This document shows, piece by piece, positions 1 through 64,000 of a DNA stretch of 64,000 nucleotides. The translations under genes were made by a program, and so were the position numbers. The notes under the pieces were generated by a model. It worked only from the letters and a program-made list of their open reading frames with translations, was not told the DNA's origin and did not search any database. The DNA is from Leucoraja erinacea (lineage: Eukaryota), in contig NC_073393.1 in NCBI RefSeq assembly GCF_028641065.1, positions 21,514,001 to 21,578,000 on the forward strand, given 5' to 3'. Positions within the stretch are counted from its first letter, which is position 1; each line of letters begins with the position of its first letter.

Positions 1-2330
1 TGTCCAAATCACGTCTTGAAAACGTCATAAGCAAACATGCAAACATTTTTGCTGACAGTTACACGGGAATAACAGGGTACCCTGCACACATTCGACTTAA
101 GCAAGATGTGAAACCTATGTATTGTCGACCAAGACCTGTACCATATGCACTAAAGCAACAAGTGGAGGAAGAACTCGACAGGTTAGAGCGTAATGAAATA
201 CTCGTGAAGACAGACCAGAGTAACTGGGCAATGCCAATTGTGGCCGTACCCAAGACCGACAAAACTGTTCGACTATGTTGTGATTACAAAGTCACAATCA
301 ACCAAGCCGTTGATGACGAACAATATCCGTTACCAACCTCGCAAGATCTGTACGCAGAACTTAGTGGGTCTTCATTGTCTTTGCATTTCGTTGTCTCTGT
401 ACTGTACACAATGCATTTCGTTGTCTCTGTACTGTACACTGACAATGACAATTAAAATTGAATCTGAATCTGAATCTGAATCTTCACTAAACTGGATTTG
501 TCACACGCCTACACCCAACTCAATGTCGACAAGGAAAGTCAGCAGTACTTGACTATCAACACACATAAGGGCTTGTATTCATATACAAAGCTGCCCTTTG
601 GTGTGAAATCCTCACCGAAAATGTTTCAGTCTGTCATGGACCAAATATTACAAGGCATTCCGCACTGTGTGTGCAACCAGGATGACCTACTGATATTCAC
701 AGAGGGCATGGTAGAACATCTGGAAATCCTCGAGCAAGTTCTCACACGACTGAACTGTACTGCCACAATGTCAAACTGCGTCAAAGTAAATGTGCATTTG
801 CGCAGTCAGAGGTGGGTCTACCTTGGACTCAAAGTAGATGCCAACGGACTTTGCCCTGTGAAGGCTAAAGTTGAAGCAATAGTGAATGCTCCAAAACCCA
901 ACAATGTGTCAGAGCTACGATCATTCCTTGGGATGCCGCAGTTCTATGCATGATTCCTTCCAGATTTAGCAACTGTGCTAAAGCCACTTCATCTGCTACA
1001 AAAAGATGTGAAATGGATGTGGGGAAAGGAACAGCAACGTGCATTTGACATCTGCAAGGAAAACTTGACAAGTGACAAACTCCTTGTTCACTACGATACG
1101 ACACGCGAGATGAAATTTGCTTGTCATGCTTCGTTATGGTGTAGGTGCAGTGGTCTCCCACGTAATGAATGACGGACAGGAAAAGCCTATTGCTTTTGCA
1201 TCCTGCACCCTGTCATCAAATGAACGCAACTATGCACAGATAGAAAGGGAAGCACTCAGCATCGTGTTCGGAATCAAGAAAATCCATCAGTTTCTTCTCG
1301 GCAGACCATTCACCCTAGTGACTGATCACGCCATTACTAGTGATACTTGGTCCCAAGTCAGCTATACCTTCCATGGCAGCATCAAGGATGCTGCGCTGGG
1401 CAATTTTGCTGTCTCAGTGTGACTACAAGGTGGAGTACAGAAGCCCCAAGTGCAACGCAGTTGCAGATGCATTGCCCCGGTTGCCCCATGAGAACTCTGA
1501 CATGGGAAGTGAGAACTCAATCTACACACTGCAAGTTGTAGATAATGACTTTCCAGTGACTGCAACATAAATTGCAGCAGAAACAAAGAAAGACAATGTG
1601 GGTTTATGAACAGACATTGTATGGTTGGACTGAAATCGATAGTGGATTGAACTCAGTTCTGAACTCAGAGCTGAAGCCTTTCTGTAATCGATGCCATAAA
1701 TTATCGTGTGAGCAGGGATGCATTAAGTGCGGTTACAGAGTGGTTGTACCAGAGTCTTTGAAAAACAAAATTATGAACAAACTTCATGTCGAACATCCTG
1801 GCATAGTAAGCATGAAGTCAATTGCCAGAAGTTTTGTGTATTGGCCTAGTGTTGACAGTGACATCGAGTCACTGGTGAGCAAATGTAGCGTCTGCCAAAA
1901 TTGCCTGAGTAAACCACCAAAAACACCACTGCAACCCTTGTCATGGCCAAGTAGACCTTTTCAGAGTTCATGTAGACTTTTGCGAAAAGGGTAATGATCA
2001 CTTTCTGGTGTTAGTAGATAGTCATTCCAAATGGATTGAGGTTAAACACATGGGGTCAAGCACTACTACTGAGTGCACCATAGATGAGTTGAGATCCATT
2101 TTTGCATGCCATGGTTTACCAGAATAATTTGTATCTGATAACGGGCCTCACTTTCATTCAGAACGGTTCAAAGAGTTCATGCAGCAGAATGGTGTAAAAC
2201 ACACACTTGTTCCCCCATACCATCCAGCCTCCAACGGGGCGGCGGAAAGGTCTGTTAGAATAGTCAAAGAAGCTCTCAAAAAACAGGTTTTGCAGGATAG
2301 TTCAAAGGATGGGATTTCACCGGGTACTCC
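1..2330 (+). mobile_element. Decayed Gypsy/Ty3 LTR retrotransposon pol (RT, RNase H, integrase), frameshifted
   Basis: Overlapping ORFs carry Gypsy motifs: RPVPYAL..VEEELDRLE, WAMPIVAVPK..VRLCCDYK, INTHKGLY..LPFG, degenerate [38 protein letters not shown]. Confidence 0.93.
371..482 (+). repeat. Short non-LTR 3'-end fragment with (TCTGAA)n tail inserted in Gypsy RT
   Basis: Interrupts the RT frame. Contains an internal duplication of TGCATTTCGTTGTCTCTGTACTGTACAC. The same sequence occurs reverse-complemented at about 40005-40070. Confidence 0.7.
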
Positions 2331-2364
2331 GATTTCCTTCCACATCACAAAGTTAATCGACTTA

Positions 2365-2855
2365 AGAGCCTGTCCCACTTACGCGACCTTGGCTCGCAAA
2401 TTACGCAACCTCGTGGTCGCTTGAGGTGTACGGGCACCTTATGGCCGCGCGGGGCCGGTCCCACTGAGGAGCGCGGAATTGTGCGGTGCTGATCCCTATA
2501 TCGGCGGGGCTCCGAAATTCTTGCAGTGGCCGAAAACTTTGCGCGCCAACGGCCTGTCGGCACGCAGGCACATTGTGGTCGTATGCAGCGTCTTGATGTC
2601 GGACGCACCGTCATGATGGCGTACGCAGCGTCTTGACGGCGTACGCCTAGCGCGTGGCGTTGCGCGATGACGTCACAGCCCGGCGTGGCGTTGCGTGATG
2701 ACGTCACCGCCCGACGCCGTGCGACGCCCAAATTCAGTCGGCCCGCCTCCTGCCCAGCTGATTGGTAAGCATAACGCAAATGATGTCACGCGTGAACTCC
2801 GCTTCCGTTTGGTCGCGCCAAACGCACGCAATCGCATCCAAGTGGGACAGGCCCT
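2365..2855. mobile_element. PIF/Harbinger-type MITE
   Basis: TIRs AG(A/G)GCCTGTCCCACTT...AAGTGGGACAGGCCCT, flanked by TTA on both sides (2362-2364, 2856-2858). CpG-rich interior. Confidence 0.8.
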
Positions 2856-3743
2856 TTAGTGTGACTTAGTGCCCCTAGTGTGTAGGATCTGAATGTGGGA
2901 TAACATAGAATTGGTAGTATCGTGGCTAATCTTCCCTTGCATTAGAAATTGATGAGCTTCAATGAGCAGAAAATTAAGTTTAAGTTTATTATTGTATGTG
3001 CACTGAGACAGTGAAAAACTTTGTTTTGCATTCTATCCAAGCAGATCATACCATACATAAGTACATGCATACATCAAAGTAGTGCAAAAGAGAAATATAT
3101 AGTGTAATGTAATATTTAATGAAAAAACAAAAGATTTAAATAGAATCAGTGCAAAAAGAATAAAGAAGGAAAAACAATGTGCAATAAAGGTAAGCGGGTT
3201 TAAGAAACAAATGATGGTGATAAGGGGAATAATGTTTCTCTAAGGCTGGCTCTCCTGTAGTGAATTAAACAGTGGAAATAAAATCTGTCATTGTTTCAGA
3301 TTTTAAACTTTTCAGAACCTTATTTACTTTAGTTGTGGGCAGCACTATTTCTAAGCTTAATGTGATAATGTGGAGAATTTGGGCAAAGTTAATTTGTGCA
3401 TTGTGTATTTGTTTTATTTCTAGACAATTAACTCAATCATGAAATTCAAACTGGTCTAACTTCATCTAAAATGGAATAATTTGTTTCAAAACTGGGATTA
3501 CTACATGGAAACTAAATAAAAATGCCTCAAATTTAATCTTTGGATTAAACTGAATACAAAATTCATAAATCTCAACCTGAATTATCATGAAGCATTACAA
3601 TTAACATGTTTAAACAAAGCAATTATTCTGTTGAACCAAGGGGAAAACTAGATTAATGAAGCAATGCAGTAGTTAACACTTGGGAAATACCCATTACAAT
3701 GATCCTACTTGATGCTTTACTTTTCAAATATATTGTTTTCCAG

Positions 3744-3869
3744 AAGTGCATCAGTATCAGCTACTGAAGAGCAATGGGCTTCCACTTATGATCCAAATGG
3801 TAGCTGAATCCCAGGATGAGGAGCAGAGGAAAGCAGCCACTTTTGTTCTACAGAGTTGCCAGCTCATAA
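3744..3869 (+). CDS. TERB1: TERB1 internal exon (end of ARM region)
   Basis: ttttccag|...|gtaagt, phase 1/1. Encodes VHQYQLLKSNGLPLMIQMVAESQDEEQRKAATFVLQSCQLI, similar to recalled human QYDLFKNNGLPLMIQALTESQNEELNKAATFVLHNCKKI. Confidence 0.92.
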
Positions 3870-4331
3870 GTAAGTAAACAATCAGGTGCTTTTTGCTTTG
3901 AATACATGTTATATGGGAATATTGCATACATGATCATCATTATTTCATCCAATGAATTTTGACTGATATAACTAGGAAACATTATGTGGTTGACTTAATT
4001 TCCTGTGAATTGTCTGATTTTTTAAACATCTTTACCAGAAAATCCACCTTAGGGCAACTAAAGATGGTTAATATATGTGTGATGTGGCAAACTCATTAAT
4101 ATACTCAACAGCTTCCAAAAAAAGTTTAAGCAGCTAATTACAGAATGTTGCTTTGTGTAAAGAATCACCTGTTCCAGAGAAACATAGAAAATAGGTGCAG
4201 GAGGAGGCTATTCGGCCCTTCGAGCCAGCACCGCCATTCATTGTGATCATGGCTGATCGTCCCCTATCAATAACCCGTGCCTGCCTTCTCCCCATATCCC
4301 TTGACTCCACTAGCCCCTAGAGCTCTATCTA

Positions 4332-5949
4332 CAGTGGCTTGCAAAAGTATTCATACCCCTTGAACTTTTCCACATTTTGTCACGTTACAACCACAAACGT
4401 AAATGTATTTTATTGGGATTTTATGTGATAGACCAACACAAAGTGGTGCATAATTGTGAAGTGGAACGAAAATGATACAAGGTTTTCAAATTTTTTTACA
4501 AATAAAAAACTGAAAAGTGTGGCGTGCAAAAGTATTCAGCCCCCCTGAGTCAATACTTTGTAGAACCACCTTTTGCTGCAATTACAGCTGCAAGTCTTTT
4601 GGGGTATGTCTCGACCAGCTTTGCACATCTAGAGACTGAAATGTTTGCCCATTCTTCTTTGCAAAATAGCTCAAGCTCAGTCAGATTGGATGGAGAGCGT
4701 TTGTGAACAGCAATTTTCAAGTCTTGCCAGAGATTCTCAATTGGATTTAGGTCTGGACTTTCACTGGGCCATTCTAACACATGAATATGCTTTGATCTAA
4801 ACCATTCCATAGTCACTCTGGCTGTATGTTTAGGGTCGTTGTCCTGCTGGAAGGTGAACCTCCGCCCCAGTCTCAAGTCTTTTGCAGACTCTAACAGGTT
4901 TTCATCCAAGATTGCCCTGTATTTGGCTCCATCCATCTTCCCATCAACTCTGACCAGCTTCGCTGTCCCTGCTGAAGAAAAGCATCCCCACAGCATGATG
5001 CTGCCACAACCATGTTTCACAGTGGGGATGGTGTGTTCAGGGTGATGTGCAGTGTTAGTTTTCCACCACACATAGCGTTTTGCATTTAGGCCAAAAACTT
5101 CAATTTTGGTCTCATCTGACCAGAGCACCATCCTCCACATGTTTGCTGTGTCCCCCACATGGCTTGTTGCAAACTGCAAACGGGATTTCTTATGGCTTTT
5201 TTTCAACAATGGCTTTCTTGTTACCACTCTTCCATAAAGGCCCGATTTGTGGAGTGCACAACTAATAGTTGTCCTGTGGACAGATTCTCCCACCTGAGCT
5301 GTGGATCTCTGCAGCTCCTCCAGAGTTACCATGGGCCTCTTGGCTGCTTCTCTGATCAATGCGCTCCTTGCCCAGTCTGTCAGTTTAGGTGGACGGCCAT
5401 GTCTTGGTAGGTTTGCAGTTGTGCCATACTCTTTCCATTTTCGGATGATGGATTGAACAGTGCTCTGTGAGATGTTCAAAGCTTGGGATATTTTTTTATA
5501 ACCTAACCCTGCTTTAAACTTCTCCACAACTTTATCCCTGACCTGTCTGGTGTGTTCCTTGGGCTTCATGATGCTGTTTGTTCACTATTGTTCTCTAACA
5601 AACCTCTGAGGCCTTTACAGAACAGCTGTATTTATACTGAGATTAGATTACACACAAGTGGACTGTATTTATTAATTAGGTGACTTCTGAAGGCAATTGG
5701 TTGCACTGGATTTTATTTACGGGTATCAGAGTAAAGGGGGCTGAATACTTTTGCATGCCACACTTTTCAGTTTTTTATTTGTAAAAAAAAATTGAAAACC
5801 ATGTATAATTTTCCTTCCACTTCACAATTATGCACCACTTTGTGTTGGTCTATCACATAAAATCCCAATAAAATACATTTACGTTTGTGGTTTTAACGTG
5901 ACAAAATGTGGAAAAGTTCAAGGGGTATGAATACTTTTGCAAGCCACTG
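4332..5949 (-). mobile_element. Full-length Tc1 (IR/DR, Passport-like) DNA transposon
   Basis: About 210-bp TIRs starting CAGTGGCTTGCAAAAGTATTCATACCCC. TA TSD at 4330-31 and 5950-51. Removing it restores the CR1 sequence CTATCTAACTCTC. Confidence 0.96.
4550..5569 (-). CDS. Tc1 DD34E transposase, uninterrupted 339 aa
   Basis: Paired-like HTH with GRPPK, WSDETK, QQDNDPKH and SPDLNPIE. I count 34 residues between the second D and the E. Confidence 0.95.
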   Translation of the reverse strand: MKPKEHTRQVRDKVVEKFKAGLGYKKISQALNISQSTVQSIIRKWKEYGTTANLPRHGRPPKLTDWARSALIREAAKRPMVTLEELQRSTAQVGESVHRTTISCALHKSGLYGRVVTRKPLLKKSHKKSRLQFATSHVGDTANMWRMVLWSDETKIEVFGLNAKRYVWWKTNTAHHPEHTIPTVKHGCGSIMLWGCFSSAGTAKLVRVDGKMDGAKYRAILDENLLESAKDLRLGRRFTFQQDNDPKHTARVTMEWFRSKHIHVLEWPSESPDLNPIENLWQDLKIAVHKRSPSNLTELELFCKEEWANISVSRCAKLVETYPKRLAAVIAAKGGSTKY

Positions 5950-8900
5950 TAACTCTCTCTTAAATCCATCCAGTGATTTGGCCTCCACTGCCCTCTGTAG
6001 AATTCCATAAATTCACAACTCTCTGGGTGAAAACGTTTTTTTCTCACCTCAGTCTTAAATGACCTCCCCTTTATTCTAAGACTGTGGCCCCTGGTTCTGG
6101 ACTCGCCCAACATTGGGAAACATTTTCCTGCATCTAGCTTGTCCAGTCCTTTTATAATTTTATATGTTTCTATAAGAGCTCCCCTCATCCTTCTAAACTC
6201 CAGTGAATAAAAGCCTAGTCATTTCAATTTTCCTCATATGACAGTCCCGCCATCCCAGGGATCAATCTTGTGAACCTACGCTGCACTGCCTCAATCACAA
6301 GGATGTCCTTCCTCAAATTAGGAGATCAAAACTGTACACAATACTCCAGATGTGGTCTCACCAGAGCCCTATACAACTGCAGAAGAACCGCTTTATTCCT
6401 ATACTGAAATCCTCTTGGTATGAAGGCCAACATTCCATTAGCTTTCTTCACAGCCTGCTGTACTACCTGTGAGCCAACTTTCAGTGACTGGTGTAACCTC
6501 TTATCTAACCTAACCCCATTGAGATAATAATCTGCCCCCTTGTTTTTGCTACCAAAGTGGATAACCTCACATTTATCTATATTATACTGCATCTGCCACG
6601 CATCTGCCCACTCACTCAGCCTGTCCAGGTCACACTGCAACCTCCTAACATCCTCTTCACAGTTCACACTGCCACCCAGCTATGTGTCAGCCGCAAACTT
6701 GCTAGTGTTGCTCCTAATTCCCTCTTCCAAATCATTATTATATATGGTAAACAGTTGCGGCCCCAACACCGAGCCTTGCGGCACTCCACTCGCCACTGAC
6801 TGCCATTCTGAAAAGGACCCGTTCACTCCTACTCTTGGTCTGCCAACCAATTTTCTATCCACGTCAACACCCTACCCCCAATACCATGTGCTATAATTTT
6901 AGTCACCAATCTCCCGTGTGGGACCTTATCAAAGGCTTTCTGAAAGTCTAAATACACTACATCCACTGGCACCCCTTCATCCATTTTACTTGTCACATCC
7001 TCAAAAAATTACAGAAGATTAGTCAAGCATGATTTCCCTTTCATAAATCCATGTTGACTTGGACTAATCCTTTTACTGCTATCCAAATGCACCATTATTA
7101 CCTCTTTAATAATTGACTCCAACATCTTTCCCACCACCGAAGTCAGGCTAAATGGTCTGTAATTCCCAGTTTTCTCTCTCGCTCCTTTCTTGAAAAGTGG
7201 GATAACATTAGCTATCCTCCAATCCACAGGAACTGATCCTGAATCTATAGAACATTGGAAAATGATCACCAATGCGTCCGCTATTTCTAGAGCCACCTCC
7301 CTGAGGACCCTGGGATGCAGACCATCAGGCCCAGGGGATTTATCATCCTTCAGTCCCATTAGCCTACACAATACTATTTCTCGCCTAATGAAAATTTATT
7401 TCAGTTCCTCTACCCCCTTAGATCCTCTGTCCTCCAGTACATCTGGGAGATTGTTTGTGTCTTCCTTAGTGAAGACAGATCCGAAGTACCTATTCAACTC
7501 TTCCACCATTTCCTTGTTGCCCATAATAATTTCACCCGTGTCTGCCTTCAAGGGACCCACATTTGACTTTGCTACTCTTTTTCCCTTAACATATCTAAAG
7601 AAGCTTTTACTGTCCTTCTTTATATTCCTGGCCAGCTTCCCTTCTTACTTCATCTTTTCAGCCCGTATTGCCCGTTTTGTTTCCTTCTGTTGTCCTATGA
7701 AAGTTTCCCAATCCTCTGGCTTCTGGCTACTCTTTGCTGTGTTATACATTTTAGTTTTATTCTATCCCTAACTTCTCTTGTCAGCCATGGTTGCTTCCTA
7801 CTCCCTTAGAATCTTTCTTCCTTTTTGGAATGAAATGATCCTGCGACTTCCGGATTATGCCCAGAAATTCCTGCCATTGCTGTTCCACCATCATTCCTGC
7901 TAGGATCCCTTTCCAGTCTACTTTGGTCAGCTCCCCTCTCATGCCTTCATAGTCCCCTTTGTTCAACTGCATCACTGCCACGTCCGATTTAACGTTCTCC
8001 TTCTCAAATTGCAGATTAAAACTAATCATATTATGATCACTACCTCCAAGCGTTCCTTTACCTCGAGTTCTCTTATCATATCTGGTTCATTGGACAACAC
8101 TAAATCCAGAATTGCCTTTTCTCTGGTCGGCTCCATTACAAGCTGCTCTAAGAATCCATCTCGGAGGCATTCTACAAACTCTTTCTTGGGGTCCTGAACC
8201 AACCTGATTTTCCCAGTCTACCTGCATATTGAAATCCCCCATCACCACAGTGGCATTACCTTTGTTACATGCCAGTTTTAACTCCTGCTGCAACGTACAC
8301 CCTACATCCTGGCTACTATTTAGGGGTCTGTAAATAACACCAATTAGTGTCTTCTTGCCTTTACAATTCCTCAACTCAATCCACAATGATTCTACCTCGT
8401 CAGTCCCTATGTCTTCCCTCACAATGGACTGAATTCCATCCCTCACCAGCAGAGCTGCCCCCTCTCCTCTGCTCACCTGCCTGTCCTTTCTATAGGATGT
8501 ATAACCCTGAATATTAAGTTCCCAGGCCCGATCCTCCTGCAGCCACGTCTCAGTAATCCCCACAATGTCATATCTACCAACCTCTAACTGAGCCTCAAAC
8601 TCATCTACGTTACTTCTTATACTTAACGCATTCATATACAATACTTTTAATTCCTCATGCATCTCACCTTTCACATCGATCCCTATTACACTTGGCCATA
8701 CTCTCCTATCGCTTTGTGAGCTTCCTTTCCCGTTAATTCTGGGGTCATGAACCATCCCTTTTCACTCTTTCCCATTAACTCCATCCTCGACTATCCCATT
8801 TGACACCGCACCATAGAAAAGTAACCATTTAGTTCATCAAGCTTGATCACTGTTTAATGGGATCTAAGACATCACAAACTAGAAATTCGTTCACATAATT

Positions 8901-8999
8901 CCAAAACAAATAATGTTGTTCTGTTGAAAATCAAGTGTGTTAAGCTAGTTTGCACTTGTTTCTGTGCCTGTCGGCACCCTCTGTAGCACCCTTTGTAAC

Positions 9000-9545
9000 A
9001 TGCCCATACCATTGGTTTGTAAGTTACCCAAGCGGAATATGAATTTGAATATCCACGTAAACTGGAGGAACAGCACCTCTTATTCCACTTGGGATATCCA
9101 CTTGTGTATGAACATTGAATTCTCCAGTTTTAGTAATTTCTACAAACACTTTCCTTTCCTCACCCCTTTCTCCCTCCCGACACTCTCCCCCCCTTAACCC
9201 TGGCTGACCTTTCACTGTTTCCTCCCCCCCCCACCCTCCAACCCACCAAAAATCCATCAATAAGCTTTACAGTTCGCAACTATATTTCCTTAGCACTCAC
9301 ACCTGCATCTATCCACCAATCTGCCTATTAAGGAACCCCCTCGCCTGAGGTCATCTGTTGCCGATGGGGATGTATCTGTTCTCTTCTACTCTCAGTTTTT
9401 TTCTGTTCCCCCCTGTCTGACGAAGAGTTCCAACTCAAAACATCACCAATCCATTTTCCCCAGAGATGCTGCCTAATTCACCAAGGTACTTCAGCAGTTT
9501 GTGTCTATATTTGGTATAAACTAGCATGTTGTTCTTTGTTATGAC
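9000..9545. repeat. Degenerate Penelope-derived fragments
   Basis: Similar to the 3' end of the Penelope at 51650-51930 (GGAGGAACAGCACCTC, ATGAACATTGAATTCTC, GATGCTGCC). Confidence 0.6.
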
Positions 9546-10358
9546 ATAAATACAGGCGTTTTGAGCCAAAAAGATGAAGTTGTGGTCTGCAATCCATCCA
9601 CCATCTTAAACATTCACTTCCTTTACCACAAATGCATTGTGGCAAGATGCACTGCTGCAACTCACCAAGACATCTTCAATTGCATCTCTCAAACTCGCAG
9701 ATTCTGTCATGTAAAAGAATAGGGCAATTCCGCTGGGCAATATCATCATGCTTAGCAAAATTAAGACTAGACATTTAAAATTAGAGGGCATAAACTTAGG
9801 GTGAACATTTTAATGGGGATCTGAGGTGGACCTTCTTCCAGAGGAATCTTGAATGCTCTGCGTGAGAAGGGAGAAGGATTGCTATAGGGTAACAAGTATC
9901 TAAATTTCCACGCTATGGAAGGCTGGGGACAAAGTGCTGGTAAATGGAATTAATATAGATGGGTACAATAATTGGCATTGATATGGTGGGAAGAGCCTGT
10001 TTCTGTGCTGTACGACTATGAGTCCAAGTTCTCCTCCATGTCGCTAACCATCCTGTCATGGACGTATGTTGCCATGCCTTTAATATTTGCTAATCCTGGA
10101 TTTCTTTACTTAGAAGATGTTCTTTTACCTTAAGACATGTAAAACTAAAAGAGAAAGCTCATTGCCACTTAGATGAAGTAGATTAAGGCAATAAATTATA
10201 ACATTCGTAACATTATTTCCCAATATCAAACTAAACACCTGGTGCCTGTGAAAATGCATATTAGTGGCAGGATAATGCAAATGTTAACTTCGAAATTTTA
10301 TATTTGATTTTGTTTCATTTTATACTCATTATTGTATTTGCTGTTGACTTTTTCTAAG

Positions 10359-10507
10359 CTGAAAAACTAGCGAACAATCTGGTGGAGAATTGTCAGTTCA
10401 AAGAAGACACAGTAACTTCAAACCCAAAGGATATCAGCATAAGAAATTACTGGAAATTTGCAGACGAATTTTTGCATCGGATAGAAATATTAGAAAAACA
10501 GCAAGAG
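10359..10507 (+). CDS. TERB1: TERB1 exon (coiled-coil region)
   Basis: tttctaag|, phase 1 to 0. Encodes TEKLANNL...YWKFADEFLHRIEILEKQQE, similar to recalled human TEKLS...HWRKAKEILHRIEQLE. The donor could instead be 3 nt later (10510). Confidence 0.88.
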
Positions 10508-10954
10508 GTGGTTAAATATTTAAGCAAAGTATAATTAGATTTTCTCCTTTTTTAATGAAAAACATATTTATGTAGTTCTACTTAATAAGATGTTCTGAAT
10601 GCTCATCATGTTATCAGAAGAAAAATGATTTGTGGGGCCTGAGACATTGGAGTAAATGTCCAAAAGTGCATAGATTTTAAGGAAGAGAGAGAAGAGGGCA
10701 TTAACGTGGAGTTCCGGAAATAAGGGCATGAAAAGTGGCCATGGTCACCAAAAGTAGGGTAAACATAAACATGGGAAGGGAAGGCAGATGCATAATTGGA
10801 GAAACACATTATTTGAGATGGAAATGGAATCTTATGACGTTAGAACACGCATGAGAGGCAAGGCCTAGGTTGAAATGAATCAATGTTTGAAAAATGTGAA
10901 TTAAAGTTCTGCTGGGGTAGTAGTTTTATGTAGAATTACTTGTACAGGAATAAT

Positions 10955-11521
10955 GCTTAAGAAAGAACTGCAGATGCTAGAAAAATTAAAGGTAAACAAA
11001 AATGCTGGAGAAACTCAGTGGGTGAGGCAGCATCTATGGAGAGAAGGAATAGGCAATGTTTCGGGTTGAGACCTTTCTTCAGACTGATGTCGGGTGGTGG
11101 GGGCGGGAAAAAGAAAGGAAGAGGCGGAGACAGTAGGCTTGTGGGAGAGCTGGGGAGGGGAGGGGAGGGAGGGATATCTCCCGGAACTCCCCCTCCCATT
11201 CCGAATCCGGCCTTTCTGTCCTGGGCTTCCTCCATTGCCAGAGTGAGGCCCAGCACAAATTGGCACCTCATATTTCGCTTGGGTAGTTTACACCCCAGCA
11301 GTAAACATTGACCTCCAATTGCAGTCCTTGCTTTCTCCCTGCTTCCCCCTTCCCTTCCCAGCTCTCCCACAAGCCTACTGTCTCCGCTCTTCCTTTCTTT
11401 TTCCCACCCCCCACCCCCCGACATCAGTATGATGAAGGGTCTTGACCCAGAACGTCACCTATTCCTTCTCTCCATAGATGCTGCCTCTCACGCGCTGAGT
11501 TTCTCCAGCATTTTTGTCTGC
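10955..11521. mobile_element. Palindromic non-autonomous Penelope-derived element
   Basis: Long inverted arms around a fragment encoding HLIFRLG. Direct repeat ACAGGAATAAT at 10944-10954 and 11522-11532. Confidence 0.75.
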
Positions 11522-12478
11522 ACAGGAATAATAGAATGGGATGAGTGTGAGTTACGAATTAGAGTTTAGATGAGCTTGGGGCAAACAGGTGTTGTTATTA
11601 TTCTCATCTCTTTTGATTATCAGATTACTATTTATTTGTGAACGTACAGTGAGTTTAGGAATAGAAAGATTATGGAAATATTTTAGAAAACACTGAAACT
11701 TATTTTAAATATTTTCCCAGCTACTCTAGGTTTTGTTTTGTTTCTGCTGTCTTTGGCCACTCACATCTTGCAGCTGGGACATTTGGGAGAATGACAGGTC
11801 ATACTTTCCTGAAAAAGTCCAGTATCATCACGAGGCAACTTGCTCTGTCGTTGTTCAGAGCCAGCCCTTCCCCAGAGTATTGTAGTACTCCACTTTGTTG
11901 GAGTTGGTACGCTATTCCAAGTACATTGAATTCTATGTTCTTGTATGTTTAAAATAACTTACGCGTGTATGAGATATTTTCCATTTTTTCTCTTAAAATG
12001 ATCAGATAATAATTCATAGTTCCATTGCTTTGAAGAATACTAGTTCAAATTGCTATTCTTTAAGTGTGATGAAGGGGAGAAGAATCATGGTCCAATCTTG
12101 TCCAATCTCCACCAATGTAAGCGCGCCTGATACTAAAGAGTAACCAGAAGTAGGAAATAGTAAATAATAACCAGAGTGATTTCGCGGCACCACACCACAC
12201 TATCCTCAGCATTCTGTACTAGCAGTAACAGTTTTCGATTCCAATTCATACAGTAGCTGAAGTCAGATCAGATAACTGTGATAGAATCGATCCTGGTAAC
12301 CTAGGGACTGTGCATTGCGGTGTCATAGTAAGCACGACAGATATCTCCTAAGCTGTTGGTAGAGCTATCATAACACCTGATTAACAAGCAGTCATGTGGT
12401 ACTTAGCTGCAGGTTCTGTGTTAATTTACTATTTTGTAAAAATTATTCACTGTTTTTCATTAACTCTCCCAAACCCAG

Positions 12479-12841
12479 CTCACCAACAACACTAGAGACG
12501 TGGACGTACATTGTACAACTACACCACCAAGTTCGCAAGCATACCCAAAATTTCAGTTATGTGATTCATTGCTTAGAGGAATGAACCAGATGGCGAAAGA
12601 TAAAGAAGGTGCATCAATGAAACATTGCAGAGAACAGCAATCCGTGGATAAACCACGCATGGATAGTACGAAAATAAAAAGTTGTGGAAAAAAGCAGGAT
12701 TTTACCCCAGCAAAAACAAAACTAGATTTCAGCCAAAGAGTAACTGGATACAGAGAGGAAGATTCTATTATTCCAACATTCAGTTTACCCTGTTCTGGAG
12801 CTGAAGAAAATAAAATTCAATACCGGGATCAGCAGTTAATG
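12479..12841 (+). CDS. TERB1: TERB1 exon (poorly conserved linker), putative
   Basis: Pyrimidine tract + aaacccag acceptor, 121 open codons, ATG|gtgtgg donor. Phase 0/0 fits both neighbouring exons. Confidence 0.65.
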
Positions 12842-13735
12842 GTGTGGCACTTATTTAGTTCATCTTTTAATTATTACAACATTTTAATTTGTACTATTTT
12901 GTGTTAATGTAATAATACATGTAGGTAATATTTTCCCAATTCTTTTCCCGCCCTCCTCACTTTGAGGCCAATTTTCATTCTCATTTCTGTTTTGAATATA
13001 ATTTACAGAAGAGAGTTTTGGATGCAATTCTTCTAAATCTTCTGTTTAATAATTCTCCATAAGAGACCCCTTCCTTCAGTGATAATCATTGCAGTGGGAT
13101 GGTACGGATCAAAAAATAGGATGGAAGTTGTAAGAAAATATAACACCACCTACAATATGAAATGTTGTTTTCTTACACTGACTGTGGTCTCCCAACTCCT
13201 CTAATTTGCTACCCTTTCTTGTCCTTTTGCATAGAATGATGCAAATGTGCAAGATCGAAGGCTTCTTGCCTTTCCCTAACAAATCCAACTGTCGATTCTG
13301 AACGTTTGAGCCATGGATGCAAGTTGGGAGATTATTGAACTAAACCTGAACCGCTCTATCCTTTGTGTAATGTGCATCTTGGCTCATTTTTCTATATAGG
13401 ATGCTCGATAGCAATCATGTTTGAGGGCTAAGGCTAATTTTTCTTACTTTGCAAAATGGCACTTGCATGAAGTGCAGTTGGTCTAACTTTGTCCCAGCTG
13501 AGGCAGATCACACCATTAACATATAGGTTGAGTTACGCGGGGGTAGCCAATTACATAATATATAACATGAACCTCATTGGTTCAAGATGGCAGCTTTTTA
13601 TCTGCTTCTCGACCTTGGCAGCGATACCTACATCCAAAAAGAATCTGAAATATTTCTCTTATATTTTAGTTATTGAAAACAAATGTAATTACATTGTAAA
13701 ATAATGTAACTTGCATGTTATATTTTATATTGTAG

Positions 13736-14130
13736 GAAAAAGTCAGGCGACAAATATTTGTGGAAGATGATGTTCCACAGGAAGAAATTAGAGTAAATAT
13801 CAACGCATCTCAGTTTGGTAACATTAAAGCTGATCAAATAAATGTTAACATCAAAGCTAGGAATCTGGATAGTCAAAAGCACGATATGAGCAATGACACA
13901 GCTCACGATAAAGGGTCTCAAGACATCTCTAATGCTTACAATAGAATTGGGTTTCCGGAAAATAATCAACAGCATGGCCCAAAATCTTTGCCTGTAATAC
14001 GTAGAAAGGCTACTAATCAAACAATGAGTGTACCAGGGCCTGTAGTGCCAAGAACAGATACATCAAAGGAAAAGCAAGAATCCAAGGACAAGCAAGATTT
14101 TGAACAGAGACCTGTCACTGATTGTGATGA
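13736..14130 (+). CDS. TERB1: TERB1 exon (linker)
   Basis: tattgtag|GAA AAA GTC AGG CGA CAA ATA TTT...GA|gtaagt. Phase 0 to 2 matches the next exon. Confidence 0.8.
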
Positions 14131-14790
14131 GTAAGTAAAAAAAATAAGGTCATTTAAAAGATGTAAAGAAAACTTGCAAAGCTGTAAAATAGAAATGGAA
14201 AGAAAGACATGAGACAAACCTGTCAACACCTGAAAGGGAAAATGTATTAGGCTCAAAAAGTTGATCTTTAATACTAGTGAGTTAAAAGTACAACAATAAA
14301 TAGATTAAAAGATACGAAGTGATGGAGTAACTCAGTGAGTCTGGAAGCATCCCTGGAGAACAAAGATTGGCGACGTTTCAGGTCCCAAATCGATAATAAT
14401 ATTACATCTAATTATTGTGGAAACTTTTTTTCAAACCAGTATCTGCAGTTCTGTGTTTCTACAATAATTAGATATAATTAGTTCACCTTACTATTGATTG
14501 TGAAGCCTTTTCAAAATGGCCATTTCACTTTTTCGATATTCCCTCTAATGTGCATTCCTGGGATGGCCTGAGGACACTAAAGGAGCTTTATAGACATTGG
14601 AGGATTGAGATGTAGAAATTTGTCCTCCATTGACTTGAGTTGCACCAGATTTCAGAAGTAGAGTTCAACTCATGCACATTTTGTACTCGATACATCATAA
14701 CCCGATCAAAGGTTGTGATGCATCAAAGATTATCTATTCTTGCATAGATGTCTTGCACATGGCATCTGGTTGCTGATATTTTATGAATAT

Positions 14791-17228
14791 TGTGATGTTT
14801 GGTGGACTGTGTGGGGTGGGAGGACCCGTTGCTCCTCCCGTGCAGCAGGTGGTGCTGCACAGGACAAAGGGAGATGTCTTGTATATGGTTTATCCTGTCG
14901 GCAGACAGTATGCGGGCAGCCATTGTGACTAGTGACTATTGAGTGAAACATTAAAGACTTCTGTTGTAAACTAAAGACTCTCAAGTTTTGTGCAGACCTA
15001 GAAAACAAACACGAAAGTGGTGTCAGGAGTGGGATTCAAACCCATGCCTCCAAAGACCCAGATAAGAGCATATTTAAAAAAAAAAATTTAATCGGAACTC
15101 AATCTAACATGTCTCGGCAATTCGATCGTTTCGATCCCGAGCAAGAAAGGTCGTCGTATTTAATGTGCGCTGAGTTTTATTTTGAAAGAATGGCAATTAC
15201 GACTGACTAGAGGAAGAAGGCTATCTTGTGTTCATCAATGTCTCCAGAAACTTTTGCACTGCTTCAAAATATACTTACAGAAGTAACTGAAGCTTCATAT
15301 GCTGAAATCACAATGGCTTTGCAGCTGCATTCCGAATAAAGTCGACATTTCCTCGCAGCGAGCTTTGATTTCTACCGGACGGTGCAACAGGAATGGCAAT
15401 TGATTACCAAATTTCTTGCCGAACTTCGCACCAAGGCAAAGGCATGTAATTTTAAAACTCAATGCTGCAAAAAGTGCCAAGACAAGCGTTGCGTTATAGA
15501 CTGGTCATGGGCTGCAGGCACGCATTCATCCAGCAAGCGATTCTCAAGGAATCAGAAGCCTAATTGAAGAATGTGCTGCAGTGTGCTAAGATGGCCGAGC
15601 TGCTGAGTAAAGAACTGCACAAAATGGCCGGCTAAACAGCGTCAAAGTTCCCTCAGGAAGTGCATACAGTTTGTCAGACTTGTTCACAACGTCTGAAACC
15701 ACTTGATCGACCCAGAGCAAATACGAGAAAGTGGGACAGTTTCAGAAGAGCCGTCCCTCTGTAGAGGGAGGATCAAAACCCTGCTACCGGTGGGCTCGAC
15801 TGGTCATCATCACCGTGAGTGCCCGTATATCAAGTCTGTTTATTATGCCTGTTACCGAAAAGGTCATCTCCAGGCAATGTGTCAATCCGTAGGAAAGCTG
15901 CAAAAGGGCAAGAAAGCACAAATCAGAGTCGACCAAATTGCGGATACGATTTCTATTGAAGTTCTTGGTGTGTCCACAATCACCGACAAGCCGAGAATTT
16001 CGCTGCGGGTCACGAACGTTGATCTACAGTTCTAGGTGGACACTGGTGCGGCTGTGTCACTAGTGGGTTAGGACATCGGGGAGAGGATCAGATCGCCGAA
16101 ACTGAAACCGGCCAACATCCTCCTTTTCGGATACAGACGACAACCAAGGCAAATGCACTGTCGCCGTTTCCTGTAATGGGATGACACAGATGTTGCCGCT
16201 GATCGTCGTTGGTAAAGAAGGTACATCCCTGTGCGCCATCGATTGGATCCATGCTTTCAAGCTTGACATGAACGCCTTGATCTACGATGGATCAACTATG
16301 GCATTGTCATCTACCCCAAATTGTAACATGATCAGCAAATGCTAGAACAACCTGCAGAAGGTTCTTGACCAGGTTCCGGCTGTTTTCGCACCTGGGCTCG
16401 GACATTGCACAAAGATGAAGGCACGGCTCATACTCAAAAACGATGCTGTCCCAAAGTTCTTCAAACCAAGACCAGTTCCGTTCAGTCGGATGGACGCCGT
16501 CGACAAGGAACTCTGCCGTCTTGAAGAAATTGGAATTATCACCCATGTGAACCATTCAGACTGGGCCACACCCATAGTTGTCGTTCAGAAGCCTTGCGGC
16601 AAGGTACGTATTTGTGGCGACTACAAACTGTAAACCTTCAATTGCACATTGATCAAAACCCCATAACAAGAGTGGATGGTTCTGTTTGTCAAGCTGCAAG
16701 GAGGACTGAATTTCTTGAAATTGGACATGTCCGACGCATATCTCCAAATGGAACTGGACGACGAGACAATAAACCTGCTCGTGATCAACACGCACAAGGG
16801 ACTGTTCAGATACAACCGATTGTCATTTGGACCGGCACCGGCTCCGGCCATCTTCCAGAAACTAGTCGACAATCTGGTTGCCGGGATTCTGTACGTAGCT
16901 GCCTACCTGGATGACATCTTTGTCACCGGCCGGACACAGGAAGTACACCTGCAGAACCTAAAACAGATCATCACGTCACTGAACAACTACAGCATGAAGT
17001 TACGCATGGACAAGTGCGCATTTTTCCAACAACATGTCACATATCTCGGACATGTGATCTCGGCAAGTGGTCTGAAGCAATCGGATGAAAGAGTGGACGC
17101 CATTGTGAAATTGCCGGTGCCCGAAAATGTGAAGCAGCTTGAAAGCTTCATGGGCAAGGTTAACTACTATGGCAAGTTCATACCAGCACTTTCGACTTTG
17201 TGCGCACCATTGACCAACCTGCGAAATG
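14791..17228 (+). mobile_element. Gypsy LTR retrotransposon 5' part: LTR, tRNA-Leu PBS, gag, protease, RT; 3'-truncated
   Basis: TGTGATG-starting LTR-like segment, PBS at 15018, gag from about 15109 with two zinc-knuckle remnants, VDTGAAVS protease, WATPIVVV..VRICGDYK and YLDD. LTR boundaries are approximate. Confidence 0.9.
15018..15052 (+). other. Primer-binding site complementary to tRNA-Leu(CAG) 3' end
   Basis: TGGTGTCAGGAGTGGGATTCAAACCCATGCCTCCA, including TGG (the complement of CCA), sits between the LTR and gag. Confidence 0.85.
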
Positions 17229-18589
17229 CTGGTTATGGCCGCTGGAAGTTTTGGGGGAAAAAATTGCGACCATCTGCGCCTGCGCATTTGGGGGAAGCCA
17301 GTGACGCAGTAGCGACGCAAAATGACGCTCTCTCTCCGCTCGTGCGCAATGGGCCCAGGCGGGTTCAGATCTCCATTTGCACTCCACACAATCACTTCGA
17401 TGCCTCGTGTCTACTCCAGTTATGCAGTGGAATATTGTGTTGCGGGAGTGCCCGTTTCTCCGGGCCGGGCGGGGGGGGGGGGGGCTGCGGTGTCTGCGGC
17501 GCGGGGTTGGAGCTTCGCGGCGTGGGAGGGAGTGAGGGGGGGGTTGTGAAAGGGGGAGAGAGAGGGGAAGGGCGGGAGGAGGGAGAGAGAGGTGGAGGGG
17601 GAAGGAGGAGGGGGAGAGGGAAAGGGGGATTATCTTTAGTGACATTGCAAAATTAAGGTAGGTTTTAGAGCAATTATAGTTTCTCCTCCACATGTATAAT
17701 ATCAAACAATTGGAACTGTTTTCTTTTCCTTGATAATAATACTGAAAAATATGAATTCCATAGTTTGCGACTTTCATTTTGCATCATATTTTTAATGTGC
17801 ACACACTAACACAGTCGAACAGTAACAGGCAATCAAATCAACACACAAAACATTTTCTAAAAAAAGGTTTTATTTACTGCAAAAACTTACAGTATTTTAT
17901 TTGCAGTGTTTGCATGCTCCTTTATAACATTTTACAGTACAACTTGATTATTAAAACAAGGACAGCTTCAATTTTTGATTTTTTATAAATGTATACAACA
18001 AAGACCCCAATCATCCCATTCCAACCACTCATTACTCTTGACTCAACCAAAATTATTTCTGAAATATTGGTCATAAATTTGGTGTAAAAATGCTCCAAAA
18101 TAAGGCTCAGAATGCACCAGAGAGCATCTAAAACCCCAGAGCTTCCAGGGCCCTTAAGCGGCCGCAAGGGTCTTTCAACTTTGCGCTTGTGATATGCGCT
18201 GTGTGGACTTATTTCACATAAAATTTTTGTAATCCTGTCATGCCACCCCCTTTTTTGAAATGCTTCGTACGGGACTGGTTTATAATATTTTTGACTGTCA
18301 TAGGCCTTTCTTACATATGCTGTCACAACGCACTGTAGTCTCTAAACAACACTTCAGTAATTTTCCTTGCCCTCCATTTTAGAATAATAGTGTTTTAAGC
18401 TGATAACTCGACACTAGCACTGGCAATAAATAAAAAGCGCAGCTTTCCAGCCCTTATCTCATTGGCCACGCTCGGCTGCACATCGGTGTCAATCTGGTGG
18501 ACTTCCATCTTCCTCTCGTCGTGGAGGTGGGGGATTGGGAGGGGCCTCACAAGTGGAATAGCCTAGAGCCTCTCTTCATCTAACTCCGA

Positions 18590-18997
18590 CCCTGGTCATA
18601 TGCTGAGAGAATGGTGTGGCTGGGCTTGTATACTCTGGAATTTTGAAGGATGAGAGAGGATCTTATTGAAACATATAAGATTATTAAGGATGTGGACACG
18701 CTAGAGACAGGAAACATGTTCCCGATGTTGGGGGAGTCCAGAACCAGGGGGCCACAGATTAAGAATAAGGGGTAAACCATTTAGAACAGAGACGAGGAAA
18801 CACTTTTTTACACTCAGAGGGCGGTGGAGGCTGGTTCTCTGGATACTTTCAAGAAAGATAGGGCTCTTAAAGATAGCGGAGTCAGGGAATATGGGGAGAA
18901 GGCAGGAACGGGGTACTGATTGAAGATGATCAGCCATGATCACATTGAATGGCGGTGGTAGCTCGAAGGGCTGAATGGCCTATTCCTGCACCGATTG
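18590..18997 (+). mobile_element. CR1 LINE 3' fragment
   Basis: Same 3' ORF2/UTR sequence as the other CR1 copies (GCTCGAAGGGCTGAATGGCCTA). Confidence 0.85.
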
Positions 18998-19470
18998 CAT
19001 ACCTGCCATCTTGTTCAATTTTGTCATATTTGTTCTGATTTTTAAGTTTAAAAACGTGTGAAAAATGGGAAAAGTACGATTTTAAAATGAGGGGAAATAA
19101 AACGGCCAATCAACCGCTGTCTCTAAGTGGGTTGCGTCGAATCACCGACCAGCTTCCCTTAAAATTCCTATCCAATCAGCCGCTGTCTCCAAGGGCATTG
19201 CGACCAATCACCGACCAGCTTCCCTTACTGAAGCAGAAGATGGCTTAGCCAACACGTTTTCTCTGCTGTTTGCACACAGTGCTAGGCAAAGAGACATTTC
19301 AGGTAACATTCTTTGTAAAGATTTTTTTAGCTGTATGAAGTCATTTACTTCATGAAATATTTATCTTTTGGGGGTTATGCCGAGTTGAGAGAGGGAGTGA
19401 CTGAGAGAGATAGAGAGAGATGGAGTGGGAGGGAGAGGGGGAGAGAGAGAGAGAGGGGAGGGGCGAGAGG

Positions 19471-19503
<33 letters not shown>

Positions 19504-19760
19504 AGAATGAGATATAGAGAGATTCCAGCCTCTTAACGTTTCCCCAGGCCATGGGGAAACGTTGCTCCCAAATGACTTTCAATGATAAATTTCTGGATAA
19601 ATGCAAAAAAGCAGCTATGACATATAATATACAATAAACTGTATTACAAATATATAATAAACAAGTTATGCATTATTGTACTCTTAGATGGGTATGACTG
19701 CACTCCGTCAACCCTCGCACTCAAAGTAAGATTTTTCATTTTCAAATGTTGGCAGGTATG
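18998..19760. mobile_element. Non-autonomous DNA transposon with short TIRs
   Basis: CATACCTGCCA...TGGCAGGTATG ends with an internal GA-rich tract. No clean TSD seen. Confidence 0.5.
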
Positions 19761-19934
19761 CTGTTGTCTTAAGATAACCAGAAATTACGTATATGCAGAA
19801 CGTGTGCAGATAATTGATCATTGTTATCAAGCAGAATTTCTGTAATCTAGTGCTGATTTTTATGTAGATTTATGACAATTTCTTTAAATCCAAATTAACT
19901 TTTACAACGTTCATGATTGTTTTTCCTTCCACAG

Positions 19935-19987
19935 CCAGGAGCTATTCAAAATACCTGCATTGTGTAGAAGAAAACAGAAAAACATGG
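19935..19987 (+). CDS. TERB1: TERB1 small exon
   Basis: ttccttccacag|...G|gtaagg, phase 2 to 1. Encodes DQELFKIPALCRRKQKNM, compare recalled human DHVFKHP. Confidence 0.82.
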
Positions 19988-20442
19988 GTAAGGAGAACTT
20001 CTCATCCAAAACAGAATGATAGTAGCATGACAAAACCCTTAATCAAGAGTAGACAAAATTGCTGGAGAGACTCAGCGGGTGCGACAGCATTTATGGGGCG
20101 AAGGAAATAGGCAACGTTTCGGGCCGAAACCCTTAATCAGAACAGATAAGTCAATATTTTAAGTGATAATTACAAACATTAAGAGTAGATCATAACATCC
20201 ATCATAGCATGTTATACAACTATCGATATATTCCTAAAACTCTCATCTTGTTTGTTTCTACGTCTGTGGGCTGTGCTCCCGAGACTACGCCAAAACTACT
20301 CAACAGCACTACAATATTTGGCCCTCCTTACTCGCTATTGTCCTGGTGTGTGGTGTGTAAAGGTCTGTTCAGATTGATGGCATATTTTACAAGTTATTTA
20401 CATTTTAAACTTTACAAAACCCCACTTTGAGAAAAATGTGTT

Positions 20443-20670
20443 CAATGGTGAGTCTCTGGAACTCTGCCGCAGAGGGTAGTCGAGGCCAGTTCATTGGCTA
20501 TATTTAAGAGGGAGTTAGATGTGGCCCTTGTGGCTAAGGGGATCAGAGGGTAAGGAGAGAAGGCAGGTACGGGATACTGAGTTGGATGATCAGCCATGAT
20601 CATATTGAATGGCGGTGCAGGCTCGAAGGGCCGAATGGCCTACTCCTGCACCTAATTTCTATGTTTCTAT
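20443..20670 (+). mobile_element. CR1 3' fragment with (TTTCTATG)n tail, tail-to-tail with the next CR1
   Basis: CR1 3' UTR ending ...CCTACTCCTGCACCTAATTTCTATGTTTCTAT. Confidence 0.85.
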
Positions 20671-20673
20671 CTG

Positions 20674-23600
20674 CAATAGACAATAGGTGCAGGAGTAGGC
20701 CATTCGGCCCTTCGAGCCAGCACCGCCATTCAATGTGATCATGGCTGATCATCCCCAATCAGCACCCCGTTCCTGCCTTCTCCCCATATCCCCTGACTCC
20801 GCTATTTTTAAGAGCCCAATCTAACCATTGAAAGCATCCAGAGAACCTGCCTCCACCGCCCTCTGAGGCAGAGAATTCCACCGACTCACCATTCTCTGTG
20901 AAAAAAAGTGTCTCCTCGTCTCCGTTCTAAATGGCTTACTCCTTATTCTTAAACTGTGGCCCCTGGTTCTGGGCTCCCCCAACATCGGGAACATGTTTCC
21001 TGCCTCTAGTGTGTCCAAGCCATTAACAATCTTATATGTTTCAAAGAAATCCTCTCTCATCCTTCTACACTCCAGAGTGTACAAGCCCAGCTGCTCCATT
21101 CTCTCAGCATATGACAGTCCCGCCATCCCGGGAATTAACCTTGTAAACCTACGCTGCACTCCCTCAATAGCAAGAATGTCATTTATCAAATTAGGGGACC
21201 AAAACTGCACACAATACTCCAGGTGTGGTCTCACTGGGGCTCTGTACAACTGCAGAAGGACCTCTTTGCTCCTACATTCGATTCCTCTTGTTATGAAGGC
21301 CAACATGCCATTCGCTTTCTTCACTGCCTGCTGTATCTACATGCTTACTTTCATAGACTGATGTACAAGGATCCCCAGATCCCGTTGTACTTCCCCTTTT
21401 CCCAACTTATTTAGATAGTAATCTGCCTTCCTGTTTTTGCTACCAAAGTGGATAACCACACATTTATCCACATTAAACTTCATCTGCCATGCATCTACCC
21501 ACTCCCCCAACCTGTCCAAGTCACCCTGCATTCTCATAGCATCCTCCTCACAGTTCACACTGCCACCCAGCTTTGTGTCATCTGCAAATTTGCTAATGTT
21601 ACTTTGAATCCCTTCATCCAAATCATTGATGTATATTGTAAATAGCTGCGGTCCCAGCACCGAGCCTTGCGGTACCCCACTAGTCACTGCCTGCCATTCT
21701 GAAAGGGACCCGTTAATCCCTACTCTTTGTTTCCTGTCTGCCAACCACTTCTCTATCCATGTCAGCACTCTACCCCCAATACCATGTGCCCTACTTTGCC
21801 CACTAATCTCCTATGTGGGACCTTATCAAATGCTTTCTGAAAGTCCAGGTACACTACATCCACTGGCTCTCCCTTGTCCATTTTCCTAGTTACATCTTCA
21901 AAAAATCCCAGAAGATTAGTCAAGCATGATTTCCCCTTCGTAAATCCATGCTGACTCGGACCGATCCTGTTACTGCTATCCAAATGTGCCGCTATCTCAT
22001 CTTTTATAATTGACTCCAGCATCTTCCCCATCACCGATGTCAGGCTAACTGACCTATAATTCCCTGTTTTTTCTCTCCCGCATTTCTTAAAATGTGGGGT
22101 AACATTAGCTACCCTCCAATCCACAGGAACTGATCCTGAGTCTATAGAACATTGGAAAATTATCACCAATGCATCCACGATTTCTAGAGCCACTTCCTTA
22201 AGTACCCTGGGATGCAGACCATCAGGCCCTGGGGATTTATCAGTCTTCAGTCCCATCAGTCTATCCAACACCATTTCCTGCCTAATGATGATTTCCTTCC
22301 GTTCTTCTGTCACCCCAGATCCTCTGGCCACTACTATATCAGGAAGATTGTTTGTGTCCTCCTTAGTGAAGACAGATCCAAAGTAACTGTTCAACTTATC
22401 TTTTCCTTGTTCCCCATAATAAATTCACCTTTTTCGGTCCTCAAGGGTCCACTTTGGTCTCAACTATTTTTTTTCCTCTTCACATACCTAAAGATGCTTT
22501 TACTATCCTGCTTTACATTCTTGGCTAGCTTACCTTCATACATCATCTTTTCTCCCTTTATTGTCTTTTTGGTTATCTTCTGTTGTTCTTTGAACATTAC
22601 CCAATCCTCTTGCTTCCCACTCATCTTTGCTACGTTGTACTTCTTCGCTTTAATTTTTATACTGTCCCTGACGTCCCTTGTCAGCCATGGTCGTCCCTTT
22701 CTCCCCTTGGAATCTTTCTTCTAGGAATGAACTGATCCTGCACCTTCTGTATTATTCCTAGAAATACCTGCCATTTTTGTTCCACTGTCATCCCTGCTAG
22801 TGTATCTTTCCAGTCAACTTTGGCCAGCTCCTCCCTCATGGCCCCATAGTCCCCTTTATTCAACTGCAACACTGACACCTCTGATCTACTCTTCTCCCGC
22901 TCCAATTGTAGATTAATCCTGACCATGTTATGGTCACTGCCTCCTAATGGCTCATTAACCTCGATGTCCTTTATCAAATCCGGTTCATTACATAATACTA
23001 AATCCAGAATTGTCTTCTCCCTGGTAGGCTCCAATACAAGCTGTTCAAAGAATCCATCACAAAGGCACTCTACAAAGTCCCTTTCTTGGGGTCCAGTACC
23101 AACCTGATTTTCCCAGTCTACCTGCATATTGAAATCCTCCATAACAATCACAGCATTAATTTTACTACATGCCAATTTTAACTCCTGATTCAACTTGCAC
23201 TCTATGTCCAGGCTACTGTTTGGGGGCCTGTAGATTAGTCCCATTAGGGTATGTTTACCCTTACAATTCCTTAGTTCTGGCCATACTGACTCCACATCTC
23301 CTGTTTCAATGTCACCCCTTTGCAAGGAACTGAATTTCATTCCTCACCAACATGGCAACCCCACCCCCTCTGCCACATGTCAGTCTTTTCGATAGGAAGA
23401 ATACCCTTGAATATTCAGTTCCCAGCCCTGGCCCTCGCACCCATGTCTCAGTAATTCCCACACCATCTTTCTTGCCAGTTTCGAACTGAGCTTCAAGCTC
23501 GTCCACTTTATTCCTTATACTTTGCTAATTCATAGACACTACTTTGACCTCCATATTCACTTCCCCCCTCGCAATTAGCCCTGACCTTACTCTGTTGTCC

Positions 23601-24745
23601 ATTCTCAAGCTTTTCTTCCCATTAATTCGAGAATATTGTGTAATTTTTCCTGTAGCCACTTCCCCTTCAACTCCATCTTTATAATCCCAATTTGTCAATC
23701 CCTCCCCCCCACTATTTAGCTTAAACCCACACGTGTAGCCCTAGCAAACCTGCCTGCCAGAATATCGGCCCCTCTCCAGTTAAGGTGTAACCCGTCCCTT
23801 TTGTACATGTCACCCCTACCCCAGAAGAGATCCCAGTGGTATATAAATCTAAATCCTTGCTCCCTACACCAGCCCCTTAGCCACACATTCAGATCCCCTA
23901 TCTCCCTGTTCCTGTCCTCTCTAGTACTTGGTACTGGAAGCAATCCAGAGATAACCACCCTAGAAGTCCAGCATTTCAGTCTTCTTCCCAACTCTCTGAA
24001 GTCATGTTGGAGAACCTCGTTCCTCTTCTTCCCGATGTCGTTTGTGCCTACTTGCACAACTACTGCCGGCTGTTCACCTTCTCTCTTGAGGATGTTCAGA
24101 ATTCGGCTTGTGACATCCTGAACCCTGGCACCAGGAAGGCAGCAGACCATCCTCGCATCTCGTCTGCCGCCACAGAATCTCCTGTCCACTCCTCGGACAA
24201 TGGAGTCACCCACCACTAGGACTCTGCCCGACGTCGGTCTCGCCGGTCGAGTCCCATCTCCAGGATTGGAGCCACCGACGTGTCCGCCGCTCGGACTAGC
24301 AACCTTGTCTCCAGTTCTCAAGAGGGCGTACCTGTTTTCATTAGGCACCGCCACCTGAGTCTTTGACGATTTCGATTTCCACCCTTTCCGTCACATACCT
24401 TGGTTCTTCCCTGTAACCTCGGCGTGACTACCTCACTGTAGGTCCTGTCCAGGAAACTCGTTTTCCCGGATGGCCCTGAGGTCATCCAGCTGCTTCTCCA
24501 GTGCCCCAACACGGTCCTTTAGGAGCTGAAGCTGGACGCACTTGCCTCAGTTGTAGCAGCCAGAGGCTCCATCTGTGTCCCTGGGTTCCCACATTCTGCA
24601 AGCTTCACACTGTCTCATCTGCCCCGACATGTGTTCACCACGCTCCGTCCTCTCGAGCTTTATGAGGTTCCTCCTCTCCTCAGCCTCCTCGCCGAAGACT
24701 CTTGAGCAAAAGACTCACACTTTACTAACAAGCCAAAGACTCACA
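20674..24745 (-). mobile_element. Near full-length CR1 LINE (ORF1 esterase + ORF2 EN/RT), frameshifted
   Basis: ORF1 at 23716-24354 has SGNH motifs GDS, LPGA, GTND, DGLHL. ORF2 fragments span 20821-23506, including FADD. Confidence 0.93.
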
Positions 24746-27190
24746 CTTTATTCAAGGCAGCACTGGCAGTTAGCAACGTATGACGTCACAATGGGATCTA
24801 ATTCACATAAACTGCCTGTCAGCAGTGTTCCAGCCACAATTACATCACAATGAGATCTCATTTACATTTTTTTTAAAGTTAATTTTCAAAAACAGCAGCT
24901 TCCGCCTCACAATGATGTCATTGGGGGGTAGGGAGGGAGTGAGTGTCTGAGGGTAGGGGAAAGGAGAGGGAGGGAGAGGTGAGCGGGGAGGGGAGGAGGA
25001 GAGGGGAAAGAGGGAGGGAGTGCTGGGGGTGAGGGGAAATGAGCGTAGGGGAACGGGTTGCGTTGGGGGCACATTTTAAACTTTACAAAACCCCACTGAC
25101 CAATTTCACTTGCATGCACTGACAGTTAGCAGCTTATGATGTCACAATGGGATCTGAATCTCATTTACATAAAAGATTGCTCTTTTCAACAAAATTCTGT
25201 TACAATGTTAAAGACAGGACTCCCAGAGCAAAAAGAGATTTGTTACATTGTTGCAAGGAGAGTGGGGGAGGGGAGGAGAGGGGAAAGAAGAGAGATGGTG
25301 AAGAGGAGGGGGATGGAGTGCTGGGGAATGAGGGGAAATGAGCCGTGCCTGCGCAGTTGGGGGCTATGGGTGAGTGGTGGAATATTGCGTTGGGGGAACG
25401 GGTTGCGTTGGTGGAACAGGTGAGCGGTGAAATTTTGCGTTGGGGGAACGGGGCCAAGCGGGTCCCACTTGCCTAGATCACGACAAATTCTAAGTTATAT
25501 TTCACAATAAAACTTATCTAAGCAAATTCTTGAAAATGTATTTTGGTAAACTGCATAACATTGCATTGAACCATAATGAATATTTGTCTGAGGTAACTTA
25601 CTTGGCAAGGAATGAAACGTTTTAGTGTCTATTTGATATGAAAGGAAAAATTGGCTGAAATTCGTGCTGTGAAGTGATGACAGTCGTGGAATGTTTGGGT
25701 GATTCAGTTCTGTGCATCCTCAGGGCACTGAAACTTATTATTATTGCTCTCACATCTTGCGGAGATCAGGAAATTGAATTATTCTGCTCTATATGGTTTT
25801 GCTACATAATATTTTAACTGGCTGAGCAGCTGATTTCTTATTCTTAGGGTGCACCACAGGGTGAAATATAGTACTAGATCTAGAGGGAGGAAAAGATGTA
25901 TCTTGGAAATGTACGTTTTAGCTTCCCAATGTAGAATAAGCACGGAGGAATAGGAGCAGGCGTTGAAAGGTCCCGATCCAAACCGTCACCTATCCATGTT
26001 CTCCAGGGATGCTGCCTGACCCGCTGAGTTACTACAGCACTTCAATACGTCTATACCCCATTCCCTTTCTAACAAAAAACTTCAGTTAATTTGCCTTTCT
26101 AAATACTTACTGTACCTGCATGCTCACTGACTGTGTTTCATGAACGAGGCCACCCTGAACCCTCCCTCTGTTGAGCAGCATTCTGTAGTTTCTATTCGTT
26201 TAAGCCATATTCTGCGTTTCTATTCTACCAAAGTAGATAATTACTTTAATAATAAATGATAATAATCTACCAATTTTTTGCCTACTCATCTATCCTGTAG
26301 CTGTCTCTGTTCAGACTTCTTGCATCCTCCCCATGACTTATTTGCCAGAAAAGCTTGGCAATGATACACTCTACCTTCGCATAAGTAATTACATTGATTC
26401 TAAGTAGTTGAGGTCCCAATTTTATCAAATGATTAGTTAGAACTTGGCACATGAAAATAATACATTTATTTTAACTCTGTTATTTGTTGGTTAGCCAATT
26501 ATCTAAGTATGCGTATGTGCACCTCTTCTATAAATTTAAATTATTTTGGTTTGTCATTTATCAAAAGTATATTAGCTTTTTTCAAAATTCAATAATGGTC
26601 TGTTACCAATTGATTCCACAACACATATTCTTCTAACAATTTTTCTGAATACACTGCATATTTCCCCGCAGCTATCTTTGCCAAGTCTCACAACTTCTGC
26701 TTTTATCTCTGCCCTTTGTTCCACCCATTTGTCTATCAAAACCCCCCCTGCTTGTTCCCATCTATTATTCACCATGCTCTTGCTTCTCCCCTCTTCTAAT
26801 TTTCTTTACCCCATCTCCATACAATCGGTGTGAAGAAGGGTCTCAACCCAAAATGTCACCTTTCCATGTTCTCCAGAGATGCTGCCTGACCTACTGAGTT
26901 TCTCCATCACTTTGTGCCCTGTTGTATATTAACCAGCCTCTGCAGTTCCTTGTTTCTACAGGCTATCTTTGCCACTTTGAATTATCTAAATTATATGACA
27001 ATGAAAGTTTCCCATTGTTAATGCATTACTTTTTCTTGCAAGCCCTGTTATTTCCTGATTTGTTTTCTGCCCTCTATAATACCTTCTGTGGGGAGCCTTT
27101 AGACTGTTCCCAACAATGAGATCTGTTGCTGTTTCTTATCTTCACCCAAACTGATTCATGATTTACGGAGCCAATATCATTTGTCACTAC

Positions 27191-27410
27191 GTTGTTTAAG
27201 AAGGAACTGCAGATGCTGGAGAATCGAAGGTTACACAGAAAAGCTGGAGAAACTCAGCGGGTGAAGCAGCATCAAAGGAGCGAAGAAAATAGGCTACGTT
27301 CCGGGCCGAAACCCTTCTTCAGACGGTTTCGGCCCGAAACGTTGCCTATTTCCTTCGCTCCATAGATGCTGCTGCACCCGCTGAGTTTCTCCAGCTTTTC
27401 TGTGTAACCT
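27191..27410. mobile_element. Palindromic Penelope-derived short element
   Basis: Inverted arms. 14-bp direct repeat TCATTTGTCACTAC at 27177-27190 and 27411-27424. Confidence 0.8.
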
Positions 27411-27563
27411 TCATTTGTCACTACTATGGTGATCTCTTGTGCAGAGTTAAGTATCTAATTGCTGCCTATCTTTATGAGATAGAGAACCTGTTAACAAATT
27501 GTGAATCTTTTCATTTACTAAATTAAATATTAAAACATATGTTTTAATACACTGTTTTTATAG

Positions 27564-27662
27564 ATCCATTGTTTCTGTGTTCAGACCTAATTGATAAAGA
27601 AATCAGTAACCTTACCTATTCTGTACCTTCACTTAATGTTGGCCAAGATTTCCGATGTTCAG
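27564..27662 (+). CDS. TERB1: TERB1 exon
   Basis: ttttatag|...|gtatgt, phase 1/1. Encodes DPLFLCSDLIDKEI...FRCS, matching recalled human DPFTLCSDIINKEV...YRCS. Confidence 0.93.
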
Positions 27663-28889
27663 GTATGTATCCCAAACTCCTTTTTTTAATCTTTACCCAC
27701 CTTAATATATACTATGTTTTAAGTGTTTGTAATTATTTCCACAAGTCTCTTATCCCCTCATATTTTGTAAACTGTTTAATAGATACTAAATTATCTGATG
27801 GAAGGAATTTATCCAATTCATTTATCCAATAAGTAATAATGGGGCCACTTTTTGTGGTTAGCAGTGTACCCGAGGAACATCTAGAAAGATCAGGAAAAAA
27901 ATCCATGATCTCGTTTCCCCCATCCCGATCGCGTGACCCAAAGTTGAAAGGCAGCTTGGTTAAAATTCACTGAGGTGTGTTCAACCAACAAAGAAACCAC
28001 AATTTCCCCTTACCATGTCCCATCTCCCAGCTGAGAAGCAATGAATCAAAACTGTGGTAGTCACTTGTAGACATAATAAGAAAAAACTGAATGTTCAAAA
28101 TATATGTACAATTAAAATACATTTAATAATACAGCATGCAATATAAATAATAGAATAACTAATCTCTGTCTATGCTATCTAATCAATATTATGCACTTTA
28201 CACCAATCTGCTAATAAATTAATAACTTTTGAAAACTGCCGAGTTGCAAAATTATCTCTAAGTATATATGTGCCCTTGGGCTAGGAATTAAAAGCATAAT
28301 AGATAGAACATAGAACAGATCCTTCGGTCAACCATGTCTGTGCTGACCATGATGCCAATTTCAATTGCACATCTGTCTGCACATGAGCTACATCCTTCGA
28401 TTCCTTACCTATTCATTGCCTATTTAAATGCTCTTAAATATCACCCCTCACAAGACAATTCCACTACCCGAGTGATCCAATGAAGAATCTGTTGAATCTT
28501 AATGCGGTGAGAGGGGCCCACCCTGCCTGATTCTTTCTACAAGGGTGGAGTCCCACTCTCAACACATGCTGCCCTGTGGTGGATGTAATGAGGATGAGAA
28601 GATTAGCCACTCTGTGTACTGTGTAGGCATAAAAGTTCTAGAATAGGATGCAAGGATTCTTGTTGAGGTTCATCATGAGCAGCTGCAAAACAGAACATTT
28701 GCTACTTTAAAGGCTGTCTCGAGGAATGTGTAATGTGTCAAACATGAAGTGCTGCTAGAAGATCATCAACTAAGTGCAAGGTGCATTGACAGTACAATAC
28801 TGCCGAATTGCACATGCTGGCTCTGCAGCAACGCAGAGGGGTTGTGGTGAAGGACTGCAGTCTAATGTCCTTCTGCCACTAGATATTGA

Positions 28890-29420
28890 GGGGCTAAGCC
28901 TGATCCATTACAAATACTGACCTTCGCACCATTGAAGAGATCTTCATAGGAGGTGCTGCCTCAAAAGGATGGCCAGCTACATCAAGAACTCACACCACCC
29001 TGGCTACCCTCAGTTTGCTCCTACCATCGGGAAGGAGGTATAGGAGTGTGAAAAATATGACCACTTGGTTCAAAAATAGCTTCTTCCCAGCAACCATCAT
29101 GCTGTTGATCACTATATAACACAAAACTCAGCAACTATGATCTACTGTGGATTTTATTTTGCTTGCACTACGGACTTCGGTTTTGCACTATTCTAGACCA
29201 ATCAGGCTTTTGAACACTATCTTCAACTATGAACTATGGAATGTATTTGATTGCACTAAGGAATTTGTGTTTTAATTTTTCACTAGTATTGGGCTTATTA
29301 ATTTATTGAACTCTTGTTTATTATATATTGTCTATGTATATTGTGTTTATATGCCTGTTAAGCTGTTACAAGTAAAAATGTCATTGTTACACTTTTGGTA
29401 CAAACAATTAAACTTGACGG
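28890..29420 (+). repeat. Rex1/L2-like LINE 3' fragment
   Basis: Shares the 3' motif ATCAAG..CACACCACCCTGG..CCATCGGGAAG.AGGTA with copies at about 39600, 45000 and 53700. Confidence 0.65.
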
Positions 29421-29670
29421 TTATTGTTAATATTTCTGGGAAAGTCCTTTCTCAATATATTTCATGAATAATTGCATGCCATAGTTTTTTTGTAGTCTGT
29501 CCGCACATTCTGGCATCATAACCAACAAGTAATTACTTATTAGTTGAACAAGGCATTTTTTCAGTTTTCAATGCTCTTCATCCAACAAAATAATTTCTAA
29601 TTTCTGATGACTACAAGGATCAGTCATTTTGCTTAAAAGAAACTCATGCTGATTTGTTTAATCCTTATAG

Positions 29671-29835
29671 GTTGTTCAACTGTAACAGCATCCTTGAACA
29701 GTAGGAATTTCAGCAAGATTCTTCAGGCTTGCCCTAACAAATGTGATCGACATAAAGTGATACAAGAGTGTGAGGAAAGATATAAAAAGGAGCTTAAGAA
29801 GTTACAAGCCAGTAACATTAACAAAACTGATAAAA
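29671..29835 (+). CDS. TERB1: TERB1 exon, TERB2-binding region
   Basis: ccttatag|...|gtaagt. Encodes GCSTVTASLNSRNFSKILQACPNKCDRHKVIQECEERYKKELKK, matching recalled human GC....SLNSRNFSKLLHSCPYQCDRHKVIVEAEDRYKSELRK. Confidence 0.95.
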
Positions 29836-30447
29836 GTAAGTAATTAGTTTATTATCCCTTAAAATGGCAACAGGGTGTATTCATAAACATATTTGTACAG
29901 CTAAACTGTTGCATTTTCAATGTGCATGCAATCAAATGGGAAGATGGGAACCATTAGAAAAATGATCAAATGTATGTGTTCTCAGGAGGGGAGAGGTGGG
30001 AGGACTAGATTTCTGTCCCCTTCCCAACCTCCTCTCCTTTATCAAACATGTTCATCCACCTCCCCTTTCTGTTTCCATTGATCTACTACCCACCTTCACC
30101 CACTGGATCCCCCTCTCCCATCTGGTTCTGATTTCATCTGCCCCTCACCTCTCCCTTGATTATTGCCATTATCAGCTTCCTTATTAATCATATTCCACCA
30201 CTTGATAGCCTTTTTGTTTCCACATCATCCTCCTAGCTGCCTCCACCTTCACCTTCCCCTGGCTCCACTTACATTTTGTGGAATTTGGAGTCAGAGGTTG
30301 GACAACCAATCATCCACCTGCATTTGTGTCCCAAATCTGCCGCCCCAACTTCCTGGCTCGATCTGTTTTTAGACCTGATACGATCAAGGGCCAAGACGAA
30401 TAATGTACCTTTTATACATTATAACCTTATATTGTTTTATTTTGCAG

Positions 30448-30555
30448 ATTTATTTTTTACTCCAATCAGAAGAACTACATCTTGTATCACAGATTGCTGT
30501 ATTAAGCAAACAGATTCTATGAACTCAACACCTACAAAGGATTTCCACTTAAAAA
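30448..30555 (+). CDS. TERB1: TERB1 exon with TRF1-binding-like motif
   Basis: ttttgcag|...|gtgagt, phase 1/1. NLFFTPIRR corresponds to mammalian ILLTPRRR. Confidence 0.88.
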
Positions 30556-30893
30556 GTGAGTATGGTTCTTGATTTTGGGACCTTCGTTATACTTTTGAGG
30601 TTTGTGCTTAAGTTAGTTCAGCTGTGTTGTAGAAACGATTACGTTAAGAATGCCATGTTATAAAGAAGAAAACTCTGAATGAAAAAACAGGTTGGTTATG
30701 AAAGCGACAGTTACCCTGGTTCTTTGCTCATTTAGATTCCCCTTACTCTGGTGTTTCTTGCAAAGGCAGGTTAAGTGTTATTTCTTGGATTTAGCACCAG
30801 CATTCAAAAGCAATGAAAAGGAACAAATAATTAGTGAGCATCAGTCAATGCTGATTCAGTCAGAATAGATTCTGAAGGGGAAGCAGGCAAATG

Positions 30894-32834
30894 CAGTCCT
30901 CCATAATGTTTGGGACAAAGACCCATCATTTATTTATTTGCCTCTGTACTCCACAATGTGAGATTTGTAATAGAAAAAAAATCACATGTGGTTAAAATGC
31001 ACATTCTCAGATTTTAATAAAGGCCATTTTTATACATTTTGGTTTCACCATGTAGAAATTACAGCAGTGTTTATACATAGTCCCCTTATTTCAGGGCACC
31101 ATAATGTTTGGGACACAGCAGTGTCATGTAAATGAAAGTAGTCATGTTTAGTATTTTGTTGCATATCCTTTGCATGCAATGACTCTTGAAGTCTGCGATT
31201 CATGGACATCACCAGTTGCCGAGTGTCTTTTCGGGTGATGCTTTGCCAGGCCTGTATTGCAGCCATCTTTACTTTATGCTTGTTCTGGAGGCTAGTCCCC
31301 TTCAGTTTTCTCTTCAGCATATAAAAGGCATGCTCAATTGGGTTCAGATCGGGTGATTCTTGGCCACTCAAGAATTGAACATTTTTTAGCTTTGAAAAAC
31401 TCTTTTTGTTGCTTTTGAGATCATTGTCTTGCTGTAGAATGAACCGCTGGCCAATGAGTTTTGAGGCATTTGTTTGAACTTGAGCAGATAGAATGTGTTT
31501 ATACACTTCAGCATTAATTATGTTACTACCATCAGCAGTTGTATCATCAATGAAGATAAGTGAGCCAGTACCTTCAACAGCCATACATGCCCAGGCCATA
31601 ACACTCCCACCACTGTGTTTCACAGATGTGGTGGTGTGCTTTGGATCTTTAGCGGTTCCTTCTCTCCTCCATACTTGCTCTTGCTATTACACTGATTACT
31701 CCAGAACCAGGGGCCACAGTTTAAGAATAAGGCTTAAGCCATTTAGAACGGAGACGAGGAAACACTTTTTCTCACAGAGTGGTGAGTCTTTGGAATTCTC
31801 TGCCTCAGAGGGCGGTGGATGCAGGTTCTCTGGATGCTTTCAAGAGAGAGCTAGATAGGGCTCTTAAAAATAGCAGAGTCGGGGAATGTGGGGAGAAGGC
31901 AGGAACGGGGTACTGATTGTGGATGATCAGCCATAATCATATTGAATGACGGTGCTGGCTCGAAGGGCCGAATGGCCTACTCCTGCGTCTATTGTCTATT
32001 GATATGTTAATCTTCGTCTCATCTGCCCACGTCCTTTTTCCAGAACTGTAGTTGCTATTTTAAGTACTTCTTGGCAAGCTGTAAACTGGCCATCCAATTT
32101 TTGCAGCTAACCAGTGGTTTGCATCTCGTAGTGTAGCCTCTGTATTTCTGTTCATGAAGTCTTCTGCGGACAGGGGTAATTGACAAATCCACAGCTGACT
32201 CCTGAAGAGTGTTTCTGATCTGTCGGACAGGTGTTTGGGGATTTTTCTTTATTATAGAGAGAATTCTTCTGTCATCAGCTGTGAAGGTCTTCCTTGGCCT
32301 GCAAGTCCCTTTGCGATTAGTAAGCTCACCAGTGCTCTTTTTTCTTAATGATGTCCCAACCGTTGATGTTGGTAAGCCTAAGGTTTGGCTGATGTCTCTA
32401 ACAGTTTTATTCTTGTTTCTCAGTTTCATAATGGCTTCATTGACTTTCATTGGCACAACTTTGGTCCTCATGTTGATAAACAGCAATAAAAGTTTTGAAA
32501 TGTGATGGAAAGACTGGAGGAAAGACTAGGTGCTGATAGCTCTCTTATAGCTGAATTAAGGAGGCATTTAAACACCCATGAGCAATTACAAACACTTGTG
32601 AAGCCATGTGTCCCAAACATTATAGTGTCCTGAAATGGGGAGACTATGTACAACACAGCTGTAATGTCCATATGGTGAAACCAAAATGTATAAAATCACC
32701 CATTAATAAAATCTGACAATGTGCACTTTAACCACATGTGATTTTTTTTTTTCTATTACAATCCTTAAATTGTGGAGTACAGAGGCAAATAAATAAATGA
32801 TGGTTCTTTGTCCCAAACATTATGGAGGGCACTG
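30894..32834 (-). mobile_element. Decayed Tc1-family transposon (second family) with a CR1 3' fragment inserted at about 31699-32000
   Basis: Long TIRs CAGT(G)CCCTCCATAATGTTTGGGACAAAGA, right-hand TA. Transposase fragments with KHSGGSVM.W, QQDND and SPDLNPIE. Confidence 0.9.
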
Positions 32835-32867
32835 TACATAGAGGCCACTAATATATTTTTATAGGTG

Positions 32868-33267
32868 TGTGGCGGCACTAGGTGATGGGCCACGCACTGT
32901 ACATAACCGTCGGCTCTTTGGGGGGTCACGTGTCTCAGTGACGAGAGATAGGGGTCACGGTTTGGTCACGGGTGCCCCTGGGGAATATTTAAGGGTTAAT
33001 CATGTCGGGATCACCAAATGTAGCGGACGTGGAGTTGTCCGTTAAAAAACGAGGCAGACACGAAGTTTGTTCGAAATACTGGTTCTTTATTACTACACTA
33101 ATTCTCCTCACTCACCAACCCTGTGCGAGCGCGATTAACCCTTAAATACTCCCCAGGGGCACCCGTGACTAAACCGTGACCCCTATCTCTCGTCACCGGG
33201 CACATGCGACCCCCCAAAGAGCCGAATGTTATGTACAGTGCGTGGCCCATCACCCAGTGCCGCCACA
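32868..33267 (-). mobile_element. Fold-back LTR-derived insertion: full LTR (33267-33019) + tRNA-Trp PBS (33016-32999) + inverted U3 copy (32868-33001)
   Basis: The LTR runs TGTGGCGG...CCGCTACA with TATTTAA and AATAAA. PBS TGGTGATCCCGACATGAT. About 134-bp inverted arms. GGTG direct repeat on both flanks. Confidence 0.85.
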
Positions 33268-35689
33268 GGTGTAACAAAGGCTTTACTTGGATGGACATGA
33301 GATGCTGCACCAGATGATAATTTTGGAGTTGCAAGGTGCCAACTATTTTCTGTGAGCACTTTCAGGGGTGTAGTTTCTCCAAATACTTGTCTAATTTCCA
33401 GCAAAATAAATCTGTTTTCTACTTCAGGGTCCTTGTTGAATGTGCCTTTTTATCTTTGCTGTGGCTATGCTAAGACTGTATCACACTTTGCGATAAAGTG
33501 TTTTTATTAAGAAAATCTGACATTTTTCTTCCTCTTGGTGTTGACTGGCCTAGATGTCTCTTCCTTCATCCTTGACTCCTTTGGGGTTGGTCTTTAGGCG
33601 CTTGGGCCTTGGATGTTATTGACAACACTGAAGAACACTCACATGCCTTGGTTGTTGGCATGTTGTTAAGACTCATGTGCTCTCTCTACTCACTCTGTTC
33701 ATCAGATAATGTGTTTTGCATCATAGGATACATTCGCTCAGATTCTCATGGCCCTATTTGAATCTATATACATCTAACTTAAAAATAATCAATTGTTTCT
33801 GTCATGCAACTAAACTAAAAGATGGCACTACATCTCCTTCGAGAGTAGTTGCGAGTGATGATTCATGTATATTCAGCATCAATGCATTTGGATATTGATT
33901 TTGTATTCCCACTCGAACATCAGAGGAATAGATATTAGAAATCATATGATAGATTTAAACTGTGCATGTATTAAATTGTTTATATGTGAACTTTTAATTC
34001 CCAATTTTCATGCCGCCAAAAATATTCACTCTTTTCCCACTGAAAGCAATTGTTTTTTAATTAATGGCCTATTAAGTTTCCAGTTTGTTGTACATGAAGG
34101 ACTAAGACTAAAAGCTGTTTTCAGGCCAGGAAGAAATTGAGTCAAAGCAGCATGGTGAAGAGAAGCCTATTAAAAGTAGTAAGAAAACCAAGGGAGAAAT
34201 GAGAAATGGGTGGGAGACATTGTAAAGGGGTTAAGAAAGGTGAGGGGTGGGAGATGGAAGAGAGAGGGAAGAAGGATTAGCATCAGTGTACTGTCAAAGC
34301 AGTGGCATTACATAAAATCATGGCTGATCTGATTATAACCTCAACTCGGTACTCTCAAGTCCTGCAGTAACCTTTCACCCACTTCCTTGTCAAGTTTTTA
34401 TCTAGCGCTGCTGAAAGAATATTCATAGACTCTATTTTTACCTGCCTTTGGGGAAGCGTGTGTTCCAAAAATTGATGGTCTGAAAGAATATATTTTTGTT
34501 TATCGCTGTCTTCTAATAGGTGACCACCAAATTTTTAAGTAGTGTCCCCCTTGGTATATGGACATACTTATCTGTTTTATAGTAAATGTCTACTCTGTGT
34601 GCTGAAGCAAAACAAGAATTTCATTGTCCTATACAGGGACACATGACAATAAACTCACTTGGACATTGAAATCTTTTTCACAAGCCAAGCAGCTTATTGC
34701 AGTGATTAGGCCAATGCATTCACTTAATTTTTTGATGAATCATATACTTTGACATCAGGAACCCACATCTTAAGAGCTCTGAAGTCTCTCGCCGTTCAGA
34801 TAAAATGCCCAGAGCATCTGCAGTCTCCTATATGCTTTTTATTTTTCTGCTAAAATTGAGTTTCATTTTTTTCATATTATACTCCAGTTGGCAGATCTTT
34901 GCTATTTAATCAGCAATTAGTGATGAGCAATAAATATTGTTATTAAATTTGTATAACCCTTTTGAAGAGATTTTCATCCAAAGTTTTTTATCTAAGTTTT
35001 TTATCCAAAGTCAATATATTTTCTTTTTGGGAATGGTCATTGAGGTTAATTGTAAAGTAATGGTTGTGTTATGGAAATCGCAATAGATATTTTTTACAAA
35101 ATGCAAATAATATATAGGACATGAAGTTAAATGTAACCGTGACTGCTTGGCAATTTGAATTCATTTTTTAATCTGTAAGTATTTAAAGTTACAAAGATTC
35201 AAATGGTTCATCCATATTCTTTCGGAAGGAAATCCTTGCCAATCTGTGACTCCATTCCACATTAATTGTCTCACAACACCCAGGTTCAGGAACAGCTACT
35301 TCCCCACAGCCGTCAGGCTATTAAACTCACCATCAAACAAACTCTGAACAATAACAGCCTATTGCACATTAACTGCTTATTTATTGTGTGTATATATATG
35401 GTCTATGGTATATAGACAAACTGAACTTTATCTCCTGTTCTGTATTATGTTTACATATTCTGTTGTGCTGCAGCAAGCAAGAATGTCATTGTCCTATCTG
35501 GGACACATGACAATAAAACTTTTGACTCTTGTTCAATTCTGAACATTGCTCTGAATAGCCCAGCAATGGTACCAGTAATAATTGACAATGGGCTTCAACA
35601 AACTAAACGGCCAAAGGCATTGTTTCTTTACTTTATTTCCAACTTCCTACATCACTGATAATAAGAGAAAAAATGTACATTGCGTGCAG

Positions 35690-35785
35690 GTTTTCTTTTG
35701 CCACCAATAAAGAAATCTGCATCTGACATTATCCCCAGACAGCAAAGAGAGGCTACAACTCAGTTTAAAGCAACTATTGAACAAG
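35690..35785 (+). CDS. TERB1: Putative extra TERB1 exon
   Basis: gtgcag|...G|gtcatg, 96 bp, phase 1/1. Encodes FLLPPIKKSASDIIPRQQREATTQFKATIEQ. Splice signals are weak. Confidence 0.5.
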
Positions 35786-35984
35786 GTCATGCAAATTATG
35801 AGAAAATGCAAAATAAAATATTCAAATCCGTAAAGCTATATGTGGTAGTATATTTTCCTATATCAAATTCTGATTAAACTTTCTAATAAAGTTAATGTTC
35901 TGTTAAATATTCCAAATTGAGAACTTGAATACATAGTTTTGGTGCTCTTTATTAATGGATACTAAATCTGAGAAATGGCAGGTA

Positions 35985-36445
35985 ATCACAGGTCAAGTCA
36001 AGTCTATTTGTCACATACGCATACGACATGTGCAGTGAAATGAAAAGTGGCAATGCCTGCGGAATGTGCAAAAAAGCTACAAAACAGAATAGAACAGAAT
36101 TACGTATTGGTGAGGAAAAAAAAGAAAGAAAGAAAAAAACCCCCAGCAATTTAAAAAAGACACAACACAACAGTAGTGTGGTGCAGTAAGTTAGTCCCTG
36201 GTGAGATAAGAGTTTACAGTCCTAATGGCCTGTGGGAAGAAACTCTGTCTCATCCTCTCTGTTTTCACAGCATGATAGCAGAGGAGTTTGCCTGACCGTA
36301 GCAGCTGGAACAGTCCGTTGCTGGGGTGGAAGGGGTCCACCATTAATGTTGCTGGCTCTGAATCTGCACCTTCTGATGTATAGTTCCTGCAGAGGGGCGA
36401 GTGTAGTTCCCATAGTGCGTTCGGCCGAATGCACTGTTCTCTGCA
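35985..36445 (-). repeat. Rex1/L2-like LINE 3' fragment
   Basis: Reverse strand encodes LQRTVHSAER.MGT.L..LQELY.RRC, with an AATAGACTTGACTTGA tail. Confidence 0.65.
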
Positions 36446-36516
36446 GATAAATATCTCCTGATATGAGTTCTCTGTAGAAAATACACAAAACTAGAAAATA
36501 AAGGTCTGTAATCATA

Positions 36517-36906
36517 TCTATATACTTTTAAAACTGTGGGTGTGTGTCATTTTGCCTTTGAAACATATCTCCTCGAAAACCAAACGCAACAACGCAGAGA
36601 TTTTTACATACTTCGGTAGGGATTTAACTTATGATTTCAGAAATCTTCTCTAAATTTGGTCAATTATTTCCCCAGATTTTGAATAAAGTTGTTCACAAAA
36701 CTCACTTTTTGCTGCTGCTGACGTCACAATGCCCACATGCCCATCAATCGAGGCCCACCTGCATCCTGGCTCCGCCTCTCCGCCGCTGTGGATTAAGGGG
36801 GGTAGTTAACATGTGTGCGGGGGGCGGGTAGTTAGTGTGTGTGATGCCGCCCCCCCCGCAACCGTACGTTGGGGGAACAGACGCAACGGGTCTGCACTTG
36901 GTCTAG
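36517..36906 (+). mobile_element. Non-autonomous Helitron-like element
   Basis: Inserted between A and T. 5' TC(TATATAC), 3' CTAG, subterminal hairpin CAGAC(G)C-AAC-GGGTCTG, no TSD. Confidence 0.75.
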
Positions 36907-38884
36907 TCATCATTAAATCTAGAAATTCCTTCAGATTTAATTGATTGTTTTATACTTTTAATGATCATTAAAGCTAGGAATTTTAAGTAATCTGTGACTC
37001 ACGATGTAATCAATAAATTATTGAACAGAGTATAAAAGCTAATTGGTGACGACCATCAGAGCAGCCTGTAAAGTACTCTGCACCGTTCGAACCATTCATC
37101 TTGCAAGGGATGAAGATGAACACTTTGGAAATCCTTTTCTGACCTTGTTATGATAATGCAATGAAGTAGGACAGCAGCCCAGCTGCTGCTTTTAAAGTCA
37201 AAAGTAACTTTGAAGTAAAATTGAAACCCACATCATAGAAAAAAGAACTCTAAGTTTGAAGAGAGATTCATCAGACATTTCTGCAGCATTTCTCTTCCTC
37301 ACCCTTGCTTATATTTACCACAGTCATTGTGCATTGTCTCACCGCCATTGAAATGTGAAGGACTCACACATTGCTCTGAGACACTATCTTCGCTTTATCC
37401 AAATATCCAAGCATTGCCTATCACCTTCCTTGTAATGTATTTATCTTTTTTCACACAGCCGGCATTTTATTTGATCCTTAAACAACTTTCAATAATATAA
37501 AAATAAAATTCTGGAATTAGCAGTTCTGGCAGCATCTGTGAAGAGATAAAGAGTTAATGATTCAAGCAATGGCTAGAAAATAAGTGCATATTAATTTGTT
37601 GAGAAAAGGACTATGTGGAGATAACAAAGCGAATGCCAGTGATAGGGTGGAGACCAGGAGGTAATGAATGATGCAAATTGTGATGACTTGCAGATGATAT
37701 GTCTGGTGGAAATGTAAACAAAAAGAGATAAAGGGAAACAGAGGAGAGTAAAATATATGCTGGAAATATAAACTAATTTAAATATTCTCAATATTTGCAG
37801 CATTTGCTTTTCAATTACTTTCCCATAATCTTTATTCCTGTCTGCCTTGTTTGTCCATCACTTCTTTGACAATTACCCCTAATACATTCATTTGTAACAT
37901 AATCAATTCCAAACTTGACAGCAGTATTACATTGCTCTCTTGGTTAACCTCTTACCTACCATGCATCATATCCAAGTTACTCGTCATTCCTGTAATAATT
38001 GACTTACTAGATAATTTCCATTCCCACTATATGAAAGTTTAAAAAACAATGTTATGCCCTGCCCTGCCCTGCCTTTAGGCGTGTATCCCGAATCGCTAGA
38101 AATGCCTCCTTAAACCTTGAAACCCACCTCTTTGACGTGACTTTTAATCATTCCTAGACTACTCAGATTGTATCAGATTGACAATTTTCTGGAAGTCAAT
38201 GCATTATTTATACCAATGTGAACTGGACTGTGATGAACCTCTGACATTTCAATGGAGTAGCAATTTTGGCAGTATTTTTTGCCTCTTCATATTGTCTGTG
38301 GTTTTGTATCACCAGAAATAACTCTCCTGAATTTAATATTCTGATGCCACGTTTGTATTGGTGACTACTCTGTAAGACTGTAGGTAAATTATTGCACTAT
38401 TGATAAGGCTTTTGGCAGCAGGTAGAGCAAACAAATAAATGCAAATGGCTCTTGGACTCACTTTAATAGTAATTTCCTCCCCTTTCTCAAAGTCTTTGAT
38501 CTTTGTTAGATGTGGTTGCAAATGTGCTTCCTATTTTATTTTTTAAATCAAAGTTAATTTATTTTATTTACCTCAGTCTATCCAGGCCAAGAAAATATAA
38601 CCTTTTCTACTTCTGAAGTTATTTCCTTCACTTTATTTGCTACAGCTCTTACCTTTGCTTCTATCCCTGCCATAGCTTTCCTAACAGATGCACAGAATAT
38701 CTGTCTCTAAGCATCACTGGTAGTGGTCAGTAACTTGTGTTTATTACCTTTTATCATTGAAGGAGATAAGAAATCAAAAGACATGATAATTTACGCAACT
38801 TTTGTTTGTTTACATGATAAAATAACTGACTCAAATAATTTCAGGTGGTTTAAAAAATTAGAGAGGTTTTTGAGAACCTGTTAA

Positions 38885-40002
38885 CCTATCGCAACAGGTC
38901 CAAGGATTATGCCATTGCCTTAGTCCTACACTCATCCCTGGAACACTTGGATAAGAAAGACACCTACGTCAGACCATTTAACTATCTAAGCTTATCACCA
39001 AACTCATGGGATTTGTTGTCAGCACTCTTCACTGCAACTCGATCCTCGACTTCTTGACCAACAGACCCCAATCAGTGAGGATAGGGGACTAATCATCCTC
39101 TATGATAATCCTCAACACTGGTGCTCCACAAGGATGCATTCTCAGCCCCCTTCTTTACACCTTGTACACACACGGCTGTGCAGCCATGTACAAATCTAAT
39201 TCAAATTCGCAGACTACACCACCATTGTGGGCCATGTATCAAATAATGATGAGACGGCATACAGGAAAGAGATCGAGATCCTCTACTCCTGGTGTTGAGA
39301 CAACAACCTCTCAATGTCAGCAAGTTTGCATTGATGGTGCCGAAGTAGAGATGGTAGAAAACTTGAAATTCCTAGGAGTCAATATCACCAACAATTTCTC
39401 CTGGACCACCCATATTGAAGCAACGACCATGAAAGCACACCAACTTCCTGCATATGCTTAGGAAGTTTGACATGTCCCCAACAACTCTTACCAACTTCTA
39501 CAGATGCACCATTGAAAACATTTTATCAGGATTCATCACAATTTAGATTGGGAACAAATCCATTCAAGACTGCAAGAATTTGCAGCGAATTGTGGACACA
39601 GCCCAGACCATCACACAAACTATTCTGTGTTTACTCCCTTCTATTGACTCCATTTATTCCTCACACTACCTCGACGAGACCAGCAGCATAATCAAGGACA
39701 CTCGCTCTTCTCCCCTCTCCCATTAGGCAAAAAGTATAGAAGTGCAGAAACACACACCTCCAGATCCAGGGACAGTTTCTTCCCAGGTGTTATCAGGCAA
39801 CTGAATCATCCTACCACAACCAGAGAGCAGTGCTGAACGACTATTTATGTCATCGGTAACCCATGGACTATCCTGAATCGTACTTTGCTGGCTTTACCTT
39901 GCAATAAATGTTATTCATGTATCTATACACTGTAAATGGTTTGATTGTAATCATGTTTTGTTTTTCTGCTGACTGGATAGCACGCAACAAAAAGCTTTTC
40001 AT
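38885..40002 (+). mobile_element. Rex1/Babar-like non-LTR retrotransposon, decayed 3' part
   Basis: LNTGAPQGCILSPLLYTLYT and KFLGVNIT.N.SW..HI motifs. Confidence 0.8.
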
Positions 40003-42204
40003 TGTTCAGATTCAGATTCAATTTTAATTGTCATTGTCAGTGTACAGTACAGAGACAACGAAATGCATTTAGCATCTCCCTTGAAGAGCTCGGAACACGT
40101 GATAATAAACTAAACTGTAATGAACTGAGAAAAGTGATCAGAACTAACAAAGTGAATAGAACAAAATGTGAGCTGATCAATGTAACTTTCTGCATCTGAT
40201 TTTGAAAATGAGATGAGAGAATGAAGTTGAAAGGAATCCAGACATTTTACATTCAATGTTATAAGTGAACAATTTCAGAGATTTCATCAGTATCCTGCAA
40301 TGGAGCAGTATCTGAGTGGGTGAGATCAGCCCGGTTATTGGAGTCTCGATGTCGGAGGCCCGAAACCTGGGGCCAGAGGCCTGATTTCGGAGACCCGAGG
40401 TCGGAGTCTGGAGTACCGAGGTCGTAAAGGGGGACCGCCGAGGTCAAAGGCAGTCATGGAGTGGAGGGCCATCGAGAACAAAGGAGGAGGGCCTGGCATG
40501 GGGGGGTTCGCCAAGAGAACTAAGGGGGGGGGGGGTGCGATGGGTGTTGAGAACTACGGGGGTTGAGGGGGGGACCATTGTGGGGGAAAAAAGGGATACT
40601 TTGTCGGCGCCCTAGGTATAAGCATTTTACTGGGACTTGTCACATGTGACAATAATAATATCTCATCTCAGAATGTTAAACCATATAGCTGCCCAGTGAA
40701 ATTCAAGTTAGAGGAAACTGCTCAAATAAAACAGAAAGAGCATTTGATTAAGTTCAGATTGAAAATAACATTAGATATACAGAGAAATGAAAGTATAAAA
40801 GTGTATTTGTTAAGGATAAGCTAAATTCAGACAATTATGTTGTCAAATGATGCTAAGATGAAACCAGTAATATGTTAATTGTTAATTTAGGATATAGAGA
40901 AACTATTTTACACAACATAATTTAAAAAGGACACTTACAATGCAAATCTTCAGTGAAAAATTGAACAGTATATGAAATTATTTCTTGATGACGATCGTAT
41001 AAGTCAAGCACCTGGAACTGAAGAACTATGATGCTTTCCAAAATTCAAAAACATAAGATCTTGGCAGATAATAAAGTTTAAAGTTTATTATCTGCTAAGA
41101 TCTTATAATGGTTTTGCTATAAAATAGTAAATGCAACAGTGTGTTAATACCTCAAATTGTGACGAGGTAATTAACTAGTAATATATATTTTTTGATATTG
41201 GTTCCACCTGACATAGTGGCCAGGGCTTTGGTCTAATGTCTCAATCAATACTTTAAATGATCGTGGGGCGTGTATAATTTGTGATTTGTACTCCGAGCAG
41301 ATGAAGCTCAATGTTAAAAGCACAAATTCCTGAAATTACAGATGTAGTCTAACTGTGTTCCTTTGGCCATTTAAATGGCTTTGTAAATTGTCTGAAGAAG
41401 GGTCTTGACCCGAAACATCACCCATTTGTCCTCTCCAGAGATGCTGCCTGCCCTGCTGAGTTATTCCAGCTTTTTGTGTCTATCTTTGTAAATTGTTTCT
41501 TTGACTGAATTGGAGGAGGGGAAGATAAAATCTGTTAAGAGGTATCTCTTAAGTTGACTTTGAAAACAATGTCCTTGAACTGTCGCACTCTAGGCCAGCC
41601 CCCCTACTAAAAGTGTGATATTTAAGTATGCTTACTTAGCGGACAATATAATCACAGTTTTACTACAAAGAGGAATGTTTTAAAGTAGAAACACTGCCCC
41701 TGCAAATGAGACTGGAAAATGTCCCTGAAATGACAGGGGAGCAGGTGGTCATAGAGGCTCAGCTGGTTAGCTGAATAAACGGAAATGAACTGCTTCTAGC
41801 TAAAAGGCAAACTATAAATAATGCTGATGGACTACAGAGCTTTAACCTTTTTAGATGATTATGTTACAACTGCATAGCTATAACGTTTCGTACTGTTTTC
41901 AGATTTTGTTTTGGTTCTTGACAGACTGCAACTAAAAAGTCAATACTACAATAACTTGCATTTGTATATGATCCTTAAAAATCATCACAAATAAAATTAA
42001 ATTGGGTGAACAGAAACCATGAAGAGAAGAAGAGGTTTTTTAAAACTGAATATAGAACAGTAAAGCAACAGGCTCTTCGGCCCATGATATCTGTGCTGAA
42101 CATGATGCCTACTTAAACTAAATCTCTCTTCCTTCACGTGCTTTACATCTCTCCATCCATGCATATCCATGTGTCTCATAAAACCTCATGAAGGCTGATA
42201 TTAA

Positions 42205-42741
42205 CATAAACATATAAAATAGGTGCAGGAGTAGGCCATTCGGCCCTTTGAGCTTGCACCGCCATTCAATATGATCATGGCTGATCATCCAACTCAGTAT
42301 CCTGTACCAGCCTTCTCTCCATATCCCCCGATACCTTTAGCCACAAGGGTCACATCTAACTCCCTCTTAAATATAGCCAATGAACTGGCCTCAACTACCT
42401 TCTGTGGCAGAGAATTCCACAGATTCACCACTCTCTGTGTGAAAAATGTTTTCCTCATCTCGGTCCTAAAAGATTTCCCCCTTATCCTTAAAATGTGACC
42501 CCTTGTTCTGGACTTCCCCAACATCGAGAACAATCTTCTTGCATCTAGCCTGTCCAACCCCTTAAGAATTTTGTAAGTTTCTATAAGATCCCCCCTCAAT
42601 CTTCTAAATTCTAGCGAGTACAAGCCAAGTCTATCCAGTCTTTCTTCATATAAAAGTCCTGACATCCCAGGAATCAGTCTGGTGAACCTTCTCTGTACTC
42701 CCTCTATGGCAAGAATGTCTTTCCTCAGATTAGGAGACCAG
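42205..42741 (-). mobile_element. CR1 LINE 3' fragment
   Basis: ORF 42294-42665 (LYSLEFRRLRGDLIETYKIL, RTRGH) plus the CR1 3' UTR. Confidence 0.9.
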
Positions 42742-44957
42742 GTGATTACAGTTTCGGATTCAGGAATAGCTTCTTCGCAGCTATGATAGGACTGCTGAAC
42801 TGTCCTCTCATATGCTAAGGGTGTAGTCCTAATCTTCCAACCTACTCTTTGTAGGCCTTAGGCCAATGGCTCTTAACCTGGGGGTCAGGACCCCTATGGG
42901 GGGGGGGGGGGGGGGGGGGGGGGGATCATTTGGGGCTTTACCGGGGGACATGAAGGGGGTCATTAATACCATGTCTAATTTGTTGAGCCTTGAACTTTTT
43001 TAAATCTGCACTTTGTTACTGTAATGCTATATCGCTGTAACATTATATTCTTCACTCTAGTATCTTTCTCTTTACACTATCTACATGATTACAATTAAGC
43101 CATCCACCGTGCACAGATAAAGGACAGACCGAAGTGCCTGTTTTGTGCTGTATGCATAATGGCTATGACTGAGTAAAGATACTCGTGGGACGTGGCAATA
43201 TTCACAAAATTTCGTTCGGAAGGGTGGTTGAGATGAGTATTGACCGCCAACTTTGAAAGTGGGAATTTTTAATTTGCAGTGGTAAATGTTTTATGAACGG
43301 GATTTTGCATGTAAAGAGTTCATCTTGATTTTTGGGGGGTCGAAGGAACATGATGGAGGGTACAAAACATGAAAATGATCAAAGATTATCTTTTTATTGA
43401 TAATTACAATAGGAACACAAAGGTCAAGTGAAATGTCTAGATTTATATATAGCAAGAGATTTAAGGAGCAAATTAGTGAAGGAAAGAAAACAGGAAAGCT
43501 GAGATGCTGTTTAAAACTCAGGATGAAATGCTTAAAAAATTGCTTGAAAAGTAGAGAAACAATCGGAGATGTAATTTCATAGAAGGGGTCACACCAGCAT
43601 TGTTATGTTTTATGGAGTCCAAGGGATGGAATGTAAAGCAAAGTGGGAAGTTTTATTACAGAATGAAAAGCATCACCCTTCATTAATTTTAAACTTAGGT
43701 AGGCATGTTTGAGTTGGGCTGAAGGGCTTGTTTCTATGTGTAGGAAAGAACTGTGGAAAGAACTGCAGATGCTGGTTTAAATCGAAGGTAGACAGAATGC
43801 TGGAGTAACTCAGCAGAACCCTTCTTCAGACTGGGCTTGTTTCCATGCTGTGTGACTACTGATGAGTCAGAATTGCTATCAAAGAAACCAGTCCTTAATC
43901 CAATTTGCATTGTAGGCCTCAAGCATATTGTTTAATTTAACTACATATTATTCTAGTACACATTATGTTCATCCTCACACACATTCCTGCTTGAGCAAAT
44001 CTGCAGTTATTTGCAATTAATGGATTAAAAATGTTAGAATTATTTCACACATTTCTAACCACGCACAAGACACAGAGCCACTGGCATTTTGTAGAAGTAG
44101 CCCCATAAATCTTAACAATCCAATCTCATACTCATGCAGGGTCCACAGGTATTTCGGTGCAATCAGCAAGTAACTCTGAACAGCTTTTCCCTCTTTCATT
44201 CAAGGACGGATAGGGGTCAAATTGAGCTTGTGTTCCCAGTACAAAGCTGATTTAATTGAATGCAGCCTTTATTGAATTATTTTCCACTGTATCATTAAAT
44301 TGCGATAAAGCAGTATTTGTGTTCAGTCATACCCAGAGAATTTTTATTGTCGTTGGAGAGTTTGCTGTAAAGATTCACCAAATTATTCTGGGACTGCTTG
44401 GGTATCATTTAATTAAATATTGAAGTAAATGGGATGTTGTGAGTGATTGAAAGATGATTAGAATAATTCCTTTTTTTAAAAACAAAAACATGCAGGCGCA
44501 TATTTCATTCCCTGCTGTTGCTGTCAATGGCAGATCGTCATCTTATAAGCTGCTTTATCTATGTTACGGTCTGACCGTCTAATTTAAGTAATATATTTTA
44601 ATTTTTAAACTTTAGAAATATTAAAAAGTCTAACAATTTGAAAATTAAGTTTTTAACTTATTGGAGGTGCTGGCTTGTACCATCACAAAAAAAACCCACT
44701 GGTTATAATAGTAGAGAAACAAATCCCGCATGTAGAGCAATCAGAACAAGAGGGTATGACCCTAAAATTAAAATCAGGTCTTTTAGAGGTGATGAAGAAT
44801 TTCTTAATTCAATGGATATATTAATTCATGAAACTCTCCTTGAAAATATTGTTGTGGTTGAAAAGTTTGGTAGATTGTAATACAAGGCATATTACTTGTA
44901 TGTGTACATATTTGGCCAATAAACATTCATTCATAACAAAGTAGATTTAAAAAAATA

Positions 44958-45390
44958 TGGCACTGCTCAGTCAATCACGGGTACTTACCTCTGCACCATC
45001 GAAGGGATCTATTGGAGTCGCTGCTTCAAAAAGGCAGCCAGCATCATCAAGACCCACATCACCCTGGCCACGCTCTTATTTCACTTGTCCCATCGGGAAG
45101 AAGGTATAAGAGTCTGAAAACCAAGTCTGAAAACCAAGGTTCAAGAATAGCCTCCGCAACAACCATTAGGCTCTTGAACACGACAAAACACTAACTAAAT
45201 TATCAACTATGGGCTGTATTTGTTGCACTAAGGACCAAGATTTCTTGAACCAGTATTGGGGTTATTCATTTATTGATTTTTCTTTTGCTTGTTATTTGTT
45301 ATCAATGTGTTTTATGTTTATATAGGCCTATAGTGTTGTGCAAGTAAGAATTTCTTTATTCTGTTCTTGGTACATATGACAATTAAACAC
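44958..45390 (+). repeat. Rex1/L2-like LINE 3' fragment
   Basis: HHPGHALISLVPSGRRYKSL motif followed by the shared 3' tail. Confidence 0.65.
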
Positions 45391-45435
45391 TGATGATATT
45401 TACACCTTACTGCAATTTGGATGATTTCTTTGCAG

Positions 45436-45536
45436 ATCAGAAATACCAGCCACAAGACAGAAGAAACTTATTTACTCCATTGGTCGACAATAAAAGAAGA
45501 TTTCAGGATCATATTTACTCCTTCGATGATGGCAAG
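45436..45536 (+). CDS. TERB1: TERB1 exon
   Basis: ttctttgcag|...AAG|gtttgc, phase 1 to 0. Encodes QKYQPQDRRNLFTPLVDNKRRFQDHIYSFDDGK and joins the Myb exon in frame. Confidence 0.7.
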
Positions 45537-45721
45537 GTTTGCTGTTAGGTTTTCAGAGCAAAGGAATTTGTGTTGAGTTTGAAATCTTGAATCATCTATT
45601 ACAGATCAATAGATCATACTGATTCCGTTTGTGAAATGATTCAAGGCATCAAGGAATCAACAGGAATTCTTGTTTTCTGAATTAATTCTGGGTATAACTA
45701 CCTTGTTTGTATGGTTCAATT

Positions 45722-46002
45722 AAGATTTAGTTTAGTTTAGAGATATAGCGCGGAAACAGGCCCTTCGGCCCACCGAGTCCACACCGACCAGCGATCCCTG
45801 CACACTAACATTATCCTACGCACACTGAGAACAATTTACATTTATACCAACCCAATTAACCAACAAAAGTGTACGTCTTTGGAGTGTGGGAGGAATCCGA
45901 AGATCTTGGCGTAAACCCACGCAAGTCACAGGGAGAATGTGCAAACTCCGTACAGTCAAGCACCCACAATCAGGATCGAACCTGGGTCTCTGGCGCTGTA
46001 AG
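45722..46002 (-). mobile_element. tRNA-derived SINE (V-SINE/HE1-like), 5'-truncated
   Basis: B-box GGTTCGATCC on the - strand, V-like central domain, CR1-like GGGCCGAAGGGCCTGTTTCC 3' part, (CTAAA)n tail. Confidence 0.75.
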
Positions 46003-47358
46003 ATGCCTTAAGACATTACACCCATGACACAAACAGCATGACAGAATCTGATGTAATCCATACAAACAATTTAGCTACCTAGATTGATTTAAGGATGTGT
46101 CTCAAGGACTAATGAGCGAAGATCTAAGGTAGGGGGCGGAGGAGGGGGTTGTTCCTAGAGTTGTGGGAAGTAGTATTCACTATTGTGTGACTCTGGAGCC
46201 ACATCTACATTCCGAGAGTTATGATTAAAAAAGGTCATCGATATGAAACATTAACACTGTTTCTCTCTTCACTGTTTCTCTTGATCGGAGGTACTGTCAT
46301 TTAAATCAGACATTCCTTTCATGTGAACATAAAGCGGAGGTGGGGAATTATTAAAAGAACCTTAGCAAATGTTTACCTCACAATCAGTGTTACTATAAAA
46401 ACAGATTGTCTTTTCATGATCACAATGATTTTTGTCATTGCTTGAACTGGGTGGATAGATTCAGTACTTGGACATTCTGTAAAGGGTGAAAAAGTTGCTC
46501 TCTAATCTAGATGGAATATACTGTTCATCTAATTACTTCCTCCCTGTCGGGCACTCTCACGTCCAGTTGTGAGAGGCAAAGATAGAGTAGACAGTCAGAT
46601 CCCTTTTCCTAGGATGGAAGAATTAATAAAAGGCATAGATATAAGGTGAGAGCCACATAGTTTAAAGGAGCTGAGTGAGGCACAGAGTGCCTGAAGTACA
46701 GGTACGATAGTGGTGTTTAAGAGACTTTTGAATAGGCACATGGATATGGAAGCAGTCAAGGGTTATGGATTGCATGCAGGCAGATAAGAGTTGGTCTTGG
46801 CATTGTTTGGCACAGGCATAGTGGGCTGTAGAGCTTGTTCCTGTGCTGTACTGTTCGATCTCCAGCTCAAAAACCAATAGCAGTAACTCCCTGGAGCAAC
46901 TAAACTATGATTTGCTGACACAGCATATTTTGTGTTTCAAACCTAAAGAAAAAGCCTACCGTCAAATAGGATCTCGTCACATCTTCGGCATGTACATCAC
47001 AGCTAATGGATCGGTCTAGGTGTGCATTTTCTACTAACATAGTGGTGAGCATGATAACCAATGCATGCACAATCTGAGATGAAAGACCTGTTTGCTGCTG
47101 AGGTGAAGACAATGTTCTATTCCTCATTGAGTTGCCCTGTAAATCGCTCAACGTCTTCCTGCTGGCACAGGCAAGAAGGTCCAAGCTTAATGACTGCACT
47201 TTCAACAATCAAATTCTCCCCCAAAAGCAGCCACAGTGTAGGACCTTTATTCTCATGAGCAAAAGGACAGACTATGTGGGAATGGACTGATTTCTGAGCA
47301 TGCTGTTGATTTTTGACATTGGTGCAGCAAACCAAATAATGTTCCTCTTTTGATAAAG

Positions 47359-47562
47359 CATTCAGACACCTGTGAATACGCAGTGGGAGTAAGACAATCA
47401 AGCAAAAGAAGGCAGCGTAAGGATTTCACAAAGAAGGAAATTGGCTACTTGCTAGAAGGAGTATTGAAAATGGGCTATCACTGGAATTCTATTCTATGGT
47501 CATATCCATTCCAGAAAGGGCGAACTAATGTGGATCTAGCAAACAAATACCGGAACTTACAG
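47359..47562 (+). CDS. TERB1: TERB1 Myb-domain exon
   Basis: KRRQRKDFTKKEIGYLLEGVLKMGYHWNSILWSYPFQKGRTNVDLANKYRNLQ matches the recalled TERB1 Myb domain. CAG|gtaagg donor. Acceptor at 47359 (alternative 47366). Confidence 0.95.
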
Positions 47563-48176
47563 GTAAGGAAGAACTAGGATTCAAGGCTCCTTGCAGAATC
47601 TTGGTTGATCAATGGGGATTTCCGTATGTGCTCCTTGAAGAATTTGGACCAGTTTTGCTCTCAGTGAAAATTACAGCACAGGAAAGGGCCCTTTGCCAGC
47701 AATGTTTGTGCCAAACATAATTAAAATTTAATTTGATCCATATCCCCCCTTGTCATGTGCTGTCTAACTGCCTGTTAAATGTCACTGTCTGCCTCCAACA
47801 CTACTCCGGCAGCATGTTCCAGGCACCCACCACACTGTATTTTTAGAAAAATCTTGCCTCGCAAATCTCCTTCACACTTTCCCCTCACCTTAAATCTATC
47901 CTCTCTTTTATTTGCCATTTCCACACAGGGAAAAGGACTCTGCCTATCTATGCCTCTCATATGTTCATAATTGTAAAATATATATTAGCTATGAGCAGAA
48001 ATTGAACTAAATCTCTGCTGCATTTTGTCATAATCTTATGTGCCAGTTTTGACGAAGGGTCATTTACACAAAATATTAACCTTGTTTTTCCTTGTGACAT
48101 GTTGTCTGATCTGCCAAGTAATACCAAAATGTTGTTTCTTTTTTTAATGTATCTGCAATTGGGTTCTGTTTTTCAG

Positions 48177-48197
48177 AAAAGAAATTTGAAAGATTAA
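48177..48197 (+). CDS. TERB1: TERB1 terminal coding exon (KRNLKD*)
   Basis: ttctgtttttcag| phase 0, then TAA, followed by about 1 kb of apparently repeat-free 3' UTR. Confidence 0.7.
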   Translation, partial: KRNLKD

Positions 48198-49115
48198 AGA
48201 TCCAGAAGTCTAAGATTGCTCAATTGAATTGTGCTGACCTCAATCATCATTTTGTTGCAGAAACCTTGATTCCGAAGAATATTCTCAGTTGGTGTTACCA
48301 TTTATAACTGCAAGGAAACAGATTCCACTGAGATTTAGCTGTTGTAATTATCCTCAACAGCTGGATAAACCTCACTATTATATTGCATTACATATGCACA
48401 CTCTGAAATGGAGTATAGATTGCATTAGAGGTGTTATGGTTGACCCCAGTGTTGCAAGCTAAAGTATTCCAGCTCCCCTTCCCCATTACTAAAGAGTGAT
48501 TTATGTCAGAAAATGCATTAGCCATCTGCCAAGAATCCAGTCGGACTGAGTCAGGACACAGTCAGCATTTGCCATCGAGACTCACAAAGGAAGAATGAAT
48601 TCTTGGATACAGTCGCAAAGGACATCTTCAAGAAAAGTCAAACCTTTACAGTTTTGATTACCACGCCGTTATGGAATGGGATGCATCATACTCATCTGTT
48701 TGGATTCTACTCAGGTTACATTAGTCACACAATGTCTTGATTAATACCCTGATTTTGCTGCTCTGCAGTGTTATTTTATCATTCTCAGCTGCTTAAAATA
48801 ACACTGATTAATTCTACAAGTGCTTTAACCACGGCGCTAGCCATAACGTTCTGACAAATGACAGAGATTAGGTATGTACCCAAAACACTTCTGCTTTAGA
48901 GCATGAGCGTGGAGTTTACTAAGGCTCCATCCGATTTAATAGATGCAAAAAAATAGAAAATTCTTACACACTGAAGGATCTCTCCAGCCAAAATATACTG
49001 CATGCAACCTCAGGTCCCACCAGTACAGCTTTAAAAACACAGACAATTTAATGAAGCAGCTGAGCTTTTGCTGTTTATATTTTGGTTAGGAGTTTGGGTT
49101 GTTCTTGTTGTCACT

Positions 49116-49262
49116 AATAAATTGCAATGCTGTGAAGCAGCAATACTATCTGCACCCTAGATTGATTTGATATTTACTTACATTTGAAGTGGCTTTATGA
49201 TATTTAATGCATGCCAAAAAATAGAAAAAAATAATACTTATTGGTTTAAAATTAACAATAAA
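49116..49262 (+). terminator. Candidate TERB1 polyadenylation signals
   Basis: AATAAA at 49116-49121 and 49257-49262. Confidence 0.4.
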
Positions 49263-50003
49263 TAATGATATAGGAATGTATATCTGGACTACATTTTTAT
49301 ACATGGTTCAATCAATCTGCTATATGCTTTAATGCATTTGGATTCAATGGAACATCCAAGATGGTGGCAAATGGTTAACACTAACAAATGCAAGTATACC
49401 AGATAATGTTATATTTACCTGAACTATATCTTCAAAATTATCTTATAATTTTACCTTGATTTCCTGTCCCAAACATAGCTTATCCCCACTTTCCTATACA
49501 CCCCTTGCCTATAACCACATTTCCAGCTTATGTTATTAAATGGCAGGATTCTGTGAGGACCAGTTAAGTAATGTAACACTATCCCATTCATACGTGTGAC
49601 AACATATACAAATAGGAATAAATCTAACCCATTATAGAACATTTCTTGTGCAAGCAATGATTACATGCACTCCTTTCAGCTGAACCCCTGCATACATCTT
49701 GTGCATGTACACAAAAAAAACAAAATAGAAAGGGGAACATTGTATCAGTGCTTATATATTTCCTAAACAGGTCTGATTAGAAGATCAACAAGACTGGGAC
49801 TTGCATCGCAGTGATAAAATGCTTTTCTGATAATACATAAACAGCCCAATTTGCTCTATCACGTGAAGTAAGTGATGTCTTGGAACTGCTTTAGAAATGA
49901 GTAGAACATTTCTATCCAAATTCTGGTGAAACTGGTAACCAATATCACACCAAACAAGTTATCTGGTCATTATCACATGTATTGTGGGACCTCCTTTTGC
50001 AAA

Positions 50004-50540
50004 TTTGGAGACCACACCTGGAGTATTGTGTGTAGTTTTGGTCGCCAAATTTGAGGAAGGACATTCTTGCTATTGAGGGAGTGGGTTCACGAGGTTAATT
50101 CCCGGGATGGCGGGACTGTCAGATGTTGATAGAATGGAGCGGCTGGGCTTGTATACTCTGGAATGTAGAAGGATGAGAGGTATCTTATTGAAACATATAT
50201 TTGGACACGCTCGACACAGAAAACATGTTCCCGATTTTGGGAGAGTCCAGAACCAGGGGCCACAGTTTAAGAATAAGAATCATTTAGAACGAAGATGAGG
50301 AAAAACATTTTCACACTGAGGGTAATGAATCTGTGCAATTCACTGCCTCAGAAGGCAGTGGAGGCCAATTATGTGATGCTTTCAAGAGAGTTGGATAGAG
50401 CTCTTAAAGGTAGCAGAGTCGGGATATGGGGAAAAGGCAGGGACGGGGTACTGAGTGTGGATGATCAGCCATGATCACAGTGAATGGTAGTGCTGGCTCA
50501 AAGAGCCAAATGGCCTACTCCTGCACTTATTGTCTATTGT
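50004..50540 (+). mobile_element. CR1 LINE 3' fragment
   Basis: RPHLEYCV-coding region through the 3' UTR and TATTGTCTATTG tail. Confidence 0.88.
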
Positions 50541-50548
50541 AAATATGA

Positions 50549-50584
<36 letters not shown>

Positions 50585-50654
50585 CACGCATATGCTCCAG
50601 GGGAAAATATATGTATATACGCATATGCTCCAGGAGGGCTCGAGCTAGGATATT

Positions 50655-51935
50655 TGGCCTGGGCCCCATCCCCGACCTCTACCTCCGTTACATCGACGAC
50701 TGCTTTGGTGCCACCTCCTGCACCCACACACAACTGACTGACTTCATCCACTTCACCACCAACTTCCATCCGGCACGCAAATACACCTGGACTATTTCCG
50801 ACACTTCCCTACCATTCCGTGACCTCACTATCTCCATCGCAGGTGATAGACTTCTGACCGACATCCACCATAAACCTACTGACTCCCATGGCTATCTGGA
50901 CTACACTTCTTCCCACCCTGCTTCCTGTAAGGACTCCACCCCCTACTACCAATTCCTCCGTCTACGCCGCATCTGCTCCCAGGATGCGGCGTTCCACACC
51001 AGGGCATCTGAAATGTCCTAATTCTTCAGGGAACGGGGGTTCCCCTCCTCCACCATAGATGAGGCTCGCACCAGGGTCTCTTCCATACCCCGCAACACTG
51101 CTCTCTCTCCCCATCCCCGCACTCGCAACAAGGGCAGAGTCCCCCTAGTCCTCACCTTTCACCCCACCAGCCGTCACATACAACAAGTAATCCTCCGTCA
51201 GTTTCGCCATCTCCAAAGTGATCCCACCACTCGCCACATCTTCCCATCTCCCCCCATGTCTGTCTTCCGCAAAGACCGCTCCCTCCGTAACTCTCTTGCC
51301 AATTCTTCCCTTCCCTCCCGCACCACCCCGTCCCTGGGCACTTTCTGTTGCAACCGCAAGAGATACAACACCTGTCCCTTTACCTCCCCCCTCGACTCCA
51401 AGGACCCAAGTAGTCGTTCCAGGTGCGACAAAGGTTCACCTGTATCTCCTCCAACCTCATCTATTGCATCCGCTGCTCTAGATGTCAGCGGATCTACGTC
51501 GGTGAGACTAAGCGGAGGCTGGGCGATCGTTTCATCGAACACCTCAGCTCGGTCCACAAGAACCTACCTGACCTCCCGGTGGCTCAGCACTTCAACTCCC
51601 CCTCCCATTCCCCGTCCGACCTCTCTGTCCTGGGTCTCCTCCATGGCCAGAGTGAGCAACACCGGAAAATGGAGGAACAGCACCTCATATTCCGCTTGGG
51701 GAGTCTGCATCCTGCAGGCATGAACATTGAATTCTCCCAATTTTGTTAGCCCTTGCTGTCTCCTCCCATCCCTCAGCCCTCGGGCTCCTCCTCCACCTTT
51801 TTCCTTTCTTCTCCGCGCCAGCCCCCATCAGTCTGAAGAAGGGTTAAGAAGGGAAGCCCGAAACGTTGCCTATTTCCTTCGCTCCATAGATGCTGCTGCA
51901 CCCGCTGAGTTTCTCCAGCATTTTTGTGTACCTTC
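50655..51935 (+). mobile_element. Penelope-like retroelement, 5'-truncated (RT C-terminus + GIY-YIG endonuclease + pLTR)
   Basis: YLRYIDD, KPTDSHGYLDY.S.HP, and SSNLIYCIRCSRCQRIYVGETKRRLGDRFIEH. Contains a stop and frameshifts. Confidence 0.92.
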
Positions 51936-51943
51936 GAGCTGGG

Positions 51944-52157
51944 ATAGTTTAGTTTAGAGATACAGTGTGGAAACAGGCCCTTCAGCCCACCGAGTCCGTG
52001 CCGACCAGCAATTCCCGCACATTAACACTATCCGACACACACACAGGTCACGGGGAGAACGTACAAACTCTGTACAGATAGCACCCGTAGGTAGGATCGA
52101 ACCCGGGTCTCCGGCGTTGTAAAGCAGCAACTCTACAACTGCGCCACCGTGCCACTG
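51944..52157 (-). mobile_element. tRNA-derived SINE, internally deleted
   Basis: - strand reads GTGGCACGGTGGCGCAG (A box)...GGTTCGATCC (B box), with a CTAAA tail. Confidence 0.8.
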
Positions 52158-53299
52158 AGGCTTTTTTCCCCCCTGGAGCATTGGTGCACGAGGGAATTAC
52201 AAAATCAGGAGGAGCATAGCTAAGTTGAGTAATGACAGTTTTTTCCCCCTCAGGTCGGGCAGTCTAACAGTAAAAAAGCATACAAGGTGAGGGAGGAAAA
52301 TTTGAAGGAGCCCATTCACACCACAGGATAGTTGGAACATAAGCAGTTTGGAAATGTCTGAAAGATATTACAAGAATGAAATACTTGCATTTCTAATAAC
52401 TTTCTGCTGAGAACATAATGTCTTGGTCATGGAGACAAAAGATTCAATCCCAGAGTCTGCACAATTAAAGCCAAAGATCCTATAGCGGATCTTTGATTAA
52501 AGCAACCATTGAAAGCGGGGCTGTATAGTCCTGCTGTTGAGCAATGAGAGGAACATGCACTGTTTGTGCAGAAAGGATTCCATACCTGCCACTACTGCAA
52601 ACAGATTTTAAAGTAAATGACTGCATCACAAAAGATCCATCACAGGGCAGTAATAATGTGCTGTGGACGTTTTCCTTAATAGTGTGTGAATGCAACTGCC
52701 AATGAAGAAGCTAGGCACATAGTTGAAAGCTGTCCCAAATGCTTTACTATCATTTCACCCACATCAGTAATTGGATTACTCATTCCATTGTTATTTGTAA
52801 ACTGTTTATTTGGCCTCTGTTTCAAAATTAAACAACAAACCAGGCTACACAGCCCAACAGTTTTAGCTCATTGTTTCTGCCCCAGAGCTTCCACCCACGT
52901 CAACAAACCCTGCATCTATCTTCCTGTTCACCAATCTTGATTGCCCATAAATGGGTTATGTTTGTCTCCTTTATGATCCAGGGTGTGCATAAGCACAAAA
53001 CCTACTAAATTTTGTCTAATTATTTTAATGACTCATTTACAGCCCACTATCTTATTTATTCTGTCCAACCCATTCATGGAACAGGCACCTTGGCTATATG
53101 TCTGTTGACCATGCTAAATTAAACTAATCTCTCTTGCCTGTGTGTTTCATATCCCTCCATTCTCAGCCTAATTGTGTACAATTCCCATACACAGCTACCA
53201 CGTCTGCATCCAACTCTAGCAGCACATTCGAGGCACCTACTGCAATTAAAAAAACTTGCTCCACATCACCTGGCAGCACAGACCCAGGTTCAATCCTAA

Positions 53300-53848
53300 C
53301 TACGTCTGCTCATATGTCAGGATGTTATTCATTGATTACAGCTCGGCATTTAATACAATCATCCCCTCCAAGCTGGTTATCAAACTCTCAAAACTGGGTC
53401 TCTGCGCATCCCTCTGCAATTGGATCATCGACTTCTTCATTCACAGACCACAGACGGTTCGAATTGGTGGAAAAGTGTCAGCCTCGATAACAATCAGCTC
53501 AGGAGCACCTCAAGGCTGTGTGCTCAGCCCCCTGCTGTACTCACTATACTCATGACTGTAGGCGGTCATAGTGCGAACTCCATCATCAAGTTTGCTGACG
53601 ACACACACGCTCTGCACAGTAGAGCATGCTGACCAGTTGCATCGTGGCTTGGTTCGGCAACTTGAGTGCCCAGGAACGAAAAAGAGTACAAAAAGAAGTA
53701 AACACTGCCCCAGTCCATCATTGGCTCTGACCTCCCTACCATCGAGGGGATCTATCGCAGTTGCTGCCTCAAAAAGGCTGGTAGCATCATCAAGGACCCA
53801 CATCATCTTAGCCGCACACTCATCTCTCCGCTACCTTCAGGTAGAAGG
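53300..53848 (+). mobile_element. Rex1/Babar-like LINE fragment
   Basis: [34 protein letters not shown] and KFADDT motifs. Confidence 0.85.
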
Positions 53849-54849
53849 CAAAGATTTTATAGCATAGCAAGATGGCCTACTCTCACGCAAACGCGTAGTA
53901 CGGTCATGGGCAGATTTATTGATGATTATAGGACCCATTTTAGCAACCAGCCTCCTCCATCTTGCTTCTGGCGAAAGATCAGATCTTCGCTTTGGTCTTT
54001 GACTTGGGCGGGGAGAGGGGGTGCACGGCCCGGGGCAGCGGGGAGAGGGGGTGCGCGGCCCGGGGCAACGTGGTGTGTGGCCCGGGGCAGCGGGGAGAGG
54101 CGGTGTGCGGCCCAGGGAGAGGGGCATAGGAGGGGGGGAGATATTGTAGTGTGGGGGGAGTGCCAGGGCGGGAGGAGAGAGTTGAGGGGTGGGATAGGGC
54201 GTAGTGTGTGTGAAGTTGCGGGGAGGTTTACAATGTTTATTATTTAATGTCCTTTGTCTAGTCTGAAATAAAGTTCATCATTGGATATGAAAATCAGAAG
54301 AAATATAATTGTGTGTGTTATATGATTATATACATCTATATCACATTCATGTATGTGTATTCTTTCCAGCACAATCTAGTCAGTTGTATGCTCATGGAAT
54401 AAAACCATCCTTAAGTTATACATCTTTTGTAAATCTTGCTCAAAACAAAGTTAATTTTGTGAAATTCTTCAATTAGATAACCCCACAGGCAGATCTCATT
54501 CCACTCTCTGGCTATTGGGAAGACCAGACCCCTTTTTATTTGTGGAGAAACAACTCCATAGAAAATAGAAAATAAGCACAAAAACATTAAGTAACATTCC
54601 AGGGCTAGAGCAACTGGAATCTTCATATTGCTATTATTTTCCCAAATACTGCAGATGTGAACAGTGTGATTACATTCATGTGATTAGATGAATGAATTAC
54701 AGAGTGCAAGTGTAATACAAAATCAACTCAAACACAGCCTATGAACCATTTAAAAAGAAATGATTTAAAAAACATTAAAAAAGACAATTACCAGAGTCAA
54801 ATTTTATTCTTGACAAGAATTAACAGAAGTGTGAACTAACAGAATTACA

Positions 54850-55028
54850 CCAAAGATCCTATAGCTCTGCTATAAGATCTTTGGATTACACTGCGAGTCG
54901 GGTCGGGTAGGTTCCGGTTACTAAAATGGGCGGGGAAAAATGCCCAGGATCCCCTCCGTAGCGTATTACACGTCAGCCCATTGCATTTCGCAGGAGTAGC
55001 CCATCTTGCTCCGCTATAGGATCTTTGG
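54850..55028. mobile_element. Small MITE with self-palindromic termini
   Basis: CCAAAGATCCTATAGC...GCTATAGGATCTTTGG. A collapsed copy lies at about 52471-52496. Confidence 0.6.
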
Positions 55029-57459
55029 TAAAAGGTACAGGAGCCTGAAGACTGCAACGTCCAGTTTCAGAAACAGCTTCTTCTCCACAGCCATCAGGCT
55101 ATTGAACTCAACTCAAACAAAACATTAATAGCCCATTATCAGTTTATTTGCACTTCATCTGTTATAGAAACATAGAAATTAGGTGCAGGAGTAGGCCATT
55201 CGGCCCTTCGAGCCTGCACCGCCATTCAATATGATCATGGCTGATCATCCAACTCAGTAAACAGCTTCTTCTCCACAACCATCAGGCTATTTAGGTTATA
55301 TTTATTCATGTGTGTATATATTTATACAATGGTATATGGACACACTCATCTGTCCTGTATTCATGCCTTCTATATTCTCTATATTCTGTTGTGCTGAAGC
55401 AAAGTAAGAATTTGATTGTCTTATCTGGGACACATGACAATAAACCCTCTTGACTGTGGAGTTTGCATGTTCTCCCTGTGACTTTGTTGGTTTTCTCAGG
55501 TACTTGTTTCCCCCAACATTCTAAAGACATGCAGGTTTGTAGGTTACTTGGTTTCTGTAAATTGTCCCTACTGTGCAGGATAGAACTAGTGTACGGGTGA
55601 TCACTGGTTAGCACAGACTCAGTGGGCCTGCTCCCATGCTGTATCTCTGAACTAAACTATTAAACCTCAATCCCTAAAGCTCGGTCTTCTAGCCCTGGGG
55701 ATAAAACTTTTGACTAATGCTATTTGCACAAGAAGCCATCCTTTCCCACTATATCCAACAGGGCATTTCATTGAGAAGGCAGGCAGGCAGTGCAGCAGTC
55801 TCTTATGGCCAGCTGCCTGCAGTCACCTGCCATCTGGCTGATCTTTTGGTGTAAAACTGCTTTCTATAACCCTCTCCTATATGCATATGCTACTCCAAAC
55901 TGATCCATGTGGTCTGAGGAGCTGCAGTTGGACAATTGCTTGTGCTGTCAGGACATAACTGATGATTTCCCACATCTGACGTGTAGGAAGTCAGTTCACT
56001 GCCATAACTGCTCTCTTAATATATGCACTTAAAAATCAATCTAATAGACTCATGGGAAATAAACCTTAAACATCTAACCTTGTCTTTGCTTTGTTTCTGC
56101 ATGCACTCTCCTAAGCTTGCACTTTGACCTACGAGCAGCACTCTGCAATGAACGCTCTACTGCAGCTAAACTCCATTGTACTTGTTGCTAGGCCTGAAAA
56201 TAATTAGGTTTCTTTTTATGAAGAAGGGTTTTGATCCAAAATATCACCTATTCCCTTTCTCCAGAGATGATGCCTGACCCGCTGAGTTTTACTCCAGCAT
56301 TTTGTATCTCTTCCCTTCTATTTCTTTTTCCCTTTCAAAGGCCAGTTTATTGTCACATGTATCAATTAAGGTACAGTAAAACTCGAATTACCATACAGCC
56401 ATACAAAAAATAAGCAACAAGACATACAACTACACAAAAGTTAACATAAACATCCACCACAGCAGATTCCCCACATTCCTCAGTGATGGAAGGCAATAAA
56501 GTCCAATCTACTTCCTCTTTATTCTCCTGCAGTTGAGGCAGTCGAACCATCGCAGTCGGGGCGATTGAAGCTCTCTTATCAGAGTGGTCGAAGCTCCTGC
56601 GGGTTGGAGCTCCCGAAGTCGGTCTCTAACCAGGGGCCTCGAGCGCCACGATGTTAAAGTCCACAGGCTCCCACGGTTGGAGCTCAGAGGTCGATCCCTG
56701 ACAGGGATCCAATGCTCCGCAATGGTAAGTCCTGCAGACTGCCTGAAGCCTGTTGGAGCTGCTGAAGTTTGGCTGCAGCAAATGCCACCAACTCATTGAT
56801 GTTAGGTCGCAGTGTGGATGGAGATACAATGCGGATCTCCTTTGAGACAAGAGATTTAAAATGGTTTTCCCCCCAACCCCCACATAAAACAAGCTAAAGA
56901 ACACTAAAACATACCTTTAACACATACTTTAAAAAAAAGGAAGGGACAAACAGACTGTTGGCGAAGCAGCCTTTGCTGGCACCACCCCATGGTGCAATCA
57001 AGCCTCAGATTGGACAGTACCAGAGTGCAGAGAAGATTTGAGGATGTTGAGCAGGCTAGGATTTTATTCCTTGGAATGCAGGAGGCTGAGGGGTAATCTT
57101 GCGAGGTGTATAAGATCACAAGAGGATTTAAAACGATGGCAGGTATATGGAACAGACTGCCAGGAGGCAGTTGAGGCATAGTAAAGGTTTGGAGGGATAT
57201 GGGCCAAAACACAGGTTGGCAAGACTAGTGTAGATGGGACAAGTTTGTTAGTATGGACGTTGGGCTGAAGGGCCTGTTTCCATGTTGTACTACTATGAAA
57301 TGCCTTACACTTGCTACAATTTGAGCTTGCCCTATCATTCAATATGACCAACCCACTATCTCAAAGCCATTTTCCTTTCTCCCCATTTTTCAATGTTAAC
57401 TAATATTTTCAGTAGTGTCTGTCAAATAAAAAGCACCAAAACCAGGACAAGTATGATAT

Positions 57460-57465
57460 TTTATT
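57460..57465 (-). terminator. Polyadenylation signal of the BASP1-like gene
   Basis: AATAAA on the - strand about 440 nt after the stop, followed by GT/T-rich sequence (GTCCTGGTTTTGGTGCTTTTT). Confidence 0.65.
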
Positions 57466-57904
57466 AAGTTGTCAAAGCTCCCAAAATTTTAAAACCCTCA
57501 TAATGCAATTAACAATTGACCTCAAAGCATATTAGGAAAATTGAAGACTAAATTTAGAAGATAGAGTTCGTGTTCAGAACAAACCTCAGATTACATGCCT
57601 TTAAAAATACTACTAATACTTGACATATTGCATACTGGAAACTATGGCATAAGGCAGAGTCTCAATTTCTATTTTTTGGTTCGTTCATTAAGTAAAATAA
57701 ACCTCAGGAGAAGATTGTGGAACTAGTCAAGATTGTTCATAAACTGCAAGTTGATTCACTATTGTCTGCAGCACAAGCTTGGAGTTTCCTTCCTAAATCA
57801 AACTCAGGCACTAGCTGGTTTGAACGTCCAAATTCCAATCTTCCGCCACCTGTACATTATTTTGGATCTTTAACCTCAGCACGAGCCTCTGCTTCTGACA
57901 AGCG

Positions 57905-59806
57905 TCATTCAACATTCACATCTAGTGGTCCCGAATGGAGAGTTTGGTTATCCGAATCAAGATAAGATTCCTCTGGAGAAAGATTTTCAATCACCTTTTC
58001 AATGCCTTTACTAACTATTGGTTCCAAGCTGCTGGCTTGCAGACTTTCAACTTCACCAGTGATACTCTGTTCATCGTCCACTGTGCTGTGGTTTCTCAGT
58101 TCACCTTCCAGAGTAGTTCCATTTATAACAGAGATTTCTGGGTGGTCATCTTCAGTTTTGCTGGTGATGGATTCATTTAGTTTGCTATCATCTACAAAAA
58201 CTGTAGAGTTCTCTGTGGAACTATTTTTTTCAGCAGTTACTTTGGTCGAAACATCTTCAAGGTGTGCTGGGTTTTCTGGTGCAGGATCCTCTGAAGTTTC
58301 CAGTTTTATAATTTCTTGATCCAAACATTCACGATTTTCTGGTGCTACTTCAACTGAATGCAACAGCGATTCATTCTCCTCCAGCACTTCATCTGGTGGT
58401 TGTGGATTAATATTAGCATCAACTGCTTCATCTCCAAATGCTAACTGTGCATCACTCTTAATTTCTTCCTCCTGTAAACCTTCACCATACACAGTCAGTT
58501 TAATATCTGGTATTAGTTCAGAGTTGGTCTTTAGCAAGGATATTTCTATGCTATCTTGGCAGCTAACTGGTTCCACTGTCTGTTCATAGTTGGTTTCAGT
58601 CATCTCTGTGCCCAGACAAGTATTTTCAGGACCAGATTCTCCAACCAATGGATCAGCTTGGACTGCATCTGTCACACCGCAAGAGTCCATCTGTGCCATG
58701 TCTACAGCTACATTTCCAGATCCCTTCAATGACTGGCCGTGATCCTCAAACTCAGCAACATTGCCATCTGCAAGAGCCAAGTTATCCTGCACACAGTCAG
58801 ACTGCTCACCAGATTCGAGTGTATTTTGGGCCATAGAATTTTGTTGTTCAATTACTTCTCCCCAAGCTTCATCTTGAGTGCTTGGTTTAGTCACATCTTT
58901 CTCCAGATCCGCACACAGGGCCACTTCATTCTTTAGCACAACATCAATAGGTGTTTCTTCAATTATTGCTCCCAAATTTGGTTCTTCGTCTTCCTTGGAG
59001 AAGTCACATTTAACTGGAGATTCAGGCAGTGTCTCCTGGATGGATGATTCCATTTCTTTTGGAGCAGGTGCCAGAGGTGTCTCGTGACTGACAGGCAAAG
59101 ACATTGCAGTGTGCAATACCTCTGCAGAAACCACTTCAACAATTTTGTCAGCATCTGCTTGAACACTGAGGTTGCCAGAGGAGTTTCCTTCTAGATGCTC
59201 ATCAAGGATTGGAGCAGCTTGTTCATCTAAGCTCGATTTCCCAGTTGAAGGGTCTTTGACAATGTTAGTCACACCTTCACCTGCATCCAAATTTGATTTT
59301 AGAGTCTCTCCACCTGGAAGTTCTTTGGTCTCAGGTTCAGTTTTACTTGACATGGACTCATCTGGAACTTCATCCGCTGAGGTAGTCTCTGGGACAGCAT
59401 TGGATTTCACATCAGCCTCTGTTGATCGACAGTGTTCTTCCCGGTCAGGCATTTCCTTTGTTGTTTCAACCAAACTGGCAGGCGTTACATTCTCTTGTGT
59501 TTCAGAACCTTGTGCAAGTTCAGTGGAGGCACTCCCTACCTCTGCATTGACACCCCTTTCTGTAGCTTCAACATCCGCTGTCACCAAAGTAGTTTGTTTT
59601 TCTCCAGGTTTTTCATCTACTTTTTTTAGAGCTTCACCGCCTGCTTGTAACTCACTTGATGCTTTAAATTGGTCCTTTGATGCACCTTTGTTCTCAGGCT
59701 CATTGTGTTTTACTTCAGGCTTTTCAGTGGACTCTGTTGCACTCTTGTTCTCCTTGGGCTCACTCACATTATAGCCTCTACGCTTTCGGCCAAGTCTGCC
59801 ACCCAT
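57905..59806 (-). CDS. BASP1-like acidic, probably disordered and N-myristoylated protein, 633 aa, single coding exon
   Basis: Long non-repeat ORF with strong Kozak context (AGCATGG). Splice acceptor ctttccacttgcag 8 nt upstream. N-terminus MGGRLGRKRRGYNV vs BASP1 MGGKLSKKKKGYNV. E/D/S/T/P-rich body. Confidence 0.85.
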   Translation of the reverse strand: MGGRLGRKRRGYNVSEPKENKSATESTEKPEVKHNEPENKGASKDQFKASSELQAGGEALKKVDEKPGEKQTTLVTADVEATERGVNAEVGSASTELAQGSETQENVTPASLVETTKEMPDREEHCRSTEADVKSNAVPETTSADEVPDESMSSKTEPETKELPGGETLKSNLDAGEGVTNIVKDPSTGKSSLDEQAAPILDEHLEGNSSGNLSVQADADKIVEVVSAEVLHTAMSLPVSHETPLAPAPKEMESSIQETLPESPVKCDFSKEDEEPNLGAIIEETPIDVVLKNEVALCADLEKDVTKPSTQDEAWGEVIEQQNSMAQNTLESGEQSDCVQDNLALADGNVAEFEDHGQSLKGSGNVAVDMAQMDSCGVTDAVQADPLVGESGPENTCLGTEMTETNYEQTVEPVSCQDSIEISLLKTNSELIPDIKLTVYGEGLQEEEIKSDAQLAFGDEAVDANINPQPPDEVLEENESLLHSVEVAPENRECLDQEIIKLETSEDPAPENPAHLEDVSTKVTAEKNSSTENSTVFVDDSKLNESITSKTEDDHPEISVINGTTLEGELRNHSTVDDEQSITGEVESLQASSLEPIVSKGIEKVIENLSPEESYLDSDNQTLHSGPLDVNVE

Positions 59807-62800
59807 GCTGTTAACTGCAAGTGGAAAGTGAGATTAAGCTAGGTGGTAATGAGTGGGCAAGTTCAAACAAATATAAAGCACAAGAAATATTTTCATTCCA
59901 AGCAAACACAAGATTAATGCGTTAAAACATTTGCAAACTCAAATGACCCCCTCCAACTCGAGCTGCCCAGTATTCTAATATTGGTCGTTACAGAGGCAGC
60001 TTTAAACGCATAATTTTAGAGGATATCTCCAACCCTACTCAGCCACCAAACCCAAGCACGATCAGTTGAAGGTTGACCCTTCATTTTACAGTAGTTTGAA
60101 AATCAGATTCATATCCTGCTCCCACCAGCTTAAATTTGCTTTGTCCAAACCCGACTCATCCACCTTTTCATTTGCAATGAAATGCCACCAAATCAAAATG
60201 GTCAGATGTTTCTGCTTTGAGAGTATTCTACCATTTGTGGACACTTGGTGTTTGACTCACTCACTTATACATGTACCAAGTGGCATAGGAAGTGCTGTAC
60301 TATGCTGCAATTGTGTAAATTGGAATACAAAATATGCCTCATTATACCCAGAGCAAGACTGACAGGAGCCCAATTTCTACCGAGGCACATTACGACATCT
60401 CACTTACCATCACACGTGGTTAGTGTCACTTTCTCCCCAACCACATTCATTTAACCAGACGCTCAGATTTCCAACTTTGCCTGGTTTCAGACAGGTGGAA
60501 TGTACAGTGTCTCTCCAAAGTGAACAGCAAACCGCCTCTTCCACCCCCACCCCCGATTCTGCTCGACCCACCGAGTTCCTCCAACAAATCAGAATGCACA
60601 ATAGTTGATCAGAATGCAGATGTAATTAACCAAACCAATGCAAATTCTACCAAGGACAGCCAAACGATGTTGGGATGTCATGTTACAGCTGTGTAGAATA
60701 TCGGTGAAGCACACTTGCCCCTCTGTAGTTCTAGTCACCTCACGTAGTAGGTGACTAGAACTAGTTAAGTTGGAAAGGTACAGAAAACATTCGCAAAGAT
60801 GTAGGACAGGAAATCTTCAGTTTCAAGGAGAGGTTGGAGCCTTTTCACCTCTGGAATGTTGGAGATAATCAAAGATGTATACAAATGCTGTTGGGTGTAG
60901 ATAAATGTACAGGGTACATGGATTGGAAAAGCAGAGGATATGATACAAACTTAGATAAATGAGACCAGCTCAGACTGGCAACTTGGTCATCATGGACAAA
61001 TTAGACTGAAAGATCCATTTCAATGCTGCATGACTGATTGTTACACAAAAACAGACAATATCCAGCCAACTCATCATGCCCTGATATCATTTTGCACGTC
61101 ATCATTGCTTGTTCATGCAAAGTTGAAGAGCTTACTATTCAATGAGTGAAGGTCAACATACCATTACTAGCTTGTTACACCTGCATGTTTGCTTTCTGTG
61201 ACCGATGTACAAGGACATTATATCCTTTGTACATTAACATTTCCTAATCTAACACTATTTAAATATGTGTTTTTTGTTCTCCCTGCCATGCGACTGAGCT
61301 ACATTCATCCACAACACTTCAGCCACAGGGTGGCTCCGTGATAGAGTTGCCGTCATTCCAACGTGTTGGAGCTCATGTGTACAGACTCCACTCACTACAC
61401 CAGTGTCCTTGTCCAACAGAGAAGGATTTGAACTTGAACATAATGCAAGAGGGGGGGGATGCAGAGGACTTATTTGGAGGTAGACAATAGAGATCTTTGA
61501 ACTCAAAATTCAGTACATCTTGCACTAAATGTTGTATCCTTCAACTGTGCCCTCTGGACAGCTTGATTGCATTCCTGTATAGGCTTTTCTTTGACTGGAT
61601 AACACACAAACAAAAACTTTTCACTGTACCTCAGTACATGTGACAATAATTACAGCCTTGTCCACACTGACCAAGTTGGCATACTGGGCTAGTCCCATTT
61701 GCCTCAGACCTCTAAGCCCTCCCTATCCATATATTTGTCCAAATAACTTTTAAAAGTGTAATTGTATCCATTTACATAGCATTTGGGTGCTGTAGAACCA
61801 TGACCCAAGCTCACCCTTTGCCCTGCTCACTCGCCCTATAGTCACGAAATCAGCCAGGACACCAGTCTGAAGAAAGATCCCTACTCAAAACGTCACCTGG
61901 CCATGTTCTCCAGAGATGCTGCCTGGCCTGCTGTGTTACTCCAGCACTTTGTGCATGTTTTTGGAAATCAGCTTCTGCAGTTCCTTGTTTCTACACTTGG
62001 GGTTTAGAGTTTGCTGAACTGGAGGGATTTGTTATTTCGTGCCAATCAAATCTTTCCTGTCAGTCTGTAGAAGGGTCCCAACCCGTAACGCCGACGCCCA
62101 TCGCTCCACAGATGCTGTCTGACCCACCGAGCTGCCCTAGCACTTGTCTCTTGTCTAGCACCTGCAGATTCTTGGTTTCCAAATTGTTCTACCCGTTTAA
62201 ATCTGTAAGTGTTCCTCCGCTAAGACTATTAATGCACGATGCTGCATTCTACACGAAAGCAACAATCTCAAAACCGGTTCCATTATTTATTCAGTATTGA
62301 GTTACCTTTCGCAGAAACACTATAGATATCAGATATTCCCCAAGTGTTGCTCAGCGGGCCAGGCAGCATCTCCTGGAGAGATGCCCTTCTTTTCAGAAGA
62401 GAAACAAAGAATTGCAGGTAGACAAAAATGCTGGAGAAACTCAGCAGGTGAGGCAGCAACTGTATGCTACCTCGCCCGCTGAGTTTCTCCAGCATTTTTG
62501 TCTACCTTCGATTTTACAGCATCTGCAGTTCCTTCTTAAACAAAGAATTGCAGGTGTTGGTTTATACCAAATTTAGACACAAAGTACTGGAGTAACTCAG
62601 CGGGTCAGGCGGCAACTCTGGAGAACATGACTCGGTGGCATTTCAGATCGGGACCTTTCTCCAGACTGCAGAAAGGAAACTCATCCATGTTCTCCAGAAA
62701 GGCTGCCTGCCCCGCCGAGTTATCACGGCGCTGTGTGATTTGCAAGATTCCACCTGCAGTTCCTCGCATCTACCGATAAGGACACGGAAAGGCAACGTTT

Positions 62801-63129
62801 CCTATACAAAAGGTTGGCTTGTTAATTCCCTCCACATATGCTGCCTGACACCCGAATTCCCCCTGACTTCCTCAAGATACCAGCATCTGCAGTTCCTGCT
62901 GTCTCTACCTCCCTCCAAGACTACCTCCCTTCTTTCTACCCGAGGTTCCTGATCCTCGTACACCCCCTCCCTCCCCTCCCCACCCCCACCGGCGTTAGCA
63001 AGGCTCGACTAATCCGCCGACGGACAAGCCACGACTTGCCAAACCCAGGCGGAGGGGTTCACCGCGAACATGGGCCATATGAGCGACCGTGAAGCTGGTT
63101 CTGGTTCTAGTTCGTTAGAGGAAGTGGAG

Positions 63130-63385
63130 ATAGACACAAAAAGCTGGAGTAACTCAGCGGGTCAGGCAGCATCTCTGGAGAAAAGCAGTAGGTGACGCTT
63201 CGGGTAGAGACCCTTCTTCAGACGAGTCAGGGGGAAGCCATCCCCCAATCTCCAAGTCTGAAGAAGGGTCTCGACCCGAAACGTCACCTATTCCTTTTTT
63301 CCGGAGATGCTGCCTGACCCGCTGAGTTACTCCAGCTTGGTGTGTCTGTCTTCTGTTTAAACCAGCATCTGCAGTTCCTTCATAC
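63130..63385. mobile_element. Palindromic Penelope-derived element with hammerhead-like cores
   Basis: About 90-bp inverted arms. CTGAAGA-AGGGTCTCGACCC-GAAACGTC at 63258-63285. Confidence 0.7.
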
Positions 63386-63419
63386 ACGTTGGAGGAGGTG
63401 AACCAACTGTCCGGGAGAG

Positions 63420-64000
63420 AGATAGAGAGAGAGGCGGTGGCTCTACTCCCGGGAGCCGGTGCGGGGTAACCGAGTCACTCCCGGGACAGCCGCCGGCGGA
63501 ACGGCACTCGGTCCCGGACTAGAACTGCTCCAAAACCTCCACTGAGTTCTACCAAATCCCATTCCAACGCAGGGGACCCGGCGGCTGCCCGCGGCACGGG
63601 GGGACCCACTGTTCCCGCGACCCCCACGCCAGGGAAACCGAGCCAGGGAGGGGGGAGGGGGGGGAGAATAATCTCTCTGTCAATTTTAGGAGCCGCCCTT
63701 TACCTCCAGTCTCCATTCATTTTCCACGGGACACAGAGCGGCGCTGGTGAGTGCCCCGAGAGAGTGGGGAGGGGCGGCTGCGGGTGTGGAGAGTGGAAGA
63801 GGAGGGGGGAAGAAGGAGGAGGTGAGGAGGGGGGTGGAGGGGGACGAGAGAGAGAGGTGAGGAGCTCGGGACCGTGCGCCGGGCTGGAAGTCGCAGCCGT
63901 GCGGGAGAGAGCGAAGCCCGGGGGTGGGGGAACCGTGGCTGGAAGATGTGACCCCTCCAGCCCGAGGGGGAGGGGATAGGAGGGGTCCAGGGTAGAGGTC
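63420..64000. promoter_or_regulatory. CpG island / probable promoter and first-exon region
   Basis: Abrupt GC and CpG enrichment in non-repeat sequence, GGGGCGG box. Donor-like sites on both strands (- strand GAG|GTAAAG at 63704/63703; + strand CTG|GTGAGT at 63746/63747). Confidence 0.7.

Follow-up and report, generated by a model that had tools for sequence, protein, structure and literature searches.

A 400-bp fold-back LTR insert with two U3 ends in Leucoraja erinacea, a probable product of mis-primed plus-strand strong-stop DNA

An insert of 400 bp in Leucoraja erinacea (positions 32868-33267 of the window, i.e., the whole analysed stretch of 64,000 nucleotides from contig NC_073393.1, positions 21,514,001 to 21,578,000) is a derivative of a Gypsy (Ty3/Metaviridae) LTR retrotransposon. 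The insert probably represents plus-strand strong-stop DNA that was mis-primed, became double-stranded with two U3 ends and was inserted by a Gypsy integrase. It is single-copy, yet it is one member of a recurrent class that is found across LTR families primed by tRNA-Trp.

Structure of the insert

Read along the minus strand, the insert consists of an LTR (33267-33019), a TT spacer, a primer-binding site (PBS; 33016-32999) and an inverted arm. The LTR (33019-33267, minus strand) is a complete 249-bp copy, TGT...ACA, from a decayed Gypsy family; it carries a TATA-like box, TATTTAA, at LTR position 120-126 (33142-33148, minus strand) and an AATAAA signal at LTR position 177-182 (33086-33091, minus strand), and its boundaries are set independently by a collection of 60 full-length LTR copies, to which the focal one belongs. 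The spacer that leads from the LTR to the PBS (33017-33018, minus strand) is the same in the parent family. The 18-nt PBS (32999-33016, minus strand) matches the 3' end of mature tRNA-Trp with two mismatches, which fall at positions 7 and 14 when it is compared with the complement of the tRNA-Trp gene of this genome (L080), and its final three letters, GAT, are also the first three letters of the inverted arm. The latter (32868-33001, plus strand) repeats the LTR's first 134 bp, the inferred U3 with its TATA-like box, in inverted orientation, and it supplies the second TGT att end of the insert. The whole is flanked by a 4-bp target-site duplication (TSD), GGTG, at 32864-32867 and 33268-33271.

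The two arms (32868-33001 and 33133-33267) share 92.6% identity (E 2e-52), with nine substitutions over 134 aligned columns and one indel. Thus, the coordinates bear out the initial annotation with regard to the 249-bp LTR, the 2-nt spacer, the 18-nt tRNA-Trp PBS with two mismatches, the inverted arm of approx. 134 bp, the GGTG on both flanks and the "roughly 10" differences between the arms. The insert has a MITE-like anatomy, being short (400 bp) and non-coding, with terminal inverted repeats (TIRs) of 134 bp and a 4-bp TSD. It has no polypurine tract ahead of the second LTR part, and that part is inverted. ARAGORN found no tRNA gene in the window, nor in 13 loci with tRNA read-through sequence (see below).

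The insert is surrounded by Tc1 and LINE remnants. A 1.9-kb Tc1-like element (30898-32828), with TIRs of about 220 bp (88%) and a remnant of a transposase HTH, ends about 35 bp upstream of the insert, to which it appears unrelated; a second LINE-like piece lies inside this element (31700-32001). Elsewhere, the window contains a younger Tc1-like element (4330-5951) that has TIRs of 216 bp (96.8%) and a frame of 343 aa matching HTH and DDE_3, a LINE remnant on the minus strand (20666-24390) with RT, endonuclease and an upstream GDSL-esterase frame, a 642-aa stop-free frame without a Pfam match in a strongly skewed stretch (57905-59833, minus strand), and short palindromic arrangements of common repeats (20444-20893, 27226-27412, 62410-62667 and 63128-63351).

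The parent family and the number of copies

The parent is a decayed Gypsy family that makes 4-bp TSDs. In the 2.19-Gb assembly, the DNA search for this family returned at least 82 matches from 40 of 204 candidates scored, and the pattern of the U3 start occurs in 82 places; conclusions on copy number rest on the pattern counts. Among the loci examined there are 96 LTR matches, 60 of them full-length. The parent Gypsy element with the focal LTR, which the initial annotation had suggested looking for, is represented by a coding element (L092) in which RVT_1, RT_RNaseH, Integrase_H2C2 and a weak rve_3 match (below the cut-off) stand in Gypsy order between two copies of the focal LTR, the two LTRs being bounded by an ATAT TSD. 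The PBS for tRNA-Trp that had been expected in the parent does pair with this tRNA, but over 15 nt only rather than 18. The 4-bp TSD is exact in 11, has one mismatch in 8 and has two mismatches in 5 of the 24 solo-LTR candidates of the family, a class that includes at least one mis-sorted 5' LTR.

The focal junction has one match in the genome at zero mismatches; at three mismatches there is one further match (L258), which is the PBS of another family. Likewise, the two arms form the only inverted pair of U3 starts within 10 kb among the 82 U3 starts. An amplified family was rejected, and the copy-number check proposed at the outset therefore points to a single event and not to a mobile family. 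The junctions of the other six intact fold-backs described below were also tested, and none recurred as an identical copy with new flanks. Hence, the idea of a route from an LTR retrotransposon to a MITE-like element was not borne out by the one junction, the one close pair among 82 U3 starts and the absence of recurrence for all six other junctions. No later mobility was seen for any fold-back insert in this genome.

The arms differ by 6.7%, compared with 9.8-16.8% over the same stretch for seven presumed 5'/3' LTR pairs, of which three have exact TSDs. Only 19 of 2926 pairs within the family are as close as the focal arms, and the nearest unrelated copy lies 6.0% from one of them. Judged from these distances, the similarity of the arms may be taken as a sign of one origin that discriminates weakly. 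Shared private variants were considered as proof of a single origin and proved uninformative; no private variant is common to both arms.

The junction in public sequencing runs

In run X18, contig record 18 is co-linear with window positions 32891-33040 and crosses the junction, extending about 110 letters to one side of it and 39 to the other, with 5 differing letters and 7 gaps. Its depth of 26, compared with 24.7 in the flank, is that of single-copy sequence. The right boundary is present in all four runs compared out of 24 listed, which represent four organism codes and four studies and were all compared as contigs: in each, a contig begins at 33238 and continues into the right flank. Relative to the window, the four show 0, 1, 10 and 7 substitutions, although these contigs hold only 30 letters inside the insert, one short of the bridging rule. 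Therefore, the insert appears real and common to related organisms. No empty site and no joint skipping the insert occurs among the joints listed for the four runs, all of which have the right boundary. A joint from 32994 to 33139 on opposite strands was not counted as support, since a normal LTR gives the same on the palindrome.

Palindromes are prone to error in assemblies, and this is what could be said for a fold-back created as an assembly or library chimera. The arms of the insert, however, differ at 10 positions, one contig crosses the junction at single-copy depth and the right boundary recurs in four of four runs from four studies, so that the probability of such an artefact is close to negligible.

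The primer-binding site and pairing at the junction

The genome has five tRNA-Trp genes, none of which encodes the CCA end that the inserts copy. The PBS of the parent follows tRNA-Trp for 15 nt and then diverges: in the scored 5' LTR copies, the letters after nt 15 are CCA in 20 of 25, GAT in 2 and other letters in 3. The GAT-type pair comprises the focal insert and L032, which is itself an aberrant product. After nt 15, the focal PBS thus reads GAT, as tRNA-Trp does. From this comparison, a tRNA rather than a genomic PBS as the template of the 18-nt end is favoured, not proven, in the focal insert alone, because the inverted arm supplies GAT as well. The argument from GAT is limited to the focal family, since the normal PBS of several others has a length of 18 nt to begin with.

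Pairing at the junction was analysed by duplex folding with DNA parameters, the last 10 nt being used as the primer. For the tRNA-type 3' end, the best pairing in the focal LTR (-7.6 kcal/mol) is predicted at about LTR position 133-142 (33126-33135, minus strand), a site that coincides with the end of the inverted arm. The junction is the best 3'-paired site for the tRNA-type 18-nt end in 38 of 59 family LTRs, and in 28 of 59 with a 12-nt primer. By comparison, the 18-nt end of the parent finds its best site there in 0-1 of 59, and the 15-nt end in 9-10 of 59; the latter, which partly resembles the priming site in an alignment, does not have the junction among its top five sites in the focal LTR. 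In the MFE fold of the natural 269-nt LTR plus PBS, the tail of the PBS is unpaired, and the snap-back is not formed by itself.

Fold-back inserts in other Trp-primed families

The CCA-ended 18-mer of tRNA-Trp has 117 exact matches in the genome (99 + 18), of which 116 were examined; a CpG-relaxed pattern gave 127 matches, and 20 additional loci were examined among the 100 matches listed. Seven fold-backs with both ends intact were found, the focal insert included, the ends being fixed by the inverted repeat or by LTR termini. Six of the seven have an exact direct 4-bp TSD: GGTG on both sides of the focal insert, ACTT at both L140 and L169, AAGT at L242, ATGC at L060 and the palindromic ATAT at L128. 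The chance of a 4-mer match between two unrelated sites is about 1.7% each. The seventh, L138, has no TSD; its flanks (CCAG/CTGG) form an inverted and not a direct repeat, as would fit an event after integration. Either an inversion at this locus may extend into the flank, or decay at CpG may have altered a CCGG target.

L060 (G000:C4, about 50001200-50002560) is a 1362-bp insert with inverted LTRs and an ATGC TSD, in which 38 nt of tRNA copy stand ahead of the inverted part and about 670 bp are apparently inverted internal sequence. L128 and L135 (G000:C7, 75.10 and 75.20 Mb) are one fold-back in two copies of opposite orientation; they share about 3 kb of flank at 97% and are therefore a segmental duplicate. 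L128 also carries a 90-bp secondary palindrome over the PBS. A multi-jump product, L181, has the TSD ATAC. Nine further sites were tested for a reverse-complement LTR right after the PBS, and no second end was recognisable in them; eight (L132, L137, L141, L149, L184, L237, L239 and L243) match LTRs of related families, and at L174 the sequence after the PBS matched only its own LTR, weakly. L148 and L110, in which inversions lie within the internal region, were left out of the fold-back count, and L254 and other weak pattern matches, which are without an LTR, were dropped.

A junction common to six loci (L140, L169, L137, L138, L149 and L242) is one in which the tail of the PBS continues with CC and then returns onto the start of the PBS. 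This CC may represent a misincorporation at A58 followed by one more templated base.

Read-through into the tRNA

At 55 of the 116 exact 18-mer sites, two loci being counted twice as tandem copies, the tRNA copy continues beyond A58 (up to 48 nt). Of these 55 sites, 21 have a mismatch at position 58 (C in 15, G in 3 and A in 3). By comparison, position 56 has 7 mismatches and positions 55-48 have 0-3 each, the latter counts being biased low by a selection that allowed at most two mismatches over positions 55-48. Misincorporation by reverse transcriptase is a known signature of m1A, as described in the pertinent part of PMC4787781. The split between C and T at position 57 of the read-through copies corresponds to two variants of the tRNA-Trp gene.

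In fourteen inserts picked by hand, the sequence stops shortly after the tRNA copy, in most cases with a return to the U5 end. Their TSDs are exact in 12 and have one mismatch in 2, a tally that is biased upward, as the right ends were chosen by eye with the left flank partly known. The arrangement of an LTR, a tRNA-Trp copy past A58 and a return to the U5 end, within 4-bp TSDs, is seen at L032 (1259-1542), L049, L056, L070, L072, L073, L241 and L248, among others. Tandem arrangements also occur: at L153 (1500-1700; G000:C25:28041845-28042044), five tandem units of 40-43 bp contain the 18-nt tRNA-Trp match, as if slippage had occurred repeatedly, and at L069 (about 1000-1100; G000:C1427), two tandem rounds of U5 end plus tRNA copy share one GACT TSD.

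Origin of the insert

In the proposed mechanism, reverse transcriptase would copy the LTR together with 18 nt of the tRNA primer, the last 3 nt of which could not pair with the shorter PBS of the parent at the second strand transfer. The 3' end of the strong-stop DNA would instead pair with LTR 133-142 on a plus strand, either its own or that of a second molecule, and extension of the mis-paired end would lead back to the start of U3. The other strand would then be completed with the aid of a second plus-strand primer or a partner molecule, such a second strand or molecule being needed because a lone hairpin has one double-stranded end only. The result would be a linear DNA with two U3 att ends, and its insertion by integrase would make the GGTG duplication. 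As regards the strong-stop origin put forward in the initial annotation, a mis-primed and integrated product is supported by the Gypsy parent, the 4-bp TSDs, the 18-nt as opposed to the 15-nt PBS, the pairing at the junction and the TSD-bounded fold-backs elsewhere; as regards its snap-back step, folding within one molecule and priming on a second plus strand result in the same sequence.

The main rival to the strong-stop reading, an unlikely one, is that an integrated element was later rearranged by replication template switching, with the original TSD kept. The nascent strand would have left at the PBS, copied U3 backwards and rejoined the 3' LTR end via the imperfect terminal inverted repeat, for which the near-complementarity of the LTR ends over 8 nt could be invoked. 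Such a path requires two precise switches and the loss of about 5 kb, and the next three letters of the tRNA would have to appear by chance, for which about 1 in 64 may be estimated. The 15-nt end of the parent is in part microhomologous to the priming site, which is its best one in 9-10 of 59 copies, and the inverted flanks of L138 look post-integration; however, six of the seven fold-backs end exactly at the att end with a direct TSD, and at L060 and the 55 read-through sites the PBS is followed by mature-tRNA sequence, for which reverse transcription is the only source.

It is very unlikely that the insert belongs to a family of MITEs or of non-autonomous Ginger-like DNA transposons with cut-and-paste movement via TGT-ended 134-bp TIRs. 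The TIR length, the TGTNR ends and the 4-bp TSD fit the description of Ginger in the relevant part of PMC2836005, but the TSD is GGTG and not the CCGG/CCGT reported there for Ginger1, only one copy exists, U3 from a Gypsy LTR family makes up the TIRs, with R-U5-PBS as the interior, and the sole duplicated fold-back (L128, L135) is a segmental duplicate. It is more improbable still that two independent LTR insertions in opposite orientation were joined by a deletion, with GGTG matching by chance. Such a chance match of TSDs has a frequency of 1.7%, and the deletion must also end at the PBS and yield GAT. In favour of this reading, the family comprises 82 LTR starts or more, and the distance from either arm to an unrelated copy can be as small as that between the two arms. 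Yet the 82 starts include no second pair on opposite strands within 10 kb, and the same architecture with TSDs is repeated in other families. Auto-integration was likewise rejected, as the junction lies at the PBS end and not at the att end.

If the insert is integrated strong-stop DNA, as is probable, its anatomy also bears on its fate: having no polypurine tract and no second direct LTR, it would not retrotranspose and is therefore a fixed dead end.

Comparison with known systems

According to PMC8599865, plus-strand strong-stop DNA of retroviruses and LTR retrotransposons comprises the LTR plus 18 nt of tRNA copy, synthesis stopping one base before m1A58, and extra tRNA sequence does not match the minus strand; HIV-1 products of a failed second strand transfer cannot complete synthesis or integrate. 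The focal insert contains the same LTR with an 18-nt tRNA copy as these failed retroviral products, but for the fold-backs described here, mis-priming appears to have led to rescue and to fixation in a germ line, with TSDs. Other aberrant products differ in their geometry, as far as they are described in the parts of the sources drawn on here. HIV-1 proviruses with asymmetric LTRs (PMC9278108) likewise have uneven LTR parts, but in direct orientation and with deletions, and the inversion circles formed by auto-integration of plant Copia elements (PMC7197481) likewise contain inverted LTR parts, but are circles joined at the LTR end. Unlike in both, the junction of the focal insert is located at the end of the PBS, and U3 forms the two outer ends.

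TRIM elements, including Helenus and Ajax, share with the insert a short, non-coding, LTR-derived structure with a PBS and, in animals, a 4-bp TSD; however, TRIMs are amplified elements in which a polypurine tract accompanies two direct LTRs, whereas the insert has inverted LTR ends, no such tract and one copy (PMC10886601, in part). The word "inverted" does not occur in the main text of that paper. No such insert appears in the portions of PMC10886601, PMC9278108, PMC7197481, PMC12312487 and PMC12789967 considered here. More generally, no report of this type of fold-back insert was found in the literature searched, in which older retrovirology is thinly covered. Culture-based reports exist of tRNA-containing, rearranged unintegrated retroviral DNA. 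A solo LTR is also an LTR-only remnant within a 4-bp TSD (24 candidates in the parent family), but it has neither a PBS nor an inverted arm. Solo LTRs come from LTR-LTR recombination.

In outer anatomy, the insert looks like a MITE of the Ginger type. Ginger1 and Ginger2, as described in the same part of PMC2836005, have Gypsy-type integrase chemistry, TGTNR ends, TIRs within a range of 40-270 bp that includes that of the insert, and a 4-bp TSD; the insert differs in having no transposase, a single copy, TIRs derived from LTR-U3 and a PBS inside, and its GGTG TSD differs from the Ginger1 target, CCGG or CCGT/ACGG. In that text, Bao et al. regard the path from LTR element to DNA transposon as unclear for Ginger1 and suggest two chance insertions of LTRs in opposite orientation. 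The existence of fold-back inserts, L060 above all, suggests a one-step alternative by reverse transcription to two chance insertions. It is conceivable, if rather doubtful, that Trp-primed Gypsy elements routinely make integrase-competent, TIR-bounded inserts from failed strong-stop DNA, sometimes capturing internal sequence (as in L060), and that this is a one-step origin of Ginger1-like transposons and MITEs, some product having been amplified in a related genome.

Implications

The fold-backs constitute a germ-line fossil record of errors at the second strand transfer, for which cell culture is the usual system of study. They indicate that a Gypsy integrase is able to insert DNA with two U3 ends, and they provide a likely one-step conversion of direct LTRs to terminal inverted repeats, a step that is called unclear for Ginger1 in the cited part of PMC2836005. 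In annotation, such inserts would be mistaken for MITEs, solo LTRs or tRNA pseudogenes. Moreover, the sister inserts record read-through and misincorporation at A58 of the tRNA in vivo, and the modification state of a tRNA thus becomes readable from the genome.
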